Of a stretch of DNA of 64,000 nt, positions 1 through 64,000 are shown piece after piece; position 1 is the stretch's first letter, and the number at the start of each line of letters is the position of its first letter. The notes beneath the pieces are model-generated. The model did no database searches, was not told the DNA's origin, and worked only from the letters and a program-made list of their open reading frames with translations. Source of the stretch: Vitrella brassicaformis CCMP3155 (taxonomy: Eukaryota; Protista; Chromerida); the NCBI GenBank assembly GCA_001179505.1, contig CDMY01000781.1, positions 124,001 through 188,000 of the forward strand. Direction: 5' to 3'. Both the position numbers and the translations under genes were made by a program.

Positions 1-302
1 GTGTGGTCACTCTCTCTCTCTCTCTGTGCTTTTGTTTGCTGGCTGGTTGACTGATGGATACGTGGACGTATGTGTATGTGTGTCAGTGTCCCTACATATG
101 TGTGTGAGTTGCGGACCAGGAGAAACCCGTCATTCAACGAACGATACATAGAATCTGTCGGGAATCCATCCATCCATTGGTTCGTTACCCGTCCTCACTC
201 GAGGACCCGACACACACACACACACGCCAAACCTCCACTCTCCCTGCAGTTATCCTAATCCAAATCCCCCTCACACCATGCACCGCATCAGTCCATCTTA
301 GA

Positions 303-1755
303 TCACCGTGCGCTCCTGCGAGCACTGACAGGAGGGCTCCTTCGGCCCGTGAAGGCCCCATTCTTCTTGGCCCACGCCTGTGTGGGAATGGGGTTTGGGT
401 AGAGGGGTTGGGTCATGCGGTCGGGGCAGGGTGCGTAAGGCTGCGGCATTTTGAAGGAGATGTCCAGGTGGTCGGCACCGCTCGCACCCGCACAGCACTG
501 AAAAGGCACCGACCTCGCGCCACCGTTCCTGCGAACGGTGGTTGCATATATCGAGAGGAGGGAGAGTGAGACACGGCGCATACAAGGAGGGTGAATGTGT
601 GTGTCTCGTTGCACCTAACTTCACCCATATCACACCTCACCGTTTTGGCGGGGGTATGGGCATCATGGAAGTGAGATGGGCCGACCGAGGGGACGGGCAG
701 TACTGGTAGGGCTCATCCGGGCTGCAGCCAGGCAGGCAGGGAGAATCACGGGTGAGAGCGAGAGCACTCTCCATGCGCCCGCCCATTCGCCCACTGACCC
801 ACCTGTGTTCAGAGGAGGGGAAGTGTGGCGATTGCGGCGGGCTGCTGCGCTCGGGCGAGTCCTTGAGCGCCGCAGCAGCTCTGTTTGACCCGTACGAGAA
901 GCCGGAGGACGACAGATTGTTGCCCAGCAGCTGCAGATCCTGTGTGGGGGTCGATACAGACAGACAGAGGGGAAACGTCATACGGTAGGCATGGCGTCTG
1001 CCTGCTGTGTGTGTGTGTGTGCGGGGGGATCGGCCGACCGGTGACATTTCGAGAAGTTTGGTTTTGAAGTGCCTCAGGATCTGCAGCAGCAGCTGCACGC
1101 GCAGACGCTCCTGCACACCGAGACACACAGGGGCACACCACACCACATCACATTAGCGGATGTGTTTTGTGTCAAGTCCCCAGCTCAGCCGCCTACTACC
1201 TGGTCGAGCTCGCGTCGCATCTGTCGGTTATCCTCGCGCTCCTTCTCCTGCAGCACACACACACGAAGGCATGGTTGATGCGTTCATTCCAAGGTTCCGC
1301 TGACCAGTTCCCCCTGCAGGTGTGTCGAGGACTGCACAAAGGTGTTGAGCAAAGAGTGGGACTCGCCCACCTGCACACGCACACACACAAGGACAAGGAT
1401 GTCATGTTCCCGCGCGCCCCCGGTGAAGAACGTGTGTAGTGAGTGACCATGTTTTGCAGCTGGTGCAGGATGGTCAGCCGCGTCTCGTAGAACTTGATGT
1501 GGGATTGGAGGCCCTCATTGCGGGTCCGCTCCTGCATGAGCTCCCCCTGTGCGTGGGCGTGCTGCTCCATCAGCTCCTCGAGACGCTGTGTGTGTACAAG
1601 AAAAAAGGAACCACAAGTGCATGACGTGGCTTGGCTGGTGCTGTCTCCAGCTGGCTGCCCCCACACTCTGACCTTCTCGAGCCCCCCGAACTCCTCCTCC
1701 CTCTCTCGCAGCCTCTCACGCATACCCAACACCTGCAGACACACAGACACACAGG

Positions 1756-1788
<33 letters not shown>

Positions 1789-3022
1789 GGAGAGAGAGAG
1801 AAATAGAGAGAGAGATGAATGCATACGTACCGGGTCGACAGCCACCCACCCCGCCACCGTCTGACATACCTCTTGCCTCAGCTGCGGCTCCGGCATGGTG
1901 AAGTAGGCCTCCTCCTCGGGCAGGTGCTCCTCAGCACCACCACCGTCGTAGCCAACACGGACATCGCCCCCACCGCCCCCACCAACACCAGCAGGACTGC
2001 CCTCAGAGGCCTTGGTCAGGGCAGTGCCGGGACGGGAAGCACCCACCACTGCTGCCTCCTGCCAACCAAACACACAGGGAGGGAGGGGGTGAGCGAGACA
2101 CACACGACATTACAACCTGTGTTTGCTGACGGTGCGCAGCGCACCGTGAGCTCTCGTGGTCGCGAGAGGGGCTCATGCATCTCGTCTCTTCTGTCGATTT
2201 GGTCTGGGGATTGGAGGGTGAGCTGCAGCTGTGCCTGCAGGTCGGCCACGGTCTGCTGCAGCTCCGCCAGGGCGGCGTCGGCCTTGACCTTCTCATCCTG
2301 CAGATCCGCATACTGCACTCACACACAGGGACAGACAGCACAGTGAGAGAGAGAGAAAGAGAGAAAACATGTGGGTTGGGTGGCTTGAGGTGTGTGTGTA
2401 CCTCTTTCTCGCGCAATTCGGTGGTGGATCGTTCCTGGTCCATTTCTTTCTCCAGAGACTGCAGGCACTGAAAGACAGCCAACACAGATCCGGGGAGAAA
2501 GGGAGGGAGACATGGCACCTGTATGTATGTGCCTGTCGCGCGTCTGCCTCTGTCTCCTTGGCATACATACCCGGTTGGCGAGCTGAAGCTTTTCGTCATA
2601 CTCGCCCAGCAGCTGCTGCATCTCCTCACGCTGAGTACCCATCAGTGGACAACGGGATAGATCGCTCCCGCAGGCCCTCCCTCCCTGCCCGCCTCCCTGC
2701 CTACCTCTTCATCGATTTTCCTGTACTGCTCCATCTGCCTTGCCATGTCGCCCTTCTCCCTCTCCAGCCGCTCCGCAGCCGTCTGCAGCAGCTCGTTTTT
2801 CTTCTCGCCCGCCTCCACAGCGCTCTGCGCCTTCTCGACATCCACCCTTACCTCAGCCAGCTCTTTGCTCTGGTCGGCCAGCAGGGCACCCCTGCTGTTG
2901 AAGAACCACCAGAACACCACGCACAGCACGATGAGCACGCAGCACAGGAGCAGCAGCAGGAACCACCCGTTGATGTCCTGCTCCCAGAAGGTCACGGCCG
3001 ACTCGTCCAGCTTCCCTGCCAT
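303..3022 (-). CDS. Multi-exon hypothetical protein with an N-terminal transmembrane helix and long coiled coil
   Basis: ATG at 3022: MAGKLDE...GWFLLLLLCCVLIVLCVVFWWFF (TM), then heptad-like E/K/Q/L exons (QREEMQQLLGEYDEKLQL, ADLQDEKVKADAALAELQQ, RLEELMEQHAH, EKEREDNRQMRRELDQ) linked by GT-AG introns. Low-complexity end with TGA at 303-305. Confidence 0.75.
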
Positions 3023-3370
3023 GGTGGGTGGGGGTGGTCAGAAAGCTGATGGATTGCTGGGGTCCCGGAGGGGAAGGGGGGGAGGGGACTGCAATGCTAT
3101 GCTGGTGAATCGAGGTCTAATGTCCTTCACTGTCCTCCGCGGGAAAGACGCGAGAGCCTGGGGGCCGGCCCGCACTGGAGAAGTCGTAAAAGAGCTTTGC
3201 AGCGACACAGTGTGGTCTTGTTTGGACGCCCAGAAGCTGGCCAAGGCTTCGCGCGTGGTTCGCTGCATGCATCTCGCCATTTCGCGACATTTCGCGGTTC
3301 AAGCTTGCACCCTAAAACCCCCGGTTTTTCTTCCGCAACCTCCCACGTTTTGTGTAGCTATCCTCTGCGA
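3022..3370. promoter_or_regulatory. Putative bidirectional promoter between the two coiled-coil genes
   Basis: About 350 bp between divergent ATGs; contains the palindrome TGCATGCA (3264-3271) and ACCCTAAA (3309-3316). Confidence 0.45.
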
Positions 3371-6300
3371 TGGACGACTGTTTTAGCTTTCTGCCCGACC
3401 ACGAGTGGGTGGAAATCCGCAGCGACCCCGAGAAGGTCCGCCAGCGCTTCGAGGAGGAGTACCGCAAAGTCAGGGCCGACAACAGAGCTCTCAAGGAGCA
3501 GATCAAGACACTGCAGCAACAGTCACGCGCACCAGGACCACTGGCACCGGCAGCAGCAGCAGGGGCAGCGGCGGCCGCCTCTCGTGCACGCGATGAGTCT
3601 GTCGACCCCGACCGCATGGCTGTGGAGAGCGACAGCCGGTGCGCGCAGCTCGAGAAGGAGAAAGCCGAGCTGCATGCCCGCCTGGCGCAGCTGGAAAGCG
3701 ACACCAACAGCAAGGTCGAGGCCCTGCAGTCCGACAACGAGCGGCTCCAGCAGGAGTGCGTCGCCGCCAAGGAGCAGGCTGACAGCCGTGCTCTAGACGT
3801 GATCCGCCGTGAGAAGGACATCGTTGAGCTCAAGGCCATCGTCCACTTGCAGGAGAAGCAGCACGCCGTCACCAAGAAGTCCAACAAGGCCGTCACCAAG
3901 GAGCGCGACAGCTTCCTCACCGAGCTGCACAACGAGAAGCAGGCGAGACGGGACGCCGAGAACAGCCTCGCCGAGCTGCAGCAGCGCATGACGCGCGACG
4001 ACCGCACACACGCCGACAAGACCAAGGAGCTCTCCGAGAAGCTTGAGCAGGTCAGCAAGGAGCGTGACGGCATCCGAGAGGAGCGCGACAAGGCTTTGGA
4101 GCAGTGTGCGACATGCGAGGAGCAGTATGCCGAGGCGAAGCGCGTCCACGAGGGGTGGAAGGAGAGCCACGAGAAGGTCAAGGGCCTGATCCAGCAGCGG
4201 GTGGCCATCTATCAGGCCGACCGCGAGAAGGCAGTCAAGGAGCTCTCCGACGTGAGTGCACAGCTCGACGCGCGCAAGGCCGAGACGGCACAGCAGGCCC
4301 TCGAGCTCAACAAAATGAAGGAAAAGGTCAGTCAGGAGGAATGCAATGCACCCCATCCACATACGTTTCTCCCATCGTGTGTGTGTGTGCAGTTCACCGA
4401 GCTGGAGTGTCGCAACAGGCGTCTGGAGGAGGCTTTGGACGGCAAGACCAAGGAGGCCGCGCAGAACGCCCGCGACGCCGCCCGTGTGCGGCGGATGGAC
4501 GCCGGCTTCCGCGGCCACATCCAGGAGCTGGCCGAGGAGAAGTCCTGGGGCTACGACGCACTCGAAGACCAGGCGAGATGTGAGGCCCTGCAGACGGCCG
4601 TGGCGTACCACAGGGACCGGCTGATGGAGCTGCTGGGGGGCCAGATGAGCGGCATGGGCAGTGGCATGACACTCAACACCGTGGTGGAAGGCGCCCAGTA
4701 CTGGGCTGATCGGGTGGGTGAGGAAAACAACAATGGGGGACCTCGTTGAATGATTGTGTGGCGGGGCTGGGTGATATGTGTGTTGTGTGTTGTGTTGTGT
4801 GCTTGTACGTACTATGTGTGTGCAGAATTTGCTGCGGACGCTGGTCGTTGTGCAGCAGGCCATCGCCGTCGCGCACGCCCGGGTCAGTGGGGAGGGAGGC
4901 GGGGTGGCCTGGGGGGACAGGACAGCACTGACGAAGGGTGGGTGCATGGTCTCTCTGTGTGTGCGTTGGTGTGTGTGCAGGAGGCCTACCTGATGAACCT
5001 GCTGGCTGAGGCCCAGAAGAACCAAAACCAAGGCCAAAACACGACAGCCGACCTGGTGAGAAGCTTAGCAGACACACAAACACAATTGTCAGCTGCGTTG
5101 CATGAGTTGTTGGCTCTTCTGCAGAAGGCGCTCGAGGAGTCTCGTCGCAAGGATGCCTTCCACCTCAGCAGCAAGGTCGGTCGGTCGGTCGGTCGGCAGG
5201 AACACTCAGGAACACTCTCAACACACACCACACACCACATGCTGCTCTCCTGGTCTGATTTCACACAGGTGCGGCTGCTGGAGGCGAGCGAGTCGTCGCT
5301 GAAGCAGCAGCTGCGGCACAAGGACCTCGAGCTTGAGAGGAAGGACGTCTGCCTCGCCACATACGTCGACCGCTGCAGACGCGTCGAGGCCAAACTCAAC
5401 AGATTCGACCCATCCCTAGCCTCGGGTAAGTCAGCCACACACGCGCCCATCAGACACACACACACACACGCACAGACACAGGGAAGAACTCTCTCTCTCT
5501 CTCTCTCTCTCTGCCCTGTGTTCTCTGCCCTGTGTGTCTGTCTGTCTGTCCGTCTGTCTGTGTCTGTGTCAGCCAATCTGCAGGGCACTATGGGCTTCTT
5601 CACCGAGCCACGGAGGCCGCCCATGCTTATGGGCGTCGGAGTTGGCGGCGAGACCACCCCCAACGTGCTCTCATTCGACCACCCATCCCCACCTGCCGCT
5701 GCTGCGGCTGCAGCGGCCGCCGCTGCATCCCATTCCTCCGAGGGGCCATTGCCGCCCCGCCCCCGGGCCAACACCGACAGCGACCTGGACCTCGGCCTCA
5801 ACCCCATCGCCTTCATCAAAGACCTCCTCACTCACAACGAGTAAACGGCGCACACAGAGGGAGGGAGGGAGAGGACCTGTGTGTGTGGTGTGGTGTGGTG
5901 TTTTGTATTGTGGGGTGGGTGCATTGCATCAGGCGGTTGAGGAGTGAGGGCTCTGCGAAGGACGCGAGGATAGCGGGGCTGGAGAAGTCGCTAGAGGAGA
6001 AGGCCGGGTATGTCCACCCCGCACAGCATGACACGCTGCAGAAGGAGCTCAACGCATACAAGTGGGTGGACGGCGAGCAGAGGGGAGGGAGGCAACAAAC
6101 AGGACACCACACCGGCATTCATTCACTCTGTACCTACCTGTGGTATGTGTGTCAGGGAGTACGCGAGGGAGCCTGCGGATGTGCAGCGTCTGCAAGAGGA
6201 GCTCACCAAGGCGCAGCAGAAGCTGTATGTGTGTGGGCGACACGCACTATCTAGTCAGTGTTGGTCTCTCTCTTTGTTCATCAAGAGTGAGGGATGGGTG

Positions 6301-9300
6301 GGTGAATGGATGGCTGCAGGGATGAGGTGCGTCGGGATTGGCAGCGGGATGTGGACACCTGGAGAGAGCGGCACGAGGCCGCACAGCGACTCGCGAAAGA
6401 ATGGGTCAGTGAGTGAGGGGGGTCACACAGACACAGACACACACACAGACACACACACAGACACATACCACCAACACAACACACAAACACATGTGCGGCG
6501 TGTTCCGTTCCGTCCGTCCACCCACCCGTCATCAATGCCGTCCGCTGTGTGTGTGTGGTTGTGTTGTGTTGTGTGTGCAGGAGGGTCGCTGCGACAAGGA
6601 GAGGCTGGAGAAGGAGAAGTGGATGGGCGACTACTTCAGAGAAGAGAGCAAGCTCACCGGACACATCGACCAACTCCCCCCTCTCGTAAGCCATCCCTCC
6701 CCCCCTCCCACACACCCCTTCACACACGTGTGTGTGCAGGAGATGGAGCGAGACCGTTTCAAGCAGCAGTGCCAAGAGAAGGCGGACAAGATCGACGCGC
6801 TGCGGGCCGAGATGGAGGCGCTCAAGGACACCATCCGGCAGCTGACGTTGGACAAGGAGGCCACCGAGGCGCAGCGGCGTGTGGAGCAGTCGAGGTATGC
6901 TGAGATAGAGCGGCAGCTTCAGGCCACTAACAGGGGCAAGGAGGCCCTCGAGAGCCAGCACAGGAACCAGCTCAACGAGAAAGAACTCGAAAAGGTCAAG
7001 CCCCCCTTCCCCTTTCCTCCCACACACACACACACAAAGCGATAAACTCTCTCTGTCCATCTCATGTGTCCATCTATCAGTCGCGTAGCTACCAGCAGTT
7101 GGTTGAGGAGTATGAGGAGAAGCTCGACAAGCTCGAGATACGCACCGCTCAGAACGACCAGAAGCACGCTCGAGAGACAGCCGAGCTCGAGGAGCGAGTC
7201 AAGATCGCCAAACTGGAGCTCCAAAAGACGCAGGACAAGGCCAACCAACTCGACGCGTAAGCGACCAGCAGCCACCCATGCCATGAGGTCTATGTGTGTG
7301 ATGGTGTGCAGGGTGAGGCGTGAGCGTGACGACCTGCAGAAGCTGCTAGCCGAGTCGCGGGAGAAGTGGGACACCGACAACAGACGACACATCGCAGAGA
7401 TGCAGAAGGCCGCCGACGAGATCGGGTAACACCTCTCTCTCGGCGGCCACCACACCAGACAGACCACACACACTCCTGAGTGTATGTGTGTGTGTGTGTG
7501 TGTGAGCAGGGGTCTGCGCAAGTCTAACGAGGAGCTGCGCAGCCGCCTGACCATCACGCTCGACACGGAACGCGCCGCAGCTGCTGCTGGTGGGCGACCA
7601 CCCCCCACACACCACACACCAACGCCCAAATAGACACCCACTCATTATCATTCTCCCTTGCGGGCGCTCGTATGTGTGTGTGTATCAGCTGCATCTAGTG
7701 GTGTGGACGTGTCTGCGTCAGGGGGCGATGGTGACCGTGACGCGTTGGTCAAGGCCCTGCGCGAGCAGCTCGCCCAGGCCAAACACCAGCTGCAGCAGCA
7801 GGAGTAGGACAGACAAACAGACAGGGAGCGGGGGAGGGAGGCCGGCATCTGTCTGTCTGTGTGTCGATCAGGAGTCAGCTGCAGCTGCGCCAGTCGGTCT
7901 CCGGCACCTTCGACTCACTCATGGACAAGAAGCAAAAGGTCAGGAAAGAGCCTCCACCACCCCCAACCCCACCCACAGAGAGAGAGAGGAATATAGCCAC
8001 TTGTAGGACGTCTTCTCTCTGTCTGTGGGTATGTCTGTGTGTGTGTGTGTTCCACCAGGCGTTGGATGATGCGGAGAGGGGCCTGGCGGAGCAGAAGGCC
8101 CGCGCACAGTCGCTTGAGGCGCAGCTGCTGGCACTGAAGGAGGAGGCCGACAGATTCGGAGAAAAGGAGAACGCACTGGTCAGCCAGCCACCCACTCACT
8201 CACCTTCTATGTGTGTGTGAGAGTTGGTGTGCACCGTGGCTCCCCGCCCCCCCTCTGTCCGTGGTGCAGCGTCAGGATGTGTCCACGTGGCAGGAGCGCA
8301 CCCGTCAGGCCTCCGCAGCACACGAGGTCGACCGACAGAAACTGCAGATCACCACGCAGAAACTACAAGTAACCCTCGCCCCATAACCGCCCAACAACAA
8401 CCCCCCCCNNNNNNNNNNNNNNNNNNNNNNNNNNNNNNNNNNNNNNNNNNNNNNNNNNNNNNNNNNNNNNNNNNNNNNNNNNNNNNNNNNNNNNNNNNNN
8501 NNNNNNNNNNNNNNNNNNNNNNNNNNNNNNNNNNNNNNNNNNNNNNNNNNNNNNNNNNNNNNNNNNNNNNNNNNNNNNNNNNNNNNNNNNNNNNNNNNNN
8601 NNNNNNNNNNNNNNNNNNNNNNNNNNNNNNNNNNNNNNNNNNNNNNNNNNNNNNNNNNNNNNNNNNNNNNNNNNNNNNNNNNNNNNNNNNNNNNNNNNNN
8701 NNNNNNNNCCCCCCCCCCCCCCCCCCCCCTGCACACACATGTCTCTTGTCTCCCTTTCTTCCCATTCTTTGCAGGAGTCCGAGAAAGCCACACGCGCAGA
8801 GGTGGAGATGCTCAAGGCCAACCACAGCAAAGAGCTAGACATCAAAGAGAGCGAGGTGCGGGCGGCCGAGCGCGCCAGGGGCGACGCCGTGGCCGAGTGC
8901 GACAAGCTGCGCCGCGCCGAGCAGCAGCTCACGCAGGAGCTGCAGCGACTCAACAGGCAGCAGCAGGACACAGAGAACCGCCTCGTCACGACGCGAGAGG
9001 AGGCCACGGCGCTGAGGGGCGAGAAGGAGGGGCTGGAAAGGCGTGTGGCTGAGCTGGTGGAGCAGCACGACCGCGCCTGTGGCCGTCTGCGGACCTTTGA
9101 GGGCATCTTCAACAACGATGTGAGCCGCTTCGAGAACATTGAGATGCAGACGGTGCGGGAGCAGCTCGAGGCCGTTATCAAGGAGCGAGACGAGCTGCAG
9201 GTGCTTCCCTCACCACCCACCCACGCACCCACCCACACACACACACACACGCACACAGAGAGCGCGAGAGAGAGGGAGGGGGGTCATTTAATGCCTGCAT

Positions 9301-11334
9301 TATTGGTGTGTGTGGTGTTGGTGTGACAGGCGAGCTACACGGCCGCCGAGAGTGCCCGCCGCGAGCTGGCAGACAAGCGCCAGCACCTGGAGCAGCAGTA
9401 CGCCGACGCCTCGGAGCAGCTCAAGGACGCTATCGCAAGAATCAACAAGGTCGGTCAGCATGCGAGCCACGTGAAAACGCGCACACCGCACCCCCTCTCT
9501 CTCTGTGTGTGTGTGTGTGTGTCTGTCTCTGTGTGGATACGTGTGTGTGTGTGTGCAGTTGCAGAGCGAGATAGAGGGTCAGCTGCCGCCCGAACACGCC
9601 ATGCTGGAGAGCAGGAACGTCATTGTGGTCAGCTGAAGTGGAGCTGGGATGGGCTGAGGATGCACTACCAGCGCACCCACGCACACACCTATTACATAGA
9701 CATTCGCCTCTATCTGTCTCTGTCTGTGTGTGTTGTGCATCTCAGCGTTTGGAGCAGGAGGTGTCTGATCTGAAGGCGACGATCTCTGCCAAGTGAGTGA
9801 GCCACACGAAATGCCACTGCCATCCCTGACATGACAATGGATGGGAGTGGGGAAGGAGAGATGCACGTGTGTGTGGGTGTGTGTAGGGAGGGTGAGGTGG
9901 CCAAGGAGAAGAAGGTGGTGGCCACCCTCCGCAGCACCATCACGCAGCTCGAGAAACAGCAGGAGGAGGGCAAGAAACTCGCACGGGAGGTAGGTACTCC
10001 CTCCCACACACACACACACACACACAACTGTCTCCATGCCATGTCCGTGTGTCGTGCCGTCGTGTGTTGCTTATGTTGTTTGTTCAGAACGAGTCGGTGG
10101 AGATGCAGCGGCTCCGCGCCGAGGTCGAGCAGGCCAAGGTTAAGGTGCAGTCGGCCCTCGAGGAGAAGAGCAAAAGCGAAGACCACCAGCGGAACCTCAA
10201 CGCCTCTCATCTCAGCAAAATGGTCAGCCACCCCTTGTGAAAACACCTGCATCCCCACCCACACACCACTTTGCGCGTGTGTGTGTGTGGTGTGTGCAGA
10301 AGGAGGCCACTCAAGCGAAGGACAAGGCCGAGAAGGACAAGGAGAAGGCCGAGAAGGACAACGCCGAGCTGCGGAAAGAGATCGACTCGCTCAAGGAGAA
10401 GCATGCCGCCGCCGAGACCGCCACGCAGGCCAAGGACAGAGAGCTCAAGGGCCTCAGAGAGCAGCTCATCAAGCAGCAGTCCGACAGCAAGGCCGTGCAG
10501 AAGCAGATGAGCGACATGCAAACCATCGACGCGCAGAAGGGGCAGAAGGTGCAGAAGCGGATCAGCGAAATGCTACAGACCATCGAAGCGCAGAAGGCCG
10601 TCAACGCGCGGCTGGAGCTCATCAGCCCTCTGCTGCAGAATATCCTCAACCACTGCAACAACGGCACCGGCCACCTCCCCGACCCCATCCCCAAGATGAT
10701 CCAAACCGCGCTGACCAAGCCATTGCCCACGCCCGCCCAGCCACCCGTTCCACCACCAGCAGCGGCGGCGGCTGCGGCTGCAGCTGCAGCAACAAGCCCC
10801 ACCAGCGCCCGGCCGCCCCGGATGTCGATGGCAAGCACACGGCCCCCTGCACAGCCGAAGGCGGCCGGCGCTGCTGCTGCTGCAGCAGGTGGTGGTGGTG
10901 GTGGCGGAGGCGAGAGGAAGCGCAAGGGCGAGGTGGCTGCAGCTGCTGCCGCCGGCGGTGCTCCTCCCAAAAAGCAGAAGGCCGACAGCCAGGCACTGGC
11001 TGATGACATCACGATGGCCATCACGATCGCCACTGGGGAGGCGGCCTCTGTTTTTGGGGGCGATGCCGCGCAGCCCGCAGCTGCAGCAGCAGCACCTGCA
11101 GCAGCAGCAGCACCTGCAGCTGCCGCCTCTGTGATAACGCCCAAATCAGCCACACGCTCGGGCCGCGGCAAGGCCAAATCGAAGGGGCGTGGAGGGGCTG
11201 CTGCTGCCGGTGGTGCAGGTGCGAGCGGGTCGCCATCGTCACAAGGTGGGAGTGGGAGTGGGAATGGCAGTGGGCCCGCGGGAGGAGGTGGTGGTGGTGA
11301 GGGTGGCGACAGCTCGACGTCGCCACAGGCATAG
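3370..11334 (+). CDS. Giant multi-exon coiled-coil protein with an Ala/Gly/Pro-rich C-terminal tail and bipartite NLS-like motif
   Basis: Large first exon from 3370 followed by more than 20 short coiled-coil exons. Junctions I checked are in frame, including 5840/5933 and across the 8409-8708 gap. The last exon contains RKRK-x14-KKQK and ends at TAG 11332-11334. An upstream exon is possible (AG at 3356-3357). Confidence 0.85.
8409..8708. other. Assembly gap (300 N) inside an intron
   Basis: N run flanked by poly-C. The flanking exons (...QKLQ | ESEK...) join in phase 0. Confidence 0.99.
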
Positions 11335-12540
11335 GAAGAGACTTGGAGAGAGACTGCTGAGGGTGCTGGTTGACACAGCGAGGGCGAAAGGGAGGGCGGG
11401 AGGGGTATGAGAACATTCGATTGCATACATTTTGAAGCCATCGATCTCCATGTGTGGTGTGTGTGTGTGTGTGTGTGCTGGAGGGGGATGGGCTGGGAAC
11501 TCCTTCACTGCTTGATTGATGTGTGGGCCGGGCCCTCGCCGGGTGGACTGGACTCTTCTCGCTTAGCCAGCTGGGACCTTTTCGACGAATGAATCGGCAG
11601 GCAGAGTGAAAACGTGCAACACGATTGAACGAACGAATGGATGGACACAACGACATCAGTACAACACGTACACGACACACACTCACACAGACACACACCC
11701 CGACGGAGGTCCGTACTCTCACACGCACACACACTCGATGAAATGCAGTGCTTACACACAGACGGACACGTTCCAACCACCGTGGCAGGCAGGCAGGCAG
11801 ACAGGCAGGCAGGCAGAGAGATAGAGACCGGCAGGTAGGCAGAAGGTGGGTGACGGTGCCGCGTCTTACAGCGATACGCGTCCATCCGTGTCTGCGGCGG
11901 ACCCCGCTGATCAGATGCATCACGCCCACGCACCTCACCTCCACAGCTGAAGACAGAGGGAGGCGACGCGACCCTCACGTTTGGTGTGGTGTGGTGTGCT
12001 GAGCATGCCACGACGCTGGCGATCATCGATCAGTCAAGTCAGGAGAAAAATGCCACGCCGTGCCTGGGCTGACCTGACCTGACCGAACTGGACTGGACTG
12101 AAGTGGACCCACACCACACACACGCATAATGAATGACATGAGAGGGGTGGACGGACGAGCAGGAGAAGAAAGAAAGAAGGAGCTGCAAAGTCTATCCACA
12201 GAAGGGTCAACCAACGAGCCTGCCTGCCTGCCTGTGTGTATATATCTATCTCTGTCCCCATCGCCTCGCCCAAGAGATCTGTACAGGAGCCCCCCTCGCC
12301 CTCACCAAGGCAAACCCTCACTCGGTCTCAAACGATGGATGCATGGATGGATCGATGGACGCAAGCAAACACCACGGCAGATAGAGATAGATAGATACAA
12401 ACAGACAAACATCGCAAAGTCATCCAGGCAGGCAGGCAGGCAGGCCACACACGCGACGCAACGACAGAGGAGGGGAGGGGAGAGTAGCGTAGGTGTAGGT
12501 AGATAAGAAGAGCAGGGCACTGCACTGCATGGTCATTCAT

Positions 12541-14252
<1,712 letters not shown>

Positions 14253-14440
14253 CGCCTCAACAACACTCTCACTCGCCTCGCAAAGCTCGCCTGAACTGCC
14301 CACCTGTGTGAAGGGTGGCGCCGAAGGCAGGCGCCGGGCTTAGGGACAGGTGTCTCGTCAAACCCATAACCGACCGACCGACCTGTGTGAAGGAAAGAGT
14401 GAGGCAAAGAGGGCGTTAGATCCAGGTTGAGGTTGACGAC

Positions 14441-15622
14441 ATGGCACGAACGAACAACGAGGCGACCAATACAGAGAAGAGTCAGTGAGCACATGGGAGG
14501 AGCAGGCCGGCAGGCAGGCAGACGCAAATTCGACTTCTGCATGTGGGTGTGGGCATATGTGTGTGTGTGTGTGTGTGCAGTGCGTCAGCATCAGCTGATG
14601 AAGCGGATGAGCGCCAAGCCGTCGGGCGTGCACGAGGAGATGGACCTCGCTGTCTGCTCGGACGTCATCGGCTTCGAACAAACCGTAAGATGACAGCGCA
14701 AGACAGACAAGACAAACGCGAACCACACATCCTATGCGCATGAGAGTGAGTGTGTGTGTGTGTGTGTGTCAGCTGGCGCTGAATGCCTCGTCCAAGTTCG
14801 CCAAGATCCGCGAGATCCTCGAGGCCAACCCCACCGACAAGTGAGGAGGAAGATCGCCAGACCCACATCCGCACCCGCAACAAGGACATCACGTCACGTC
14901 CACACACACTCAATCCTGTGCTGTGCAGGTCGCTGGTGTCCGATGTGGACCGTCAGCTCATCCTGAAGATTAGCTTCAAGAACCCCGTCACCCTCACATT
15001 CATCTCCTTCAGGGCAGACGTGCCCCCCAAACCCAACCCAGACACAGCTGGCGACGGTGGTGGAGGAGGAGACGATGATGACATCAGCCCGCCGTCAATC
15101 ATAAGGATATATTCCAATAAGGAGGTGGGTGGGGTGGGGTGGCTGGAGAGATCGGGCGGGAGGCCACGCGTCTCATGGATGGATGGATGGATGGGCGTGT
15201 TGTTTGTAGGATATGGACTTCGACGAGGTGGACCGATTGGAGCCCAGCCAGACCTTCGAACTCTCGAAAGAACAGCTGTAAGCTAAGCAGACAAGGGGGG
15301 GGAGGTCTCTGTCTGCAGACACACTGCATGTCCTGTCTGTTGGTACGGTGCGTGTTTCAGCTCTGGCCAGCGGTTGGTGCTGCGAGGCAGTAGGTTCCAG
15401 CGGTGCAGCTCGATCCAGATCTTCGTCGAAGACAACCACGGCGACACGTGAGAATGAATGGACTGAGCCCTCAATGCTCAATGCAATCAATGCTCATGGC
15501 ATGGCCACCTTGTGTGTCCTTTCCCTTTTCCATTTCATTTGTCTGTCAGTGAGCAGACCTTCCTCAATCGGGTGTCTCTGATCGGCCGGTCGGCCGACAG
15601 CTACCACTCCTCATACAGATGA
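14441..15622 (+). CDS. PITH-domain protein (TXNL1/PITHD1-type proteasome-interacting domain)
   Basis: Spliced product includes SLVSDVDRQLILKISFKNPVTLTFISFRA, PPSIIRIYSNKEDMDFDEVD, QRLVLRGSRFQRCSSIQIFVEDNHGDTEQTFLNRVSLIG, which matches the PITH pattern. TGA at 15620-15622. Confidence 0.85.
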
Positions 15623-16465
15623 TAGCCTAGCCGCCCGGGTGATGGTGAAAAAACAGACGGCCGTGTGCGTCGGCCGATGGTCGTGATGCGACGTGACCCT
15701 TGATGGATGGATGGATGGAGACGTGTGTGTCAGTGTCTTCTCCTGCCTACTTCCTTACACGAGTCTTTTTCGTGGGTGTAAAGACGATAGCTATCTATCT
15801 GCCTTGATAGGTGGACGTGCATGTGTTCGTTCGTTGATTGATTGATGCACTGATGCGTGGGGACTCTGAGTGTCCATTCATGGCTTATACAAATACAAAA
15901 TGGTGCAAGTCTTGTCTTGCACAGACATTACACGTCTGGCCTGCTCTCTGCCGTGCCTCGTCCAAGGGTCAGACCTCCACACCCAAGGCTGTTGTCACGG
16001 CCAATTCGCAGGCCGCTGCAACGACGTTGGGCGGTGACGTGACACCCTTGAAGAGGCACATGCGTGTCGCTTACCGCATCTTGCCTCATGCACAGACGAC
16101 ATATCATGCGCGCACACAACGCCTGGGCGCTCGCGGCTCCATGAGTCCCTACACTGCCGTGCTGTGGGCTGTGCCTCATGACGGGTCAGACCCCAGCAGC
16201 GAACTCGGTCGCCGCGGCCAATTCGCAGGCCGCTGCATGCCTCCCGAGTTCGCAGACAAGATCTTACCCGTCATGAGACACAGCCACACCGCTCAGGAAT
16301 ACAACACCACACACACACTTCCTGGCTGGCCTCGCTCACGCTGTGGACACGCACCCTGGCCACACGGACACCTTGACAAATAGTGACTGACATGAACAAT
16401 TGCACTCTGTACATGTGCACACACCGTACGCCACGTCATTGACCGGCCACATATCATCACTCACG

Positions 16466-18678
16466 TCAGCAGTCGAGAGGCCGCTGATAGAGCGGCGGTC
16501 TGCTGGGGCACCTCTCCGCCATGTGTGGGTGGGGCGGCCGGCTGTTGAACTCGTTCAGCTGCATCACGTGCCCACCCATCACCTGCCGGGGGCCGTCGGC
16601 GTAGAGCGTCAGCGAGTAGAGGTCGAAGTTGTGCACTTCGGCGCAGTTGATGCTGTCCGCCAGACGGCCGAACAGCCCCCCGGCCTTGTACATGGAACAC
16701 ACGAACGTCGAGCACACTCGAGCAGGGGCAACCACTGCCTCTTCCACGCCATTCCTGAACCACACACACCCAGACACCGCACACGTTGGCCCATGCTCGT
16801 GGTGTTCAGGATCTACACAGAGAGAGACTGACCGCTTTGTGTGGTAGGTCCAGTGGTCCTGTTCGGGTATGGTGTTGATGTCCATCATGGCGACGCCCCG
16901 CTGGCGGGCCTCCTCGAACACATCGGCAGGAGTGGTGAGGTTGGTGTCCAGCCGCCTGTTCCACGCCTGCATGTACATCCGACCCGCCAGCAGGGGCAGG
17001 TGACGATACGCCGCTGACGCCGCTATCTGCAGAACCAATGTATTAAGGAAACCCATGCATGGCTGCGGTGTGGTGTGCTTGGGTGCGGTGGTCTTGAGTA
17101 TGTGACGTACGTACCTCCATCTGTTGCCATTGGAGGCACTCTGTGAAGGAAGGCGGCAGACACGGCAGGTTGTCCTGCACACACACACACACACACACAC
17201 ACAGGGGTGGTTGTCAACGTCAACACGGTAGGTATGCGGTCTCTGCCTGCCCCAGCTAGGTACCTTGACAGTGTCGATCCAGGTGAAGAGGATGTTCTCA
17301 TAGCCGTAGTTGACGCCCTCCACACCACTGAACCACTCCAGCGCTGCCGTCGAGTTCAACGCCTCGCGAGAAGCTGCCGACAACGTCGAGTACATCACCT
17401 GCACGCAGTACACACACACATAGAGGTGTCCCTGTCTGTCTGTCTGTTCGTCGACCCGTTGGCTCACGCACGTACGTTGTATCCTGCAGCTTGTGCCTGC
17501 TTCAGCCACAGTCTGAGTGGCGTCCTCTGCAGCCCATTGGTGGGCCAGTGGCTGCTCTTGGTGGTCGCCTCATACACATACGGCTCGCCGTGTTCGTCAT
17601 GGAAGATGACCGCCTCATGCCCGTCCGTCGCCCCCATCCCCCACGCCAGCATCGGGTCCAGCCCGTCGAGCCGCAAAATGTTGAACAGGTCACCGTCCCT
17701 CACCTTGCTCACATCCAGGGGGTCAAGCGGCCCTTCCACAGGAGGCAGCACCACCCCCCTATACTTTGCAAGGAAATCCAGGTTGCTCCTCTCCGCCAGG
17801 GCATCCGGCCGTCGTGCGGTCAGCGGCCGGAAGAGCAATAGCGTGGCCTTCAGGCTGTGAAGCGTCTCTGCGGGCGGCAGCGAGAAACGGAACACCCTGA
17901 TGCCGTTGGCCAGCAGGTCGGACCTCTCGGCCGCAGACAGGCTGCTGTGAAGGGGCCAGTGGAAGTGGACGGCTCTGCGGAAGGGCTCGGGGCGCAGCGA
18001 GCGGAGATGGAGGCCCTCGAGGGTCGCCAGGAGGTAGTGGTCACCACACGGCGGGAAGCGGGAAGTGGGATGGCCCAGCTCTATGGACACTGTCATGGCG
18101 GGATCGACGCCGTTCCAGCTGGCATGGGCAGAGCTGTGAGGAAAGCAGGATCCGCCCAGAGCCTTGACAGTGCCGTTGACAGGGAGGTTGGTCACATAGG
18201 GCGGCAAGAAGCGCCAGTAGGGGTACAGATGGAAGTCGGTCTCCTCTTTCCGCATTGGCGCGTCTGGCTGAGCGACCTCCTCGACGATAGGGAGCAGGTC
18301 GGTCACCATCCTCTCCAGCAGCTCACGAGGCGACTCGATGAGGGCATGGGAGTCGACGGGCTGCACTCCGCCCATGACGAGGGCGAACGAGTCCCCGAAC
18401 TTGAGCGTCGTCTGCGGCAGGATTTCCGACCAGCTCACCGGCCGCTGCTGAGTCCGCACCGCTGTTTGCCGGAGAAGCATGGCTGCGGCAAGCAACAGAA
18501 GGGTGAGCAGGCCGAGAGTGAAGATGAGCCGTGGCTTGAGGAGGGCGCGGGCGACATTGAGGTGATTGGCTGGTGCCGCTGTTGTTTCTGGTGCTGGTGC
18601 ATGGTGCTCATCTTGCTGCAGAAGAGGTGACTGTCGCGCGGTCCTCCAGTGCGATGCGTCTTCAAAATAAGATGACAT
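16466..18678 (-). CDS. Conserved uncharacterised type-II membrane protein with a probable permuted papain-like (YiiX/YaeF-type NlpC/P60) domain
   Basis: N-terminal TM (LIFTLGLLTLLLLAAAMLL); GDLF...GHEAVI; YGYENILFTWIDT; AWNRRL; IPEQDHWTY; CSTFVCSMYKAGG; C-terminal PHMAERCPSRPPLYQRPLDC*. These motifs recall a conserved plant/algal/protist family of unknown function (from memory). Confidence 0.85.
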
Positions 18679-18991
18679 TGTCGATGAATCAGGCGTGGTT
18701 GGTTGGTTGGTCATTTGGCGTGAGCGCTGAGCCACGTTAGCTGAACTGGCCCTGCACTTGTTGACCCCGAGCCCTTCTCCTCCTTCCTTTTCCTCTCTTT
18801 CCTCCTTCCTTCTTGCGAGCCTTTTTGCGAGCTGTGTTCGGTTTCGACAAAGGCATTAAACTCACACACAGGGGATGCACACACATGCATGGGTGTCGTC
18901 TGCAGGGCCTCGCAAAGGAAAAACCACAACGGGCCCCTCCCTTCCCTCCCGTCTAGATGTCTGTGCGTATGTCTTGAGTCACGTCGGCTCG

Positions 18992-19276
18992 TCAGTCAGC
19001 GGTCTCCTTGCCCCAACACCCGACAGCCTACACACACACACACACACACACACCGAGAGAGATGCATGTGGGATCGGTTGTGTGTGTCTGTGGTGTGGTT
19101 ACCTGGAGCAGCTGCACCAGTGCCTCGCGCATTTCGCTGCCGGTGAGTCCAACAGTCAGGAGCCCGGAACTGATCGGCATGCCGTTCCACTGATGCACCC
19201 AGTTCACTATCCCGTGTCGAGGAGCCTCGGGCACCGAAGCTAAGAAGTCGGACAGCCTAAAGCTGGTTCCACCCAT
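18992..19276 (-). CDS. Possible 69-aa two-exon small ORF, or spliced leader/lncRNA
   Basis: ATG at 19276, canonical CAG|GTAACC...TGTGTAG intron at 19028-19102, TGA at 18992-18994. No recognisable motif. Confidence 0.3.
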
Positions 19277-19512
19277 AAGCACCTACTCGCCCATAGAGCC
19301 AATCTGCATTCCGTGAAACCGCTCCTCCTGCGAGCTGAGAGACGAGAGAACGAATCGAGAACGAATGAATCGAGATCTCCTTCCTATCTCTCATCCGCAT
19401 CTGTCTATGTCTTCGTCTCGTCTACAGAACCTCCGCTTTGTCACTGTTGCTTCGCTCCTCAGCCGACTCCCCGGTGGCCGCCAACTGATAGCATCTCCCT
19501 GTGCACTTAACG

Positions 19513-20423
19513 ATGTCGGCGTTCTATCGACTCCCCGCGGCGCTGCTCATTCTTGCCGTGGTCTTCTCCCCCTCCGCTCTTGCACAGGTCAATCAATCAA
19601 AGAACACACACTGCCAGTCCAGTTGCATATGGATGCAATGCATGTGTATCTCCTGCTGTGGCCGCAGGTCGCGGACGTTAGCAGCACCGCAGCGGAACTG
19701 CCCTTTTTTTCGGTGGTCGGGATAGTGTCCAACAAGAGTGTGCGGTTCCGCATGGACAACTGCGGGCCGGGGGACGTGACCTTCAGCGCCATCGATGGGA
19801 ACAATGACACCGTGCACTTATTTCTTGATGAGCAACTCATGACACACGTGCCCTTCGGCGACTCTAAGGAGCTAACGCTCAAGTGGACGGCAGATGGTGA
19901 CACCGAGCTGCTGAGTCTGACGCTCTTCGGCGACTTCTCATCGGATCAGCCCGACCCGTCGATTCGTGAAGGAGAATGCGTCCCGGAGTGTGCACTGCTG
20001 GAAGCAAAGGCCCTTGGGGGCATGCTTCACCTGAAGATGGGCAGCAACGTCTTCCCGTAAGTAACCTGCACACGCTGCATCCCATCCTGGCTGACATTCA
20101 TTCACACACTGGGTTTCTGGTTTCTGTCTGTGTGTAGGTATGATCTCGTCAACTTGGTCGAGCGCAACGGCGAGGAGCTGCCCAACTCTGGGATAGTCAT
20201 TCCCAAGTACGGGTCGACAGACCAGCCGCAGCTGGAGTTCCTCGAGATGATGAACGAAGGTGACGACCTGTATGCGGCGCTTATGCCCAAGGACGACAAG
20301 GATGGCACTGGGCCGCTGATTTTCGCGGCCTTCCAGAATTGGCGGTCGGATTGCTCTCGACGACGCATGTTGAGAGCTCAGGGGAATGCGGTCATCGACA
20401 GAAAGATCGGGCCGACGCGCTAG
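19513..20423 (+). CDS. Secreted hypothetical protein (3 exons, about 250 aa)
   Basis: Signal peptide MSAFYRLPAALLILAVVFSPSALA-Q, two GT-AG introns in frame, beta-rich acidic body, TAG at 20421-20423. Confidence 0.75.
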
Positions 20424-20660
20424 GCTGGGCGTTGGAGTGAGCACGCCACTCAGGAAAAGGTGAGGATGATAACGAACCCATCGCAGCAAGACACCATTCC
20501 AGGTCTTTGGCTTACGCGTCTCTTTGCCTCCTTGCCGTTTTGCTTTGAGTGTGCAGGTTTGCGCATCATTCGTATGCCATCGCGGGTACAAGCGGAGCCG
20601 GCAATGGGACGGAATAAGCGTCTCTTGTAGTTTGTGCGTATGTTTGTCGTTGTGGTTTTG

Positions 20661-20728
20661 TGTGCCTGGGTTGGGTTGAGTGCGTCAGTGGTTGTGTGCC
20701 TGGGTTGGGTTGAGTGCGTCAGTGGTTG
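20661..20728. repeat. Exact 34-bp direct tandem duplication
   Basis: TGTGCCTGGGTTGGGTTGAGTGCGTCAGTGGTTG at 20661-20694 and again at 20695-20728. Confidence 0.95.
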
Positions 20729-21190
20729 TCGTCGTCATTCTTCTTCATCCATTCACGTCGATTGTCCGGGTTTTGTCCATCATTTGGCCACGTGTGTCAT
20801 GGTGTCTGTGGTGGGTGGGTCGGTGTCACGGACATAGTCAGGCGAGCGCCTGCAGTAAGGACACGCACATGCGCTTTTTTCAGCCGCCTGTTTTTAAGGC
20901 TGGGTGGGCAGACAAGTCGTATAGCCAGGTGATGGGGTGGATCCGTGCTAGGTTGTCTGTTGCATTGGCACGTGGTGCGAGTATGTGTGTGCAAGGTGAG
21001 TCGATTGACACAGTACATTTCAGCAGAGAGAGACGTGCCTTCTCTCCATGAATTGTTCTTGCCAATGGTTGATGAATGGTCGTTGATGAAGGCGACAAAT
21101 CAGCCAATAGGACCAAATAAGGATGGATGCAATCGATCACGCGCTGCATGCGAGCTTGGAATGAAAAAAAGAAAGTGCCATGAAGAAAAT

Positions 21191-24096
21191 ATGACTGAGG
21201 TAAGCCAAGGCCTGTTGTAGACGCGGTGCGGTGTGCATGCAGGCTGATCTCTGTCCGTGTCGCGTACAGGGGTCGCATCTTGCTGGTCTGAGGAGCAAGT
21301 GTGCTCAGCTGGCGGCACTCCAGCAAGGCATCGAGGAGCTTCGTCAGAGGGTGACTGAACACAAGACAGACAGATGATCCACCCGGCTGCACCCGTGCCG
21401 CACTGCTGCTGCGTGTCTGTTGCGTGTTGTCTGCAGGCTGGGAGGGTGTTGGAACTTAGCCGCGATAGAGATGACTCATCGCAGCCGCCCGGAATCAGAG
21501 CCTCAGAGGTGAGATCAAGCTGGACACCATGACACATGAAGGTGCTCATTTTGTTTGTGCGCTGCTGGCCGTTGGTTCCTTCAGCCTGTCCGTGGCCAGT
21601 GTGCGGTGCTGGTAAGCCTCCTCCAGAGGCTTGGTCATGACGACCTACGGCCGAGTGAAGTGGAGTCGCTCGTGCATCTTGCCAACACCAAATGTGACAC
21701 CATCTCGGCCATGCTGCAGCGACCGGTACGCGGACACCTACACACCACAAGTCGCGCATTGAGCTGACTGGCAACACACGCAATGCTCCTTGTGTGTGTG
21801 TGTGTGTGTCAGTCTTCGTCCGTACCGTCTCTCATCACACTGCCCGAGTCGTGCTTCAGCGGCCACATCGGCCCCCTCGTCGGCACCAAGACCATGATCT
21901 CCAAACTCGCCCCGGCACACTCGGCCCTGCACACCATCTCCCGCAAGCCGGTCACACACAAGACCATCCATCTGGGCAAGTGCTTCTACTTCGCCATCAA
22001 GATGACTCCGCAGCAGATGGCTGTGTGGGGTCCGGCATTCAGCAAGGCCAAGCGGGCGGTCTTGGCATGTGCGCCGACCCTGGGCGTAGTGGAGCTGCTC
22101 GAGCATGCGGCCAAGACGCTGGAGGAGCTTGAGGCGTGGTCGGATTGTTATCATGTAGACAAAGCCGTTGGCGAATGGCTGCGGGGCCGACAAAGGAGGG
22201 AAGAGATCGTCTTCCCCCTGCTGGCGCGCGTCAAGGTGGCCGGGTGGTGGATATGCGTCGCCAACAGGCGGCACTGGAAACTCATGTAAGCCAGACACAT
22301 ACGGCACATTCGCATCCGTCTACTCACTGTCTGCCGGTCCATCTGTCTGCCTGTCTGTCTCTCTGTCAGCTCGCTCGTCGATATCCACCTTCGCGACATG
22401 TATGTCGAGGATGACAGCCGTTGGGACGATCCCGAGAAGTGCTCTGGCTACAACGGCGTCGCTTGCAGCGATTGGCTGGGGGCAGGCCCGGGACCGCACC
22501 ATCTGACGCTTGAGGTCTCATGGGGTGACGGCTGGCAGATCGAGGACCTCCGCCACATGCTCAAGCCATCCATCAAGTGAGAAGAGAAGAGAATATCGGC
22601 GTGTGTCCACCTATGTAAGACACTTTGTATGCGCGTGTGTGTGTACTGTCCATGGCAGGCGCCTCAAAGGCCTCCAGTGCGTTCCAGTGAGCCGGTGGCA
22701 CCTGGACGATGTTGTCGACATCCCGCTCCAGCTGGACGACCTTCAGATAGACGTCGACCGCGCAGTCAATTTCGAATTCTTACAGGTACGTGAAGGCTAT
22801 ATGCCCACATACAGATGCAAATGTGCCGCATGCATGTGTGTGCCCGTCCATCAGATGATTGCGCATCTTCGGTCCACATGGATGGCCCCCAGCGGCGTCA
22901 TCACCTTCACCTGCCGTCATGACGTCACCTTTGACGTCCTGCGAGAGCTACAGCACTTGGAGGACTGCCCGTCTTTGGCTGGCACACTTTTTTATCTCGC
23001 TTCTCTCGTCAAGCGTGTCGTGTTTCCTCATGGGCTGGGACAGGGGGAGGCAGTGCCGTCTGTCGTACTGTATCGGCTCCCTCAGCTGGTCTTTTCGCAA
23101 GCTGAGAAGCTGGACTTGTCCCGTTCTGCTGTTGGGTCTGACTCCCTCCCTGACGTTTTTCTTTCGCACATATCTGATGCCCACTTTCCTCGCGTCACAA
23201 CACTCGAGCTGGGACAGGCAGTGGGGATCAGAGCTCAGGAGGTAGTGAGGCGGGCCACAGATCTCAAGTCGATCAGAGAGCTGCATTTTCAGAAGGGTGG
23301 ACGGGTTTCTGTGCCGTTCTTCTTCCCTCGCTGCTTGGGGGCGTGCAGCCAGACAGGCCCGCCTCTGCACATCAAGACTCGGTACATGGACTCGGCTGAT
23401 GTGAGGGTCGACACGAGCGTGTGGGCGCTATGGGAGGGCGGGGGTGGGAGTGAGGGGCAGAAGGGGGTGGAGAGGCGCATTCAGAAGATCAGTGTCACAG
23501 TCCATTGGGAGCGTACCACCAGACAGACAGGCAGAAGAGCTGGCAAGAAGGGGGTGAGCAGTGAGGCAGCGAAGAAGAAGGGAGGCGATCAGGAAGGGGA
23601 TCGGGGCATCTTGAAGACGTGCCTGCACGCCATGGACAAGTGCCCTCTCCTCGACACGATTGTCCTCACTCTCTGCGGCTTGTCTGACTTCTCCGGTGAT
23701 GAGCTAGAAGCCAGTCCTGTCGAAGCCAGTCCTATTGATATGGTGGGGGTCAGCTCTGAGGCAGTCAAAAACCGGCTGCTATCGCGTGGCTTCGTGGCGG
23801 TGCAGACAGGCCCCTCATGTGTTCAATTGTGTTGCGTGTTTGGCCGTCTGTTCCCCCGATGGCTGGTTGAAAATGTGTCTGGCCTCTCCCTCTCTACCCC
23901 CTTCTCACGCCATGCGTCAATGGATGACACTGTGCCGCTGTGTGAGGCTGTGCTGGCACATGTGGGCATGCGCTTTCCTCGTTTCATAGCCCGGCAGCTC
24001 AGCAATGAGTTGGAGAGGGCTGTGAAAGCAGAGGCACGCGGGTGTTGGCACAGACTCAGACGTGAGGCGCGGCGCAAGAAGGGCATGAGTCAATAG
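21191..24096 (+). CDS. Lineage-specific hypothetical protein with degenerate LRR-like repeats
   Basis: ATGACTGAG|GTAAG micro first exon, then spliced exons with LEELEAWS, VFPLLARVKV, FSQAEKLDLS, FPRVTTLELG, IRELHF patterns. Long terminal exon ends at TAG 24094-24096. The style resembles expanded chromerid-specific families. Confidence 0.7.
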
Positions 24097-24298
24097 ATGC
24101 CGGATGGCTGACTGGAATAGCTGCCAAAACGCACACATATGTGTCCTGTCTACCTGAATGAATGCACTTGAACCGACCCGTCATGGATTCAAATATCGCT
24201 CGAAGTGCATATTACAGGAGTGTCCTTCCAATCCCCTGAGACACACGCACGCCATGCAACCTCTATTCAACACCCACTCCCGAGATTGCACCACGCAG

Positions 24299-27200
24299 CT
24301 ATCGTCTTCTTTTCCCTCCAGACGTCATTATCAATCGACGGTGTTTGCCCAGCCCACCAGTCCTGGCCTCCTCCCTCCCATCAGCCGCAGCCTTGAACCT
24401 CACTCCAGCTGTAGCCGTTGCACTGGCCGTGATCCCCCCCTCTGACTTGTCTTCGTCCTGCACCACCAGAGGGACGGCCACAGAAAGCAAGGAGCTCTCC
24501 GCAGGGGCGGTGCGGAGCTCCCTCGTCTCTGAGTTGTCTCCCGGCCCTGACTCTCGGGAGGGCGGCAGCTTTCGAGATGGAGGGCTGCGGAGAGACGGGA
24601 AGGGGTCTGCCACAGCTGGCAGCTCTGACGGCCAGCTGGTGGTGTCTGTCTGCATCAGCGGGTCGGCCTGTCCAGACGGTGGGCGGGCGGATGGCACATC
24701 AGAGGCCGCAGAAGAGTGCATCGACTTGACCCTCAGAGGCAGAGACGTCCACCAAGGGGAGGAAGGTGGGGCTCTCAGCACTGCACGGCGCATTGTCCTC
24801 GTCGACCGGATCGGGACAAACACTTTCGGCACGGCATACTTGGGCTTCGTCGTTGGCCTGTCCTCCTGCGCCCTCTGCGACCTGGGGGAGAGGATAGTCG
24901 GCTTGAGTGATGGGGGGAGGGGTGTCGGCTCATTCGCACGCTGGATGAGAGCCGCCTCGGTTATCTCACATCGTGTTCGTGGCGGCAGCTCGGTTGACAG
25001 AGTGATGGTTGAAGTGTCGACGGGCATCGCTCGGGGAAGCGGCTCTCGCGGCGTTCGGAGACTCGCGAGAGACACCTCATAATCATCATCTTGTGTGCGC
25101 GACTTTGGCCGCATTCCCGTGTCGATGCGAGCGTCGCCTGGCTGACGTTTGGGGCGGGGAGGGGGGCGGGGAGGGGGGCGGCGATAGGATGGCCGCACTG
25201 TTGTCCCGTGGTCCTCAACATGAACGCGAGGCGTCCAGAGATTCTAAATGAGAAAAGACATACCAGAGGTAGACCATTCCATGTCTGTGTCTCACTCGCT
25301 GACCGTGGATTTGTTGAGCAGCAGAAAGGCTACGGGCCCCATTTGGCTGATATCTTGTCCCATGACCTCAACAAACTCCTCCCTCTTCTCCAGCAGACAC
25401 GGCTGGTAGCTAGACCGATAAGACACCATGGCACTGGCCTTAGCAATCCGGGACGTGTCGAGCGGCAGATCCGTCTGCGTCCGAGCGGTGGTCGGCTCGG
25501 TGGACGGGAGCGTCGTACGCTCAGTCCGCCTGCGACGCTTGCGGCGACTAATGGTGACCAGAGAAGAGGACGGGAGACAGAGTGATGATGTTCCTTTGTG
25601 TCTCGTCTCTCTGTGCCGAACATGGCTTACGTCGGTGGAGCTGCCTTGCACGTGTGGATCAGGATATCCATGAGTGCCGCCTTCTCAGGCGACAGCGGCT
25701 CCACAAGGCTAGAATCCTCCACACGCCGCCGGAGGCAAAGCCGTCTCATCGAAGTGCCGAGTTCAGTCGATCTCTTGGTAATCGGCTGCACCACCTCCTC
25801 CTCGCCGCTCGGCTGCCTGCGAGCCCTCTCAGGGCTCACTGCCCGGCTGGCCGGCGCAGAGAACGACAGATACGGCAGCGGCATGCCCGGCAGCACCCCG
25901 TCAGCAAGAGCAGCCAGCAGCTGGTCGTCCGAATCCTCCCGTTGCATCCTCGGCAGCTGCAGCTGGGTAGCGGACGATGGCCGTGTCTTGGACAGCCGAG
26001 AGCCCCGCGACCGAATGCTTGAGCTGGCGGAGGATCCCTCACGCCCGCCTTGGGTGAGAGATAGGCTGCGTGAGGGGAAGGCCATGCCGGGCATCATGGC
26101 TGTGGGCGACTCGGACAACTCCTCCTCGGGCGTCTCTATCCAGCGCCCTTCTACCGGCTGTGTCCACCCAATGGATGTCGGTAGAAAGCCTTTGAGCCAG
26201 CTGGTCTGGGGGATGACGGACAAATGACTGTCGAAGCCGATCAGCAGGTCGCCGGGGCTTTCATTGGTCTACATGCCGATACAGAAACAAAGAAGGTAGG
26301 TGACGCAGGGCGAATTGCTGAGTGACAACATTACTTGTTTGAATGAGATGTATGTGAGTGGACTTGGGAAGGCGATCTGCTTCAGGATGGTCAGGCTGCG
26401 GTTCCAGATACGCACCTCGTGAGCCACACTGCAACACATACACACAACACAGCTATGCGTATGTAGAGCCGCATCTGTGTCGCGGCACTGTGTTTTCCCA
26501 CCTGATCGAAGCAAAGACGTTAAGGTTGATGGAGTAGTCGATCTGCATCACCTCTGTGGCATGGATCTCACCAACGACCTCTGTCCACCGATGTCGCCGC
26601 CGACGTGAGCCGGTCTTCTCTATCGACACCACCTGCACACATCAGACAAGACAATGGATCAGACACCGACTTGTTCGTGCCTTGGCTGCTGAGACAGGCA
26701 GCTCACGTGTCCTGTTGTCGTGCCCACAGCAATGCCCCCAAACTGCAAAGCGATTTCATCACGCTGTACGTCCATCCAGCGCTCGTTGCCACTGTCAGCT
26801 GACGAAGAGGCTGAAGAAGAGGAACCGCTCTCACCGTCAGGCTCCTTAAAGCCAATACTCCTCCGCTTGAGAGTCGTCGATCGGCGCTTGTACGGCGTTT
26901 CAGCAAGCTGGGTGGTCTTGCGGGAGGGCCGCTCCACGTGTCTCTCGAGGAAAGGCGCGAACGAGACAGGCAGGCCATAGACGCTTCCCCCCTTGAGCGC
27001 CAGCCGCTCGACAATCCTTGCCTTCTCCACATCCCAAATCGTGAAGTTGAGGGTCACGTCAGTGAGGATGACCTTGGCTTCAAGCGGCGACAAAATCACC
27101 TCCATCCCAGCAATCTTGGTGGTCAGCGCGCGGTACCTCCCGTGCAGCTGGATGGGCGGAGCCGCCGCAGCACTGGGGTAGGGCCGCTGGGCCGCTGGCC

Positions 27201-30200
27201 TGTTCTCGAGCACCTTTTGCATCTTGATGTTCTGGTACCAGATGAGGTGCATCGACGCACGCCTGTCCGCCTTTACCACCGTGCGCCGGATTGGGTTGAT
27301 CATCACATCGGCGCCGCCCATCCGGTATCCCTCTGGAGGCAGCACTTTGGCCACGTCCTCGAGCGTGATGCGACGGCTGCCCGGTTTGTTCGACGTGAGG
27401 GAAGCTCGAGAGCTGGAGGAGTGAGAGCGGTCGCCGCCGAAAAGCGCCTTGTGGAGCTTTGGGGCTGATGCCCTTGGGCGTGTGGGGGTGAAGAGGCTGC
27501 TGATGCCGTCCTCAACGGCAGGCATCGGCGCAACTGATTGCTTCGGAGCGGACCGATGGATCCACGACATGATCTCAGGCTCCAGATGACCGGCGTACAC
27601 ACTGCAACAGAGAGGCAGGAGAGTAACTCCTGTCCATTCCTGAGCTTCTCACTGACTGACCGTTTGACATCTGCCCATGCGGGACTCGTATGTAGAATGT
27701 CTCGAAGTCGGACGGCGAGGAGCCGCCCCGCCTCGGTGCCCAGCAGCACCACCCAGTCACGATGAGCTGGGGTGGCTCGATGGGCGGACTCGCCCTCCGT
27801 TGACGGTTGTAGTGTGCCCGGTCGTGTGTGGAGGATGCGTGTGGCGGGGAGGAAGCCCGTGCCACCGAGAAGCTCATCCATCTCTGGAGCGTCGCAGAAG
27901 CTGGTCGTCATCGACTCGAAACGATCACTGAGAGCCAAAATAGTCGTGTCTCACTTGTGCTCGTGTGTGTCGGTTCATCTGCTCTTTGATCTTCCTTACA
28001 CACAGAATGAGACGAAGTCGCTGTCCGACTCGGATGAGCGGACCTCAATGGACGAGAAGCGGCGCAGGAGGATCGGCGTGACCCCCAGCTCGTCTCCATT
28101 CGCCCCGTGCGCTCTCGCCGGCTCTCGACGGAGCAGCTGGCGCGACGATTTGCTTCTCGTCATCCGCCGCTGTGTCTTCGCCACACTTCTCCTTTTCTTC
28201 TTTCGCCTCCTGAATCTGCTTGTGGTGGTGCTCTTGTCGCTTTTCTTCTGTCGCACGTGAGTTTGGTGTGATGCGGGCGAAGATGGCCGTGAGGCGCTGT
28301 CGTGGGGCGAGTCTGGTCGGGGAGGCGCGAATGGCGGAGTGAAGAAGACCGCGACCTCAAAGGACGACAGCAGGAGGATAATCATCCTCAAAGACGACAG
28401 GAGACACACCTTGAGCACCTGCATAGCGTGGACCGAGAAATAGCAGTCACGGTAGCGTCCTAGCGCCGATGTATGGCTTTCGACTGACCTGAACTGATGT
28501 GGGCGGCGAGAGGGCCACTGTGAAAACCTTCGACGGGACATGCAGTACACGGACGGCGCTGTCACGGGTTAGTATCGAGAGACACGAATTGCTGCATGCA
28601 GCAATCGCAAAACGACGTGGAATAAGAGCATGCCTCCTTGTTTCTCCCTGATCCCTCACCCTTTCTCAGAGTCCTTGGTCACAAGGGCCATGGGCTGGTC
28701 ATCGTCATGGCCCTGCTCATGAGACTCCCAGCCCTCCTTCTCGTCGGCTGATGACGCATAATCCACTGCCGCTTCGACAACGCCGCCATCACCCCTCAGA
28801 CGAGCCGCGAGCGTTATGTTGCCCTGGTCGAGGCCCAATGCCAATACTGACAGGTAGACAGACAGATGGAGAGATCGATCCTACGTGCGGCCAGCTGGTA
28901 CCTGAAGGGCTAGTGCGGAAGCCCCAGAAGTGTTTGACACGAGAGAGGGGCTTGAGGGTGTACCTGGCACTTGACAGCAGCGTCGTCAGGTCGGGATAGA
29001 CACTCACGATACAGCTCTGGTTCGTGTAGGCCACCGGTCGCGCAAGCCGGGCCGTCAGCCGCACAACAGTGATCTCCTGAACGTCCTTCTTCCCAGCAGC
29101 CGCCGCGCTCCCCTTGCCCTTGCCGGGGCCCCCTGCCTGGTGACTGCCCGTCGTCAGGGCGAAAAAATGCCGACCGATTGCGTCGATGCGCCTGATCTCC
29201 ATCGCTGTCTGCGAGGACAGGGCCGCCTGCAGCGGGCATGTATAGAGACAGGTGAAGACGCGCAGCGACCAGATGCGAATAACAGCGTCCATGCCGATAG
29301 ACAGCGCCCACTTCTGCGAGCGGTGGCGCGATGGCGGGTCGAAGAAGCACACATAGTGGACGCCGCGCTGATGGCCGATAAACGTATGCTCCAGTCGAAG
29401 GGCGAACGTGAGGTGCACTACGGAACCGCAGACAGTTCAGGATACTCTCAGTCGTCATGCTTCGGCTTACCTTCTTCTTCCTCTTCGCCAGCAAAGCCAG
29501 CAAGCGTCCGATGCTGCCCGGTGTGTCTGCGCGAAGCGGGTGACATGGCGCGGTCAGCTTCGATCACTTGCGTCTCCATACGTTCATAGCCAGCCCTCGG
29601 AGACACCTCGCCTGTCTCTGCCTCGAACCAGCTGGCCGCCTCGGACCTCTCACCCTCCGGCTGCTGCACCTTATCCTTTGCGGCGCTGCTCGACCCCGAT
29701 GAGCTAGAGCGGTCGCCAGGAACAGGCGACTTCTTTCCTGATGACAGCTGCTCGCCTGCGGCTCCGTCCTCCGTGTACTTCCATATGTTGATGCGCGAGG
29801 ACCGCTGCCGATTGGCCGCGATAATGTTGTTGACCACGGCGTCACCGGTGAGGATATCGCCGCCTGTCTCGTCCCCCGCTGGCCCTGGCTGCACCCCAAT
29901 GTCGGCTGGGGAGAGCCTGTCGGAGAGGTTGAGGTAGGACAGCCAGTAGTTGACGCGGTTGTCCAGACTGCCGGTCAGCAAGATCGTCTCAAGTTTGGAC
30001 ACTACTTGGAGGTCGACGGATGTGATGGGCTCCCGATGCAGCCGGTGGCCTTCAGCCCTCAAGCGCAGCCCAAAGTCAAGTATCCACACCGTCGACTCCT
30101 CGGTCCAGACGGCGATCCGCCGGTGGGCCAACGATACCCTGATGCCGAGGATGGCGTGCTTCTTCGTCAGCTCCAGAAGACCGTCCCAGACGGGAATCAT

Positions 30201-30896
30201 CTCGTATCGAAATGGGTGTTTCCTCGCAGTCTCCGGATCCTTGACGCTATTCTCGGCCCGCTTGTCTTCGGCCGATGGCCGAAGGATGAAACTGTGGAGG
30301 CCGTGTGGTGTGCCTGCCAGCACCACCGCCTCCTTGCGTTCAGGGCCGGATGGGGCGCCGCCACGGCCGGCGGTCTGTGCTCGTGGGCTTCGGATGAAAT
30401 GGCCGATACAAGAGACCTTCTCTGGCGCTGTGAACGTCTCCAGCAACTCGAGAGACTCGCTGAGGAAAGAAAAACAGAGGAGAAAGGCATACATATAATT
30501 TGGAAATCACACAGCGTGATGTGCTTGCAGCTGACCTGTACAGCCGCCATGCCAAGTCGACATCGGCAGTGACGATGACTCGGAATACCGCCACGGAGTC
30601 GACTGCACTGATGATATTCCTGCGCTGCTGGGGGAAAGTGATCCGCCTCTGCTCCCCCTCATTGTCCCACACTCTTGCCGTCCTGCAGAAGAGGAAAACA
30701 TATGAGAGGGGCTTTCACATGTTGAGATCTCCTTGCAGAGCTGACGTGTCATCTGAGCTGACGTTTCGTCTGCGCTGAGGAATATCCCCTCCCGCAGCTG
30801 CTTGAAGTGCTGAATGACTGACTTGTGCTTGGAGAATGTCACCTCCGTTTGCAGGCCGAACGACAGCCGCCCGCCAGCAGCAACCGCCTCTGCCAT
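24299..30896 (-). CDS. Large WD40-repeat protein with long low-complexity insertions and tail (WDR87/WDR97-like, uncertain)
   Basis: HKSVIQHF...LSADETTARVWD; HREPITSVDL...LLTGSLDNRVNYW; GHQRGVHYVCF...LSIGMDAVIRIWS; further WD-like exons to about 26300; Ser/Pro/Arg-rich terminal exon with TAG at 24299. The 5' end is not certain. Confidence 0.8.
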
Positions 30897-31223
30897 CGTG
30901 TCGTTCGAAGTGGGGGCCGAGAGGGGGCCTACGCGTCACTGAGTCAACTTGAAGAGGCAGTGCGATGGACCGGATGCGCTTGGTTGTCCCTGCCGCTATG
31001 GTAATGAGGGAGAACACAACGCACATGCAACGATGGACTTCCTCTTCTTCTCTTCGCCGTGACAGTGTACGCTTGGTTGAACTTCTGTCCCTTCTTGTGC
31101 CTCTGCAGAGAGATGCGGGTGCTCGACAGCTGGCGCCAGGGCCTCCTGCTGCCGAGAAGATGGCCCTTTGTTACCTTCTCTTCGTGCTGGTAGAGGATAA
31201 TCATCCTTTCATAGTGCAAGTTT

Positions 31224-33263
31224 ATGTTTTCTGGTGCTCAGATGCACTCCAGGCTGGCCTTCGCTCTGATGCACTTACGATTGCCCAGGCGACGAAGGCA
31301 CAGGGAGCAAGGCAGGCGGCATCTGACTGCAAGACCGAGCGAAAGGGATGCTGAGGAAGTTGCCCGTCTGCCTTCGTTTTTCCCGCTCTCCGTGGCGGTG
31401 GGAGAGAGAGAGGCTGACGAGCTGCGGCTTCAGCTGGAGTACATCGGCCAAGTCATCATAGATGACACCGACAGCAGCTCTCAAGGCGAGGATGATTCCG
31501 AGGGTCTAACGGTGATTGAGGTGGAGTGCCGTCGCTGCCTGCTCCAGCCAGAGACTCGGAGCACTTCCATCAAGGAAAGGAATGGAAGGGAGCCTCGCGG
31601 CGGGCAAATGCGCGGATCCGGAAGGGGGGACTTGTCACGAAGGCCGTTAGTCGTGGGGAGAAGACCTGCTACCCTGACGACTCTCAACTACCGAGTGCCT
31701 TTAGCACGAGGTCTTGATCTCGATGAGCCGCTCAAGGCCTTCGCGGCCTCATCTAAGTGAGAGACGCGGCCTGTGGATGAGAATGTGAGCATTCGTGAGT
31801 TGATCGACAGTGACATTATGTATACATATGTATGTATACTGTGAGACACAGAAAGAGTGAAGCAATCGGTATGACATAGTGAGTGACTTGGGCAGTAAGT
31901 GAGTGAGTGAGTCAATGCTGCTGGCCGATAGAAAGGGGAAGCGAAAGCGCTACATACCGCGGGCGGCCAAGGGTGAGGTGGTCGGCGGCATCTTCGCGCA
32001 AATCAAGGCTGCCAGGAGGGAGGAGCCGTCAAAGGCCAACAGCATCCATGATAGACAGCAAGGAGACCACGGCAAGCACACACCCACACACACGAGAAAG
32101 ACAACACACGCACGACTGTCTGCTTTGTGTGTAAATAGGAGTGAGTCATCCTGTCGAGACGCCGCCACAAGGCCTAGGACAGCAGCGGCCACAGACACGC
32201 AGCCCATCGCAGCCACACGCCGATGCCGACGATAGCCCACCAAGTGAGTGAGTGACGCAATGCACCAAACATGAGACACATATACACACATGCATCCCGG
32301 CCATCATTTGCAGCGTCCGATGGTTACTTTGCAGCGTTGCGCCGCGAGCTGTACCAGCTGTGCGAGCGGCCGATGATGGACAAGGCCTTCTACACCAAAC
32401 GGTCAGCCAGCCTCAGAGCCCTGGAATGTGTGTCTCTCTGTGTGTGTCCCACAACAGCTTGTCTCGCAGCATGTTTGCCCCACAACCCAACAAGGCCACT
32501 GCACAGCCGCCGATGCCATCGGTGCGTGAGGCCGACCACCCGCTTGCAGCGTCTGCACATGATCAGTGGAACGATGAGGGTCGCTATCCCATGTCACCAC
32601 TCATGCACATGCACTCGTCTGCTGACGGCCTCAACGTGGACGACCGCCGCCCACGGCCGCACCAACACACAGGGTATACACATGCGCACAGACAGACAGG
32701 GACGGAGGTAGTGAGGAAATACAGAGAGACACACCCTGTTTGCCTGTTGGTTTGGTCGTGTCAGGTCTGTCGGCTTTCGCCAGCTCGCCAGTTCGTCATC
32801 AGACTCGTTCCGCCTCAACCAACACAACAATGCCAACCCAAACATGAGTATGCAGGTCGGTCAGTCAGTCAGTCAGTCAGCCCACCAGCATCAACATCTC
32901 TCTCTATCTGTCTCTCTCAGGGCGAGTGGAGTTCGTCGCTGCCACGCCATGATGCCTTACGTCGACTCGACGCCAGTCCGGCCCATTCTTCCTCAAGCCA
33001 CGACAATTCCGATACATGAACGGCTGTCTGTGTGTGTGAGTGGAGACGGACCGACGATGATGACTGATATGGATGGATGGATGGATGGACGTGTCTGTGT
33101 GTTGGGGACACATAATTGTTTCGGAAGACATCTCTTGTCAGGGATAGGGCCAACCCGAAACGACAAACCTTGTAGGAAAGGCCTCAGGGCCAGTTTCCAT
33201 ATACACCGCCACACGTCAGCCAAGTCGTCAGACAGGGAGAAAGATCGACTGATCCGGACATGA
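31224..33263 (+). CDS. Multi-exon hypothetical protein (both ends uncertain; may start near 31030)
   Basis: ORF 31224-31758 splices (AA|GTGAGA...ATAG|A) in frame to KGKRKRYIPRAAKGEVVGGIFAQIK, then via a GC-AG intron and four GT-AG introns to SDGYFAALRRELYQLCERPMMDKAFY and further exons. Confidence 0.6.
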
Positions 33264-33521
33264 AACGGACACGTATCCAACCAGGAGCTAACCATACACA
33301 AGAATCCCCCAGCCCGACGCACAGTGGGCAAGCACCCCTCCCTATTTGTGCCTCTTATCTCCCTTTTTTCGACGTCTGGATGGATGGATGGATGGATGGA
33401 CGTGTCTGTGCTCCAGTCACTCATCAGTCAATAATTCCTTTCACTGTACATGTCCGTCGCATCTCTGCCTGTCCCGCTAATACACAGACGCACATGTGCA
33501 CATTCCGCAACCACCTCTGGA

Positions 33522-34633
<1,112 letters not shown>

Positions 34634-34809
34634 CTAGATACGCATGACCTGCTCTGCCTTTTCGTTGTGAACACGTTTTACGGAGGCAAACTCAGGGGTT
34701 AGGGCACTGCGAGCTTTTTTGCAACCGCTGTTCCTCCCTCTCCCTCCCTCTCTTCTCTTTTCTCCTTCTTCACCCCCTCTCCTTAGCTGTGTACTGCGTG
34801 ATTGGGTTG

Positions 34810-37800
34810 ATGGCTGCCGTAGCTGTGCAGTACAGCCAGGCGCGGCTGCAAGAGTCGCCCTCATTCGGCTCCTCGTACATCAGGTGAACACACACACAGA
34901 ACAGACGAGGGGGGAGGGGGCAGGAGGCGAATACAGATTGGAGGAGGAGAGAGGGTCGTGTGGGTGAGGGGTGAGGTATTTCGTTGTTCTGCTGTGTCTG
35001 TGTGGTGTCAGGGTGGAGGTGGGCAGCACTGTGACGCCCACGACGGTGAGCAGAGGCGTATTCAGCGAGAAAGGCGTGCAGAGTGACACCGCGCCCCCAC
35101 CCACCCACATGACGTCTGTGTTGACTCTACAGGCGTTTCGTTTGGAGGTGTCGCCAGAGAATGCTCCGGTCATCGTCGAAGGGCTCCGACACTTCTTCAG
35201 GTCAGCCAGAAGCGCACCACACACGGCGAGCAACTCATGTCTGTCTGTCTTAATTGCTCTGTTGTGTGTCTGTGTGTGTGCGTGTTTCTGATCTGTGGTT
35301 GATATGATTGATATGTCCATCCATCCATCCATCCATCCATCTGTCCGTCAGGATCTACATCCGCTGTTGGGCCCAATGGGACAAGATCTCTCCCATCGAG
35401 GAGCAGCTCTTCAACGGCACACTCGGCTTCCACACCCTGTCCAACGGCCGCTCCCCCTCATCCGCCTCACCCCCTCACCGAGGCACACCCACACCCACCG
35501 CATCCACCACCACAGAGGTCGTCAACGACAGACAGATCCAGTCCCGCCCTCTCGGCTTCTCCATCTTCTCACGGTCACCGGCAGCTGACAAACCGCCACC
35601 CAGGCGGCCGACGCCAGAAGGGTCGGTGAGCGGTGGGGGCGAGGAGGCGGCAGGTGACGAGGCCACGGCCAGCAAGGCCAAGCGGGAGACGCCCAGGGAT
35701 GGCAAGGGCGGGAAGGGCGTGGGTGCGCAGGGGGCGGCTGCTGGCGTGCGGGGCGGTGGTGGCGGTGGTGGTGGTGAGGTGGTTGAGTCGCCCAAGACGC
35801 GATGGGGTGCGCACAAGGCCAGAGGGATCAGCCTCATGCGAGCGGCGCTCATCGACCAGGCGGCGGTAAGTGGCCAGGGAATGGCTAGAGGGGGGCAGGG
35901 GCAGTATACAAATCATGAGGGGGAGGGTGGATTGAAGTATCTCGTGTGTACTCTGTGTTGGTGGATGGGCGAGTGCAGATAACGATCCAGCGCTTTGCTC
36001 GCGGCAAGAGGAGTCGTGACTTGGCACGGTACCTCAGACTGCTACGCATCTGGGAGGCCACCATGACACCCCACGCCCTCAAGATACAGAGCTTCTTCAG
36101 AGGTCAGTCAGACAGCACATGTCCCGTTGCATTGCACGTCGTGAATTCCCTCCTTCCCTCCCTGTGTGTGAATCCTTCCTTCTGGCATCAATCATTCAAT
36201 TTGCCAGGTTGCAAGGGCCGCGTGAGGGCCGGGTTCCTCAAGTCCATCAAGAGCTACCAAGCACTCAGATTCGTCAAGGCGGTGAGTGAGTGGGCAGATT
36301 AGATGCGCCTCCATTTCATGCAAACACACGACGGACGGACGGATGCCTCTCTCATTGTGTGCTTGGCAGACCCTGATTCAGTCCCACTGGCGGCGTGTCG
36401 TTGCCGTACAGAACCTCCAGCTGGAATATGTGGTCAGCACCAGACACAACACGCGCACACACACAGAGACACATCCCCACCCACCGTGCGCCCGCTTGTC
36501 GATTGGTCGCCGTGTCAGATTCGCGGCATGTTGAAGGTCCGTAGGGACGCTGCGTTGGAGATCGAGCGTGTGTACCGTGGTCACTGTGGGCGTCTGGTGG
36601 CCAAGGAGGAGAAGACGCAGATCGTCTTCAGATGGATCTGGGACGGTCCTGGGCAGAGTGTCGAGGTCAGTCACAGACGAAAGGGACATATGGATCGATG
36701 GATGGATGGATGGATGGATGGCATGCCGTCGTCCATGTGTGTGTGTGTGTGTGTGTGTGCGCAGCTGGTTGGCGACTTCACCGACATGCCATGGCAAGAC
36801 CGACTGAGGATGAGGTGGTGCAACATTCGATCGTAAGCATATCCGCTACACACAGCGACATCCGGCATCAACACCTCATCTCCTGTCTGTCTGTCTGTGT
36901 CAGGTGCTACGTGCGTCCGTGGCGGCGGCGCACAGGCCGGTATGAGTTCAAGTTTCTCGTCAACGGACAGTTCGTCTGCGACGGCAGCCTGCCTGTCGAG
37001 AGGGTCAGCCAGCCACCCACCCACCGAGGCAACCACAAAGCAAAGGGCACAACACACACAACACAGCCTCTCTTTCTCTATCAGGACGAGTTTGGCAATG
37101 TCAACAACGTCATCGAAATCAGAACACTCACACCCAAATTCGGTGAGGCCAAAGAACGCACTAGCAGCTGACCCGGTCAACTCATATGCCATCTGTGTCG
37201 GTGTGTCTTCCCATTCAGTCCACCGTCGTGCCGTCACTCGCGACCCTGCGAGCGCCGAGGGCCAGTTCCGCCGCAACGGCACCGACGACGACCAGGGCGG
37301 CTCATCCAGCGGATCGGGCGACTCGTCGGGCAACGCCAACCACCAGCCGTCGTCCACATCCGGCACTCACTCCCAGTCCAGCACCGGCCGCCCCTCCGCG
37401 ACCCAGGGTGGCCAGCGCACCAGCTCTCAAACGCAGCCCGGCGCCACCACACGGACACAGCCACCGACGGCCACACACACACGACCGGCTGCTTCGATGG
37501 AGTCGGTCCCGTCAGCACCATCTGCCCCATCGGACAACCGTTCGGCCTCGCCGATGAGCACGGGCGATGCGGGCGGGGGGGTGGAGAGGAACCCCACAGT
37601 CGAGGAGAGGGTCACGGGCACCACACCCACCCAGCAGCAACAGCCGTCAGGGCCATCAGGCGTCCCGTCCCCCGCTCCCGAGGCGGTCCCCTCGCCCCCA
37701 TCCATGCCGTCACCACCCCCCGGCCCCCGACCGTCGACCATCGAGCGATCCCGCTCCACAGAGGGGCACCGGCGGCCGTCGAGTGGCTCCATCGGGTCCG

Positions 37801-40368
37801 CGTCCGAGAAGTCTTCGAGCGGCCGGTCGTCTCGCTCGCCGTCTCCCCCCGTGTGGCCGCCTCCCGAGCAGATGTATGCGCATGGCGAGAACGAGCCTCG
37901 CGACCCCCGGTTCGCCCCGTTTGTGCCGCTGAGTGACGAGGGCAGCCGTCCGAGTAGCAGGGGCAGCGGGGGCTCGAGGAGGAGCTCCACGGGCAGCGAG
38001 AGGAACAGCGACAATGGGGGAGACACGCCGAGAGGACATCGCGCTGGGTAAGTCTCACCAACCCCCCCCCCCCCNNNNNNNNNNNNNNNNNNNNNNNNNN
38101 NNNNNNNNNNNNNNNNNNNNNNNNNNNNNNNNNNNNNNNNNNNNNNNNNNNNNNNNNNNNNNNNNNNNNNNNNNNNNNNNNNNNNNNNNNNNNNNNNNNN
38201 NNNNNNNNNNNNNNNNNNNNNNNNNNNNNNNNNNNNNNNNNNNNNNNNNNNNNNNNNNNNNNNNNNNNNNNNNNNNNNNNNNNNNNNNNNNNNNNNNNNN
38301 NNNNNNNNNNNNNNNNNNNNNNNNNNNNNNNNNNNNNNNNNNNNNNNNNNNNNNNNNNNNNNNNNNNNNNNNNNCACCAACCCCCCCCCCCCCTCCCCAC
38401 AGAGAGAGAGTGGAAAGTCGTGAATGCGTCTGCTTCTCTGTCTGTGTGTCATTCCCTGGTTGCAGTGAGCGCACTGGCTTGCCTCCGCTGCCTCCCGTCA
38501 TCCCCCGCCTTCGCGAGCGGCCCGCCCCCGGCTCATCGGCCAGCAGCCGCCGACCTCCATCCATGCAGGACGAGCCCACTCCCTCCGAAGCCCCCTCCCA
38601 GCTCACCGCCATCCCCACAAAGTCGCCGCCACCACACCCCCCATCCGCCGCGCCACGCCCCAAGGTCGCAACAGCGGTCCCCTCATCCACCACGTACTCG
38701 CCCAACTACCCCCCGAACCCAACGGCAGACACGCCGGTGTTCACCAACTCCCCCTCTGTCGCCCCACCAGTGAGCGGGCAGGGGCAATACGGGGCTCCGT
38801 CGAGCTCCGTGGCCTCGTCGTCTGCCTCGCCGACATCTGCTGGGTCGTTTGGTCTCGCGAGGGGTCTGCTAGGGTCGGCGGCGTCGCTCTTCTCGAAGCG
38901 CAAGGACAAGGCGGATACTACGAGACCGGCGTCAGGCGACAACGGCAATGGCAATGGCAACGAGTCGTCGGGCTCGTCCAACAAGTCCCCACAGCCACTG
39001 GTGCCGCAGGCGAGCCAGCCGTCGGGTGCGGGCGGTCTCGCTACGCAGCGTCTGGGTGGGCTGGGGCGTGTCACGAGCGGCGCTTCGTCGACGAGCGAGG
39101 ACAGCAGGCCGGCCACCGTTGTGTCGTATACCTCACCCCAGGCGCGTCAGCCAGGCACCTTCCCCACCCCCTCACCGGTCTTCCCACGCGCACAGACGAC
39201 GCCGAGCGCCCAACTGCCATCGAGCAACGCAGCAGCGGCCCCTCCCGCCGCCCCCAGGCGGGGCATGCCCATCTTCACACCGGTCTTCCCCTCGACGCGG
39301 CCTGGCGGCAGCACGTCTTCACCCCTCGCCGCAGCAGACACACCACAGCGCCGGTCGCTCGTGCAGACCATTGCGCAGCAGCAGGCGGCCCACCAGGCGA
39401 GACAGACACAGGGAGGGGGGGAGGGCGGCAGCGGTGCCCACCACCCAGAGGGCTCGGTGCACCCCGCCTCGCCCACCCTGTCATGGGAAAGCTCTTTTGG
39501 CGGCACACGGGTCAACATGCCGCACGTGCCGTCGCCCACCAGCGGGCCGCCGCCAGGTGATGAGAGCGGCCCCTCCAGCCCTCCATCAGGAGCCGTGCGG
39601 CCGACAGGTCCTCGAATGGTGCGGCGGGGGGAGATGCGGTCTCGATCGTCGACCGGTGCGTCCTCTGACGACCTGCTGGCGGGCGATGCGGGGCCCCTGC
39701 AGTCGTCACGCAGCTCTGTGCCCGAGAGCTCGCTGTCCTTCACGTCGACGTCGGACGCCACGACCGAGTCGACTGAGGTGCCGACTGAGGAGGCGTTCTC
39801 TGAGCGGTGCCACACTGAGGGTGATGTGAATGAGGGCGACGTGGCGGATGACCTGTCGGTCAAGGAGCTCGACTCCGTGCTCGACAGTGCCCTCATCAGC
39901 GCCTTCGCGTCCTCGCCATCGAGGCCAGGGGCAGCACCCAAATCAGGTATGTCAGTCAGAAGGTCATCAGCCCAGCCACAAGCTCATGAATCTGACTCTT
40001 TGTTTCCTTCCTCTCCTCTAGGCAAGCCCCCCCGTCCTTCCCGTCCGTCTGCAGAGGAGCCGCCTTCCTCCCCACCTCAGTCATTCGGCCCACGTGGCAC
40101 CTCCCCTTCGTACGGCGTCGCAGCTCAGGGCGGCGACAAGGGCACCAGCCCGCGGCCGTCCAACACACCGCTGAGCGAGCAGTCGGAGAGCGAGTCGTGG
40201 CAGGAGATCGACAGCGGCATGGACAGCGGCCGGGAGGGTGCTGTGCCCGCCACCAGGAGCGGGCCTGCGGCTGCGAGTGCGGCTGGGGCTGGGGTTGGCG
40301 TGTCGGCTGGTCCTGCTGGGGGCCATGAGGGGAAGCGGAAGGGCCGAAAGGGGCGGAAGAAACGATGA
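34810..40368 (+). CDS. IQ-motif (about 4) plus CBM48/AMPK-beta-type glucan-binding domain protein with a long disordered S/P-rich tail
   Basis: IQRFARGKRSR, IQSFFRGCKGR, IQSHWRR, IERVYRGHCGR; then VFRWIWDGPGQSVELVGDFTDMPW...GRYEFKFLVNGQFVCDGSLPVERDEFGNVNNVIEI; in-frame join across the 38075-38374 gap; ends KRKGRKGRKKR*. Confidence 0.85.
38075..38374. other. Assembly gap (300 N) inside an intron
   Basis: N run. CACCAA followed by poly-C occurs on both flanks, so the contig ends may actually overlap. Confidence 0.99.
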
Positions 40369-40413
40369 TAGATGAATGAGAGATGATGACACCAATGCTT
40401 GGATGGATGGATG

Positions 40414-40713
40414 NNNNNNNNNNNNNNNNNNNNNNNNNNNNNNNNNNNNNNNNNNNNNNNNNNNNNNNNNNNNNNNNNNNNNNNNNNNNNNNNNNNNNNN
40501 NNNNNNNNNNNNNNNNNNNNNNNNNNNNNNNNNNNNNNNNNNNNNNNNNNNNNNNNNNNNNNNNNNNNNNNNNNNNNNNNNNNNNNNNNNNNNNNNNNNN
40601 NNNNNNNNNNNNNNNNNNNNNNNNNNNNNNNNNNNNNNNNNNNNNNNNNNNNNNNNNNNNNNNNNNNNNNNNNNNNNNNNNNNNNNNNNNNNNNNNNNNN
40701 NNNNNNNNNNNNN
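40414..40713. other. Assembly gap (300 N), intergenic
   Basis: N run followed by poly-G. Confidence 0.99.
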
Positions 40714-43700
40714 GGGGGGGGGGGGGGGGGGGGTTGAGTGAGTCAGTGAGTCAGTCTTGCGTTTGAATCATTTCTTGGTGGCCGCTGGAGTTTCTCAAGG
40801 ACACAGCATAGCATGCATGGCTGCGTTGACGCTGCTGCTTGACTGTTGCTGACACACGGTTTTTTCCCTGCTGCCTGGTCGGCACGGATGACATGGCCTG
40901 CAGACAGACAGAGATTGCTGGGATGGGTGGGCGAGGGAGTGTTTTGCTCAGTTCACTCTCTGCCTGCTGCTGCATGTACGTGTCAGGTCAGTGCGCGTGT
41001 GCGCCTGTACGGTGCGTCTCAGTCAGGGCCATGTCTGTCTATCTCTCTGTGTGTGTTGTCATCCGTCGGTCTGTATGTATGTCTGTCTGTCTGTCCGTCT
41101 GTCTGTATGTCTCTGTGTATGTCTGTCCGTCTACACACGCGTACGTAGACGAACGACCCTCTCTCGCCTCGCCGGTCGGTCGGTTCATTCGCTCGATGTG
41201 ATTGATGCCTTTTTCGGTTCGGTTCAGTTCGGTTCGCTTGTGCGTGCGTACGTAGGGTGCATTCATTGCGTCCATACGGCCTGCCTGCCTACATGAGAGA
41301 CTGACTCCTTTGACTGACTGACTGCCCTTGAGTGCCTGCCTGCCTGCCTGCCTTTGTGTCTGGATGTGCGTGAGTGGCGTGCTTTCAAGACGGCTCGTTG
41401 GCTGCCTGCCTGCATCCATTCTATGGCATTCAGGAAGCCACTCGTCCTGTCAGTGTCATGTGTGTGTCTACGCACCGTACGTATGCATCGCTGTTTGCGT
41501 ATCGTCGGCTCGTTTCTTTTGCGGAGGGAGTTCTCTCCCTCCGCCCGCAGACCAGACCACTGACTGCATTGTCTGTGCTTATTGCCCCCTGCCTGTCTGC
41601 CTGCCTGTCTGCTTCACGCCCGCGCAAAGAGAGGACGGGCGATTTTGGTCGTGCCAGCCAGCCAGTTGCCTGCCGGTTCTGTGACCGATTTTCTTCCTTC
41701 TCGGAACGGAAACAATGAGGATGTCACTCTCGCTCCCTCAGTGCTCTCCATCCAGTGTGTCAGTGCTTTGTTTATCACTCTTTATCTACCCTGCCAACCA
41801 TCGGCTTGCTTGCTTGCTTTCTTTCGTGACATATGCATGTGATGTCGTAGGGGTTTGGGGCGGGAAGCGAAGGCGCACAAGTAGTAGAGTGGTCGAAGAA
41901 GTAGTGGAGTGAACGAGGCAACCAACACACATTCATTCACTGCTGTCAAGGATGGATGGATGGTTGGGTCAGGATCGCTTCTGCTGCTTGCTCGAGTGCC
42001 CTGCAGCTTGACTGCGTGTTTGCGGAGTATACAGATCCTGCTGCACGCTGCCTGCTGGGAGCTCGGCGGAGCAGCAGAAGCCACCCAGATCACGACATGG
42101 CTGCATTCATTCATTCATGCCCATGGAACGTGTGTGGACCACTGACTTACTGCCTTGCCAGCCTGATGATCGATCCATTAATTCCCTTTGCCTGCACTCC
42201 CTCGCTCCTTCGTGATGGCTCTGAGTACCACTGCTGACTGGCAGAGAGACGACAGACAGACAAAAAGACAGACAGACAGAGAGGGAGGGAGACAGGCATT
42301 GAGCAGATCGAGAGAGCGAGCCATACACGACACGGCCAACTGATGCGCCCCGTTGCTACTCGTCGCTGTTTCCCACTCACCTCTTCACTGCCCGACGGAA
42401 CGAAACCAGTGTTTGCTGCTCTGTGCTGCATTCGGCATCTCATGAGCGTTTCCCTTCCTGTCTGCTGCACGTCTGCTGCCTGTCTGCCTGCGTGTCGATA
42501 TCTAAATGGATGCCCGTGAGTGCATGTGTGTGAGAGTTTTGGTGTCCCTCCCTCCGTCCCTCCCTCCCTCCGTCCCTCCCGCCCGCCACACACAGCAGTC
42601 AGTCCGTCAAAAGAGAAGACGTCTCTAACCCGTGTCTGGGCGGGTTTTGTGCAATTTTGCCCCCCCGTGTGCGTGTGTGATCTTCGTGCCCTGCAGTGTC
42701 CCGTGCATTCCTACCTATGTTTGTTGTTCGTTCCCTGTTGGTTGGGTATTTTTGGTCATGCTCACCAGACAGAGACACAGACAGACAAAGAAACAGACAG
42801 ACAGACAGACAGAGAGAGAAGCCGACAGAGAGGAGCCGGCACGTGGGTGCAGGCTGGCGCAGATTGACGGATGGATGGAAAGACGGATGGATGGATTCGA
42901 TGCACTCACTCCTCACTTGGTGCGTACTACACACCGACCTGCCTACACTGTCACGACGTATTGTGTATTGTATTATGACTTATTTATGCCGCTATCGACA
43001 CACTCACTCCTTCACTGTTCCACGCGACACGACAGATCTTCTTTCACACAGACAGATAGAAGACAGACAGACGGACACAAAGAGAGCTGGCCCTCTCTCT
43101 CCGCCTCTCTCACTCCTGTCTCACGGACGCCTGCTCTTGGCTGCCTGGAGCTGGTGAATTGTGACGTAGGTCTGAGGGACGCGGAGGGAACGGCCGGTTC
43201 GGTTCCCTAGAGTTTTGACTGATCGATTGACCGATTGATGACGCTGTCCTGTCATGCATCCCATCCACATGGGGGACATTATGGTATGATGGTATGAAAG
43301 TGCGTACTACGTACACTCCACGTGGAACCCCGCATCACCCACCTCTATCGCCGCCTGGCCTGGCTGGCCACCGTGCCATGCCAGCCGCTTTCATTCGTGC
43401 ATCATCGAATGATGATTCGTGAGTGAGTGCTTGAGCCAGTGATTTTCTGCCAGCCAGTGCTGTACTGTGAAGGGGAGAGGAAGAGAGCCGGAGAGCGAGG
43501 GGATGGGGGGCGGGGCGGGGCGGGAACTTGTATGTGCAGAGAGTAACGAGCATACCCCACGTGCTTCATCCCTCCCACTGGGGCCTGCCTGAACACCTAC
43601 AGACATAGATGGATACGTACCTGCATCGCATCCTTGTATACTTACACACTCATCGCTCGACTGACGAACGAATGAATGACTCTGGACGGATGGACAGATG

Positions 43701-44327
43701 GAAGCAACCGGTCATTCTTGGCATTTTTGAGAACGAACAGCCAGGACTGGCTGGCTGGCTGGTTGCTTGCTCGATCGATCGATCGGCGGACTCTCTCGAC
43801 TTGTCTGTCTTGTTTTCTCTCTCTAGCAGACTGACTGACTGACTGACCCGGCCGTTTTGGTCGTATTTGTATCGCTATCTATCGCTCGCCCTTCTGTCTG
43901 TCTGTCTGTCTGTCTGTCTATGGATCTGTCTCCTGCTGGCCGGCTGGCTGTCGGCTGCTCCACTGATTGATACATGCATACTGACATACATAGCCGCTCT
44001 CCTCTCCTCTCCTCTCTCTCTTGTCTTGTCTGTCTGCGTCATGATGCGTCGATTCAAGGGATACTGTGGCAGGGCTGCTGCTGCTGCCGGTGGCTGGCTG
44101 GCTGGCTGTGTGTATGAGTGAGTGAGTGTGTGTCCCAGCTGTGTACGGATGATCGATCGACTGCGCATTTGTAATGGGTCCCATAAACACGACCAAATGA
44201 AGCGGTTCATTCCTTCAGGAATCAATCACAGAACTCGAATGTCACGCAGCACACTGAAAAGACCAACAAACCAACCAACCCACCGCCACCCACGCCACTC
44301 GTCTCGTCCCCACCATCCTCGTCTAGT

Positions 44328-44882
44328 CTATCTGGCTGCCGTTGCCGCTCCCTCTTGCTCATCAATCATCTCCTCCACCCACCGCACCACCGCATCCCGC
44401 ATCAGCCGCATCACGACATGCGACGACACCGACGTCGCCGAGTCTATCCTCTCGCCCATAGTCACCTTGTACACATCCAGCCGCTCAGACAACGACTGCC
44501 CCGCGCGGAAGATGGACGCGCCCTCGACGCCCTCTGGCGACACAAACGGCTCCAGCAGAAAGGCCTTGTTGTCGTCGAGTATCCTCTGTATCGCCCTGGC
44601 ATCCTTCTGCGCGTCGACCAGCTTGTCAAGCAGTACGCTGAACCGCCGCCGACGCAGATCTAACAGCTGGCCCGTCGCGCCTGCCCTACTGTCGTCTGGT
44701 GGGAGGCCGCCGAGCCCACGGTTCTGTCCCGGGAAGATAGATAGGCGCGTCAGAGGTCGTCGTTGTATTGCAGCAGGTGAAAAGGCATCGATGAGTGGAT
44801 GGCGCTGGATCTTGAAGCAGTGAGAGAGGAGGACGTCACACGCCAGCAGAAAGAGTAGTAACAAGGCGGGAAGGGAGAACAT
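44328..44882 (-). CDS. Intronless hypothetical protein with a bipartite plastid-targeting-like leader
   Basis: MFSLPALLLLFLLACDVLLSHC followed by F-KIQRHPLIDAFSPAAIQRRPLTRLSIFP (signal peptide, Phe, R/S/P-rich transit-like stretch), then a helical domain LLDKLVDAQKDARAIQRILDDNKAFLLEPF...ERLDVYKVTMGERI. Confidence 0.8.
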   Translation of the reverse strand: MFSLPALLLLFLLACDVLLSHCFKIQRHPLIDAFSPAAIQRRPLTRLSIFPGQNRGLGGLPPDDSRAGATGQLLDLRRRRFSVLLDKLVDAQKDARAIQRILDDNKAFLLEPFVSPEGVEGASIFRAGQSLSERLDVYKVTMGERIDSATSVSSHVVMRLMRDAVVRWVEEMIDEQEGAATAAR

Positions 44883-44989
44883 GCTCTGCAAGGGGATTGC
44901 GAGCTAAGAGCTTGGCGTTTTACCGGCCTATGTAGTGCATCTTCCTGTGACAAAATCAATACTACGGGCGCCTCACGTATTCATCGAGC

Positions 44990-46515
44990 ATGTCTGGTGC
45001 ATCGGCTGCAGCAGGTGCCGCCCCTCTTCCCGAAGAGCCCGCTGATATAGCCGTCGTGCCGTCGGCGGGCCACTCGCCGAGGCTGAACGGCGCTGCTGCA
45101 GGAGAGGCGTGTGGCGCTATGGTTGAGGAGGAGGAGGAGGAGGAGGAGGAGGAGGAGGAAGAGAAGGACCAGCCGATGGGCGATGAGCATGCTGCATCTG
45201 CATCTGCTGCCTCTGGTGGGGAGGAGAGGAAGCGGCCCCTTGCAGCAGGAGAGGACGACAATACTGGCGACACGCTGCCGCGGAAGAAGAAGGTTAAAGG
45301 GGTGGGCAGGGCAGGGCAGCACGAACGAAAGGGACATCATGATGATATGCAATGCAATGCAATGCATTGCATGAGGGTACGTACGGTGATGAGAGTGCTT
45401 CCTTCCTTCCTTCCTTCCTTTCTTCCTTCAGGGTGTTGGTCAAGGGGCGGGCTCGGACGGGTCAGCTGATGGTGACGACGACGAGAGTGTCATGGATGTG
45501 CCAGACATGGGGGCCGTGCTCAAACGATGCGAGGAGCCATCACCTGACGTAAGTACTTACGAATGAATCACAAGGAATGCAAGGCACGCCTTCTCTTTCT
45601 CACTCATGGCGCTGTGTGTGTGTGTGTGTGTGTGTGTCTGTGTGTGTCAATCCGCCGGTGGGGCAGCTGCCCGGTGCAGACCGTAGGCGGATTTTGGCCA
45701 AGAGCATCGAGGGCCTCATTGAGGAGATCGACACACGACAGAAGGCGCTTGGCGCCATCAACAGGAAGATCGCTCAACTGGAGGTGAGAAGAGAACAAGG
45801 CACCACACCACACCACACGGATGCGTTCGTTGAGTATGTCAGTCAATAGATTGATGCTTACCTAAGTTACGTGCCTGCCTATGCTATGTGTGGGTGTGGT
45901 GTCAGTTTCGGCTGGGCGGTCGTGAGATGATCATCCCTGGGTTGGTGAGAGGGGCTCTGTCGCCGCTTGCCAAGCGGCCCCAGCAGCACCAGATAGACCC
46001 AGCCGCCCTCCCGGCCTTCCTGGACGGATTCCTCAGAGACGAGGGACTCAGAAGTGAGTGAATGAGCCACACAGTCACCATACCATGCACAGTACAGTCA
46101 CCATTGATTGATTGCCTTTGACTGACGTGTTATCCTGTGTGGCTGTGCCTTGCTTGGTGGATGGATGCAGTTGAGTGCCTGCAGGCCTTCGACCGCGCCT
46201 GCAACGTCAAGTTGTCGATGCAGCCCATCCTGGCCCGCTACCGCCCCTACGCCAATATCAAGATTGTGCACAGCGACGTCCACCCGGGCGGCTGTGCGCA
46301 GATCGACTTTTTCCTCCACGGCGACAAGAATGGCTGGCGGTCTGCTCTGGCCCACAAGAGGACACACACGGCCAACTGGGACTTCAGGAGCGTCTGCAGC
46401 GTACTCAAGAACTGGGAAAAGAGCATGATCACAGGTTGGTTCGTTGTGGGCAGAGGGGGGTGGGTCTGTCCGTGTGCCGTGGACCCGTGCGTGTGTCAGC
46501 GACTGGTGTGTGCGT

Positions 46516-46548
<33 letters not shown>

Positions 46549-46967
46549 GCATGGCAGACCCTCCCCCTCAGCACATCTTACATGCCCTCAACTCCGTGCC
46601 TGTGGGCAGTCCCATCCTCGTGGACCTCAACGCGTTGAACCACAAGAGCAGGAGCCCATCCTTTTCTGACCTACCCCACCTGCCCTCCCGCCCCCCGCTG
46701 GCCCGGGCCGCCACTGACGAAGACGACGATGACGTCGAAATCATCGGGGAGGCGTTCAACCCACCGCGACAACCGACCGCCAGACAGCGCACTTCACCCT
46801 CATGCAGGGGGGCAGCAGCAGCAGCAGCAAGTGGCGTTGACATGGCTCAGCCCTTGCCGCCGCCGCCGCATGTGGTCTTCCCTCCGCTGCCCCGCGGGAT
46901 GGTACCGGTGCCATGGATGGGCAGAGCTCAGGCAGACGGCACCGGCAGTGGCAGTCCGAACACCTAG
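44990..46967 (+). CDS. Hypothetical, probably nuclear protein (poly-Glu, NLS-like motif, short coiled coil, SIM-like motif)
   Basis: E13 tract; RKRP-x-PRKKK; LIEEIDTRQKALGAINRKIAQLE; a globular exon (RYRPYANIKIVHSDVHPGGCAQIDFF...); DEDDDDVEIIG. In-frame GT-AG junctions; TAG at 46965-46967. Confidence 0.75.
45125..45163 (+). repeat. (GAG)n coding trinucleotide repeat encoding poly-Glu
   Basis: (GAG)11-GAA-GAG encodes 13 Glu. Confidence 0.95.
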
Positions 46968-47251
46968 GTCTGTGTGTGTGTCTGTGTTTGTGTGTATACC
47001 CACACAGACTGACAGACAGACATTGACGGAGCAAGAAAGACAACAAGCCCAACCGCTGTGTTTGTCTTTCTTGCTGTGTCGATGTCTGCCTGTGTCTGTG
47101 TTTGGTAGATGATGCGGTATGGGCCAGGGAGGGTGCATGGCATGCACTAGAACGAATCGATGGATGCACTCATGCATGAGGGACTGATGACTGACTGGTG
47201 GTGCTCGTGAGCAGCTCAGAGCATTCCATGCTGCTCAGCCGATAGGGTCTG

Positions 47252-47271
47252 AACCCTAAACCCTAAACCCT
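47252..47271. repeat. Short interstitial telomere-like (CCCTAAA)n repeat / telo-box
   Basis: AACCCTAAACCCTAAACCCT followed by degenerate GCACCCTAT, about 110 bp upstream of the ZIP gene ATG. Confidence 0.7.
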
Positions 47272-47381
47272 GCACCCTATACCGTGTGAGTCGTTCTGGT
47301 CGTTACAGTGGCAGGGGCGGCGTGTCTGGCGAGCAGGACTGTCAGTGAGTTTGCCGCCTGTATCAGGCATATATATCAGGC

Positions 47382-50300
47382 ATGTCGTTGATGGAGCACC
47401 TCGAGACTCAGGCTGCATGGGATCGGAAGCTGTCCTCTGACAGCGGATCACCCTCGGGAGAAGTGGACGCCTATGACATTGCGACGGTAAGCACAGGAAC
47501 AGACGCATAGAAGCGGAAAGGTGGATGTCTGATGTCTGATGTGATGTGTGTGTGTGCGCGGCTCGACTCTCTTTCCAGGCGTTTGGCTGGGGATGTGTGT
47601 CAGCCATTTCTCTGGTCATCGGGGCAGCATGGGGGATCATCCAGCTACCCAACCAGTCCGTTCGCGCCACATTCATGGCCTTGTAAGGTTGAACCAACAC
47701 CAACACACCAACCACGACACACACCCAGACATGCGACACACAGCAACCTCCCTCCCTCCCTCCCTCTCTGTGAATCTCTCAGTGGCGGTGGGGCGCTCCT
47801 GTTTGCCCTCACGCTCGAGCTCTTCGGTGAGGCCTTCGCGGCTATGCATCACGGGGAGTCTGACGACGACATCAGCCAAGCGCGGCTCACCATCGGCATT
47901 ATGATCTGCGGCGCCATCGCCGGCGGCCTCCTCTTTGCCGGCCTCAACAAACTGCTCAACGAGAAGGGCGCCTTCCTGCGCAAGCCCGCCCTGGTCAAGG
48001 GGTACCTGAAGAACCTGCGTCGGCTGTTTGCTCAGGGGCTGGTGCACAAGCTGCGGAAGGTGCCGCTGCTGGCAGGGCTGCCCGAGGAGGACCTCTACCA
48101 GCTGACGACAGAGATGGAGAAGGAGAAGTTCCAGGAGGGCGACACCATCTTCCACGACTTGGACGTCTACAGCTCTCTCTACTTCATCATCTCGGGGCAG
48201 GTCAAGATCGAGCTCCGCACACCCGACCTCAAGAAGGTCGACACGCTCGCACTCATCAATCCGAAGGGCCAGGAGGACACCGAGAACAACCATCTGAGCA
48301 ACGGCAATAATACTGGGAACGACGAGAACGGTGCCTTCGACAGCAAGCCGCTGCTGGTGGCCAACGGCTCCTCCTCCCACGAGGCCCGCCCAGAGAGTAT
48401 CTCCATTCAGCTGCCCACAGTGGACGAGGAGGAGGAGGCAAAGATGGAGGGTCCTGACGAGGGCGGCGGGATTCGGCGCTCGGAGAGCATGCACGACCAC
48501 GCTTTGGGCGACATAGTGGACACGTTCATCGCGGGCCCCAACGACCTGTTTGGGCAGATGTCGTTGCTGGCGGGGATGCCGCTGAGGGCCCAGGCGACGG
48601 CGATGGAGGCGACGCGGGTGCTGCGGATCCCTCACAAGGCGGTGCATCGGCTGCTGACCACCAGCAAGGCGCTGCAGGACCATGTCGAGGGAATGGCCGT
48701 CGAAAGACTTAAGGAAATCGACACCTTCAGACACCTCAGATCAGGTCAGTGAGTAAAGGAGTGAGTGGATCGATGGATGGGGATGGGAGGGGTGTGCTGT
48801 GGCTTCTATGTGTGCATGATATGTATGTGTCCACCTACAGCAACGCTGGCTCGTTTGGTGGGGCGCATGGTGCGCGACGATTTCAATGCGGGGGATGTGC
48901 TGTTCTATGACGTGGATGCCCTCACACCCATCTACTTCGTCGTACTCGGAGAGGTCAGCCAGCCGAAAGGAAGGGTGGTGGGCATGCCTCCCTCGGTCCT
49001 CCTACATGTGTGTGAGAGTGTGGGTGTGGGTGTGTGGGTGTGTGTGTGTCATGATGTCAGATTGAGGTGACATACAACGACGACCGCAACACCACCCGGT
49101 GCTTCACCACCAACTCGATCGTCGGACTCGAACACCTCAGACATGGACGGGCCGTCAGGTACACATACACACACATACACACACATACACACACATACAC
49201 ACACACACACACACGAACATCCCATCCCAGGTGTGTGTCCACCTTGTGTTGTCTTATGCTATGCAGGGCGACGGCCGTCGCACAGGAGCACACCACGGTG
49301 CTCAAGATCCCTCGGTCGGACCTTGACAACCTCACACGCACCGACGAGTCACTCCGCGAGGCACTCACCGCCGACAGAAAGAGCCTGCACGAGAAGCAGC
49401 AGCGGATTCTCAGCGAAGCCGACAAGAAGGCCGGCAAGGGTGTCAGTTTCGCGCCCACACCAGCCGTGAGCCGCCGCCGCATACCCACCATGGCGATGCG
49501 CGTGTCTGAGGCACAGCAAAGGGCGTTTGGGTGGGAGAGAGTGCCTAAGGACATGGTGAGGGCCTGGATGGATGGATGGATGGATGGGCCTCACACAGGG
49601 GAGGGAGATCAAGCGTGTGTGCGCGTGTTTGTGTGTGCGTGTGTGCGTGTGTGGCCAGGATGTGGGCGACTTGAAGGGGCTGGACCATCAGGACATCAAG
49701 CGAGTCCTCTCGACGCCAATCGGCCCCGAAGGTCAGACACAAGCAAGCCCTCACACACACACGCTTTCCTTTCCCGACCTTTTCACAGACATGCATGGCG
49801 CGTCTCTCCGCCGCTTCGCCAGCGGCCTCCCCTCTCCAAAAGCCGCCGTCGAGCGCCGCACCACGGGGGCCCTCGGCATCCGCCGACGCGCATCGTGGGC
49901 AGGGTCCGATACCAGCCCCCATGGGGCAAGAGAGCACCTGACCAGCTTCGAGAACGTCGACCTGCTGTTGACAGACGACGCCGACCCAATCGCCCAGCTG
50001 GAGCAGGCGCACGTGCTGCGTCAGGAGGAGGAAAGCGAGCAGGTCATGGAGAGAGACAAAGGGGAGGTCTCCGAGCACACCCCTTCCACCGCTCCCACAA
50101 GCGTGCCCGCCCCGCCCACGCCGCCGGAGGGGGGCAAGGAGGAGAGAGAGGTGGCTGGTGGCGAGGAGAAGGGGGGCCACGGGGGCAAGAATGCGGCTGT
50201 GATGATTTGGCTGGGGATTCTGATCGACGGCATCCCTGAGAGCATTGTGATCGGCATCCTGTGGGTCACGGCGGGGTACAGCGGGATGCTGGGCTTCCTG

Positions 50301-50812
50301 CTGGGCGTCTTTCTGTCCAACCTCCCCGAAGCCATGTCCAGCTCCGGCACTATGAAGGTCGGTCGGTGAGACAGACAGAGAGACAGTCAGGGGGAGGGAG
50401 GGGACCTCAGAGCTCTCCTACCCTCTGTGTGGGTCCTCCTTGCAGGCTAACGGCATGCGCAAGCGTGTGATAATGAGCATGTGGGGGTCGATCGTCATCA
50501 TCACGGGCATCGGGGCTGCCGTAGGGGCAGCTCTCTTCCCACCCGGCCAGTCGGACAACCCCGAGACGCAGATGATCATCGCAGCCACCAAGGGCCTGGC
50601 CGCGGGGGCGATGCTCACCATGATCGCACAAACCATGCTCCCAGAGGCATTTGATCAGGTAAATGCAGGCGTGGGCGGTGTCCACAGAATGCAGGCGCAC
50701 ACGTGTGTGTGTGTGTGTGTGTGGCATCCATCAGGGTGGCGACATCATCGGTTTGTCGTGTTTGGCCGGGTTTTTGGCCGCCACGGCCGTCAAGCTGCTG
50801 CCCATCAGCTAG
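47382..50812 (+). CDS. ZIP (SLC39/ZupT-like) metal transporter with two cyclic-nucleotide-binding-like domains in the TM3-TM4 loop
   Basis: TM1-3: AFGWGCVSAISLVIG, MAFGGGALLFALTLELF, AIAGGLLFAGLN. cNMP-like 1: LRKVPLLAGL...FQEGDTIF...LYFIISGQVKI...FGQMSLL...ATRVLRI. cNMP-like 2: FNAGDVLF...IYFVVLGEIEV...VGLEHL...TTVLKI. TM4-8: LIDGIPESIVIG, FLSNLPEAMSS, LAAGAMLTMIAQTMLPEAF, GLSCLAGFLAA. Confidence 0.9.
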
Positions 50813-51942
50813 CCTAGCCTCTCTTGGTCGGTTAGTTTTGTAGCTACCTGACCTGACCTGGTCGGTCCCCCCGCTAAATCCGTGGAGTGGACGCATTTTG
50901 CACTCACTGGCGGGTCAATGGAGTGGAACGACCGACCGACCAAACACATATGCACTCTCCTCTGTGTGTGTGTGTGTATACCGGGGTGTGGTACAGTGAT
51001 AGGTAGCGGGGCAGCTAGGTCAGTCAGTCAGTCAGTTAGCCGTGCGGTGAGAGCCTTCCGGTCGGGTCGGGTCAGGTCGGCCCTTTTTCTCCCGGCCGTT
51101 TTCTGAACCAAAGTGGACGGACGCGATATATTCGATTCGTTGCCCCCCTCCCTCCGTCCCATGTTTTCTGATGGGACGACTTGTTGGTCCGCCACTCCCA
51201 CTGCTGCATCTGTGTGCGAGTCAGTGTTTTCTGCCGGCCCCTTTTTGGCGGCCGGACGGACGGACTGTTGCTAATGCATACGTGTGAAGATGATCGAGCA
51301 GCTGGCCGGTGGATGGAAGAGACGAGATCGGGCTGCTCAGATGAGAGAGACGCAAGCGTCGATCTTTCACTCCCCACACACACTCATGGATGGTGAGGTG
51401 AATTGAGTCAAAACGTCAAAACGAATGAATGCATGAGTGACAGTGCACTGACCTGACTGACCCCTCTCCCCCTCGTCTCACTAGATGAATCAACATCACA
51501 GGCAGGCCGCAGCGCTAGGATGACACACGCACACTACACACACACACACACACACACAATCTCTCGGGCACACGAGCATCAGGGCACTCCACGAGCCTCA
51601 CCTTCCAACACAGACATCAACAGCTTCACTTGCACAACAAAGTGCCGGCGAAGCTGTTGAGGTCGGCCTTGGAAGGGGAGGGCCTGGCGAACTGCCGACA
51701 GGAGCAGACAGACAGACAGACAGACAGAGATCAAAACAAAACCGCCCATTCACGACCGACATGACATGACATCCTCCCGGATGTTGATGGAGTCGGCACA
51801 CCCATAAAATGCCCCCCAGCCCCGCCCCCTACGTCCCTCCCTGCATCCATCAGCAGGTCAAGTCAACAAAGAAAGCCCTCGGCGCGTGTGTGCAGTGCAT
51901 CCCTTCAGGACCCACACACCCACACACACACACCCATCTACT

Positions 51943-53015
51943 CTACAGGATGTTCCTATCGCCGTTGAGGATAGCGATCGCCCTGTCGGCGTCCTCTGAC
52001 GTCAGCCCTGTCCGGGGGTCAGTCTTGACAAAGTTGGGGTCGTCGAATGAGAAGTCGATGTCGTCCAGGATGACATACCGGTCCACTGAGGGGTTGGCCT
52101 CCAGCCACCTCGATACCTGAATGCAGTGAGTGAGTGCACACGCAGAGAGAGCAGAGAAAGACACAGCACAGCACAGCAAGTGGTGGGTGTGGTTGACCTG
52201 ACCTGTCTGGTTCTGTCTTTGTGTGTGTGTGTGTGTGTGTGTTGGCTACCTCAAGGCTTCTCTGCTCGAATGAGATGGATGGCGTGGCCGAGATCCACAT
52301 CGGGACTCCGTGGCTGAGCAGCTTGTCGCTCGCCAAAGCGCAGTTGGCCTTGTAGTTGCGCCAGCTTGATGAAAACACTATGTCGCACCCAGTCTCGTCA
52401 ACGATTCTCTTCAACTCCCTGTGAACAGACAACACCACACACTGTGTGTGTCTGTGTGTCGTGTACGCTCGGTACTGAACTGCAGCGTCTATTCTACTGA
52501 GCCGCAGCGAGAAGGCCGAGCGCCCGCCCGATGGTTGATGGATGCGCTGGGCGGTGGGGGCCGCAGCCCCCCTGGCTGTCTGCCTTGTGGCGCCATCACA
52601 CACCCATACTTAGCTTGTCATGGCTATCGGCCGTCAGGCAGGTCGCTCGCTACCAATGGTCCCTCCCTCCCTCCCTGTCTGTCTGTCTGTCTGTCTGTCT
52701 GTCTGGTCGTCTTACTTACCTCATGCAATGGGCGCGAAACATCCGCTCGCTGATGCCGAAATCTGTGGCGGAGAGAGGGACACACAGCCAAGACAGATGG
52801 ATGCAAGACCGCAGCTCTCGTGCACTGCACTGCACTGCACTGCCCGCCGTGGCTTCTCTTGTCATATATGCCCGCCCGCGCCTCACCGCCTCACCTGTGT
52901 GTGGGTGCAACACGCCATCCACGTCAAGGAACAAGATCTTCCGCGGACTGGCCGCCTCGCCCTCGGTCTCGGTATCAGACGAAGACAGCCTGTCGATGCT
53001 CATGACGTTCTGCAT
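51943..53015 (-). CDS. HAD-superfamily phosphatase, Swiss-Army-Knife RNA-repair-like (HAD_SAK_2) type
   Basis: KILFLDVDGVLHP (motif I DxD), LKRIVDETGCDIVFSSSWR (motif II), ATP...RSLEVSRWL, YVILDD (motif IV), FVKTDPRTGLTSEDADRAIAILN. Confidence 0.85.
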
Positions 53016-53390
53016 CACACCAACACCCACACAAGCACACGCACACCAACAGCATCCCTCTCTGCGGCATGCCATGCGCTTCGTCTTGTCTCGTTAATTG
53101 TCACCAGCGGCGATTCGGAAGGCTTGGATCTTGTGCTGTCGAGGCGCCGCCGCGCGATTGCAGCTAGAGGACTGAGGAAGGCAGGGGAGTGCGTGGCGCT
53201 TGGCGGCCCGTCAGCGCTGCCCATCTGGTCGACGAGTCTCGAGGACGTCACTTGAGCAGCAAGAGGCAGCAAGAGCAAAGGGAGCATCTGCCGTACAGCC
53301 AGCCTGCCGCTTCGTTCGTTCTCCTCCTCTCTCACTCTGTCTCCAAGCTCGCCATGCGCGAGCTAGAGCAGACTGGTTGCTTCCTTTCTC

Positions 53391-55354
53391 ATGAAGCGAC
53401 GTGTGGAGGATGCTCGTCCTCCCAAGAGGCGGAAGCCGCGACAGCAAGATATCGACTCAGATCTCGAGTCAAACGACGAAGAACCGCAGCTGCACAACAA
53501 GCCCAGGAAAGGGCCATCCATCGACGAGGCTGATATCGGTGAGGAGGAGGGTGAGGACGAGTTGTTCGAGGCGCCCGAGGCCAAGAAGCTGCGGCTCGCC
53601 AAGAGGTACCTGCATGAGCTTGGGATGGGGCGCGACGAGGATGAGGCGGTGGCGCAGAGGCTGCATGAGGAGGTCGCCATCGCCACCAAGAAGATTCACC
53701 ATGAGATCGGACATGAGGTAGGTGAGGTGTCGGTTCATCAGGGTGGAATGAGTGGCCTGTACGAAGTGATCTCCTGTGGGTGCGGGGTGGCTTGGCTGCA
53801 GCTGTCCTTTGGCTCGCCGAGGTTCTACCGAGGTCACAAGCAGACGCCCACGTGTGTCGCAGTGTCGCCTGACGAGCGGTCTGCCTACACAGGCGGCAAG
53901 GACTGCGCCATCATCCAATGTGAGCCGTGAGCAGGAAGCAAACGACTATCCAGGATCACCCACGCCATGGATGTTTGGCCAGGGGACCTTGAGACCGGTC
54001 AGAAGACCGTCTTCCCCGGCCTGAGGCGGCAGCCTGATAAGGGGGGCCACACAGAACAGGTGTGACGTGATGTGACGAGGGCAAGCCAGAGTGGCTGGCC
54101 AGCATGGCATGCACAAAGTACATCTGAGCTGAGTTGATTTGCTTTCCTCAGGTGTGTGTGTGTGTGTGTGTGTGTGAACAGCAGGTGCTGGACCTGTGCG
54201 TGAGTGAGGATGCCAACCTGGTCGTGTCTGCAGGAGTGGACCGCATCATCAGGCTGTGGGACATCCGCCGGCCGGGAACACGGTGTGTGGACGAGCTCAA
54301 GGGTCACACGGGAGCTGTCACGGTGAGTGAGAAAGGAAGGAGCCAAGGAGCCCTTTTCTTCGCTTACTTACACGGCTGTTGGTTGTGTTGTGTGGTGTGG
54401 CTGACTCGTGCCCTGTCCTGTATGGTATGCAGTGTGTTTGTGCTGACCCCGACGCCAGCACGAATCGAGTGTACACGGCCTCCAACGACAAGTCCATCAA
54501 GATATGGGACCTCAACACACGGAGCTACGTCAACACGCTCTACGGCCACACATCCAAGGTGCTCTGCATGGACATACTCGCCAGAGACCGACCCCTTACA
54601 GGTCAGTCAGGTGGGGGAGACAGAGGAGAGAGACACCCAAGGCACAACTAGCGCACACACCACACCACACCACACCACCCCCTCATCTCTTGCCCTGCCC
54701 TGACTGACCCACGTCACGTGTGGCTCACCTCCTTCAGGTGGTGAGGACAGGACGGTTCGATACTGGAAGATGACCCAGGAGACCCACCTGATCTTTCAGC
54801 CCCCCCAGACCCTCGGCCCCATCGACGCCGTCAGCGCCCTTACCGCACAGCTCTTCGCATCAGGCGCTCAGGACGGGTGAGCGAGAGCCATGGGGACCTA
54901 GTGCTGGCAGGCAGGCATTGGCCCATTAATTGTGAGATGTATGTCTGTCAGGTCTGTGTCGTTGTGGAGCATCTCCAGCCGCAAGCCGCTGGCAACGATC
55001 CCCAACGCTCATGGCGGACAGTGGATAACCGCTCTGGTGAGTCGGACGGACGGATGAGATGAGCGCAGATTCATGCCTGCCTGTGTGGCTTCCTTCTTGC
55101 TTTGTATATCTTATGGGTTTCTGCGGATGTAATATGTCCACTAGGCGTCAGTGCGTTACAGCGACGCGTTCTTCTCAGGCAGCTGTGACGGTGTGCTGCG
55201 GGCGTGGCACTCCAAGAAGGGACCCACAGACACCGCCAAGAGCAAACCCACAGTGACACAAGTCGCCGAGGCATCTGTGGTCAGTCAGTGAGGCCACGTC
55301 ATGTGGCACCATAGACGATATATGCGATATGCAAGGCGCATGTGTTCATGGGTA

Positions 55355-55389
<35 letters not shown>

Positions 55390-55703
55390 TGTGTGTCTCT
55401 TGCTGTGTGTCCGTCCACCAGGATGGCTGCATCACTTCCATGTGTGTGGCCCCCAAGGGCGGCTTTCTGCTCGCCGCCGTGGGAAAGGAACACAGACACG
55501 GACGGTCAGCCAGCCAGCCAGTCCGTCAGTCAAGACCAGGCCGGCTGCGTGTCTGTCTGCACATACCTACCCACTGTGCTGTGCAGTGCACGTGTGTGTG
55601 TGTGGGTTTGTGTTAATTGTGCAGGTGGATCAGCATGAAGGGCGTCAAGAATGGGCTTGTGAGGATACCCCTGCACTTCACGGGGGCGGGCGAGCTGAGG
55701 TGA
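53391..55703 (+). CDS. RRP9: U3 snoRNP-associated WD40 protein (U3-55K)
   Basis: Basic/acidic N-terminus with EAKKLRLAKRYL; GHKQTPTCVAVS...YTGGKDCAIIQWD; LYGHTSKV; GGEDRTVRYWK..ETHLIF; terminal AAVGKEHRHGRW, the characteristic RRP9 C-terminal motif. Confidence 0.93.
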
Positions 55704-56210
55704 TCGATATCTGTTAATTGTCGGCCAGAAGAGAGCGTGGGCGTGTGTGGGGATTGGATTGGTGTACATGGGCAGCTGAGTGAGGTGAGGTGACAGCGGG
55801 CTTTGTATAGCTGGACGTATAGTATGTATGGACCAAACGGGCTGCAGACAGACTGCATATATAAGGGATTACTCGGATGAATGCACGACAGGACACGCAT
55901 AGCATAATGGGCGGACACCCCCGATCCATGATCCATACATACATGACACACACGTCACGGAAGCAAAGTGACTGACTGGCGTCACACCATTTCATGGGGA
56001 GGCAGGCATTGCACATGTGAGTAGCCTGCCTGACAAATACACCACACACACGCACACGCACACGCAATGCACCCACTCACTCCCAGCCAACCCGCCGCCA
56101 TCTGCCTCTACAAAGCAGTTGCTGCAGCCCCTAACACACTCATGGGATGAGTCTCACAGCCATGCAGGCTGGGCTGCACAGGCAGGCCACCCCTCCTCTC
56201 CCTCCCCTAC

Positions 56211-59200
56211 CTAGCTAGGTGCGGGGCCTGCCTCTGTCTCGGCGAGTGGCCTCCATATCTTCAAACTACGATCGTTGGAGGCCGACACAAAGAACCGGTC
56301 GCAGGCTATCAGCTGGTTCACCGAGCCAGCAGAGTGCCTGCATCGTAGATGTGTCAACACATCAATCCACCTATAGCTATGCGCGTGTGTCTTGTCTGTC
56401 TGTCTTGTGTCAAGCCACCGCACCTTAGGTGTGGTTCGAGTGGTTTGAGTGAGAGCCTTGCGGCATTGCCGGACGGGCCGGGCTGCGTCTCGGCCTGCGA
56501 TGACGACTGATTCCACCCATACTGCCAGCACTTGATGTACCCATCCCTGCAGGCACACCAACACACCACACACGGAAAGAGACACATAGATGGATGGATG
56601 GTCATTTTTCTTTCTCTCTCTGGGTGAGCTGAATGGAATGCGTGCCTGTCGGATGAGAGCAGGAGGGATCTGCCCGGTATCCTTGCGAACGACGACAGGC
56701 AGCTGGTGTGCGCGTTGAGGTAGCAGCAGTCCTGGCTGGGCACCGACTCGCCCCCCTGGCCGCTGCCCCCGCCCAGCGACTGCCGCGTCTCCCGCGAGCA
56801 GTACCACGAGCGGATGTGCTTGTCCTTCCCACCAGACGCCACAAACACCCCGCCCCTCGGCGGCCTCTCCCTCTCGCCATCCCCACCATCCCCACCCTCT
56901 CTGCCGGCCGCCGCAGATGACGGTTCTGCCTCTGAACCTTCTGAGGATGCAGCAGGCGGCACGACGGCCATGTCGTCAGTGGGCAGCATGCCCAGACACA
57001 TGACACTGTCGTAGTGGGGCGGCTGGAGGGACACCCAGCTTTCGGACCACAGGCGCACCGTGTGGTTGCGGCCAGCTGTGACCAGCCCTCGGCATATGCG
57101 CCGGTTGCGCGTGTCGGCCGGGCTAGGGCTTGCTGTTGAGTGTGGGGTGGCGCTGCTGCTGGTGTCTGAGGGCGGGCTCATGCTGCTGTCACGGCTGGGG
57201 GTGTGGTCTGGGAGGGGGACGGAGGAGGGGGGCTGCTCGGGTGACTCGGTGTCTGGTACGATCCATGGGAGATAGGCCAAAGCCAGCTGCTCGTTCTTGC
57301 CTGATGTGCGCAGCGCAGATAGATCATTTCAGGTCGTGTAGGTCTGACTCACTCATCCATCCATCGATTGCATTGCTGTGCTGTGCTGGGCTGCCTGCCT
57401 GCCTCACTGCCTGACTGACTGACCGCTTTGTGTGGACATCCGCAGGACGTAGGTCTGTTTGGTTTGGTTGCGGATATCAAAGAGCCTGATATACCCATCA
57501 TGACAGCTGGCTGCCACGTACATTCCGAGCTGGCTGCCGCTCTCCGTGGCCGGGTTGAGGAGACACAGCGTCTGCACACTCGTGGGCGCCTTCTCGCCAC
57601 AGTACCACACCAACACGGGGTCGCTCGGGGCTGCACGATTACACATACATGCATGCAATCAATGCAGACGGGAGGGAGAATCAGTGGACTGTGGCATCAC
57701 CTCGGATGTCGAAGACTTTGACGAATGAGCCGATGGCGGCGACGAGCAGCTTGCCGTTCTCAGCAGGCTTCAGACACCGCACAAACGGCTGCGAACTCTT
57801 CTCGATGCTCCTGCAAACACAACACAGCACAGCACAGCATTGAGGTGGAGGTGCTTCTGTGCTGTGCTGTGCTGTGGTGTGGTTTAGTGTTGTGCCGGTC
57901 ACCCTCTAAAGGTGTATTCCCATGTGGGCTCTTCCATCGCAGTGCTCATGTCCCACTGCCTGTGTAGAGTGAGTGCATCGGCATGTGTCTTTGCGAGGCA
58001 TCCGTGTGTCTCTCTCACTTGACGCAGTTGAGCGAGCCCGAAAATATGGACGACGGCATCGAGAGAGACGTGTTGCCGCCGAACTCGTGATCCGTGTCGA
58101 AGCAGATGCTGAATAACATAACGACCACACACAGACACAGACACAGACACGGATGAGAGGACACCTGCAGACAGACACCAGAACGGCCCGCCCCTTGCGC
58201 ACCTGAGCACGTGGTACTCGTGCGCCTGCGGTCGCTTTATGATCATTTCAAAGTGCGGCGATCTCGATATCTCCTCCTCGACAGTCGAGTACGCCGCAGC
58301 AGCCGATGCGGGCCGCGGGGCAGGTGGGAAGAGGCCGCTCCGCGTCTTGACGAAGTGCATGCCATACGAGCTCGACAGATCTCTGCTGTGCTTCTCCTCG
58401 GGGGCCGCCTGTGTGCTGGCCGGTGGTGCCTCCTCGTCGCCCCACTTTCTGGCCGCCCCGCCGACCTCCGTCAGCCCCTTGGTGAGCCGCTGAAAGACGT
58501 TGATGGAGGAGGGCTTCCTGTCGTCACCTTCACCACCGGGCTGCTGCGATCTGTCGTCCACTTTCTTCTTCCCTCTGGATGGAGCGGGGATGGCCGATGG
58601 GGGGCCTTTGGCTGGTCGTGCCCTGCCGCCGTGTTGTCTCCTGAGGCTGTCGAGGGAGTCTGTGGATGCATGGTGGTGGCCAGAGCGGCTGACGGCCGGG
58701 ACGGGAGTGGACGAGCGGATGGCTGGCCGCGGTCTGGCAGGAGCGACAATCGAAGGATGAGGAATGTGTGTTGCCTTGTGTTATAGTGTGCACACGCCAA
58801 CTCACCTTCTGTGCATTTCTTGTGGGTCCTGCGCCTCGCCAGAGCGCCTGAGCTTGCTGTCCTTCCTGCCAGTGGGCGGCAACCCCGTCGCCGACCCCTT
58901 CTTGGCCTCACTCGGCTCATTCAGGTTAGGATCAGACAGCGACCGCCTGGCCATCCTGAGGTTGCGTCTCTCCTCCCATGGCCCATCATCCCCCTCTCCC
59001 TCGACCGTCGGCGTGGCTGCCGCTTCCTCCTCCCCCCGCTGCGAGGTGTCCTGAGACCGGGCCGTCTCATAAGACCTGACAGCCCCACTCCTCTGCTTTC
59101 CGCCCTTGCCGTCGCCGTCATCGTACGCAGCCGACAGCGACACAGGCTCGTCTTTCCTCTCCGACGCCTGTGAGGACCCCAGTGCAGGCGTGGCGAACGA

Positions 59201-62155
59201 CGACTGGCGGGATGCTGAGGTGTCGTCGGCCGTCTGCGCCTCCTGCTGCCATGGGGAGATGGATCTTGGCGGGGATGAGGGGTTGATGCCCGTGAAGCCC
59301 TTGCGGAAGGGGTAGTGGGCCTTGCCTGGGGGGGAGGCGGACGTGGCACTGCCGCCGGGCACCTGCAGGGCGCGCATCTTCTTCTTGTAGGCTTCGCGCT
59401 CCTTCTCGCGGGCGGCCTGCTCGGCCTCCAGCTGGGCTCTGAGGAGTAAATGGATGAGAGACGCACGAGAATGGATGACAGGGAGGGTGTCCGTGGTTGG
59501 GTTGTGCTCTGTGTGTACCTGAGCTGCCGGATGTCCTCTTCCCTCTGTGCGAGCTGCATGTCCATCTCCTCCTTCTCGGCACGGTAGTTCTCCTCATTCA
59601 GCGTCAGCTCCTCTATCCGCTGACTGCAGCCACACATCACACACACACACACACACAAATGTACACATCGACGTCTCCTCCCTGGCGAGGCTCACTTACC
59701 GCTGCAGTTCGATTTGTTCGAACTGGAATTGCGCCCTCTCCTTCAGTTCCTCTATCTCCTCTGTCGAGGCATTCACCACCTCCTGATACTCATCGGCTTC
59801 CTCAGCCTCCTCCTCGTCCTCAGGCGACCTAGGTAGCGGCGCAGGTGGCGTCCCAGACACCTCAGAGGGGTTGGGGGTCTCGTCGCCGCCCGCAGCAGAA
59901 GGCAGATCCGGCTTGGCCGACACCGACACGGGAGAGAGGAACACCTCACCCTCTTTCTTGTTGGCCGTCTCGACCGTCGGTGGCGGCTTTGGCTCGGCTG
60001 CTGCCTCTGCTGCCTCCTCTGCTGCTGGTGCCTCGGCCTCGGCTTCGCCCTCTTCCTTCTTGGCGGCCTCTTCGATGATGCGGCTGAATGGTCGGTCCTC
60101 CCTCTTGCCGCCCTTGCGCTTGTCGGGGGATGCATTGGGGGTCTCGCTCTCGTTGCTGGTCTCCCGACGGACAAATTTGCGGGCGGAGGGGGGCGGGGCC
60201 TTGCCGCTGAGCGCACCGGGAAACAGGACGCGGCCTCGCCTCGCCAGCCACCGCCGCTTGGGCAAAGCGGGTGTGCGGTTGTCGGGCTTGCCTGTGACGG
60301 TCGAGGGTCCGGTGGAGTCTGGCATGGGTGACGCGTTGCGTCTGAGGGCCCAGTCCATGAGAAGCAGCTTGTCCTCGTTGAATTTCTTCTGCAGGTCGAG
60401 GTGCTGTCGCTGGTTCTCGATCTTGAGCACCTCGTTGGCCTTCTTGAGCTCGCCGAGCAGCGTCTGGATCTCTTGGTTCTCGCCCTCGAGCTCGATGACG
60501 CGGTTGGTGGCGCCGCGCTCCTCAAGACGCGAATCCAGCAGCTCCTCCAGGAAGATCTGAGCAACGGTCGTGATGGCCGTGCGTGGGAGTGATTGATGTG
60601 ATGCCCGTCATTCATCTGACCTTGGCGAAGAAGTCCATGTTCTGCTGGAAGGTCTTGAGAATGTCCTCCTCGCTCAGGTGCGCATTCCGCAACTCATCCT
60701 GCATCGCACACACAGAGGGAGGGAAAGAGGGGAGACACACGCGCTGGTTGGCGGTTTGTGAGAGGTTGACAGGTGTGTGTGTTGGGCTTGCCTTTTGCTT
60801 TCTGATCATTTTGCGTTTGTAGCTGAGTTCCTCGGTGTATGTGTCGAGCTGGTCCTTGGCGTCGTTCCACTGACGCCACATGACCTCCATGCGAGACTCA
60901 GTGCCACTGCGCACAATAGCAAGCGCATCAACACATTGGTCTCATTTGTTCCGCTTGTGTGTGCGAGTGTCTCACCCGTGCATCTGCAGTGACAGCTCCA
61001 CGGTGCGAAGGTGCTTCTGCTGCTCACACATCTGACGATCACACACGCGCAGACCACTACACTCACTCACTCACTCACTCGTGCGGTGTTCCTTCCGACT
61101 GCTCGCCTCCCTCTTTGTATACCTACCTGGTCGGCGAGCTCCTCCTCTTCCTTTTTGAGTTGCGCCAGCTGCTGCTCAATGGCCCGCCACTTGACCTTGC
61201 CCTCGATGACGCTCCGCAGCCACGCTTTCATCTCCTTCGTGAACCCATCCTCGATGTCGTCCTTGTCGGCCTTGTCGTCGCCCCGCTTGGACTTGGTCGA
61301 CGGCAGCGCGCCACTCTGCGACCGTAGGATGTTGCTTGTACCTGTGCTGCCCGTGGTGGTGCTTGTTATGCCTGGCTGCTGCTGCTGCTGCTGCTGTGTC
61401 GGTGAGGCACTGACGATTGACTGCTGCTTGTGTCTCCTGGCACCGATGCGCCGCTCCTGCATGAGTTCCATGACGCGCATGCGGCGCGAGAGCTCCTCGT
61501 TCTTCTTGCGGAGGGTGAGGACGTGCTGCCTGTCGCGGTCTTCGCGGCGCTGGTGCTCGGCCCGCTGGCGCTGCTCCCGCCGCTTGAGCTGCGAGATCGT
61601 CTGCTCCTTCTTCTGCAATATGTCACGGTGTCTGACAGGTGGAAAGGCACACCAACCATGACACAAACATGAGACAGAGAGAGAGAGATGGATTGGTGGC
61701 TCACTTGCGCTCTTGTTCCTGCAGTCTTTTGGCGGTTTTGGCCCTCTCCTGTTTGAGTTTGGTGAGGTCGTTGGAGAGCTTGGCGATCTGCCCGTCGCTC
61801 TCGGCCTTCTTGCGGTGCATGCTGTCGCGCTCACGCTGCAACTGGGCTATCTGACGACGGTAATCGTCAACCTAAATGAGAGATCAGCGACACGGGCACA
61901 CACTGATGGGTTGGATGGCGCATGTCAGTGCAGCTGCTGACTGACCTTTCTCATGGTCTGCTGGAAGGACACCTCGATTTTCTTGAGCTCTGTTTGGTCC
62001 TTCTCGCGGTTGGTCTTTTTGAGTTTGTCCATCTTGGCCTTCATCTCCTCCCTCTGGTACTCCATCTCGCGCAGCTGCGTCTGCAGGTCCGTGATCTGAC
62101 TCACCAAACCGCTGAACAACAAATCCCAATTCTTGTTCTCGGCCTTGTAACCCTG

Positions 62156-62189
<34 letters not shown>

Positions 62190-64000
62190 GAGAGGCATGT
62201 GTTGTGTGCTTGGTTGTCGTGTGGGTTTGTGTGCGTGCCTGCAGGAGGGTTTCGTTTTGTCCGATGGAGTTGTCGAGGTGCCTCAGGTTGTCCCGCAGGT
62301 ATGCCTCCTCAGCCAACGCATCAGAACAACCCTGAACAAAGCCAACGAACACACAGCACCCCACATTTATCCATCCGCCCTGCCGTTCACACGTGCGAAT
62401 GTGAATCTACGTACCTCAAGTATGCCCAGCGCAGCACTCTGTTCCTCAGGCGGCGCGTTGAGTATGTCATCGACCTCATCCTGGCTGAGCCCCAGTGCCT
62501 CCAGCTTGGACATGTCCACCGTGGACCGCCGCTCCGCCTCCGCCATCTTGGCCGCCGCCGCAGCACCACCACCGACCTCACCCTCAATGGCAGTGTCGTC
62601 CTCATCTTTGTCGTCTCCCTTCTCCTCATCCCCACCACCAGCTGCAGTAGCATCGTCCTGCGGCTGCTGCTCGAGGGGGTTAGGGGGGAAGGACGACGAG
62701 CGGGGCACGTGATGAATGACGGGCTTGGCGGGGCCGGTGAGGGTGGTGTCGTCTTTCTGTGCGGTGTCTGCTGGGTCTGGGGCGGACTTCTTGCTGGCGA
62801 GTGTCGTCTTGAAGAGTGCCAGGCGGCGCTTGTACTCGGCCAGCTCAGTCTGCAGGTTGTCAGCGGTGCTGCTCTTGTCCGCCAGCTGACGGTGGGCGTC
62901 GTCCAGCCGGTGCTGCGTGCTGTCCAGACGAGAGCGAAGATCCTGCACCTGATACTCGAGAGCCTGATGGTGACAATGTATCCACACACAGCCATGGAGA
63001 CCATGTTGCCGCCAATCGTGATACTGACTCACCCTCTTCTGCTCCATTAGAGCGTGTACGTCCTCTAGGCCCCTCTTGAGTGTGTTCTCCTTGTCTGCGA
63101 TGACCTCATCCGGCACCTGCATGCCCCGCTCCTCCACCCACTCACGCAGCGCCTCCAACTGGGCCGCCACCGCACCCCGCCCCCTCTCGGCCGCACTCCT
63201 GTCGTCCTCAGCCCGCCGCAGCTGACCCGTCATGGCTTTCATGCGATCCTCCAGCTCACTCAGCGTCATGCCGGACGGCCCCCGCGCCTCCCCGTACTCG
63301 ACGCCCGGCTCTTCTGGGAGGCCGCTGAGGCGTCTCTTGGCGTCTGCTCGTCTGCAGAGCATCAGCTGGTTGGTGAGCTGGAGTATCTGCTGCCTGTAGC
63401 CCTCGATGAGGGCGGCCGTGGGGTCGCGGTTGATGACCGGCGTGTTCTTGATGTTGCGGGCGCGCGAGGCGTACTTGATGGTGTTGTACGTCTCGGCGAA
63501 GTCCGCCTGGGAACCCGACACACACGCGATCATCACTGTCTTGCTGTTGCCACCCAACGAGTCCTGCAGACACAACAAACAGCCTGCCGAGTGTCAGGAC
63601 GGCCCATCGGTCAGCGTGTCAGTCACCTGGAGGATGCGCGTGAGTTTGGAGTCTCTGTAGGGCACATGGTGGTGCGCCCCATCGGCACTGGGCTCCTCAG
63701 TGAGGGCGCAGATGACGTTGCCCAGTGCGAGCAGCCCCGCGTTGATGTGGATGCCCTCCTTGAGCCGCCCGCCCGTCGCCTGCGTCCTCTTGACGCGCTC
63801 GGACCCAGCCAAATCGACAAAGTGGAACTTGGACACTGAGGACACACGCCGAGAGAGTGCATGTGTATACCACACGACAACATCGATTGCTCTCCTCACT
63901 TCTGAAGTCAAATATGGTTGGGTCTTCGGGTCCGGGAGGTGGTGGCGGCATGCCGTCGGCCTCGATGCCCTCCGCTGCCTCTCCCTGCCCCTCCATGTCA
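56211..64000 (-). CDS. Kinesin-4 family, KIF21-like (motor, coiled coil, 7 WD40 repeats); 5' end lies beyond the window
   Basis: [74 protein letters not shown]; coiled-coil exons; junctions at 58808/58738, 58203/58106 and 57681/57636 join in frame into WD40 repeats ending [14 protein letters not shown]. Confidence 0.92.

What the first reader, a model, noticed from the sequence alone, without database searches (positions are those of the whole stretch)
47382..50812. ZIP metal transporter with two cyclic-nucleotide-binding domains inserted in its cytoplasmic loop
Seen: one spliced frame has ZIP TM1-3, two tandem cNMP-binding (CAP_ED)-like folds (about 48050-48700 and 48710-49345), a disordered linker, then ZIP TM4-8. 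Established: the TM3-TM4 loop of ZIP/SLC39 proteins is the cytosolic regulatory loop, usually His-rich, and characterised animal, plant and fungal ZIPs carry no CNBD. Inference: this could be a second-messenger-gated or conformationally regulated metal transporter, analogous to CNBD-regulated channels and SLC9C1. The DGIPES-type core resembles prokaryotic ZupT-like proteins, some of which I recall being annotated with a single cNMP domain. A bacterial origin followed by domain duplication is possible. I know of no functional characterisation.
Basis: partly seen in the sequence, partly recalled or inferred. Interest (0 to 1): 0.82.

Follow-up and report, generated by a model that had tools for sequence, protein, structure and literature searches.

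The report
ZIP metal transporter with tandem CNBD loop
This is a real, expressed gene of the alga Vitrella brassicaformis for a ZIP-type metal transporter with two cyclic-nucleotide-binding-fold domains in its cytosolic loop; it belongs to a large, unstudied family found in bacteria and dinoflagellates, but this copy lacks the standard cAMP/cGMP contact residues.

Summary
Window 47382-50812 (+) is one 10-exon GT-AG gene. Single spliced transcript contigs from two independent studies cover every exon. It encodes 867 aa from the first AUG. From residue 4 it is identical to the public Vitrella brassicaformis CCMP3155 protein P0087 (864 aa, auto-named "cyclic nucleotide-binding domain-containing protein").

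The order is ZIP TM1-3, CNBD1 (split by an 86-aa disordered insert), CNBD2, a 220-aa disordered linker, then ZIP TM4-8. Pfam scores both families above their cut-offs. AlphaFold2 gives pLDDT >90 for all folded parts, and the tandem matches PKA-R/PKG CNB-A/B.

The architecture is not unique. Hundreds of bacterial proteins have one CNBD (~450 aa) or two (~610 aa) at the same site, as do many dinoflagellates, Chromera and Balamuthia. I found no paper on the family.

The single-CNBD bacterial forms keep the canonical Glu and Arg of the phosphate-binding cassette. The Vitrella and dinoflagellate domains do not. Regulation by the module is likely; direct cAMP/cGMP gating here is doubtful (about 25%).

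The eukaryotic tandem arose separately from the bacterial tandem. This scan noted a second, frame-broken copy elsewhere in the same genome (s1-231074).

The parts
47311..47381 (+). 5' UTR (minimum extent)
   Evidence: The spliced contig of run X7 begins at 47311. There is no ATG before 47382, and there is an in-frame stop at 47346.
47382..47486 (+). Exon 1: start codon and hydrophilic N-terminus. The public model starts at the second ATG, 47391.
47579..47682 (+). Exon 2: ZIP TM1 and the start of TM2.
   Evidence: Joint 47486/47579 in X1, X7 and X8; family zipN profile.
47783..48744 (+). Exon 3: ZIP TM2-TM3 (to 47978), CNBD1 N-half (48030-48236), an 86-aa disordered insert (about 48237-48533), CNBD1 C-half with its phosphate-binding cassette (48534-48707), and the start of CNBD2.
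   Evidence: Pfam E=1.8e-15 on this exon; family CNBD profile hits at P0087 150-218 and 318-375; pLDDT <50 for residues 219-304.
48841..48953 (+). Exon 4: CNBD2 N-terminal helix and first strands.
   Evidence: Joint 48744/48841 in three runs.
49061..49158 (+). Exon 5: CNBD2 beta-roll with the variant cassette (GLEHL).
   Evidence: X8 contig piece 49059-49153.
49267..49555 (+). Exon 6: end of CNBD2 (to 49366), C-helix, and start of the disordered linker.
49659..49731 (+). Exon 7: linker.
   Evidence: Records X7 and X8 hold about 72 nt between the pieces that end at 49554 and begin at 49787. This is the same in P0087.
49732..49788 (+). A 57-nt in-frame intron that the ORF alone cannot reveal. 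It is removed in the transcripts.
   Evidence: Joint 'skips 57, GT..AG' in X1, X7 and X8; absent from P0087.
49789..50357 (+). Exon 8: disordered linker with an RRRAS site (to 50186), then ZIP TM4 (DGIPES) and TM5 (SNLPEA).
50446..50658 (+). Exon 9: ZIP TM6-TM7.
   Evidence: Joint 50357/50446 in three runs; BbZIP alignment.
50735..50812 (+). Exon 10: ZIP TM8 and stop codon. The 3' UTR continues beyond 50900.

Best explanation
This is an intact, transcribed Vitrella brassicaformis gene for a ZIP-family divalent-metal transporter. It belongs to a distinct, bacterial-type subfamily with the TM4 motif D-G-I-P-E-S and the TM5 motif N-L-P-E-A. Its cytosolic TM3-TM4 loop carries a tandem of CNBD-fold domains. 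Shown here: one mRNA; the eight-helix ZIP core split 3+5; two well-folded CNBD-type beta-rolls arranged like the CNB-A/B pair of PKA-R and PKG; and all family-invariant core residues retained (D725, P728, E729, N756, P758, E759 in P0087 numbering). Inferred: the core carries metal by the elevator mechanism described for BbZIP. It would use a single, all-oxygen site, because His177 becomes Asp, Gln207 becomes Ser, and the M2 ligands Asn178, Asp208 and Glu240 become Gly, Asn and Thr. That ligand set would favour harder cations such as Mn2+ or Fe2+ as much as Zn2+. Also inferred: the CNBD tandem joins TM3 through a short helix and joins TM4 through a ~220-residue disordered linker that contains an RRRAS site. 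It most likely acts as an allosteric regulatory module. In the single-CNBD bacterial relatives the cassette is canonical, so these are plausible cAMP/cGMP-regulated transporters. In Vitrella and its dinoflagellate relatives both cassettes have lost the canonical Glu/Arg placement. Here the module more likely works as a CNBD-homology domain, either ligand-free or sensing a different ligand, than as a classical cAMP/cGMP switch.
For: Gene and mRNA. Domains: Pfam cNMP_binding 96.8 bits and Zip 48.3 bits. Fold: pLDDT >90 for TM1-3, both CNBDs and TM4-8; Foldseek top hits are tandem CNB domains of PKA-R/PKG at E about 4e-11. ZIP homology and site mapping to BbZIP 5tsa. Family invariants. The CNBD sits between the N- and C-terminal ZIP halves in 116 one-CNBD and 31 two-CNBD proteins. 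Cassette statistics: bacterial one-CNBD forms have Glu in 99/101 and Arg in 100/101. Eukaryotic domain 1 has a hydrophobic residue at the Arg position in 41/56 and Arg in 3/56. Eukaryotic domain 2 has a conserved G-T-E-H-L motif and Arg in 4/22. In Vitrella, domain 1 reads FGQ...P-L-R-A-Q and domain 2 reads G-L-E-H-L...V-R-A-T-A. In alignments to PKA-R cassettes the canonical Arg aligns with Leu.
Against: There is no experimental datum for any family member. Both Vitrella cassettes carry an Arg one position after the canonical one. Domain 1 has Gln where, from my memory of Epac1, a cAMP-binding cassette also has Gln. So cNMP binding is not excluded. AlphaFold2 says nothing about ligands. P0087 has Lys817 where 90% or more of the family has Glu, so its transport properties may differ from the family norm. 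Metal specificity is inferred from ligand chemistry only.
Confidence: 0.6

Rival explanations
1. One reading: the Vitrella protein is a true cAMP- or cGMP-gated metal transporter. Cyclic nucleotide binds one or both CNBDs and opens or closes the transport cycle.
For: Both CNBD folds are confident, with hinge and C-helices. They resemble ligand-binding PKA-R/PKG tandems. An Arg is present one residue after the canonical position in both cassettes. The bacterial one-CNBD relatives have fully canonical cassettes.
Against: The canonical Arg position is Leu in domain 1 and Val in domain 2. The canonical Glu is Gln in domain 1 and Leu in domain 2. The +1 Arg is not conserved in the nearest relatives, which have Gln or His there. 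From my own knowledge, CNBD-fold domains without the Arg, such as the KCNH CNBHD and trypanosome PKA-R, do not bind cAMP. The PDB titles for the cAMP-independent trypanosome PKA-R appear.
Confidence: 0.25
2. The ZIP core no longer transports. The protein is a membrane-anchored sensor or scaffold (a 'transceptor').
For: His177, Asn178, Gln207, Asp208 and Glu240 of BbZIP are all replaced. Vitrella has Lys817 at a position that is Glu in 90% or more of the family.
Against: The same replacements are invariant across hundreds of bacterial and eukaryotic members. That indicates a conserved, selected site rather than decay. The two P-E glutamates and the TM4 Asp and TM5 Asn are invariant in 88 sequences. 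CNBD-less relatives with the same core exist (P0055-57).
Confidence: 0.08
3. The architecture is a gene-model artefact: separate CNBD and ZIP genes that were wrongly joined.
For: None remains. It was a legitimate worry, because Pfam Zip scores only E about 0.01 on single exons.
Against: Single spliced contigs from two studies cover all exons. The frame is open across all nine junctions. Intron-free transcriptome ORFs of dinoflagellates (for example P0015 and P0066) and contiguous bacterial genes have the same order.
Confidence: 0.01

Closest known systems
BbZIP (Bordetella bronchiseptica ZIP; PDB 5tsa, 8ght, 7z6m), the structural reference for the ZIP/SLC39 family
   Same: TM4-TM8 align at E=5e-5. 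The P-E glutamates of TM4 and TM5 (E181, E211) and the G-L-A-A-G-A-M helix of TM7 are kept. The helices are arranged 3+5 with a cytosolic TM3-TM4 loop.
   Different: H177 becomes D, N178 G, Q207 S, D208 N and E240 T, so the second metal site is largely gone and no His or Met ligand remains. The loop is about 580 aa with two folded domains, not short.
Bacterial ZIP-CNBD proteins (about 450 aa with one CNBD, for example P0004 Acidobacteriota and P0001; about 610 aa with two, for example P0048 and P0242 Magnetospira). NCBI names them only 'cyclic nucleotide-binding domain-containing protein'.
   Same: They share the same ZIP subfamily motifs, the same insertion point directly after the conserved N-x-K-G-A-F-L-R-K segment following TM3, and the same domain order.
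   Different: The one-CNBD forms have the canonical F-G-E...P-R-[TS]-A cassette. The bacterial tandem forms are a separate clade whose two domains duplicated within that clade, and they carry His at the Arg position. They lack the disordered insert and the long linker.
Dinoflagellate and chromerid homologues (Prorocentrum cordatum P0180/P0101, Gymnodinium smaydae P0015, Biecheleria, Ansanella, Scrippsiella, Ceratium; Chromera velia P0187, auto-named 'Zinc transporter ZIP11')
   Same: They fall in the same eukaryotic cluster in the ZIP-core tree (SH-aLRT 92-98). Domain 2 forms one clade together with Vitrella (96). Long disordered linkers and variant cassettes are shared.
   Different: Vitrella sits on a long branch, has Arg at cassette position +1 in both domains, and has Lys817. 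Some relatives have lost any detectable CNBD (P0095-97, P0086).
SLC9C1 (sperm Na+/H+ exchanger) and CNG/HCN/MlotiK1/SthK channels, which are CNBD-regulated membrane transport proteins
   Same: In concept: a cytosolic CNBD coupled to a transport domain. This rests on my own knowledge and is an analogy only.
   Different: In those proteins the CNBD is C-terminal with a canonical cassette, and the transport folds are unrelated. Here the domains are inserted inside the transporter between two helices.
CNNM/CorC Mg2+ transporters with a CNBH domain, and the KCNH channel CNBHD
   Same: A CNBD-fold domain on a metal or ion transporter that lacks the cNMP-contact Arg and acts without cyclic nucleotide (my own knowledge). 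Pfam CNBH_CNNM2_C gave a weak hit, E=6e-4, on the bacterial tandem protein P0052.
   Different: There is no sequence-level membership. Position in the protein and the partner transport domain both differ.

Membership tests
ZIP / SLC39 (Pfam PF02535, TC 2.A.5) | Whole-protein score above the Pfam gathering threshold | tested here: met
   P0087 scores 48.3 bits against a cut-off of 35.1. The CNBD-less relative P0055 scores 71.5 bits over profile positions 34-321.
ZIP / SLC39 (Pfam PF02535, TC 2.A.5) | Eight transmembrane helices arranged 3+5 around a variable TM3-TM4 loop | tested here: met
   Hydropathy peaks. AlphaFold2 helices 27-53, 58-90, 94-127, then 710-860, all with pLDDT >90.
ZIP / SLC39 (Pfam PF02535, TC 2.A.5) | Metal-coordinating glutamates of the x-x-P-E motifs in TM4 and TM5 (BbZIP E181, E211) | tested here: met
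   E729 and E759 align to them and are invariant in 88 family sequences.
ZupT / GufA subfamily of ZIP | Passes the NCBIfam ZupT equivalog model; H-N-x-P-E-G motifs in TM4 and TM5 | tested here: not met
   NF003243 scores 32 bits on the bacterial relative P0004 and 24 on P0055 (cut-off 252), and there is no hit for P0087. TM4 reads D-G-I-P-E-S and TM5 reads S-N-L-P-E-A. The ZupT motif itself is from my memory.
Cyclic nucleotide-binding domain fold (Pfam PF00027) | Score above the gathering threshold, and a beta-roll with flanking helices | tested here: met
   96.8 bits in three stretches. Strands and helices have pLDDT >90. Foldseek to PKA-R/PKG tandems gives E=4e-11 at probability 1.0.
Functional cAMP/cGMP-binding CNBD | Phosphate-binding cassette with Glu (ribose 2'-OH) and Arg (phosphate) at the canonical positions | tested here: not met
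   Domain 1 has Gln and Leu. Domain 2 has Leu and Val. An Arg follows one position later in both. Relatives do not conserve it.
Functional cAMP/cGMP-binding CNBD | Measured binding of cAMP or cGMP | not testable with these tools
   Needs ITC or a fluorescent-analogue assay on the purified domain.
CNBD-regulated transporters (SLC9C1-like, by analogy) | Transport activity modulated by ligand binding to the CNBD | not testable with these tools
   Needs a flux assay with and without ligand.

The most novel reading that the evidence does not exclude
The tandem CNBD-fold module of the eukaryotic ZIP-CNBD proteins, and independently that of the bacterial tandem forms, has been re-tuned to sense something other than cAMP or cGMP. 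The pocket carries conserved His and Glu: the G-T-E-H-L motif plus His or Arg at cassette position +1 in eukaryotic domain 2, and His at the Arg position in 57 of 61 bacterial domain 2 sequences. The ligand could be a nucleoside, as in trypanosome PKA-R, or the transported metal itself. If it were the metal, this would be a ZIP transporter with a built-in, folded cytosolic metal-feedback sensor.
Probability: 0.2. Interest if true: 0.8.

Novelty: new variant of a known kind. Interest (0 to 1): 0.55.

Why it matters
How ZIP/SLC39 transporters are regulated after translation is poorly understood. The only known loop elements are short His-rich, disordered segments. A large natural family carrying a folded ligand-sensor domain in that same loop offers a tractable system. 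Its bacterial one-CNBD members keep a textbook cAMP/cGMP cassette. They could show how a cytosolic signal couples to an elevator-type metal carrier, and whether second messengers control metal uptake directly. In alveolates the family is abundant in dinoflagellates and chromerids. There, the loss of the canonical cassette with retention of the fold raises the question of what these domains now sense. The specific Vitrella gene is already in public databases, so the value lies in the family and its unstudied mechanism, not in this locus.

Tried and rejected
- ESM Atlas feature search with exon 3 returned only generic bacterial cNMP_binding clusters at 0.87-0.90, with no information on architecture.
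- Six literature searches found nothing on ZIP-CNBD fusions. The terms were ZIP + CNBD + zinc transporter; ZupT/GufA/cNMP; PF02535 + PF00027; ZIP family + CNBD + cAMP; Vitrella + zinc transporter; and dinoflagellate + ZIP + CNBD. The pan-domain ZIP survey PMC5751234 never mentions cyclic nucleotides or fusions.
- The context of two bacterial genes (L001, L002/L003) showed no conserved neighbours. There was no cyclase or metal operon, though a GGDEF response regulator lies upstream in L001. I dropped gene context as a source of functional clues.
- My first splice model (886 aa) kept a 57-nt in-frame intron. Transcripts and P0087 corrected it to 867 aa.
- The idea that the eukaryotic tandem descends from the bacterial tandem forms was rejected by the ZIP-core and CNBD trees.
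- I did not run the large representative-protein search, because relatives were found by the word search.
- Procedure: I joined exons only inside local scripts. This was to check the reading frame, run hydropathy, and compare with proteins and profiles already fetched or built here. Those searches used exon references or the public protein P0087.
Full report
**What is in the sequence**

The ORF list and the raw sequence show a GC-rich (about 60%) eukaryotic locus. Its coding pieces are separated by short introns rich in TG/CA repeats.

I traced GT-AG junctions by hand and checked them by script. This gave an open frame from the ATG at 47382 to the stop at 50810-50812. The public protein P0087 is identical to that model, with two differences: it starts at the second ATG (47391), and it removes a further 57-nt in-frame intron at 49732-49788. 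P0087 is from Vitrella brassicaformis CCMP3155. NCBI calls it 'unnamed protein product' and UniRef calls it 'Cyclic nucleotide-binding domain-containing protein'. The window is therefore from the Vitrella brassicaformis genome.

The final model has ten exons and nine introns of 57-108 nt. It encodes 867 aa from the first AUG of the transcript. No ATG lies upstream in the 5' UTR, and there is an in-frame stop at 47346.

**Transcript evidence**

Among public runs that hold this stretch, run X7 (2013) and run X8 (2015) come from different studies. Each contains one spliced contig, 3421 nt and 3303 nt long, running from the 5' UTR (47311 in X7) to beyond 50900. Four joints are listed explicitly, including the 57-nt one. 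The piece boundaries and the contiguous numbering within each record fit the model's other exon ends. A third run, X1, shows four of the joints. Runs of this set that keep the introns (X6) behave as DNA.

That test fails: it is one mRNA.

**Domains and fold**

| Feature | Result |
|---|---|
| Pfam cNMP_binding on exon 3 alone | E=1.8e-15 |
| Pfam cNMP_binding on P0087 | 96.8 bits, three stretches, cut-off 27.5 |
| Pfam Zip on P0087 | 48.3 bits, cut-off 35.1 |

A family-specific CNBD profile that I built from bacterial relatives places the domains as follows:
- CNBD1 lies at P0087 residues 150-218 plus 318-375, interrupted by an insert.
- CNBD2 lies at residues 373-491.
- ZIP halves lie at 31-132 and 712-861.

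I ran AlphaFold2 with an 88-sequence family alignment. It gave pLDDT above 90 for TM1-3, both beta-rolls with their helices, and TM4-8. It gave below 50 for the insert (219-304) and for most of the 516-709 linker. Foldseek's best PDB matches are tandem CNB-A/B domains of PKA regulatory subunits and PKG (E about 4e-11, probability 1.0).

**The ZIP core**

TM4-8 align to BbZIP at E=5e-5. Mapped to BbZIP's metal sites:

| BbZIP residue | Location | In this protein |
|---|---|---|
| H177-N178-x-x-E181 | TM4 | D-G-x-x-E |
| Q207-D208-x-x-E211 | TM5 | S-N-x-x-E |
| E240 | TM6 | T |

The two glutamates, the TM4 Asp and the TM5 Asn are invariant across the 88 aligned family members. So this is a conserved, distinct site, not decay. 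From ligand chemistry I infer a single all-oxygen site and a possible preference for harder cations. That is inference only.

The NCBIfam ZupT model scores far below its cut-off on the relatives it hits, and does not appear for P0087. No NCBIfam model covers the family.

**The family**

A word search with exon 3 returned 57 proteins, nearly all carrying both Pfam domains. Searches with the dinoflagellate protein P0015 and with P0087 returned 244 and 399 cluster representatives. There are three size classes:
- About 450 aa with one CNBD. Named examples are metagenome-assembled genomes of Acidobacteriota, Myxococcota, Bdellovibrionales, Gammaproteobacteria and others.
- About 610 aa with two CNBDs. 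Examples come from Planctomycetota, Desulfobacterales, Prosthecochloris and Magnetospira thiophila.
- 620-1055 aa eukaryotic forms.

The eukaryotic forms include Prorocentrum cordatum genome proteins, and transcriptome ORFs of Gymnodinium smaydae, Biecheleria cincta, Ansanella granifera, Abedinium dasypus, Scrippsiella and Ceratium. They also include Chromera velia (925 aa, auto-named ZIP11) and Balamuthia mandrillaris (712 aa, auto-named 'cAMP protein kinase regulatory chain').

In every case the CNBD sits between the N- and C-terminal ZIP halves. Two bacterial loci showed stand-alone genes without informative neighbours.

**Evolution**

On the ZIP core, the eukaryotic proteins including Vitrella form one cluster. 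Its support is 98 in the first tree and 92 after adding Chromera and more sequences. The bacterial tandem forms are a separate, distant clade.

On the CNBDs:
- The two domains of the bacterial tandem forms group with each other (support 96), which points to a duplication inside that lineage.
- Eukaryotic domain 2 is one clade that includes Vitrella (96). Eukaryotic domain 1 clusters separately (89).

So the tandem predates the Vitrella-dinoflagellate divergence of this gene, and it arose independently of the bacterial tandem. Whether eukaryotic domain 2 is a copy of domain 1 is unresolved.

Balamuthia sits on a long branch near the bacterial one-CNBD forms, and its placement is unsure. Some eukaryotic relatives have no detectable CNBD (P0095-97, P0086, P0088).

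**Is it a cyclic-nucleotide sensor?**

Residues at the phosphate-binding cassette, by group:

| Group | Canonical Glu position | Canonical Arg position |
|---|---|---|
| Bacterial one-CNBD forms | Glu in 99/101 | Arg in 100/101 |
| Bacterial tandem, domain 1 | R, W or H | mostly His |
| Bacterial tandem, domain 2 | mostly Gly | His in 57/61 |
| Eukaryotic domain 1 | Asp or Glu | hydrophobic in 41/56; Arg in 3/56 |
| Eukaryotic domain 2 | conserved G-T-E-H-L motif | Arg in 4/22 |

The full cassette of the bacterial one-CNBD forms is F-G-E...P-R-[TS]-A-[TD].

Vitrella domain 1 reads F-G-Q...P-L-R-A-Q and domain 2 reads G-L-E-H-L...V-R-A-T-A. When aligned to PKA-R cassettes, the canonical Arg pairs with Leu. 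Both Vitrella domains have an Arg one position later, but the closest relatives have Gln or His there.

From established knowledge, CNBD-fold domains without this Arg do not bind cAMP. Examples are the KCNH CNBHD, the CNNM CNBH domain and trypanosome PKA-R. Epac shows that Gln in place of the Glu is tolerated.

I therefore rate classical cAMP/cGMP gating of the Vitrella protein at about 25%. I rate a regulatory module that is ligand-free or senses another ligand as more likely. The bacterial one-CNBD members remain good candidates for true cNMP-regulated metal transporters.

**Known or new**

Six full-text searches and a look into the pan-domain ZIP survey found no description of ZIP-CNBD proteins. 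The architecture is visible in automatic annotation for this gene and for hundreds of others, so the locus itself is not a discovery.

This scan had already flagged a second Vitrella copy on another piece of the genome. A follow-up agent called that copy frame-broken, and also described the family as real, widespread and untested (s1-231074). I reached the same view of the family independently. I could not examine that other copy. The copy in this window is intact and expressed.

**Verdict**

- This is a new variant of a known kind: an uncharacterised ZIP subfamily with folded sensor domains in the regulatory loop.
- Interest is moderate. The most attractive experimental entry point is the bacterial one-CNBD members rather than this gene.

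Noticed in passing
window 47254-47275: A telomere-type repeat (CCCTAAA, two full units plus part of a third) lies about 40 bp upstream of the first transcribed base seen (47311). It is the only such match in the 64-kb window (expected 0.01 by chance). It may be a telo-box-like promoter element.
   Followed up: partly
window 47500-50730 (introns): Most introns of this gene carry (TG)n/(CA)n microsatellite runs. The reads tool skipped several of these as repeats (47736-47776, 49004-49052, 49154-49223).
   Followed up: no
P0087 residue 817 (window about 50520): Vitrella has Lys at a TM7-proximal position that is Glu in 90% or more of 88 family members (the x-G-x-E-G-L-A-A-G-A-M motif).
   Followed up: no
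P0191 (Balamuthia mandrillaris, 712 aa) and P0187 (Chromera velia, 925 aa): Both homologues are misleadingly auto-named: 'Camp protein kinase regulatory chain' and 'Zinc transporter ZIP11'. The Balamuthia protein sits on a long branch near the bacterial one-CNBD forms. It may be a separate transfer or contamination.
   Followed up: partly
P0095-P0097, P0086, P0088: These eukaryote-cluster relatives (419-696 aa) have the same ZIP core and a long loop but no detectable CNBD. This suggests secondary loss or decay of the sensor domains.
   Followed up: partly
bacterial tandem forms, e.g. P0048, P0052, P0044 (61 proteins of 595-620 aa): His replaces the phosphate-binding Arg in both CNBDs (33/61 in domain 1 and 57/61 in domain 2), and the cassette Glu is absent. 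This is a conserved non-canonical pocket with an unknown ligand.
   Followed up: partly
P0087 residues 611-616 (window about 49880-49900): A basic R-R-R-A-S-W motif, a PKA/PKG-type consensus site, lies in the disordered linker between CNBD2 and TM4. Its conservation could not be judged in the unalignable linker.
   Followed up: no
window 35970-37130: Another first-stage note in this window describes an IQ-repeat plus CBM48 fusion (s1-233382). I did not examine it.
   Followed up: no
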